Source: a virus. From it: a stretch of 7,617 nt of DNA. The position numbers were made by a program, and so were the translations under genes. The notes under the pieces are model-generated. The model ran no database searches. It saw only the letters and a program-made list of their open reading frames with translations, and was not told the origin of the DNA. Location: the IMG/VR virus record IMGVR_UViG_3300024294_000002; one strand, given 5' to 3'. Every line of letters begins with the position of its first letter. Positions within the stretch are counted from its first letter, which is position 1. Below are positions 1 to 7,617 of this stretch, piece by piece.

Positions 1-127
1 GGGCAAGAGGTGCGCGTCGAGTTCGGCGGCTTTGGCGTAGTTGCCCGGGTAAACCAAGCGGCCGGCCTTCTCGCCGCCCTTGGGTGTCCAAACGCAGGTA
101 TTGCCGTCCGGGTAAAGATAAGCAATC
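1..127. repeat. Terminal overlap copy 1, identical to 7491-7617; circularisation signature rather than a biological repeat
   Basis: A base-by-base comparison of the first 127 nt with the last 127 nt shows identity. The overlap lies inside the rep coding frame. Confidence 0.9.
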
Positions 128-585
128 GAGTTGCGGTAACGCTGGGATGAAATGGCGCGCATGTACGCCCTTTCATTGCCCTGCCCCACGTAGAAATTCG
201 AAGTGAGGTCAAGGCGCTGAAGTACGGCGCCGTTCGCGATGGTCGAACCGTCCTGCAAACGCTGAACACTGGTGCACCGGGTCAGGGGTGGCAAACCGTA
301 CTCAGCAAGCAGTGCATTGATCACGCGAAAGCATCCGTCAAGGCTGTCGATCCCAAACACGTTGTCTAGCCGGTTGATACGCGAAGGGTTGCCATCCACG
401 GTGATGCGGCGGCCACAAACGTGAATGCGGAACGTGGTGCAGTAGCTGCCTTCGGCGAAGAAGGCAGGAACCGAAGTCGAGAGAAGCGCCTCAGTTTCGG
501 CGTCAAAGCGGCGGGTGATGACGTCGCCGACCTGGGGGAGGTCGTAGTCATAGTCCTGATAGGCCTTGATCCAGTCGAAAAACAT
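1..585 (-). CDS. Replication initiation protein, gpII/CRI-like, N-terminal 195 codons. The full CDS is complement(join 6945..7490, 1..585) on the circle, 376 aa.
   Basis: ATG at 585-583 follows an in-frame TAG at 603-601. My translation starts MFFDWIKAYQDYDYDLPQVGDVITRRF. It contains ITVDGNPSRINRLDNVFG and LQRLDLTSNF, which resemble the Ff gpII motifs VEIKASPAKVLQGHNVFG and ISRIDATF. The ORF is missed by the track because it runs off the window edge. Confidence 0.85.
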   Translation of the reverse strand, partial: MFFDWIKAYQDYDYDLPQVGDVITRRFDAETEALLSTSVPAFFAEGSYCTTFRIHVCGRRITVDGNPSRINRLDNVFGIDSLDGCFRVINALLAEYGLPPLTRCTSVQRLQDGSTIANGAVLQRLDLTSNFYVGQGNERAYMRAISSQRYRNSIAYLYPDGNTCVWTPKGGEKAGRLVYPGNYAKAAELDAHLLP

Positions 586-604
586 GCAGCTTCTCAGCTT
601 CTAA

Positions 605-636
605 GAAATTAGTTTCTGCGCGGAAATTAGTTTCTG
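605..636. promoter_or_regulatory. Two direct 14-bp operator-like repeats GAAATTAGTTTCTG (605-618 and 623-636), each an internal GAAAnnnnTTTC inverted repeat
   Basis: The two copies are exact, 18 bp centre to centre. They lie in the 123-bp divergent region between rep and the RHH gene. Copy 2 overlaps the predicted rep -10, and copy 1 lies in the rep leader. Confidence 0.6.
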
Positions 637-652
637 AGAATCTCAAAGTCAA
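624..652 (-). promoter_or_regulatory. Candidate sigma70 promoter for the rep/structural operon
   Basis: On the minus strand I read TTGACT (652-647), a 17-nt spacer, then TAATTT (629-624). This sits about 40 nt upstream of the rep ATG. Confidence 0.5.
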
Positions 653-708
653 GGGCCTTAGAAAATAAGCCTAAAATTCGATACCAGAAAATTGACGGGA
701 GACGGTCC

Positions 709-888
709 GTGCCAACCAAGCACATTGATGATGAAACCTGGCGGAAAGTGGAGCAGGCAGCGGTTAAAGCAACCATCGCCACAAAGCGATCCGTGAAAGA
801 GACGCAGATGCTCAGATGGCTCATCCTCAAAGGGCTGGAAGAGATCACAGAGGCTGATTTTGAAAAGCTGGTGAAAGGGAAAGACTGA
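709..888 (+). CDS. Small ribbon-helix-helix (CopG/Arc-like) DNA-binding protein, 59 aa; candidate phage repressor
   Basis: GTG at 709 lies 7 nt after GGGAGA (696-701). The translation is (M)PTKHIDDETWRKVEQAAVKATIATKRSVKETQMLRWLILKGLEEITEADFEKLVKGKD. It shows a short N-terminal strand followed by two helices in the RHH pattern (KRSVKETQMLRWLI resembles g-S-r-S-e-l-i-r-e-A-l). The frame is open from 631. The ORF is below the 60-aa track cutoff. Its position divergent from rep matches repressor genes of temperate inoviruses. Confidence 0.6.
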   Translation: MPTKHIDDETWRKVEQAAVKATIATKRSVKETQMLRWLILKGLEEITEADFEKLVKGKD

Positions 889-1085
889 TGGAATGGGTGC
901 TGATCCTTCACCTACACGCCATGAACCCGAGAGAAGAAAAGGAAATGCTTTCAAGGGAGATCGAGGTAAAAGGGTTTTCAACAGAAAGAGACTGCGAGAC
1001 AGCAGGTAAGGCGGCTGGACGAGTGGCATTGGAAAAAGAAGGCCCACTGAACGGGCTGATCATTGAATGCAAAACGGCAGATTAG
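888..1085 (+). CDS. Hypothetical 65-aa protein, translationally coupled to the RHH gene
   Basis: Its ATG overlaps the RHH stop codon (cTGATGg). An AAGGGA Shine-Dalgarno-like sequence lies 7 nt upstream. I recognise no motif in the protein. Confidence 0.45.
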   Translation: MEWVLILHLHAMNPREEKEMLSREIEVKGFSTERDCETAGKAAGRVALEKEGPLNGLIIECKTAD

Positions 1086-1128
1086 TATGGGATTCCATAC
1101 CAAAGTGGGGGTGTTACAGCACCCCCAC
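1085..1128. other. Two adjacent stem-loops: GTATGG-GATT-CCATAC (1085-1100) and GTGGGGGTG-TTACAG-CACCCCCAC (1105-1128)
   Basis: The stems are perfect, 6 bp and 9 bp, and begin at the stop codon of the 65-aa ORF. Neither strand has a clear U-tract. They open the largest non-coding region (1086-1434). Confidence 0.7.
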
Positions 1129-1304
1129 CCTTCCCGGCGCCGATCCAGGCGCTGAAAAGGCATGGCTTCGCCACTGGCCGCTGCGCGCCCATCGCAAATG
1201 TGCGGGTGTGCATCACACGCATGAACGAGCATGCCAACTAGAGCGAAAAGCGGGTTGGACAGTGAAGGGGTCGGCCTTGAGGTCGAGGCCCTGGCGGAAG
1301 TCGA

Positions 1305-1397
1305 GTTGATTTATCGTTACGCGGCAGGCGTTACGGATATTCCGACGAACGGTTGATTTATCGTTACGTAACGGTGGCCTATTTATCGTTACGTAAC
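1305..1397 (+). repeat. Iteron array: three direct copies of ATTTATCGTTACG plus a partial copy
   Basis: GTTGATTTATCGTTACG occurs at 1305-1321 and 1352-1368. ATTTATCGTTACGTAAC occurs at 1356-1372 and 1381-1397. A partial GCGTTACGGATATT sits at 1328-1341. Copies 2 and 3 contain the perfect palindrome GTTACGTAAC (1363-1372 and 1388-1397). Confidence 0.9.
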
Positions 1398-1403
1398 TAT
1401 AAT
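1398..1403 (+). promoter_or_regulatory. Perfect -10 hexamer TATAAT of a candidate promoter for the 1435-2252 operon
   Basis: TATAAT directly abuts iteron 3 and lies 32 nt upstream of the ATG at 1435. The -35 is weak (TGGCCT at 1375-1380). GGAG at 1424-1427 lies 7 nt before the ATG. Confidence 0.5.
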
Positions 1404-1434
1404 TACTCCATAGCGCACGCAATGGAGCTGAGCC

Positions 1435-1668
1435 ATGAGAAACCCCGCCGAAATCTACAACATGCAAGACCTGGAACTTAACGACTCGCGCGCTAGCGCG
1501 CTGCTGCTGGCCATCGAGTCATGCAGAAAGCTGGGCGAGTGGAACGAGCTTTCGCAACGGGCCTACTGGTTCCTTGCCGCGCTATGGAACGGAAACCAGG
1601 CGAGCTGGGAGAAGTGGGAAAGCCAAGTGGCGCAAGCTCTCGATGACTGCCTGGAGCGACTAGCATGA
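1435..1668 (+). CDS. Hypothetical 77-aa helical protein, first gene of the accessory operon
   Basis: The ATG has a GGAG Shine-Dalgarno sequence at a 7-nt spacing. An ATGA overlap links it to the next gene. The antisense ORFs here are Ser/Arg/Ala-rich and look non-coding. Confidence 0.65.
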   Translation: MRNPAEIYNMQDLELNDSRASALLLAIESCRKLGEWNELSQRAYWFLAALWNGNQASWEKWESQVAQALDDCLERLA

Positions 1669-2252
1669 TCGACCCTCGAGACCCAGGAACCCAACAGCTC
1701 CAGCTGGAGCAGAAGCGCGGTCGCGGCCGTCCGGCCACCGGCCAAGCTCTCAGCAATGCAGAGCGTCAGCGCCGGTATCGTGAAGCTCAAAAAGCGCAAC
1801 GTAACGAGAATATGCACAAGGACGTTGCCGAGGGTCTGCGCGCCGAGCTGGCGAAATCCGTGGAGCGGATCGAGGAGCTTGAATCCGAGCTAAAGCGCTG
1901 GAAGAAGCTGGCAACAACAGCGGAGAGAGCCAGGCAAGTAGTGGCAGAAGAGTTAACGCAACGTAACGATAATGAGCTGATGAAGCGCGTAGAGCTGGCC
2001 GAGGCCGAGCGCGACGCCATGGGCAATGAGCTGGCCATAATCAAAGCCAGGCTAGGGAATGCCCTGGAGCGCAAAACAAACATGGGATCAGCGACCTGGA
2101 GAATCCAGCGGAAAAGAGGCCGAGGCGCCTGGAAAACGCAGGCCGGGAACTACAGGAGCGAGGCGGAAGCCGTTGAGAAGCTGATGGACATGGACCCGTG
2201 CGAAGGGGCCACGTGGCGAGTAATCGAAGTTAAATCAGAGTTCGAGGATTGA
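1665..2252 (+). CDS. 195-aa putative DNA-binding protein: AT-hook-like KRGRGRP, basic helix SNAERQRRYREAQKAQR, roughly 90-aa coiled coil, small C-terminal domain
   Basis: Translation comes from the track. The RGRGRP motif is at aa 18-23. The N-x3-Q-R-x-Y-R-E basic segment is at aa 31-40. Heptad hydrophobics follow (L62, I69, L72, L76, W79, L82 and onward). A second KRGRG is at aa 150-154. Confidence 0.7.
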   Translation: MIDPRDPGTQQLQLEQKRGRGRPATGQALSNAERQRRYREAQKAQRNENMHKDVAEGLRAELAKSVERIEELESELKRWKKLATTAERARQVVAEELTQRNDNELMKRVELAEAERDAMGNELAIIKARLGNALERKTNMGSATWRIQRKRGRGAWKTQAGNYRSEAEAVEKLMDMDPCEGATWRVIEVKSEFED

Positions 2253-2462
2253 CCGGCAGGCGTCCTGCAGAGCTGCTAGGCGGGCGTCCAGGGTGGCGCC
2301 CTCTTCATCAAGCTGCGCAACGCGGCGGCGCAACTCGCGCAACTCACCGACCAACCTCCCGTAGTCCTCGACCAAGTGTTCGACGGCGCCCTGATCGTCA
2401 CGACCAGGGGCGTAGAGGCGTGCGTTACGTAACAAATATTCGGGAAGGTCTAGGACTGGCAT
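2235..2462 (-). CDS. Hypothetical 75-aa coiled-coil protein, convergent with and overlapping the 195-aa gene by 18 bp
   Basis: ATG at 2462-2460. Third-position GC is high, as in the other phage genes. The opposite-strand ORF (2249-2683) is Arg/Pro-rich and looks like noise. I see no clear Shine-Dalgarno sequence, so the start and expression are uncertain. Confidence 0.5.
   Translation of the reverse strand: MPVLDLPEYLLRNARLYAPGRDDQGAVEHLVEDYGRLVGELRELRRRVAQLDEEGATLDARLAALQDACRSILEL
2424..2433. promoter_or_regulatory. Third copy of the perfect 10-bp palindrome GTTACGTAAC
   Basis: The match to 1363-1372 and 1388-1397 is exact. It lies 27-38 nt inside the 5' end of the 75-aa ORF and about 25 bp from the dif-like site. 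Confidence 0.6.
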
Positions 2463-2486
2463 CGCATAATGGACGTTACATTAAAT
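2459..2486 (+). other. dif-like XerC/XerD recombination site 1 (attP candidate)
   Basis: GCATCGCATAA-TGGACG-TTACATTAAAT compared with E. coli dif GGTGCGCATAA-TGTATA-TTATGTTAAAT. The XerC arm matches 8/11, the central region 3/6 and the XerD arm 9/11. Confidence 0.65.
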
Positions 2487-2525
2487 CGCGCCGGGAGCTT
2501 ACCAGCATTGTCCCGACACGATTAA

Positions 2526-2553
2526 ACGTAACGTCACGGATATTATGCGAAGC
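2526..2553 (-). other. dif-like site 2, inverted relative to site 1
   Basis: The reverse complement reads GCTTCGCATAA-TATCCG-TGACGTTACGT. The XerC arm matches 9/11 and the XerD arm 7/11. GGCATCGCATAAT (2458-2470) and ATTATGCGAAGCC (2542-2554) are complementary at 12 of 13 positions. Confidence 0.5.
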
Positions 2554-2572
2554 CTTAGGCATGGGAATGGCA

Positions 2573-3757
2573 TCACAGTGCCGCAGGCGGCGGGTTTACA
2601 AGCGGATTGTGGTTGGCGGTCTGCTGCACCGTTTCGCCGGTCGACTCGCTACGCTCGCCACCGGCAAACGGCACAGCACCTAGCACGGATTCAGTCACGC
2701 CAACAGCCCGCGGGCCTGACCAGGGCGTGACCCATTCACCATTGAACTGGCAGCGGTAATCGAGTCCGAGGCTGACAGGCTCACAGTCGGCCATGGCCAG
2801 GTAGACGACACGCTGCCCGTCACCGATCATGACAACATCGACCATGTGGCCCTGGCCAGGCTCAAGGCGCTGAATGTGCCCGGTAACACGCCAGCGTAGC
2901 GATTCCTGGGGCGCCTGGGTCTTTTCGCGGGCCTTGGTGACGGTAACAGCCTGCTGCGCAGCCTGGGGCGTTTGCGGCAGCGGATTGGTCAACGCCAGTT
3001 GCTCGACGGACTCAGGTTCCTTGACGGCGCCAAAACCACTGGCAAAAAGGCCGCTGACGTACCAGATGCCGAGCGGAAACACGATGAACGGCGCGACGAT
3101 GGAGAAGATCAGGAAAGGCGAGCGCCAGATGGTTGCCCGCTTGTCCGCCCTACTCTCGTCACCCACATCGTCAGTGTTGCTCTTAGTTGCACTCTTGTAA
3201 TAGACCCACACCTTTTCCGAGTAACTATCGAACGTCGAGCGGATGAACTGCGTTTTGGGCGGTCGCTGGCCTTTGGCGGCACCCTCATAAATATCAATGC
3301 GGAACTTGCCAGACGCGCCGACAGAATCCAACTTATGGCTCTGATACGTCTTGTCAATCAACGTCAGGCAGAAGTGAGAGAGCTGATCCAGGTCCTGCGT
3401 TACAAAAATAACGCGAGTGGTCTTGCCGTTATCACCGACCAGGTGGCCATGCTCAGCCAAGAAAGCCTTGTCCTTATGCGGAATCTTGTTAGCCGCCATG
3501 CCTTTCGGCCAGCGGCGCCAAAGTTCGTCCAGGACGGCAACGCAACCCGGCGTGAAACTATCGAACAAGTCAGCATCCTCATACCACTTGTCATGGAGCT
3601 GGTGAATCAGTCCGGGGAATTCATCATGAGCCAGTTCGGTAAGCGGAATATTCGTAAATACATGCCGCCCTTCTTTCAGCGACGGCAAAATAACGTTTTT
3701 AACTACGCTGTAACTTTTGCCGGATCGAGGCCGTCCGGTGTAGGCATCAATTGCCAT
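2573..3757 (-). CDS. zot: Zot-family / pI-like phage assembly ATPase, 394 aa
   Basis: The N-terminus MAIDAYTGRPRSGKSYSVVKNVILPSLKEGRHVFTNIPL carries a Walker A motif (GRPRSGKS). A Walker B-like VAVLDE follows. A central TM segment (SPFLIFSIVAPFIVFPLGIWYVSGLF) precedes a periplasmic C-terminal domain. This is the typical Zot (zonular occludens toxin family) layout and position. Confidence 0.93.
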   Translation of the reverse strand: MAIDAYTGRPRSGKSYSVVKNVILPSLKEGRHVFTNIPLTELAHDEFPGLIHQLHDKWYEDADLFDSFTPGCVAVLDELWRRWPKGMAANKIPHKDKAFLAEHGHLVGDNGKTTRVIFVTQDLDQLSHFCLTLIDKTYQSHKLDSVGASGKFRIDIYEGAAKGQRPPKTQFIRSTFDSYSEKVWVYYKSATKSNTDDVGDESRADKRATIWRSPFLIFSIVAPFIVFPLGIWYVSGLFASGFGAVKEPESVEQLALTNPLPQTPQAAQQAVTVTKAREKTQAPQESLRWRVTGHIQRLEPGQGHMVDVVMIGDGQRVVYLAMADCEPVSLGLDYRCQFNGEWVTPWSGPRAVGVTESVLGAVPFAGGERSESTGETVQQTANHNPLVNPPPAAL

Positions 3758-3760
3758 AGA

Positions 3761-4036
3761 TCACCCAATCAGAGGAATACGGCGCAAGAGGAAACGCGCA
3801 AGTAACGCGGCCAGGATCATTGCGACACCTTCAGCGATTGCGAATTTACCGGCAAAAAAAAGGACTGTGCTGGGTATACCGCCCATGGCGTTTTGAGCCT
3901 GATATACGAAGTCAGGCACTGGCAATGCCTCGACAAAGCCAGCCAGAGAGTCCATTAAATCCGCCCATATCTTTTTCGGCAGATACAGAAACAGGTCTTT
4001 CAGCCAATCAGCGAACTTTTCAATGTATGACCACAT
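3761..4036 (-). CDS. gVI-like minor coat / membrane protein, 91 aa
   Basis: I prefer the ATG at 4036 (MWSYIEKF...) over the track start. It lies 7 nt after GGAGG (4048-4044) and just after the gIII-like stop TAA (4041-4039). The C-terminal half is hydrophobic and ends in RRIPLIG. Its position between gIII and pI is as in other inoviruses. Confidence 0.6.
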   Translation of the reverse strand: MWSYIEKFADWLKDLFLYLPKKIWADLMDSLAGFVEALPVPDFVYQAQNAMGGIPSTVLFFAGKFAIAEGVAMILAALLARFLLRRIPLIG

Positions 4037-4038
4037 AG

Positions 4039-5394
4039 TTATGCCTCCAAGAAAACGCGAACAGCCGCCAATGCCCATATAGCAAGCATGACGTAATAAA
4101 GCGGGTCAAATAGATCAGCGTTCTGACAGACCCAGTTAAACGAGATAGAGCCGATAACCGGGATAGTTGCACTACCGAAGTTGCAAGAGCCGCCCGATGG
4201 CATAGCAATACCCTGAACAGCGGCGAACACTGGTGAGTTGCCGGCCCTTGAGTAGAACGAACTCAGGGATTCGCCGAAGCCTGGCACATCGTCATTACCC
4301 GGAAGGTCGCCACCGCCCTCCTGATCATCGCCATCGCCGGAGCCAGAACCGCCACCGCCGCCGCCACCGCCGCCCTTGCCATCCTCACCACATTTAGCAC
4401 CCTTGCAAGAAACTTCGACCTTAGTTGTAGTACCTGAGCCATCAGTCTTTGTAGTAGTGGTAGTAGTGGTCGTAGTAGTGGTGCAATTATCGTTGTTGCC
4501 GGTGCACTTTGTCTCCGTATGAACATCAGTCTTTACGGTAGTTTTGCCGCCATCGGCTTCGGGCGTTTCAGTTACTTCTGTTTGAATCTTTGTTTCGTCC
4601 CTCTTTGCCTCTTTGGGAAAGCACTTGACTTGCTCACTACCAGCAGGCCCAGCCGTTCCGCAATTCTGGCCCTGCTGTTCAACTTCTTTGCTAGACATAC
4701 AGTGAGAGCGGCCCTCAGCATCCTGAACATAGATACAAGGCTCCTCATTGTTAGTCACTTCTGGTTCCTCCTCGCGAACAGTTGGCGAAGAATCGACGGA
4801 AGTAGGCCCCGCCGTGCATTGCTCACCAGTAAAAAACGCACGACCAGAACAAGAGTAACGATTAGCGGAAATTGTGAAAACACACGATTGATTCAAAAAA
4901 GCAGTACACCCGCCTAGACATGCAACGTCAGGAGTAACACCCATGTTTTTTCCGCCAACATTGACAGTGTCATAAAAGCCATCACCACGGGAGCCGGTCT
5001 TACTAAAAGGCTCATCTTGACCGACTTTATCTTGGCAGGAGTTTTCTGGCTCTTGAGGCGCTTCGCATTCGCCGGTTTGAGAGTTATAAGTCGCGGGATC
5101 AGTACAGCCATCACCGTAACGTGACGTAATTTGAGAGCTATAAGTAGCGCCACTACCGAGAAGAAGAACGCATCTATAATTAGTGTCGTTTACTTTATCA
5201 ATCCGCAAAGAAAAATTAGTTGATGGTGCCAACTCCTGATTAGCCATCAAATAAGCATTACAGGCTGAAGAAATAGATGAATATTTACCTCCCAGCATTG
5301 ACCAATAATAATCCTCAGCAACTGAGGCGGCAGAATAAAAACCCGACGAAACAATCAGCAAAAACAGCGCGATATGATTTTGAAGTTTGCGCAT
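4039..5394 (-). CDS. gIII-like adsorption / minor coat protein, 451 aa from the ATG at 5394
   Basis: It has a signal-peptide-like N-terminus (MRKLQNHIALFLLIVSSGFYSAASVA/EDYYW) and a Cys-rich N-terminal region. A T10 run and a G8-SGSGDGDD linker follow, and a C-terminal TM anchor (YYVMLAIWALAAVRVFLEA). The track's TTG start at 5418 is an alternative. Confidence 0.8.
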   Translation of the reverse strand: MRKLQNHIALFLLIVSSGFYSAASVAEDYYWSMLGGKYSSISSACNAYLMANQELAPSTNFSLRIDKVNDTNYRCVLLLGSGATYSSQITSRYGDGCTDPATYNSQTGECEAPQEPENSCQDKVGQDEPFSKTGSRGDGFYDTVNVGGKNMGVTPDVACLGGCTAFLNQSCVFTISANRYSCSGRAFFTGEQCTAGPTSVDSSPTVREEEPEVTNNEEPCIYVQDAEGRSHCMSSKEVEQQGQNCGTAGPAGSEQVKCFPKEAKRDETKIQTEVTETPEADGGKTTVKTDVHTETKCTGNNDNCTTTTTTTTTTTKTDGSGTTTKVEVSCKGAKCGEDGKGGGGGGGGGSGSGDGDDQEGGGDLPGNDDVPGFGESLSSFYSRAGNSPVFAAVQGIAMPSGGSCNFGSATIPVIGSISFNWVCQNADLFDPLYYVMLAIWALAAVRVFLEA

Positions 5395-5482
5395 ATCACC
5401 AACCCCAAAAAACAACACAGGCAGTTATGCCGCCGAGAAACAAAAAAACTACCTCATACAATTCCGGCATAGTTCACCTCGA

Positions 5483-5510
5483 ATAAAAAAGGAGGCCGAA
5501 GCCCCCTTTC
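5483..5510 (-). terminator. Rho-independent terminator downstream of the major coat gene
   Basis: The minus strand reads AAAGGGGGC-TTCG-GCCTCCTTTTTTAT. This gives a 6-bp GC-rich stem with one G-U pair, a UUCG-type tetraloop and a T6 tract. It lies about 20 nt after the coat stop codon, analogous to the terminator after gVIII in Ff phages. Confidence 0.75.
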
Positions 5511-5524
5511 TGGTTATGCCGGGA

Positions 5525-5659
5525 TTAGCGGCGAATCACCGACAGCAGCAGAGTGGCGCCTTTGATTGCCACGTAAGCCACAGCCAACAGGCCTGCAATG
5601 GTGCCGATGCCGGTAGCGATAGCAGCGAAATCGACGTTTGCGAGTACGGCTTCAACCAT
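5525..5659 (-). CDS. Major coat protein (gVIII-like), 44 aa, apparently without a signal peptide
   Basis: My own translation is MVEAVLANVDFAAIATGIGTIAGLLAVAYVAIKGATLLLSVIRR. It has an acidic N-terminus, a hydrophobic core and a basic C-terminus. AAGGGG lies 8 nt upstream of the ATG. An in-frame stop upstream at 5674-5672 makes this the only possible start. The ORF is followed by the terminator and is too short for the ORF track. Confidence 0.8.
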   Translation of the reverse strand: MVEAVLANVDFAAIATGIGTIAGLLAVAYVAIKGATLLLSVIRR

Positions 5660-5891
5660 GAGATTTACCCCTTATTGCGTTAAGTAGAGCCTTGGCGCCA
5701 AGCCCCACGCTGATGGGCACGGCACAGACCGTGAACCCAGCAGCGAAGGCCTTGGCCAGGGCGGAAAAGTCCAACGTTTCGACGTTGAACGGCTCAGGCA
5801 TGGGATAAAGCATCCACAAGCCGGAACACGATGGAGCGCCGTCAGCGAGGATGCTGACAGTGCCCTGGCATACGAGCGTTACGAGATCCAT
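5652..5891 (-). CDS. Small membrane protein, 79 aa; possible minor virion or assembly protein
   Basis: The ATG at 5891 overlaps the upstream stop (TGATG). The C-terminal hydrophobic segment is FSALAKAFAAGFTVCAVPISVGLGA. The 3' end overlaps the coat start by 8 nt. Confidence 0.55.
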   Translation of the reverse strand: MDLVTLVCQGTVSILADGAPSCSGLWMLYPMPEPFNVETLDFSALAKAFAAGFTVCAVPISVGLGAKALLNAIRGKSHG

Positions 5892-6097
5892 CAAACAGCC
5901 TCACCAGGGAGACACTGGCCCCGCTCAGCGAACCAGCAGCCAGGCTGGCCACAAGAACAGATCGAGGCCGAATGACAGTCATCGCACACGCGAAAATCAG
6001 GCGCCGGAAGCAAGTCAGGAGCGCATGCAGGCTGATTCCAAAGCTGGCCCAGGAAGGTGCCGCAAAGGTCGCAGAAGCAACGGTCTAGAACGATCAT
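5891..6097 (-). CDS. Cys-rich 68-aa protein (10 Cys; CxCxxC, CxxC and CxC...C clusters); possible zinc-binding protein
   Basis: It sits inside the co-directional operon. Its stop is coupled to the next start. The sequence is MIVLDRCFCDLCGTFLGQLWNQPACAPDLLPAPDFRVCDDCHSASICSCGQPGCWF... Confidence 0.45.
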   Translation of the reverse strand: MIVLDRCFCDLCGTFLGQLWNQPACAPDLLPAPDFRVCDDCHSASICSCGQPGCWFAERGQCLPGEAV

Positions 6098-6110
6098 GGC
6101 GCCCTACCCC

Positions 6111-6476
6111 TTAGCTGGCCGCAGCGGCAGGCTTAGGCTGCTGCTGGGCGGCTGCTGGTGCTACAGCAGGACGCTCGCGGGTGACTTCCTGCAAGCGGAG
6201 CGGGATGCCCTGGAGCGAATAGCGAATGCGGGATTTGCCGTTGTAGTCGTCAATCTCATCCGAGTACGGAGCGAAAACCTCGGAGCCGATCAAGCTGCGG
6301 TAGGCGTTGTGCAAGCCTTCCTTAAACTGGTTACCGGCAACCATGAATTTGACCAGGTGAGTCTGGTCGAAGCCGTCACGATCCTGGCTGACCGCCTCGA
6401 TGCCGACCAAGGCCCAAGGCTTAGCTTCAGTACCTTTAGTGACAACGCCTTTGACGAAGCCGCGCAAAATTTTCAT
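6111..6476 (-). CDS. Putative ssDNA-binding protein in the gV position, 121 aa with an Ala/Pro/Gln-rich tail
   Basis: GGAGAA lies 6 nt upstream of the ATG, and an ATGA overlap links it to the upstream ORF. The call rests on size and synteny (after rep, before the coat genes). I recognise no sequence motif, so the function is positional inference only. Confidence 0.4.
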   Translation of the reverse strand: MKILRGFVKGVVTKGTEAKPWALVGIEAVSQDRDGFDQTHLVKFMVAGNQFKEGLHNAYRSLIGSEVFAPYSDEIDDYNGKSRIRYSLQGIPLRLQEVTRERPAVAPAAAQQQPKPAAAAS

Positions 6477-6778
6477 GGGTAGTTCTCCTGTGGATAGCCG
6501 AAAGCAGCACCCAACCAGGGCGTGCCAGTGAAAGAGTCTTCAGGGATCAAGCGACCGTATTTCTTGAACGAATCGACGAGCAGCCAATAGGCGTTGTCGC
6601 GCTCCGGTACCGGCAGCGGCGCCGGTGGTTTGGGTGGGCCGAAGACGAGCGGGAAACGAGCATTCAACTCGTCAGGATAGGCGATGTTGTAAGCAGCAGG
6701 CCGAACGAGATGTTGCAGCGCGAGGCGACGGCGCTGGCTGGCAGAGAGCTGGAGGCCCTGATGACTGACGGTTTTCAA
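6473..6778 (-). CDS. Hypothetical 101-aa protein with a Pro-rich centre
   Basis: The TTG start at 6778 lies 4 nt after AGGAGG and overlaps the upstream stop (TTGA). It is the only open frame consistent with the operon. There is no internal ATG alternative. Confidence 0.5.
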   Translation of the reverse strand: MKTVSHQGLQLSASQRRRLALQHLVRPAAYNIAYPDELNARFPLVFGPPKPPAPLPVPERDNAYWLLVDSFKKYGRLIPEDSFTGTPWLGAAFGYPQENYP

Positions 6779-6948
6779 GAGACCTCCTGTGCGGGCTGGC
6801 CAGGTTGAGAATCAGACTCTTGGTCGCTGAAGCGCTCGATGCATTCGCGGCAAAGAAAGACCTCTTCACCGTCGAAGGGCGAAGCGGTAAGGAGCAGAAC
6901 GTCGAACTGGTTACAGCAGGCGCAGACAGATTCAGAAGTCCAGTTCAT
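6775..6948 (-). CDS. Small zinc-ribbon-like protein, 57 aa (CxCC ... CxxC)
   Basis: My own translation is MNWTSESVCACCNQFDVLLLTASPFDGEEVFLCRECIERFSDQESDSQPGQPAQEVS. The ATG at 6948 overlaps the rep stop (ATGA). The ORF is below the track cutoff. Confidence 0.5.
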   Translation of the reverse strand: MNWTSESVCACCNQFDVLLLTASPFDGEEVFLCRECIERFSDQESDSQPGQPAQEVS

Positions 6949-7617
6949 GTGGCCACCAGTTGCAGATGACGCGGAACGACCGCGTGCCGGTAGAACTCAG
7001 GCACCTGGGCGGCGAAGGTGACTTCGACCTCGCGCACGTTGCGAGTGAAGGTGAAGACGGTGCCGTGGCGGGTCTGGTCGTAGGGGACCTTGATATCAAT
7101 GTTCAGCTGACGAAGGCGCGCACGGTGCGTCTTGACGGCTGATTTTTCAAAGTCGAAGGCCTGGCCAGCACGCCACAGAGACACGTATTGCGACGTGGTG
7201 TAGGCCGACTTGGTGTTCTTGCAGATGCCTTCGGCAACGAGCTGTTGCGCAATGGTCAGTTCGTCGTAGTTGGTCACTTCCAGTCGGTTGCCGACCATAA
7301 GAAACCCCTTGTGGATTTCCACTAACTTGGATTCGTCAAAAAGGCCCCAGAACGAGAGGCCCTCCCTCTTCAAAAACTCCGATCTGCACTTGATTTCGGA
7401 GCGAACCATGCCGACCGAGGCACACCAGTCGCGCAGGTCCCGGACGTACCGGAATTCGTCAGATTCTTCACCGAACGTGCGTTTCACCTTGGGCAAGAGG
7501 TGCGCGTCGAGTTCGGCGGCTTTGGCGTAGTTGCCCGGGTAAACCAAGCGGCCGGCCTTCTCGCCGCCCTTGGGTGTCCAAACGCAGGTATTGCCGTCCG
7601 GGTAAAGATAAGCAATC
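6945..7617 (-). CDS. Replication initiation protein, C-terminal part; continues upstream into 128-585 through the circular junction
   Basis: This is the same frame as the 1-585 segment. The track's 200-aa ORF (TTG at 7547) is only the window-limited piece. The stop is TGA at 6947-6945. Confidence 0.85.
   Translation of the reverse strand, partial: IAYLYPDGNTCVWTPKGGEKAGRLVYPGNYAKAAELDAHLLPKVKRTFGEESDEFRYVRDLRDWCASVGMVRSEIKCRSEFLKREGLSFWGLFDESKLVEIHKGFLMVGNRLEVTNYDELTIAQQLVAEGICKNTKSAYTTSQYVSLWRAGQAFDFEKSAVKTHRARLRQLNIDIKVPYDQTRHGTVFTFTRNVREVEVTFAAQVPEFYRHAVVPRHLQLVAT
7491..7617. repeat. Terminal overlap copy 2, identical to 1-127
   Basis: Same comparison as for copy 1. The minus-strand rep frame at 7616 is in phase with the frame starting at 585 (585-126 = 459, which is 153 codons). 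Confidence 0.9.

Follow-up and report, generated by a model that had tools for sequence, protein, structure and literature searches.

Clustered CGTTACG sites as probable operators of a 195-aa protein in a dif-integrating Pseudomonas inovirus

Introduction

Why does one heptamer, CGTTACG, crowd around a small gene block of a filamentous phage, and which protein, if any, would read it? The question arises from the window (the whole 7,617-nt stretch of DNA analysed here), whose ends are terminally redundant (positions 1-127 equal 7491-7617); the genome unit is therefore 7,490 nt, that of a circular Pseudomonas inovirus, a filamentous phage of 7.49 kb. Its main genes, from Rep through Zot, are on the minus strand, and the plus strand carries a small lysogeny-side module adjoining a dif-like attachment site; the phage integrates at the dif site of its host. 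A first-pass annotation had proposed that CGTTACG and the 10-bp palindrome GTTACGTAAC together make up a set of cis-elements devoted to a single binding protein, bracketing the genes for proteins of 77, 195 and 75 aa, and had named the 195-aa protein and an RHH protein as candidates. The whole genome gave zero matches to GenBank phages by megablast, Rfam found no RNA family in the window, and we found no literature linking GTTACGTAAC to any phage.

Results

Enrichment of the word and its distribution

The window contains 11 copies of CGTTACG/CGTAACG, starting at 1315, 1329, 1362, 1367, 1387, 1800, 1962, 2423, 2527, 5115 and 5877, as first counted. When the window was shuffled 200 times with its dinucleotides preserved, the mean was 0.78 copies and no shuffle held more than 3. 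Nine of the 11 sites fall within 1305-2533 (1.23 kb), where 0.148 are expected and the maximum in 5000 shuffles was 3. The palindrome GTTACGTAAC is present three times, at 1363, 1388 and 2424, against 0.01 expected; all three copies lie inside 1305-2533, for which region-restricted shuffles give an expectation of 0.0004. The enrichment described in the first-pass annotation survives both dinucleotide-preserving and region-restricted nulls, and CGTAACG ties for the commonest 7-mer of the genome.

The 11 copies do not all belong together. The starts 1362 and 1367 are the two halves of a single palindrome. In attP2, the XerD-type arm meets the central region at site 2527-2533; this site belongs to the attachment-site hairpin and lies outside the operator set. 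The sites outside the region, 5115 and 5877, are two against 0.47 expected (P=0.078); 5115 has no neighbouring A/T tract and relatives do not keep it, the same basis applies to 5877, and we judged both to fit chance. The candidate operator set has seven elements: 1315, 1329, the palindromes at 1363, 1388 and 2424, and the intragenic sites at 1800 and 1962 (Table 1). The notion of a dedicated set for one binder is supported for these by the conservation and co-variation described below, and does not extend to 2527, 5115 and 5877.

Among the genes of the module, the 77-aa gene is variable cargo: it is replaced by an unrelated 88-aa gene in one relative (L001), is missing from many others, and has homologs only in L087 and L096, both of class B as defined below. 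The 75-aa gene overlaps the 195-aa gene by 18 nt. A separate repressor gene stands beside rep, a 59-aa gene in the window and an Xre-type gene in L001 and in a second relative, L002; with this repressor in place, the 195-aa module is a second, independent regulatory module.

Table 1. Coordinates of the sites, genes and attachment-site elements in the window.
Feature	Position	Strand	Sequence or content	Remark
Distal site 1	1309..1321	+	ATTTAT then core CGTTACG (1315-1321)	kept at -122 in L003, L018-L020
Distal site 2	1329..1341	+	core CGTTACG (1329-1335) then GATATT	kept at -108 in L003, L018-L020
Upstream operator O2 (candidate)	1356..1373	+	ATTTAT then CGTTACGTAACG; palindrome GTTACGTAAC at 1363-1372	
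Promoter-proximal operator O1 (candidate)	1381..1397	+	ATTTAT then CGTTACGTAAC; palindrome 1388-1397	abuts -10 box
Inferred -10 box	1398..1403	+	TATAAT	read from sequence
77-aa gene	1435..1668	+		first module gene
195-aa gene	1665..2252	+		proposed site-specific DNA-binding protein (alignment, AlphaFold2 model, co-variation)
Intragenic site 1	1797..1811	-	core CGTTACG 1800-1806	in GCG-CAA-CGT-AAC-GAG-AAT
Intragenic site 2	1956..1973	-	core 1962-1968	in ACG-CAA-CGT-AAC-GAT-AAT (T-Q-R-N-D-N)
75-aa coiled-coil gene	2235..2462	-	phrog_13909	convergent with 195-aa gene
3' boundary palindrome	2421..2435	.	GCGTTACGTAACAAA (GTTACGTAAC at 2424-2433)	25 nt before attP1
Attachment site, two inverted dif-like sites	2458..2554	-		inverted repeats, hairpin, prophage junction
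attP1	2458-2486		GGCATCGCATAA-TGGACG-TTACATTAAAT	
attP2	2521-2554		GGCTTCGCATAA-TATCCGTGACG-TTACGTTTAAT	reverse complement
Isolated CGTTACG	5115..5121	-	in g3p-like gene	judged chance
Isolated CGTTACG	5877..5883	+	near start of 80-aa ORF	judged chance

Concerted change of the word and a short helix of the 195-aa protein

The sites are conserved, the point on which the first-pass annotation had been ready to abandon its proposal: relatives that retain the module keep them. The same layout is found in a free genome (L001) and in a prophage (L002), with 195-aa homologs that are 58-61% identical; these two elements have different repressors and cargo genes and the same CGTTACG sites.

We compared protein and word in 95 loci and in an independent set of 53 metagenome loci, about 150 related elements overall. 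The helix signature and the word correspond nearly one to one: SNAERQR goes with CGTTACG (class A), TPAEKQR with GTAACGTTAC (class B) and SDAERAR with CGTGACG (class C). In the SNAER class (n=31), CGTTACG occurs at 3.70/kb in the module and 0.25/kb elsewhere; the corresponding densities are 4.02 and 0.02/kb for AACGTTAC in the TPAEK class (n=47), and 5.57 and 0.33/kb for CGTGACG in the SDAER class (n=16), the words of other classes being rare within each class. The dominant word follows residue 31, Asn going with A in 29 of 33 loci, Asp with C in 16 of 16 and Pro or Ala with B in 47 of 47, and since the classes are clades these figures count lineages, not independent events. L017, the sole Asn31 locus with word B, has the class-B Lys34. 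The whole block of promoter, gene and sites is inherited together. All copies of the word change in concert when the short helix of the 195-aa protein changes, and this supports the protein as the candidate binder. The 53 metagenome loci provide an independent replication; protein specificity and site sequence change together, in the manner of an autoregulatory module, in three classes and a replicate. Distant members show new GTNAC arrangements, and distant helix variants were recovered from the metagenome scan, while scans of viral contigs for the rare variants P0169, P0163 and P0200 gave nothing further. An RSS-type element of Ralstonia and mobilizable plasmids of Aeromonas show the same hallmark. 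In all three classes, each core is flanked, at a distance of 1-2 bp, by an A/T tract 4-6 bp long.

Position of the sites at the module promoter

The class-specific palindrome abuts TATAAT at the identical position in all three classes, additional copies of the site lie within 90 nt upstream, and the TATAAT(TA) beside the operator is itself kept in all classes. Family-wide, a palindrome stands against the -10 box in 80 of 115 loci, compared with 1 of 330 control windows. Multiple specific sites overlap the regulator's own core promoter, as they do in autoregulatory modules. The -35 of the module promoter is weak (TGGCCT at 1375-1380), and a consensus scan found no full -35/-10 pair, the promoter being placed by its consensus -10 alone. 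A palindrome set against TATAAT points to autoregulation, probably by repression. O2, whose centre is at about -42.5 from the inferred transcription start, could equally mean activation; class-A relatives keep O2 at -75/-70 or -303/-298. Further upstream, the two distal sites form a pair with A/T tracts pointing outward, the class C counterpart of which is ATTTATCGTGACG-N9/10-CGTCAC(G/A), and distal site 1 belongs to a 17-nt direct repeat, GTTGATTTATCGTTACG (1305-1321).

Sites inside the gene and at its 3' end

Intragenic site 1 encodes A-Q-R-N-E-N, residues 44-49 of the 195-aa protein, just past the basic helix; on the minus strand, intragenic site 2 reads ATTATCGTTACGT, an extended word identical to that of the upstream sites. 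The class variants at site 1 are QRNE, NVTD/QRYE and KRDDQPSR, and the same place in the gene is recoded accordingly: QRNE is written caaCGTAACGaa, S/G-NVT-D is written GTAACGTTAC and KRDDQPSR is written CGTGACG-N6-CGTCACG. At the QRN sites codon choice is uniform: all 30 of 30 use CAA-CGT-AAC against 4.3% expected, and neighbouring third positions vary. Own-class sites inside the gene number two or more in 20 of the 25 genes of class A. In class B, 19 of 45 genes have no own-class intragenic site, and class-B genes hold 25 class-A words.

At the other end of the gene, the palindrome at site 2423 sits in codons 10-13 (LLRN) of the 75-aa ORF. A site of the own class lies between the stop codon and attP1 in 7 of 21 class-A loci and in 9 of 14 class-C loci. 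The bracketing of the gene block proposed in the annotation depends, at the 3' end, on the single palindrome at 2424, which has counterparts in only those 7 of 21 class-A relatives.

Features of the 195-aa protein

The sequence RGRP is invariant at residues 20-23 (nt 1722-1733) in 36 aligned sequences and is preceded by K17 and R18; the proposed specificity helix starts at N31 (nt 1755-1808). An AlphaFold2 monomer model (pTM 0.38) predicts a disordered tail containing RGRP, residues 1-30 having a pLDDT of 52-61 and no predicted secondary structure, then a single helix over residues 31-139 (pLDDT >90) and, at 143-190, a small beta-alpha-beta domain. The protein is itself variable in its C-terminal half. 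We found no match to the protein in Pfam, NCBIfam or PADLOC, nor in the PDB by sequence search. Foldseek of the model against the PDB gave nothing significant, which is no surprise given that a single helix makes up most of the protein. For an RHH or HTH domain there was likewise no Pfam or NCBIfam match, and the N-terminus of the model has neither an HTH nor a beta-ribbon. As the putative DNA-binding segment has no match in Pfam, NCBIfam or the PDB, the binding mode that we propose below is read from composition and the monomer model.

Two apparent leads from annotation were set aside. The RepB-RCR_reg profile (which we take to be PF10723) matches neither the window protein, nor its homolog in phage Pf 42-1, nor other members, even at E<=5. 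The RepB label attached to some homologs is without Pfam support and is also unsupported in the paper describing Pf 42-1 (PMC10675462). ORF13 of phiRSS0 was rejected as a characterised homolog: it is described as helix-turn-helix, and in pJTPS1 the homolog is another ORF, one that follows Zot.

The attachment site and a possible role in replication or recombination

The CTXphi-type XerCD attP consists of two inverted dif-like sites in a single-stranded genome. As in CTXphi, the window has an inverted dif-like pair that, as single-stranded DNA, is predicted to fold into a stable forked hairpin with a bulged central region (-32.6 kcal/mol, z=-8.5), and integration takes place at the host dif, one end of the prophage keeping the attP pair; in the L002 prophage the junction with canonical dif reads GGCTTCGCATAA-TGTATA-TTATGTTAAAT. 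Unlike CTXphi, the window attP has another host and other arm sequences.

This neighbourhood offers the best of the alternatives, in which the 195-aa protein does bind the sites but has as its main job the control of double-stranded-form replication or the gating of XerCD at attP, where it would contact either the palindrome next to attP1 or the arms with GTAAC. Several observations fit: the Pf 42-1 homolog is labelled 'replication regulatory protein RepB' (OR621020.1), the family is found on small plasmids too, attP always adjoins the module, both the window and the 9 of 14 class-C loci have an own-class palindrome at a distance of 3-30 nt from attP1, ACGTTAC occurs in the attP arms, and attP2 of class B contains the full GTAACGTTAC. 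The RepB label, however, has no experimental or Pfam basis that we could find, and Rep and the sites do not co-vary. Nor does attP co-vary with the regulator class: ACGTTAC is present in attP of all classes, unlinked to the class of the protein, and 20 of 21 class-A, 31 of 31 class-B and 4 of 14 class-C loci carry the class-A 7-mer in their attP. The sole positional constant of the family is the contact with the -10 box, a transcriptional signature, and this promoter hallmark is kept in other gene neighbourhoods, beside mobC in Aeromonas and directly after Zot in Ralstonia. We consider such a main role unlikely, and operators of a transcriptional regulator remain the preferred reading.

Other candidate binders

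A smaller chance still attaches to the sites being bound by another protein, whether a host factor, XerD, the 59-aa protein, the 75-aa protein or Rep. The operator core does resemble the XerD-arm junction of attP (ACGTTAC), one palindrome is within the 75-aa gene, and the RHH protein had been put forward in the annotation. That last suggestion did not stand: L001 and L002 carry Xre-type HTH repressors in place of the 59-aa RHH-like protein and their sites are unchanged, relatives of the 59-aa protein are found alongside each of the three words, and the 59-aa proteins of the window and of class-B L034 share 81% identity. The 75-aa protein is rejected as binder: class C lacks its gene, and the similarity is the same in class A as in class B. 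The identity of Rep does not follow the word, since Rep is 38-94% identical within class A, yet 77% identical to that of class-B L008. These phage proteins are excluded as co-varying partners. A host factor, for its part, hardly explains three words among phages that share genes to this degree, and does not explain recoding within a phage gene. That the repeats are non-functional, the product of local duplication, slippage or compositional chance, is effectively refuted: the 17-nt direct repeat present twice (1305 and 1352) could stem from duplication, but the enrichment withstands both null models, the sites persist in relatives in which identity between the 195-aa homologs falls to 40-60%, they keep a fixed position relative to TATAAT, and all copies switch in concert between classes.

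Discussion

The comparisons above make it likely, in our judgement, that the CGTTACG and GTTACGTAAC words are operators of the module's own 195-aa protein, with negative autoregulation as the probable outcome. We infer a dimer held by the long coiled coil of the model. In each subunit, the basic helix (SNAERQRRYRE, from Asn31) would enter the major groove at a GTNAC-type core, and the invariant, AT-hook-like RGRP would lie in the minor groove of the A/T tract beside every core. Since the proximal palindrome is directly against the -10 box, the protein would most likely shut off its own promoter. Cooperativity or looping may come from the palindrome 25 bp further upstream, together with the distal pair of half-sites and both intragenic sites, and the 3' palindrome, where present, may block structural-operon transcription entering across attP.

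Autoregulated repressor-operator modules include lambda cI with OR, CTXphi RstR with its ig-2 operators, and CopG-type plasmid repressors. The window resembles them in having a small mobile-element protein with sites clustered over its own promoter, one of them overlapping the core promoter, and its specificity classes resemble immunity types. Unlike those repressors, the 195-aa protein lacks an HTH or RHH domain, and its sites are also embedded, and recoded, in its own coding sequence.

The AT-hook motif has the core R-G-R-P, as in HMGA or Myxococcus CarD. In the 195-aa protein, Arg-Gly-Arg-Pro is likewise invariant, follows basic residues in an unstructured segment and is matched by an A/T tract beside each core; unlike in AT-hook proteins, a single copy is fused to a sequence-specific helix, with a putative minor-groove contact.

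Eukaryotic bZIP factors of the Yap/Pap1 and PAR types bind TTACGTAA. Pap1 was crystallised on AGGTTACGTAACC (PDB 1GD2; PMC3111461), and the same 10-bp palindrome GTTACGTAAC co-occurs with the 195-aa protein. As in bZIP proteins, the basic helix runs into a long coiled coil in the 195-aa model, N31-x3-Q35-R36-x-Y38-R39 parallels N86-x3-Q90-R91-x-F93-R94 of Pap1, and the half-sites of related classes are TGAC-like or TTAC-like, a variation also seen among bZIP subfamilies. Other features differ. The 'invariant' Asn is Pro or Ala in class B and Asp in class C, N31 together with R39 being found in class A; the linker between helix and coiled coil shows indels and, in many aligned members, Pro, so the fixed basic-region/zipper register of bZIP is not kept; and the 195-aa protein adds the RGRP segment, its sites the A/T flanks. 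The bZIP_1 and bZIP_2 profiles matched neither the window protein (E<=0.1) nor any of 36 members, and hhalign against an alignment of 18 bZIP domains gave a probability of 9% over coiled-coil columns only. Membership of the bZIP family is rejected by this profile comparison, and we keep the likeness as an architectural analogy only.

More tentatively, the protein might belong to a new DNA-binding family, bZIP-like and AT-hook-bearing, with a re-programmable GTNAC code and an operator kept inside its own gene, a possibility to which we give clearly less credence than to autoregulation as such. Residues 31, 34 and 35 would then determine which base is central and how the units are arranged, and through a self-written operator (QRN, NVT, RDD, VTVT) protein and DNA site would constrain each other. 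In dif-integrating phages, such a protein might also shield the lysogeny-side module against the structural operon, or gate XerCD at attP.

The family spans Pseudomonas and Ralstonia inoviruses and small mobilizable Aeromonas plasmids, with about 1,000 clusters at 50% identity. Deposited homologs from P. aeruginosa inoviruses are those of Pf 42-1 (OR621020; Evseev et al. 2023, PMC10675462), WX_Y and 5a-DAzarov, annotated 'replication regulatory protein RepB' or 'hypothetical'; they are 48-57% identical to the window protein, over the N-terminal 76-81 residues only. Evseev et al. (2023; PMC10675462) describe neither the sites nor a function of the homolog. Pf 42-1 is of class C and has the identical layout: TATAAT is abutted by a palindrome, the gene holds further copies, and the stop codon is followed by CGTGACGTCACG and then attP.

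A widespread 'hypothetical protein' of filamentous phages, whose carriers include P. aeruginosa prophages from cystic-fibrosis isolates, thereby gains a testable function and a predicted DNA target. Its three specificity classes are very few residues, and one or two base pairs of the site, apart; these natural classes are a ready system for studying the evolution of DNA recognition and possibly a source of small orthogonal repressor/operator pairs. The operator lying inside the regulator's reading frame, rewritten from class to class, clearly exemplifies constraints on protein and on DNA that overlap. For dif-integrating phages, the finding places a second regulatory module next to attP, separate from the repressor beside rep, which bears on how the cargo genes on the lysogeny side are controlled.

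Genome organization and enrichment of the sites

Bases 1-127 of the window recur at 7491-7617, and the Rep open reading frame (377 aa, 94% identical to the Rep of the related locus L003) is complete only across this terminal junction; this makes the window a circle, the 7,490-nt genome of a filamentous phage. Named homologs of its 195-aa protein come from Pseudomonas species.

The first-pass annotation had reported a local enrichment of CGTTACG at 1305-2533. Its 11 occurrences of this word or its complement (starts 1315, 1329, 1362, 1367, 1387, 1800, 1962, 2423, 2527, 5115 and 5877) are exact, against 0.78 expected and a maximum of 3 in 200 dinucleotide-preserving shuffles of the whole window, a null model that the enrichment thus survives. 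The palindrome GTTACGTAAC is present three times, where 0.01 is expected. When only 1305-2533 was shuffled, the 9 occurrences of CGTTACG compared with 0.148 expected (maximum 3 per 5000 shuffles) and the 3 palindromes with 0.0004. Outside this region, 2 occurrences against 0.47 expected (P=0.078) are unremarkable. The enrichment is real. The sites sort into three kinds, located upstream of the 77-aa gene, inside the 195-aa gene and, for the 2424 palindrome, within the 75-aa open reading frame. On the opposite strand, the two intragenic sites read ATT(C/A)TCGTTACGT, matching the extended word of the upstream sites.

Features of the phage genome (window coordinates)
Feature	Position	Strand	Description
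Rep	start 585	minus	G2P_X_C domain
Gene V-like protein		minus	ssDNA-binding protein
Coat protein		minus	44 aa
g3p-like protein		minus	459 aa
105-aa protein		minus	
Zot		minus	
59-aa gene, 65-aa gene, 350-nt non-coding stretch, 77-aa gene, 195-aa gene (in this order)		plus	
75-aa gene	2235-2462	minus	coiled coil; converges on the 77-aa/195-aa genes
GAAATTAGTTTCTG, two exact copies	605-618, 623-636		starts 18 nt apart; between rep start and 59-aa gene (709, plus)
First hairpin	1085-1100		GTATGG-GATT-CCATAC
Second hairpin	1105-1128		GTGGGGGTG-TTACAG-CACCCCCAC
GTTGATTTATCGTTACG	1305, 1352, 1377		exact copies at 1305 and 1352, third copy at 82%; upstream of 77-aa gene
Lone CGTTACG core	1329		followed by GATATT; upstream of 77-aa gene
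CCGACGAACGG	1342-1352		between distal and proximal operator sites
Full palindromes	1363, 1388		upstream of 77-aa gene
Perfect TATAAT	1398-1403		directly abutted by the 1388 palindrome
Intragenic sites	1800, 1962		CAA-CGT-AAC-GA(G/T)-AAT, encoding QRNEN and QRNDN in the 195-aa gene
C-terminal domain of 195-aa protein	2091-2252		residues 143-195
3' palindrome	2424		codons 10-13 of the 75-aa open reading frame
Inverted repeat	2458-2554		attP1, GGCATCGCATAA-TGGACG-TTACATTAAAT; attP2 (reverse complement), GGCTTCGCATAA-TATCCGTGACG-TTACGTTTAAT
Thr run and linker of g3p-like protein	4330-4500	minus	ten-Thr run and Gly-rich linker GGGGGGGGGSGSGDGDD

Other elements of the genome deserve mention. The GAAATTAGTTTCTG pair probably serves the 59-aa RHH-like protein as its operator and would thus be the main immunity switch of the phage; pair and repressor gene are replaced together in the relatives L001 and L002. 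The 75-aa gene is situated beyond attP, downstream of Zot, and shares 18 nt with the 3' end of the 195-aa gene; once the phage has integrated at dif, this gene is parted from the structural operon, as seen in L002. The g3p-like protein is an adsorption protein, and Thr runs and Gly-rich linkers such as its own typically connect the domains of g3p in filamentous phages.

The helix of the 195-aa protein co-varies with the DNA word

We fetched 95 loci through protein alignment, grouped them according to the helix after an invariant RGRP motif, and sought repeated 7-mers de novo in their upstream DNA. Each of three helix classes is accompanied by its own word, concentrated in the module, and seldom carries those of the other two. 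Asn at residue 31 goes with the class-A word as the dominant one in 29/33 loci, Asp with the class-C word in 16/16, and Pro or Ala with the class-B word in 47/47. The sole Asn locus with the class-B word, L017 (TNAEKQR), shares Lys34 with class B. In all three classes the proximal palindrome abuts TATAAT(TA) and A/T tracts lie beside the cores, which fits the invariant RGRP.

Helix signatures and associated DNA words
Group	Helix	Loci	Word or arrangement	Module (per kb)	Elsewhere (per kb)	Intragenic word
Class A (window)	SNAERQR	31	CGTTACG / GTTACGTAAC	3.70	0.25	Q-R-N-E = caaCGTAACGaa
Class B	TPAEKQR	47	AACGTTAC / GTAACGTTAC	4.02	0.02	(S/G)-N-V-T-D = aGTAACGTTACtgat, or Q-R-Y-E = cAACGTTACGaa
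Class C	SDAERAR	16	CGTGACG / CGTGACGCGTCACG	5.57	0.33	K-R-D-D-Q-P-S-R = CGTGACGatcaacCGTCACGa
Distant member	TPAERQR		new GTNAC-unit arrangement, CGTAACAGTTACG then ATAAT			
Distant member	TAAERQR		new GTNAC-unit arrangement, CGTAACGCAGTAACG then TAAAAT			
Distant member	TNAERQK		new GTNAC-unit arrangement, CGTAACGCGTAACG then TATAAT			
Distant member	TAAERQA		new GTNAC-unit arrangement, CGTCACTGTGACG then ATAAT			

A blind analysis of 53 loci from a separate scan of metagenome contigs reproduced the helix-word rule: TPAEK, TAAEK or SPAEK occurs with GTAACGTTAC, and SNAER or SNADR with CGTTACGT(A/T)AC, both abutting the -10 box. Among all 115 non-redundant loci having 450 nt upstream, 80 carry paired GTNAC directly abutting a -10-like hexamer, as against 1/330 control windows from the same loci. 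The sites are also conserved in relatives: L001, a free 7.5-kb genome, and L002, a prophage, whose 195-aa homologs are 58-61% identical to that of the window, retain every module site at the same relative positions. In both, an Xre-type HTH repressor stands in place of the 59-aa gene, and in L001 an unrelated 88-aa gene replaces the 77-aa gene.

The domain is found too, in distant family members, in the Ralstonia element pJTPS1 (L162, 1501-2100), an RSS-type element with a 199-aa open reading frame immediately after Zot, and in small mobilizable Aeromonas plasmids such as the MOBP plasmid pKAM471_3 of Aeromonas caviae (L163, 1501-1791), where a 96-aa open reading frame is divergent from mobC. 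In each case paired GTNAC abuts a -10-like box, and GTNACNGTNAC within the gene encodes V-T-V-T. About 68 Aeromonas plasmid records match the family, several of them in unannotated DNA.

Two further elements are shared across classes. CCGACGAACGG is common to class-A and class-C upstream regions despite their differing operator words. The second hairpin, with GTTAC in its loop, is near-exact in relatives of different classes (L008, L021, L034); it might act in packaging, as a minus-strand origin or as a terminator.

The 195-aa protein is the most likely binder

Two candidate binders had been proposed at first pass, the 195-aa protein and the RHH-like protein. The co-variation points to the 195-aa protein as most likely, since its helix class tracks the DNA word; only its N-terminal ~50 residues always accompany the sites, the C-terminal two-thirds being variable. 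The RHH-like protein is excluded: the same sites are found in L001 and L002 with Xre-type repressors, and homologs of the 59-aa protein accompany all three classes (L006, L034, L047). We also rejected the 75-aa protein, which is equally similar in classes A and B and absent from class C, and Rep, which among class-A loci is anywhere between 38% and 94% identical to that of the window, yet 77% identical in the class-B locus L008. The 75-aa protein could in principle pair with the coiled coil of the regulator; no co-variation between the two proteins was found.

The family of the 195-aa protein is uncharacterised. A word-indexed search returned 159 matches; an exhaustive one, counted in representatives of clusters at 50% identity, returned 986 at E<=1e-3 and 209 at E<=1e-10. 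The protein had no match in Pfam, NCBIfam, PADLOC, PDB-sequence or Foldseek searches, and its PHROGs matches were all to families without an assigned function. In prophage Pf 42-1 of P. aeruginosa (Evseev et al. 2023), a class-C homolog occurs in an identical layout; its record labels it 'replication regulatory protein RepB', a label for which we found neither an experimental nor a Pfam basis. ORF13 of phiRSS0, a regulator beside a dif-like attP in Ralstonia phages, is another gene, and its product has been described as a helix-turn-helix protein. Our literature search found no paper connecting the GTTACGTAAC palindrome with a phage.

In an AlphaFold2 model (36-sequence alignment; mean pLDDT 84, pTM 0.38), residues 1-30, with K-R-G-R-G-R-P, are disordered, a single helix (31-139, pLDDT >90) begins exactly at the class-determining residues, and a small beta-alpha-beta domain spans 143-190. 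The C-terminal domain has the pattern WRIQRK...G.W.T..G.Y..E.EA...L......WRV and in many homologs varies or gives way to another sequence; three family members gave weak SPOR-domain matches.

The modelled basic helix upon a coiled coil resembles a bZIP. The crystal structure of the yeast bZIP Pap1 (PDB 1GD2) has the protein on GTTACGTAAC, within AGGTTACGTAACC, and the DNA contacts of Pap1 include N86, Q90 and R94 (PMC3111461). Its N86-x3-Q90-R91-x-F93-R94 is in the same register as N31-x3-Q35-R36-x-Y38-R39 of the window protein. However, a bZIP profile search of the protein and family members gave no match; hhalign against bZIP domains gave a probability of 9%, with nothing but the coiled coil aligned; other residues replace the 'invariant' Asn in other classes; and, unlike in a bZIP, the linker between helix and coiled coil varies in length and contains prolines. 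Membership fails on all four counts, and we therefore propose only that the protein may act in the manner of a bZIP plus an AT-hook, not that it belongs to the bZIP family.

Probable operator words are written into the gene of the proposed regulator

Each class encodes its own word in frame, at the same place, directly after the basic helix. At least one own-class intragenic site is present in 25/25 complete class-A genes and 16/16 class-C genes. In 25 distinct class-A genes, QRN(E/D/G) is coded CAA-CGT-AAC in 30/30 occurrences, which are not 30 independent events because the sequences are related; 4.3% per site would be expected from codon usage in the rest of these genes. Around the invariant GCAACGTAACGA, neighbouring codons differ in their third positions, a contrast that indicates constraint on the intragenic site at the DNA level.

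In class B, 19/45 genes have no own-class intragenic site. Class-B coding sequences also contain 25 copies of the class-A CGTTACG, for instance at +399 relative to the start of the gene in L022-L027; these could be relics of class switching or reflect cross-recognition.

The attachment site accounts for site 2527

The proposal of a dedicated cis-element set was essentially right, given the co-variation of helix and word, except for site 2527, which falls within a long inverted repeat formed by a pair of dif-like sites. Since ACGTTAC occurs in the attP arms whatever the regulator class, this site lies outside the operator set. As single-stranded DNA, the strand with structural-gene sense folds into a forked hairpin (-32.6 kcal/mol, z=-8.5). 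In prophage L002 (Pseudomonas sp. P818), the left junction (3040-3075) reads on the other strand as GGCTTCGCATAA-TGTATA-TTATGTTAAAT, a canonical dif, and the right end (10800-10940) retains attP1 and attP2. CTXphi has the same arrangement, with a dif junction at one end and the attP pair at the other; like it, the window phage has an attachment site of two inverted dif-like sites in a very stable single-stranded hairpin. No integrase gene is present in the phage, which therefore presumably relies on host XerCD.

A proposed autoregulatory circuit

In the circuit that we infer, as regards physical binding, dimerisation and the sign of regulation as well as any attP role, a dimer of the 195-aa protein would place its basic helices on GTNAC-type cores and its RGRP segments on the flanking A/T tracts. 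The site abutting the -10 box would occlude the promoter, so that the 77-aa/195-aa operon would be negatively autoregulated, with cooperativity or looping contributed by the distal pair and the intragenic sites. The -10 of the promoter is perfect but its -35 weak (TGGCCT), with no full pair in a consensus scan, and the predicted centre of the second palindrome is near -42.5; a dual role, activating and repressing, is therefore possible. The 2424 palindrome, between the structural operon end with attP and the 3' end of the module, might block incoming convergent transcription or act on the 75-aa gene or attP. An own-class site in this 3' interval is optional (7/21 class-A and 9/14 class-C loci), and the interval instead holds a foreign 7-mer in three class-A loci (class-C word), two class-C loci and one class-B locus (class-A word).

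The general logic, a phage regulator plus its operators, is familiar; its carrier here would be a family with natural specificity classes and with operators written into the regulator's own gene. Comparison across loci gives unusually clean evidence, on which experiments can build directly. On this evidence the system would be an autoregulated mobile-element regulator with its operators, from an undescribed family of DNA-binding proteins.

Follow-up and report, generated by a model that had tools for sequence, protein, structure and literature searches.

A putative DNA-binding protein of 195 amino acids, encoded on the plus strand at positions 1665–2252 of the DNA stretch analysed here (the window, 7,617 nucleotides), is best explained as a sequence-specific regulator which would contact DNA through an N-terminal head, be paired through a coiled coil and likely repress its own operon. 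We put the probability of this reading at about 0.7. Its most likely role is that of a class-specific autoregulator.

The window covers a circular inovirus genome in full, about 7,490 bp, with bases 1–127 recurring at 7491–7617 as a terminal repeat. Megablast of the whole genome against GenBank phages returned no match and no close DNA relative. The phage is a small Pseudomonas-type inovirus, and small Pseudomonas inoviruses are newly described. Its minus strand encodes a rolling-circle Rep (G2P C-terminal domain, phrog_702) whose gene runs across the two ends of the window, a putative ssDNA-binding protein, a 44-aa major coat protein, a pIII-like protein of 459 aa, a pVI-like protein and Zot/pI. 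The plus strand carries a small accessory module with ORFs of 59, 65, 77 and 195 aa. The first three are each found in only one to three of the 86 loci compared for neighbouring genes, and no neighbouring ORF co-occurs throughout these 86. The 77-aa ORF (1435–1668, plus strand) is inserted between the operators described below and the 195-aa gene, and its stop codon overlaps the ATG of the latter (ATGA), so that the two appear, from this arrangement, to be translationally coupled. It is present in only three of the 86 loci, spread over two of the protein classes defined below, A and B, and most relatives have the 195-aa-type gene directly after the operators with no 77-aa ORF between. The 77-aa ORF is an accessory gene outside the conserved system. 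A convergent 75-aa coiled-coil ORF (2235–2462, minus strand, phrog_13909) is present in classes A and B and in none of the 16 class C loci; it is possibly a second regulated gene.

Repeated words are strongly enriched around the gene. CGTTACG occurs 11 times in the window against 0.78 expected, nine of the copies falling within 1315–2533, and the palindrome GTTACGTAAC occurs three times, at 1363, 1388 and 2424, against 0.01 expected, with three copies reached in none of 200 shuffles. The iteron GTTGATTTATCGTTACG is present at 1305, 1352 and 1377. Its distal copy (1305–1321, plus strand) is a single half-site with an AT-rich flank. A further CGTTACG half-site without the ATTTAT flank (1329–1335, plus strand) is kept at the same place in two related loci, L001 and L021. 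Repeat and motif searches delimit iteron 2, or operator O2 (1352–1373, plus strand), as GTTGATTTAT followed by the 12-bp palindrome CGTTACGTAACG, its centre lying about 30 bp upstream of a TATAAT box. Iteron 3, the proximal operator O1 (1377–1397, plus strand; CCTATTTATCGTTACGTAAC), directly adjoins this box, a perfect TATAAT (1398–1403, plus strand) read from the sequence as the putative -10 box of the operon of the 77-aa ORF and the 195-aa gene. A consensus scan found no full sigma-70 promoter and no recognisable -35 box, and the promoter is therefore placed only by the conserved TATAAT.

Other sites lie within and beyond the gene. Two in-gene copies, over QRNE and QRND codons, had been missed by the preliminary description. 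The first (GCG CAA CGT AAC GAG AAT, encoding A-Q-R-N-E-N; 1794–1811, plus strand, with the word at 1800–1806) gives the half-site TCGTTAC when read on the minus strand, and the second (TTA ACG CAA CGT AAC GAT AAT, encoding L-T-Q-R-N-D-N; 1953–1975, plus strand, with the word at 1962–1968) gives ATTATCGTTACG. A downstream palindrome, CGTTACGTAAC (2423–2433, plus strand), falls within the 5' portion of the convergent 75-aa ORF and is kept in L001–L003; class C loci carry CGTGACGTCACG just after their gene. A CGTTACG scan found no site at the Rep promoter (586–708), so that a role as a classical lysogeny repressor is at most putative. Beyond the downstream palindrome, two inverted dif-like sites (2458–2554; inverted repeats I1 and I2) make up a forked single-stranded DNA hairpin of the CTXphi XerCD attP type, with a folding energy (dG) of -32.6 kcal/mol and a z-score of -8.9, which is kept in all classes. 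The CGTTAC words at 2474 and 2528 fall within the dif-like arms and show no class specificity. The chromosomal relative L081 has a perfect host dif next to it.

Comparison of 85 related loci, in which repeated 7-mers around the gene were counted de novo, links these sites to the protein. The relatives fall into class A (SNAERQR; 29 loci, window included), class B (T[P/A]AEKQR; 39 loci) and class C ([S/T]DAERAR; 16 loci), and by the covariation of class and word it is residues 31, 34 and 35 which define the specificity class. The top word is CGTTACG in class A (at least three copies in 25 of 29 loci), GTAACGT or AACGTTA (GTAACGTTAC) in class B proteins of the TPAEKQR type (at least three copies in 36 of 39), and CGTGACG in class C proteins of the SDAERAR type (at least three copies in all 16). 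Class A loci carry CGTTACG at a density of 1.02 per kb, those of classes B and C at 0.25 and 0.24 (p = 2e-12). Relative to the dyad, the half-site can be written ATTTAT-C-GTNAC, where N is T in class A, A in class B and G in class C. Summed over loci, the class A palindromes have T as the middle base in 38 cases and A in nine, with none having G or C; those of class B have A in 112 and C in five, with no T or G; and those of class C have G in 23 and T in four, with no A or C. The main classes number only three, and divergent members and natural swaps add further cases. Thus the deeply divergent SNAERQ members L066, L073, L079, L082 and L083 (Chromobacterium) keep T-type sites, SPAEKQ proteins go with A-type sites, and an SDADRAR protein from Methylobacter goes with a G-type site.

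The arrangement of the sites is partly fixed and partly free. The proximal site directly adjoins TATAAT in all three classes, the box following tatttatCGTTACGTAAC in class A, catttacgGTAACGTTAC in class B and tgtttatCGTGACgcGTCACG in class C. Other sites are found 25–90 bp upstream, within the gene at about +140 and often at about +300, and after the gene, and they occur in both orientations across loci. The two halves of the palindrome are spaced by 0 bp in the window, by 1 in both L073 and L079 and by 2 at the proximal site of class C. Some half-sites stand alone or in tandem; four class A loci have the tandem CGTTACGTTAC in place of the palindrome. L004 and L017–L020 have an in-gene palindrome of a fourth type.

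Natural swaps show which part of the protein the word follows. In similarity to the window protein after the helix, the class B loci L004–L009 score 185–205 and the class A loci L010–L016 and L021 score 62–152. In L042–L046 a class-A-like body is joined to a head of class B and goes with operators of that class. In these last loci the in-gene codon AAC has changed to TAC (QRNE to QRYE). Since the part after the helix does not follow class, it is the N-terminal module that the word goes with. Linkage has a share in this covariation, the upstream operators being no more than 150 bp from the N-terminal codons, and co-inheritance alone could yield part of it. The preliminary description had paired the protein with TTACGTAA-type palindromes, pointed to the three perfect copies of GTTACGTAAC, and read the iteron as joining ATTTAT, a possible AT-hook target, to a CGTTACG half-site. 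The copies are there, the ATTTAT flank lies beside the half-site and an RGRP arm is present in the protein, and over 85 loci the class of the basic segment covaries with the word. On this sequence comparison, the association of the protein with TTACGTAA-type words is well supported.

The in-gene sites are held at the level of DNA. In 15 distinct class A sequences, codons 44–47 are always GCG CAA CGT AAC, although in these genes CAA makes up only 40% of glutamine codons and CGT only 21% of arginine codons, and other conserved residues use two to five different codons. At the same place class B has x-N-V-T, written (G)GT AAC GTT AC, and class C has R-D-D/A...S-R, written CGT GAC G...TCA CGA. The amino-acid context varies between classes and the class word is retained, as is also the case at the second in-gene site. 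This pattern of codon use indicates that the in-gene site is selected as DNA, through frozen rare codons.

The protein consists of the N-terminal module (residues 1–48), a coiled coil (about 54–135) and a small beta/alpha domain (144–189). An AT-hook-like arm, KRGRGRP (residues 17–23; codons at 1713–1733, plus strand), includes R20, G21, R22 and P23, which are invariant in the family alignment. It is followed by the basic helix, S30 to R46 (SNAERQRRYREAQKAQR; codons at 1752–1802, plus strand), within which NAERQRRYREAQK corresponds to residues 31–43; hydrophobic heptads then extend over about 54–86 and 102–135. The N-terminus also has a TQxLxL / TLDLF motif, a candidate beta-clamp binder. AF2 with the family alignment gave a mean pLDDT of 85.8, no regular structure in residues 1–30, a helix starting at residue 31 and running to 139 with pLDDT above 90, and a beta-beta-alpha-beta domain at 144–189. 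In the relative P0041, which has a proline-containing linker, the AF2 helix is split into 32–53 and 58–112, and 39 of 135 representatives (about 29%) have a proline in the linker between basic helix and coil. The 195-aa protein matches no Pfam or NCBIfam family, and its match in PHROGs, phrog_10506 (E = 5.5e-16), is of unknown function, PHROGs offering no named function. Profile searches of the PDB with the protein yielded nothing beyond noise from coiled coils or arginine-rich segments. Foldseek searches of the PDB and of viral models found nothing at E <= 0.001; its weak matches, to uncharacterised phage proteins and PaaB, concern the small C-terminal domain only.

Relatives of the protein are numerous. 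The 159 database homologues all lack a name, and most lie on contigs of 7–8 kb or in Pseudomonas genomes. Residues 1–48 hardly vary across the family, in contrast to a variable, mosaic middle and C-terminus. Searching with a profile of the N-terminal module retrieves 1,774 representatives at 50% identity, 291 of them at E <= 1e-10, and the module almost always occupies residues 1–48 of proteins of 60–240 aa; no recurrent Pfam domain follows it among 138 representatives. AT-hook-rich giant proteins also cross-match this profile, and the Pfam AT_hook model gives a sub-threshold match only, in the single relative L079 (E = 0.012). The module is found too in about 140 small plasmids, adjoining rep and mobC genes, and the profile matches indicate that it defines a large uncharacterised protein family of phage and plasmid origin. 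Over residues 1–52 the window family can be aligned to a second family, of proteins of about 90 aa (hhalign probability 98.6%, E = 1e-15), which have a ribbon-helix-helix (RHH)-like domain after the arm. The ~90-aa family falls just below the cutoff of PF10723, RepB-RCR_reg (17–20.6 bits against 21), and aligns over its full length with E. coli YbfE (96.5%, E = 7e-10). YbfE alone gave no significance against the window-family profile, and the window protein itself matches neither PF10723, RHH nor NF008671. These alignments point to homology between the N-terminal module and the arms of YbfE-like RHH proteins. Kinship with CopB/RepA2, compared at a probability of 10–25%, is only suggestive at the sequence level. 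A class C homologue in the GenBank phage Pf 42-1 has been labelled 'replication regulatory protein RepB' by automatic annotation; the paper on this phage does not discuss the gene.

Alternative accounts differ in what they make of the protein and of the sites. The resemblance to basic leucine zippers is such that the protein could be a true bZIP, acquired or ancestrally shared with the Yap/Pap1 or PAR factors and binding TTACGTAA as they do. N31-x7-R39 is present, a glutamine and an aromatic residue stand at Pap1-like positions, and in the window model a single helix runs from 31 to 139. The class A site GTTACGTAAC is the same as the Pap1/PAR site, and the exchange of Q for A along with TTAC for TGAC is that which separates Pap1 from AP-1/CREB. 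Despite this, neither bZIP_1 (PF00170), bZIP_2 (PF07716) nor Maf matches the whole protein at E <= 1, or residues 1–62 and nine relatives at E <= 10. No bZIP is among the families listed for the 138 representatives, no bZIP chain was returned by the PDB profile search, and the window protein lacks a PROSITE-like bZIP pattern. The canonical register R-x9-L-x6-L fails, the positions R39+10+7k being N, E, A, E, K, T and Q; the heptads from about 54 follow another frame, and linkers of different lengths are seen in the alignment. In the AF2 model the helix opens with N31, where S/T-x-x-E looks like a capping box; class B has Pro or Ala at this position and class C has Asp. With the broken helix of P0041, the linker proline in 29% of representatives, half-site spacing of 0 to 2 bp and homology of the module to YbfE-like RHH arms, this account is already largely refuted and has next to no probability left. 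Eukaryotic bZIP ancestry was rejected on the profiles, the register, the position of N31 at the cap, the variable spacing and the YbfE-like kinship. The resemblance is convergent, as the preliminary description had allowed, and the label bZIP is an analogy and not a membership. Its order of parts, KRGRGRP, basic helix and heptad coiled coil, agrees with both sequence and model, as does its remark that no inovirus function of this kind is described with the database results above. Its bZIP-like architecture stands as far as a basic helix entering a coiled coil, and fails on profile, register and N31; the continuous helix it looked for is found in the window protein and is broken at 54–57 in P0041, and Foldseek, which it proposed, found no informative match. 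It is also very improbable, if marginally less so than bZIP homology, that the arginine-rich segment is an RNA-binding motif of the lambda N or HIV Rev type acting on its own mRNA at the in-gene sites. Some sites do lie within the transcript, and the PDB profile search gave a weak match to a coiled-coil fusion of an arginine-rich Rev peptide (E = 0.3). The best-conserved sites, however, are palindromic and upstream of the -10 box, and hence outside the transcript; sites occur in both orientations, and no Rfam family was matched.

Two further accounts accept DNA sites and assign them differently. Some other host or phage protein might bind the words, which would then track class only because they adjoin the codons of the head. 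The linkage of operators to N-terminal codons within less than 150 bp favours this, as does the presence of CGTTAC at 2474 and 2528 as part of dif-like arms. A host factor is made less likely by the fact that phages sharing a host genus differ in their words, and the rarity of the 59-, 65- and 77-aa ORFs together with the absence of the 75-aa ORF from class C means that the neighbours are not the determinant; the small ORFs were set aside as the real binders on these counts among the 86 loci. Sites matching the class are also present past the C-terminal part that recombines, and in L042–L046 the in-gene word has changed with the head. This explanation is improbable. Alternatively, the iterons may serve mainly replication or maintenance, as an origin enhancer, a copy-number control or a centromere-like element, with the protein a replication or segregation factor which may act on the XerCD attP. 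The RepB name of the GenBank homologue, the weak links to PF10723 and CopB/RepA2, the many sites over 1.2 kb, in the gene and beside attP, and the small plasmids in which the module adjoins rep and mobC genes all speak for it. The RepB annotation is automatic, however, and the window protein has no PF10723 match; no site lies near the Rep promoter, and neither the ORF list nor family profile searches revealed a partition ATPase encoded in the window. Furthermore, only the operator on the -10 box stays constant from class to class. As the main function this is unlikely, albeit compatible with an autoregulator which may also have a part in replication, maintenance or Xer recombination, the two accounts not being exclusive.

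An autoregulator could work as follows. The N-terminal module would act as the reading head, its RGRP arm lying in the minor groove of the ATTTAT tract and, seven residues on, the basic helix S30 to R46 entering the major groove to read the adjoining C-GTTAC half-site. Two heads would be paired by the coiled coil of about 54–135, allowing palindromes (GTTAC abutting GTAAC) or neighbouring half-sites to be occupied. A presumed dimer on ATTTATCGTTACGTAACGATAAAT would be expected to insert its helices into the major groove from their capped N-termini, with the RGRP arms in the minor groove. Since O1 adjoins the -10 box of its own promoter, the protein most likely represses its own operon through occupancy of O1. 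The in-gene, downstream and attP-side sites may contribute to a larger nucleoprotein complex over about 1.2 kb; sites other than O1 probably make such a higher-order complex more stable or control the convergent 75-aa gene. Head and operators are swapped together between phages as a specificity, immunity-like, cassette.

A bolder reading is that the protein exemplifies a convergent prokaryotic analogue of the bZIP head, in which an AT-hook-like arm and a capped basic helix of about 17 residues, mounted on a coiled coil or an RHH domain, read GTNAC with its middle base set by residues 31, 34 and 35, in at least 1,700 protein clusters on inoviruses and small plasmids, as an exchangeable cassette whose operator is partly written in its own codons. 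We regard this as evenly poised between right and wrong. If true, bacteria and phages would have one more compact, modular unit for recognising DNA, with an unusually transparent protein-to-DNA code in which three natural specificities differ at one base and two or three residues, a code useful for designing orthogonal repressor/operator pairs. It would provide a function for a large unannotated protein family in small Pseudomonas inoviruses and small plasmids, and account for differences in regulatory specificity among closely related filamentous phages which integrate through XerCD. The gene is also a clean example of a regulator whose operator constrains its own codons.

A number of parallels can be drawn with known systems. 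The Pap1/Yap factors (NxxAQxxFR, site TTACGTAA) and the PAR-bZIPs resemble the predicted phage protein in that a basic helix leads into a coiled coil for dimerisation. ACGT-core palindromes go with bZIP factors and the phage system alike, the class C downstream CGTGACGTCACG contains the CRE TGACGTCA, and Q35A accompanies the change from TTAC to TGAC between classes A and C in parallel to the bZIP factors. Unlike bZIP proteins, the phage protein shares no sequence homology with them, its asparagine sits unconserved at the helix cap, its zipper is out of register after a linker of variable length, often with a proline, the spacing and orientation of its half-sites are flexible, and it has an extra RGRP arm with an AT-rich flank. 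Its relatives, in contrast to eukaryotic bZIP factors, reside in phages and plasmids. Skn-1-type monomeric basic-region heads combine a minor-groove arm with a basic helix; by analogy, arm and basic helix could recognise a single half-site, as in the distal iteron. With HMGA-type AT-hooks (R-G-R-P, PF02178) the window protein has in common the RGRP core with basic flanks and an AT-rich tract near the site, whereas the minor-groove placement of its own arm is presumed. YbfE ('LexA regulated protein', NF008671) and PF10723 proteins share with the window family the arm T-x-D-L-x...R-G-R-P...S-x-A-E-R/K-Q...R, and both are small regulators on mobile elements; unlike them, the window protein lacks an RHH domain, its arm leading in the AF2 model to a coiled coil and a beta/alpha domain. 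The RstR protein of CTXphi is a helix-turn-helix protein and so differs in fold; unlike RstR, the present protein has no operators at the replication-gene promoter, and an immunity role is putative here. In CTXphi, as in the window, a divergently oriented regulator is accompanied by its operators, RstR by those of ig-2, and, as with CTXphi-type immunity cassettes, the pair is swapped as a unit among otherwise similar XerCD-integrating inoviruses.

The genome is circular and about 7,490 bp in length, since the window carries a 127-bp terminal redundancy (1-127 repeated at 7491-7617); the junction of the circle is spanned by the Rep gene. A direct repeat, GAAATTAGTTTCTG, lies between the divergently oriented Rep gene (start at 585, minus strand) and a 59-aa ORF (709, phrog_5219); its two copies in this intergenic region are 18 bp apart (605-618 and 623-636). 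This is probably a separate operator, serving another small regulator.

Among relatives of the 195-aa predicted DNA-binding protein (1665-2252), the sites vary in arrangement as well as in sequence. In five loci of class A, the GTTAC class to which the window belongs (L012, L014, L015, L016 and L021), a tandem CGTTACGTTAC replaces the palindrome CGTTACGTAAC at the proximal or second operator, which implies that the two N-terminal modules could adopt a direct as well as an inverted arrangement. In class B (GTAAC) loci L004 and L017-L020, the second in-gene site, which falls near codon 100 in these homologues, reads TCG TCA CGT GAC GAT and encodes S-R-D-D. Its middle base is C, making the palindrome CGTCAC|GTGACG a fourth type that fits none of the three module classes; it may be either a recombination relic or the site of a fourth class as yet unseen.

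The extreme N-terminus of the protein (residues 1-16, window 1665-1712) has the conserved pattern D-x-x-T-Q-x-L-x-L, with counterparts in the E. coli ribbon-helix-helix protein YbfE (T-L-D-L-F, residues 7-14) and in the plasmid members L087 and L088 (T-G-D-M-F). All three read as candidate beta-clamp-binding motifs, similar to QL[SD]LF and the Hda-type QLSLPL. Convergent to the gene, and overlapping its 3' end by 18 nt, is a 75-aa coiled-coil ORF (phrog_13909, 2235-2462, minus strand), whose matches to ZapB and bZIP_1 are weak and of coiled-coil character. It is kept in classes A and B and missing from class C (GTGAC); the class A palindrome at 2424 sits within its L-L-R-N-A codons.

Elsewhere, a pIII-like 459-aa protein (4039-5418, minus strand) contains a run of ten threonines and a glycine-rich run (GGGGGGGGSGSG); Thr- and Gly-rich linkers of this kind are typical of inovirus receptor-binding proteins. 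The element CCATACCAAAGTGGGGGTGTTACAGCACCCCCAC (1093-1130) has a G/C stem of 9 bp closed by a loop of 6 nt, and a nearly identical copy lies downstream of the gene in the very divergent locus L073. Its fold energy by itself is not significant (z = -1.5). The element may serve as an origin, a nick site or a signal for packaging.

At 2458-2554 the sequence atCGCATAAT-ggacg-TTACATTAAAT and an inverted partner make up a pair of dif-like sites, kept across classes A, B and C. On its other strand the XerD-side arm reads ATTTAATGTAAC, similar to the class B half-site ATTTAnnGTAAC. A perfect dif (TCGCATAATGTATATTATGTTAAAT) is found about 6.6 kb from the chromosomal relative L081 (at 1380-1404 of that locus). 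As virion-strand ssDNA, the window pair is computed to fold as a forked hairpin with dG = -32.6 kcal/mol and z = -8.9. It is an XerCD attP of the kind found in CTXphi.

Follow-up and report, generated by a model that had tools for sequence, protein, structure and literature searches.

The 7,617-nt stretch of viral DNA studied here (IMG/VR record IMGVR_UViG_3300024294_000002, hereafter the window) carries an inverted pair of dif-like sequences at positions 2458–2554, which raises the question of whether and how this locus serves the phage as an attachment site. The window is a circular inovirus genome with a unit of 7,490 nt, and the phage is a small filamentous inovirus with a Pseudomonas-like host. 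Rep (Phage_CRI/G2P_X_C) and Zot were the sole Pfam matches in the window, and scanning 10 further ORFs against PHROGs and Pfam revealed no integrase, resolvase or transposase, in agreement with the initial annotation, which had noted that a recombinase gene is missing. Whole-genome megablast against GenBank phages gave no match to the window phage, and a Zot-based scan of species-representative genomes gave none either. From gene orientation and T>A composition we infer that the packaged strand is the minus strand of the window, i.e., the coding strand, on which the zot stop codon precedes the hairpin described below by 19 nt. Our results indicate that region 2458–2554 is very probably the attachment site (attP) through which this filamentous phage, having no integrase, exploits host XerC/XerD as CTXphi does. 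Such a CTXphi-style attP had been proposed in the initial annotation, and the proposal is now supported by junctions at dif, an 11/6-nt asymmetry of the central regions, covariation, a G·T bias on the coding strand and tandem arrays.

Alignment with dif sequences bore out the inverted pair. Site 1 (GCATCGCATAATGGACGTTACATTAAAT) is identical to E. coli dif at 20/28 positions, as annotated before, and to the Pseudomonas-type dif (GATTCGCATAATGTATATTATGTTAAAT) at 21/28, with both of its arms at 9/11 to dif. Site 2 (2526–2553), taken as the reverse complement in the 11-6-11 register, gave 18/28 and 19/28, respectively. The XerD arm of site 2 is weak in this register (TGACGTTACGT), and the site is better read as a XerC arm, an extended central region and a XerD-like arm, with the borders given in Table 1. 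The sequence TCGCATAAT occurs twice in the window, at 2462–2470 (plus strand) and 2542–2550 (minus strand), against 0.04 occurrences expected in shuffles; at least two matches were obtained in 0/200 of these. The outer arms (2458–2470 with 2542–2554) are complementary at 12/13 positions, exactly as described for the XerC-arm halves by the initial annotation.

Folding of both strands with DNA parameters gave structures far better than those of shuffled sequences, with -32.7 kcal/mol (z -7.55) for hairpin 2458–2554 on the minus (coding) strand and -27.3 kcal/mol (z -4.69) for the plus strand. The architecture is a single continuous imperfect hairpin, in which the XerC-arm and XerD-like stems are followed by another stem of 13 pairs and by an apex of 14 nt with a predicted 3-bp stem inside. 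The forked hairpin suggested originally has to be abandoned, as every fold, for the window and for the family, gives one stem-loop. What the initial annotation took as a mismatch of the central regions (2471–2473 against 2539–2541) is an asymmetric bulge on the site-2 side only (ATCC at 2538–2541 and T at 2536). The central region TATCCGTGACG is unrelated to dif TGTATA. The first three central-region bases are TAT on the top strand and TGG on the bottom strand, each 2/3 to dif TGT, which counts against a CTX-type reading.

Table 1. Features of the hairpin locus and its surroundings; positions refer to the window.
Feature	Position	Strand	Basis
75-aa helical protein gene, ATG (2460–2462) in the hairpin base	2235..2462	-	phrog_13909
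Whole putative attP hairpin, 97 nt	2458..2554	-	DNA fold; same fold in 31 related sequences; covariation
Site 1 (attP2-like, 3′ arm on the putative packaged strand), canonical 11-6-11, inverted	2459..2486	+	dif comparison
Site 1 XerC arm GCATCGCATAA	2459–2469	+	
Site 1 central region TGGACG	2470–2475	+	
Site 1 XerD-like arm TTACATTAAAT	2476–2486	+	
Apical extension: 13-bp stem (2511–2523 with 2484–2496), apex 2497–2510	2484..2523	-	fold, alignment
Site 2 XerD-like arm TTACGTTTAAT	2521..2531	-	9/11 to dif TTATGTTAAAT
Site 2 extended 11-nt central region TATCCGTGACG	2532..2542	-	fold
Crossover interval TTCGCATAAT, common to phage and host dif	2542..2551	-	BLAST, junction sequences
Site 2 XerC-binding arm (attP1-like, 5′ arm) GCTTCGCATAA	2543..2553	-	10/11 to Pseudomonas-type dif
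Zot-like assembly ATPase, last gene of the morphogenesis operon	2573..3757	-	PF05707, ORF list

A search for copies integrated at dif recovered the right junction of the window phage and both junctions in its relatives. Three metagenome contigs from three samples (L001–L003; SAMN09201453, SAMN09201853 and SAMN10351093) contain the window phage integrated at Pseudomonas dif, and the junctions were mapped by BLAST of the phage unit against these contigs. In all of them the phage homology stops at 2542, where the site-2 XerC arm ends, and is followed by GTATATTATGTTAAAT, the remainder of Pseudomonas dif, giving the junction sequence GGCTTCGCATAAT/GTATATTATGTTAAAT. The right junction GCTTCGCATAATGTATATTATGTTAAAT agrees with native Pseudomonas dif sites (NNTTCGCATAATGTATATTATGTTAAAT). 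The host can be named only loosely from the outer-membrane efflux protein in the flank, as this belongs to a copper-resistance island spread across many Pseudomonas at ~93% identity. L001 begins at a 55-nt repeat and L002 includes a 100-N gap. L003 contains 1.28 phage units and then host DNA; this "tandem" could be an assembler path through a mixture of replicative form and prophage. The left junction of the window phage was not recovered in a search via the 75-aa protein, in which all contexts had the zot end upstream; it is predicted to consist of host NNTTCGCATAAT followed by ATCCGTGACG.

Relatives of the phage reside at dif in P. daroniae, P. anguilliseptica, P. segetis, two A. alcaligenes strains and one metagenome-assembled genome. 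Their left junction, observed in P. daroniae, P. segetis, A. alcaligenes and the metagenome-assembled genome, comprises the host XerC arm, the long central region of the phage and then the hairpin, and the right junction comprises the phage XerC arm and then the remainder of dif. All junctions observed fall at site 2, and in none of the prophages examined was site 1 the crossover. Tandem copies (at least two) were present in 6/6 genome assemblies and were 100% identical where measured. There were three copies plus one heterologous phage in P. segetis (two compared copies identical at 7542/7542 positions), two in the metagenome-assembled genome (7622/7622 identical), at least five in the P. anguilliseptica array, 2 plus 1 in A. 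alcaligenes and at least two in P. daroniae. For the window phage itself, L003 is the only candidate tandem. PMBT54, a non-integrating relative, is without such a site pair (PMC10534721).

The hairpin is a recurrent element. The pattern GGCTTCGCATAAT-N55-85-TTATGCGA was detected in 29 viral contigs vs. roughly one expected by a rough estimate, and the family is a large, diverse and apparently undescribed group of Pseudomonas phages. Wherever zot or rep could be detected, the site with the long central region was the 5′ arm on the coding strand. The length of the central region was 6 nt on the bottom strand and 8–11 nt on the top strand in 30/30 hairpins. The XerC arm of site 2 was invariant in the 30 related hairpins, and the 3′ arm kept its XerC arm, the exact 6-nt spacer and the inner XerD motif TTAYG in 30/30. 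Within the XerD-like arm this inner TTAYG is almost invariant in the family, and the outer part covaries with the opposite arm. TG was present on at least one strand at the first central-region bases in 30/30 aligned hairpins; as a general rule this had to be rejected, being broken by the P. segetis prophage.

Alignment of the 30 distinct hairpins showed that 97% of cells are paired, vs. 29–40% pairing in slid-alignment controls, with compensatory changes at 14 of the 32 pairs. Double-change cells numbered 120, compared to 38.8±5.9 in shuffles, none of which (0/500) reached the observed value. On the coding strand, 101 G·T/T·G pairs were counted vs. 5 A·C/C·A pairs, and this strand folded better than its complement in 31/31 sequences. 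The 20:1 excess of G·T over A·C, together with the covariation, points to selection for the fold on one strand, although the G·T asymmetry would also follow from a selected RNA hairpin in a zot-to-75-aa transcript. The apical extension holds invariant GGA / CC..G residues. As the invariance of these apex residues is unexplained by Xer recombination, the hairpin may have a second role. Neither an intrinsic terminator-like site nor an Rfam family was found at the hairpin.

The attP(+) of CTXphi/RS1 from Vibrio cholerae represents the CTX-type IMEX (Val et al. 2005, reviewed in PMC3089051, PMC4246890, PMC3442271), with central regions of 12 bp in attP1 and 5–7 in attP2 (PMC3089051 Table II; PMC4246890). 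Refolded with the same tool, CTXphi gave the same layout, with 12-nt and 7-nt central regions and a 5-nt bulge on the 5′ side directly after the XerC arm. Like the window phage, CTXphi has no integrase and carries an inverted dif-like pair between the end of the morphogenesis operon and a divergent regulator, in the same order on the coding strand (last operon gene, attP1, spacer, inverted attP2, divergent repressor). In both phages the 5′ site is extended (12 nt; 11 here) and the inverted 3′ site is short (5–7; 6 here), the crossover takes place at the XerC-arm border, and the new dif lies at the zot/ctxB end; tandem arrays are found for CTXphi as they are in the present family. The XerD arms TTATGTTGAG / (C)TATGTTACG of some family members are close to those of CTXphi attP1/attP2. 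Unlike CTXphi, the present phage belongs to a Pseudomonas-group host lineage with the XerC arm TTCGCATAA. It has a single 97-nt stem-loop, where CTXphi has a forked double hairpin of ~150 nt that includes a 90-nt spacer, its stem extends beyond the XerD arm to a conserved apex, and the 75-aa gene abuts the site. Except for the Zot and Rep domains we claim no protein homology to CTXphi. Given the lack of a recombinase, the inverted long and short sites, the pairing stem with unpaired central bases, the crossover at dif and the tandem arrays, we regard the phage as a new member of the CTX-type class.

In the mechanism that we propose, site 2 on the packaged (+) single strand would pair with the inverted site 1 as a hairpin stem. 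The stem would rebuild one duplex Xer target, with the XerC arm GCTTCGCATAA over TTATGCGATGC and the XerD-like arm TTACGTTTAAT over ATTTAATGTAA; the arms would lie the canonical 6 nt apart on the bottom strand and be separated by 5 extra bulged nucleotides on the top strand. XerC would cut the top strand at the border of the XerC arm and the central region (2543/2542) and swap it with the top strand of host dif. The second, XerD-mediated exchange would be blocked by the unmatched central region, and replication would turn the junction into a prophage. The zot-side end would then be a regenerated functional dif made of the phage XerC arm and host GTATA-TTATGTTAAAT, and the opposite end would carry the host XerC arm and the long central region of the phage, followed by the rest of the hairpin as duplex. 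Xer recombination could no longer use this duplex hairpin end, so that integration should be irreversible. Rolling-circle replication across tandem copies would supply new phage DNA, and the arrays would be needed for this production because excision is blocked. We infer, in short, a single-stranded DNA substrate, catalysis by XerC only and irreversibility. To our knowledge, CTXphi/RS1 is the only case in which integration of a single strand via a folded Xer site has been demonstrated.

The same prophages might arise without any folded strand, if the double-stranded replicative form recombined XerC-first via one duplex site of the VGJ type and the inverted partner and the hairpin were irrelevant. 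Such sites are common among Vibrio inoviruses (VGJ, VEJ, VSK, fs2; PMC3089051 Table III), VGJphi being likewise an integrase-less inovirus with XerC-first exchange at dif (XerC arm ACTTCGCATTA vs. GCTTCGCATAA here), and a duplex exchange at site 2 would leave a prophage junction identical to that from a single-stranded substrate. Site 1 also looks suitable, with its canonical 11-6-11 layout and arms of 9/11 and 9/11 to dif, and the initial annotation had offered it as a double-stranded alternative; this fails because the crossover lies at site 2 in all junctions, site 1 never being the junction in the prophages seen. Yet the site that is used has an 11-nt central region (8–11 nt in 30/30 relatives) vs. 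7 in VGJ-type sites (PMC3089051), and the equivalent 12-bp attP1 of CTXphi was reported to be unsuitable as a duplex substrate (PMC4246890). VGJ-type attachment relies on a single 29-bp site, reversibly recombined as duplex, whereas here there are two inverted sites, and a single duplex site with a 7-bp central region sharing its XerC-side bases with dif was not found. A duplex-only model also leaves the 6-nt spacing, the compensatory changes and the 20:1 ratio of G·T over A·C unexplained, and the tandem copies in all six assemblies with relatives fit blocked excision. Altogether, we consider a VGJ-type duplex route improbable. We give hardly any credence to TLC-type integration, in which a duplex site whose XerC arm is good and whose XerD arm is poor would be recombined XerD-first by means of a phage activator, with the 75-aa protein as a XafT-like factor. 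A small conserved protein does adjoin the site, and the weak XerD arm of site 2 in the 11-6-11 register would suit it. However, TLC-type sites share their central region with dif, so that both strand exchanges are possible (PMC5357621), and the central region here bears no relation to TGTATA and has the wrong length. The 75-aa protein is without a Pfam domain or structural match, and two hairpin-bearing relatives lack its gene. Integration of this type can be reversed, and obligatory tandem arrays are not among its predictions. No TLC-type site was recognized in the window, where no protein has a domain match beyond Rep and Zot.

It is also conceivable that the hairpin is mainly another element (a packaging signal, a minus-strand origin or an mRNA structure that regulates the 75-aa gene), that its likeness to a folded Xer site is secondary, and that integration needs the XerC-arm sequence only. 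Ff phages carry the packaging signal and the minus-strand origin after the last morphogenesis gene, and the hairpin position matches this location. Strand-specific G·T pairs suit any (+)-strand or transcript structure, the invariant apex residues are unrelated to dif, and the start codon of the 75-aa gene lies within the stem base. On the other hand, this very stem base is the crossover site, and the XerC arm, exact 6-nt spacer and TTAYG kept by the 3′ arm in 30/30 hairpins are not needed for pairing alone. In architecture and polarity the hairpin is the same as CTXphi attP(+), no terminator-like site or Rfam family was found, and integrative inoviruses of Xanthomonas have their packaging signal in a distinct 20–26-nt hairpin near the origin (bioRxiv 10.1101/2023.12.30.573655). 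Taken as the main role of the hairpin, such an element seems very improbable; a dual role, with attP in the base and another function in the apex, is compatible with the CTX-type attachment site that we favor.

YpfPhi (Yersinia pestis) and CUS-1Phi (E. coli K1) are also listed in the CTX class (PMC4246890 table; PMC3089051). As in our case, they are non-Vibrio filamentous prophages at dif for which single-strand integration was judged from sequence, at the same level of evidence; compared via their published descriptions, they differ by enterobacterial hosts and another dif arm. The CTX design is now seen in a diverse and abundant family of Pseudomonas-group inoviruses, with 29 viral contigs and with prophage arrays in five isolate genomes and in one metagenome-assembled genome, and it extends to Pf prophages without an integrase in P. 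aeruginosa from cystic fibrosis patients. Those of groups 4–7 (e.g., Pf 36-2, OR621019; PMC10675462) belong to the same phage family by Zot (38% identity). Pf 36-2 has the same two-site hairpin (-40.7 kcal/mol, z -7.35), which is longer (about 120 nt) than that of the window phage, with a branched apex and without the 75-aa gene. The terminal direct repeats of Pf (11–12 bp, TTCGCATAATGT) are the dif XerC arm, which explains the 11–12-bp "direct repeats in an intergenic region"; the text of Evseev et al. 2023 (PMC10675462) mentions neither an attP nor a hairpin and gives the integration site as "intergenic region". For Pf prophages the CTX design predicts irreversible integration, a need for tandem copies to produce virions, and a dif regenerated for further arrivals. 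In integron attC sites, too, the substrate of a tyrosine recombinase is a folded single strand bearing extra-helical bases, the single exchange is resolved by replication, and structure is kept over sequence (PMC4792948); there, however, the recombinase is IntI, the sites are unrelated to dif, and cassettes rather than phage genomes are moved. The hairpins of the family offer a natural variant series for dissecting the XerC/XerD requirements of a folded substrate.

The 75-aa gene lies directly 3′ of the hairpin in 28/29 viral contigs and in the isolates, is missing from two hairpin-bearing relatives, and may be part of the hairpin module. An AF2 model of the protein (pLDDT 92) consists of two helices; no above-threshold Pfam domain was found and Foldseek gave nothing below E = 1. 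Sequence matches in the PDB were coiled-coil-like only. We put forward, as a speculative and rather unlikely reading, a portable "single-strand integration cassette" made up of the hairpin and the 75-aa gene, which Pseudomonas inoviruses whose replication and assembly modules are unrelated would have exchanged. If this were true, the 75-aa protein would act on the folded site as a new accessory factor; it might stabilize the hairpin or mask it, direct XerC/XerD, or link integration with packaging via the conserved apex, and the apex would double as a packaging or complementary-strand signal.

The TTACG-type motif noted in the XerD-arm positions by the initial annotation is truly over-represented in the window, with 11 copies of CGTTACG vs. 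~1 expected and seven of ACGTAACG vs. 0.26 expected. The 13-nt stretch of site 2 does recur at 1329–1341, but no more often than chance would give (one observed vs. 0–5 in shuffles). The idea that a phage regulator modulates recombination by binding at the XerD-like arm was rejected, as family phages sharing TTACG-type arms mostly lack the CGTTACG enrichment, which is absent in 12 other such phages and confined to the window, L083 and L090. Several of the CGTTACG copies fall within coding repeats.

As the initial annotation had claimed, the window holds two dif-like sites, identical to E. coli dif at 20/28 (site 1) and 18/28 (site 2) positions in an 11-6-11 register. Their core, TCGCATAAT, occurs in the window only at these two sites, with 0.04 occurrences expected. 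Folding of both strands as single-stranded DNA, which the same annotation had proposed, gave a stable hairpin on each, the minus (coding) strand being the stronger (-32.7 kcal/mol, z -7.55 vs. -27.3 kcal/mol, z -4.69 for the plus strand). The forked shape described for it was not reproduced; the fold is a single continuous hairpin, with bulges on the 5′ side and none on the returning 3′ strand. For this reason the central region is read as 11 nt in site 2 (XerC arm, central region and XerD-like arm TTACGTTTAAT, 9/11 to dif) and as 6 nt in site 1 (11 + 6 + 11).

Features of the window phage, its relatives and its integration contexts (window positions unless a record is named)
Feature	Position	Strand	Description
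Rep		minus	Phage_CRI/G2P_X_C domains
121-aa protein		minus	slot of the inovirus single-strand DNA-binding protein; sole match a PHROG family of unknown function
44-aa protein		minus	major coat protein slot; no domain match
459-aa adsorption-like protein		minus	
Small Ace-like protein		minus	
Zot		minus	
75-aa protein gene (phrog_13909)	2235-2462	minus	directly 3′ of the hairpin; also in L079-L106, L113, L116, L120-L124
Hairpin	2458-2554		imperfect stem-loop
Site 1	2459-2486	plus	3′ arm on the minus strand
Site 2, XerC arm	2543-2553		5′ arm
Hairpin element 1, basal stem		minus, 5′ side	GGC.TCGCATAAT
Hairpin element 2		minus, 5′ side	ATCC bulge, 1 pair, then T bulge
Hairpin element 3		minus, 5′ side	11-bp stem GACGTTACGTT
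Hairpin element 4		minus, 5′ side	13-bp stem, capped by 14-nt apex
Apex	2497-2523 and 2484-2496		invariant residues in apical stem and loop
TG at central region	alignment A1, columns 14-16 and 85-87		opens the region on at least one strand
Direct repeats and palindromes	1305-1404, 1795-1807, 1957-1969, 2423-2434		three direct repeats GTTGATTTATCGTTACG; palindromes CGTTACGTAACG
TATAAT	1398-1403		overlapped by the repeats and palindromes
Region left of prophage	L002 1780-1954 and 855-1241		includes fragment of zot 3′ end
Copper/cation efflux island	L001 7546-8380; L010-L062		outer-membrane protein, CusB-like, CusA-like, OprD
P. anguilliseptica array	CP156749 (L113-L115), ~995-1047 kb		tandem prophages at dif
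CTX_RstB domain (PF07459) protein	L122 12969-13277		A. alcaligenes relative with attP of the same type

An exact-protein look-up of Zot retrieved three metagenome contigs (L001-L003), from three samples, in which the phage lies next to bacterial genes, among them cus/czc efflux and OprD. The match to the phage extends in each contig from zot as far as window position 2542, where it stops, the junction being ...GGCTTCGCATAAT|GTATATTATGTTAAAT... The composite GCTTCGCATAATGTATATTATGTTAAAT formed there is a canonical Pseudomonas-group dif; genomes with the same flanking island contained 16 native sites of the pattern NNTTCGCATAATGTATATTATGTTAAAT, and the host flank is closest to Ectopseudomonas composti (99.6% identity). 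Given the stop of identity at 2542 and the composite dif, the attachment site of the window phage is dif, with the crossover inside TTCGCATAAT of site 2 and not in site 1.

The other (left) end of the window phage was not recovered in L001, L002 or the contexts from a 75-aa protein look-up: L001 starts with a 55-nt repeat, a 100-N scaffold gap interrupts L002, and all look-up contexts have zot upstream. Before the gap in L002 lies a zot remnant with 88% identity, which probably stems from an older prophage of the array that has decayed; further left is a ParS/Xre-type antitoxin gene. The efflux island, ~93% identical across many Pseudomonas-group species, was located at distances of 20 bp to 6 kb from dif in at least 16 genomes. 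At its edge beside dif in L001, GATTATARAG is repeated three times, and the island is possibly a mobile one associated with dif.

Relatives in five isolate genomes and one metagenome-assembled genome were reached through homologues of Zot and the 75-aa protein. None of the six has fewer than two copies, and all junctions lie at the 5′ arm. In P. daroniae the left junction reads, from the host side, TTTGGTTCGCATAAT|GGGTAACGTTACG..., followed by the hairpin, and the second copy starts at ...TTGGCTTCGCATAAT|GGGTAACG... The metagenome-assembled genome holds two 100% identical copies with host DNA on either side, joined at aatattCGCATAAT|GATCAGGG (left), ggcttCGCATAAT|GATCAGGG (between copies) and ggcttCGCATAAT|GTATATTATGTTAAAT (right). 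P. segetis carries one heterologous phage, three copies of one phage (the two compared are identical) and dif, in this order, and its hairpin 5′ arm is nearly that of the window. In one A. alcaligenes strain the XerC arm differs (ACCCATAAT), and both the 3′ arm (GTTATGGG) and the dif of that locus match the change. The non-integrating relative PMBT54 (PMC10534721) is without such sites. In P. anguilliseptica dif lies at the end of an array of at least five tandem inoviruses of two or three types, broken by an IS66-family element and reminiscent of the V. cholerae CTX/RS1/TLC arrays.

The first 127 nt of the window are repeated at its end, so this JGI metagenome contig (L004) represents a circular genome of 7,490 nt. 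Its minus strand carries a typical inovirus gene set, and four small ORFs run in the opposite direction. Domain and PHROG scans found no recombinase domain on any window ORF, in agreement with the earlier claim that a recombinase gene is absent. Because known inoviruses package the strand with the sense of the structural genes, the minus strand would be the packaged (+) strand, an assignment weakly backed by its composition (T 25.5% > A 19.4%).

We scanned IMG/VR with the pattern GGCTTCGCATAAT-N55-85-TTATGCGA, which returned 29 contigs vs. ~1 expected by our own estimate. In all contigs with a recognisable zot or rep, the pattern is on the coding strand. In L097 and L098, two records with the pattern on the other strand, the arm asymmetry is also reversed, so the site with the long central region is always the coding-strand 5′ arm. 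All 31 distinct sequences have the same fold, more stable on the coding strand than on its complement in 31/31. In an alignment of 30 sequences, compared with shuffles and slid pairings, 14 of the 32 consensus pairs showed compensatory changes. Paired cells amounted to 97% (83.5% in shuffles; 29-40% in slid controls) and double-change cells to 120 vs. 38.8±5.9, a value reached in 0/500 shuffles. Among non-Watson-Crick cells, G·T/T·G outnumbered A·C/C·A by 101 to 5, a bias unexpected for a duplex palindrome, which points to selection for pairing on the coding-sense single strand or, as a caveat, on its transcript. The central region has exactly 6 nt on the bottom strand in 30/30 and 8-11 nt on the top strand. 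TTAYG, the inner XerD motif, hardly varies and the rest of that stem covaries freely, a pattern that fits arms recognised by protein and not simply paired.

TG opens the central region on at least one strand in 30/30 hairpins, and none of the 30 lacked it on both strands (Fisher p = 2e-5, relatedness uncorrected); the dif central region TGTATA also begins with TG. The P. segetis prophage (TAT / CGG) breaks this rule. In L079, a 13.7-kb viral contig that holds two differing phages in tandem (92-97% identity in parts), the hairpins differ solely in the bulged central region (GTCCTGACC vs. GTGATGGCC), whose sequence thus appears free to vary. The invariant residues of the apex in the 30 hairpins (GGA topping the 5′ side, a loop T and 3′-side CC..G) are unrelated to dif, and the apex may have a second function, e.g., as a signal for packaging or for the complementary strand.

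In the CTXphi class as defined in reviews, the substrate is (+) single-stranded DNA, in which attP1 and attP2, inverted and with central regions of 12 bp and 5-7 bp, form a folded attP(+) of ~150 nt; the first exchange is XerC-only and replication completes it, integration is irreversible, and virions arise via rolling-circle replication from tandem prophages (PMC4246890; PMC3089051; PMC3442271). We examined the CTXphi sequence and found the coding-strand order ctxB, attP1, spacer, inverted attP2, divergent rstR and rstA; the same folding tool gave a structure (z -7.85) with a 15-bp XerC-arm stem, a 5-nt 5′-side bulge, a XerD-arm stem and a forked apex. The window is alike in order (zot, site 2, site 1, then divergent regulators and rep) and in basal geometry; unlike that of CTXphi, its apex is short and unforked. 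Use of site 1 as a VGJ-type duplex site, the alternative in the initial annotation, disagrees with the crossover at site 2 and with the 5′-arm junctions of all relatives. Every CTX-type feature open to a sequence test was found in the window phage and its relatives, and assignment to the VGJ or TLC type disagrees with defining features of those types. The CTXphi-style folded attP proposed earlier is thus supported by the dif junction at site 2, the covariation and the CTXphi-like order and basal fold. We conclude that the hairpin is almost certainly a Xer/dif attachment site whose crossover lies at site 2; the sequence comparisons argue that it is a real, functional CTX-type attachment site of a Pseudomonas-group inovirus, and the full single-strand CTX-like mechanism is probable for the window phage. 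RstB, a single-strand DNA-binding protein, reportedly has a crucial role in CTXphi integration (PMC3089051); a CTX_RstB domain protein occurs in an A. alcaligenes relative, and the window 121-aa protein gave no CTX_RstB match.

Full-text literature searches, with most subscription journals outside their scope, returned no account of a two-site, folded attP from Pseudomonas inoviruses. Evseev et al. (2023) described integrase-less Pf prophages with 11-12-bp direct repeats in an "intergenic region", with no mention of attP or a hairpin in the text (PMC10675462). One of these, Pf 36-2 (OR621019), carries the hairpin, with repeats that correspond to the dif XerC arm. The window phage is one member of a large family that seems to be undescribed in these terms, and the main value of the analysis lies in the breadth of this family, the strand-specific covariation, the unexplained conserved apex and the adjacent 75-aa gene. 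The latter adjoins the hairpin in 28/29 viral contigs and in 5/6 genome assemblies with relatives, despite identities of 24-98% for Zot and Rep, or no detectable Zot or Rep at all; Pf 36-2 and one A. alcaligenes prophage bear the hairpin without it. Hairpin and gene seem to move jointly, as one module. The protein has no Pfam domain, and its AF2 model (pLDDT 92) consists of a short helix and a 52-residue helix.

The initial annotation had also suggested that binding of the phage regulator to TTACG-type half-sites could modulate recombination. Such half-sites are present, with one copy inside the XerD-like arm of site 2, and enriched in the window (CGTTACG, 11 vs. ~1 expected; the 8-mer ACGTAACG, 7 vs. 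0.26). Enrichment beyond the hairpin was confined to the window, L083 and L090, and was absent in 12 other phages with TTACG-type arms. Several copies in the window fall either within coding repeats or at the conserved LLRN codons of the 75-aa gene, and some ACGTAACG copies in coding repeats of a 195-aa ORF. The recurrence of a 13-nt stretch of site 2 at 1329-1341 exists, at a level that shuffles also give. With enrichment limited to three phages, copies in coding repeats and a chance 13-nt repeat, the regulatory link is unsupported, though possible for this phage. The direct repeats and palindromes that overlap TATAAT suggest a putative operator/promoter region of a divergent regulatory operon.
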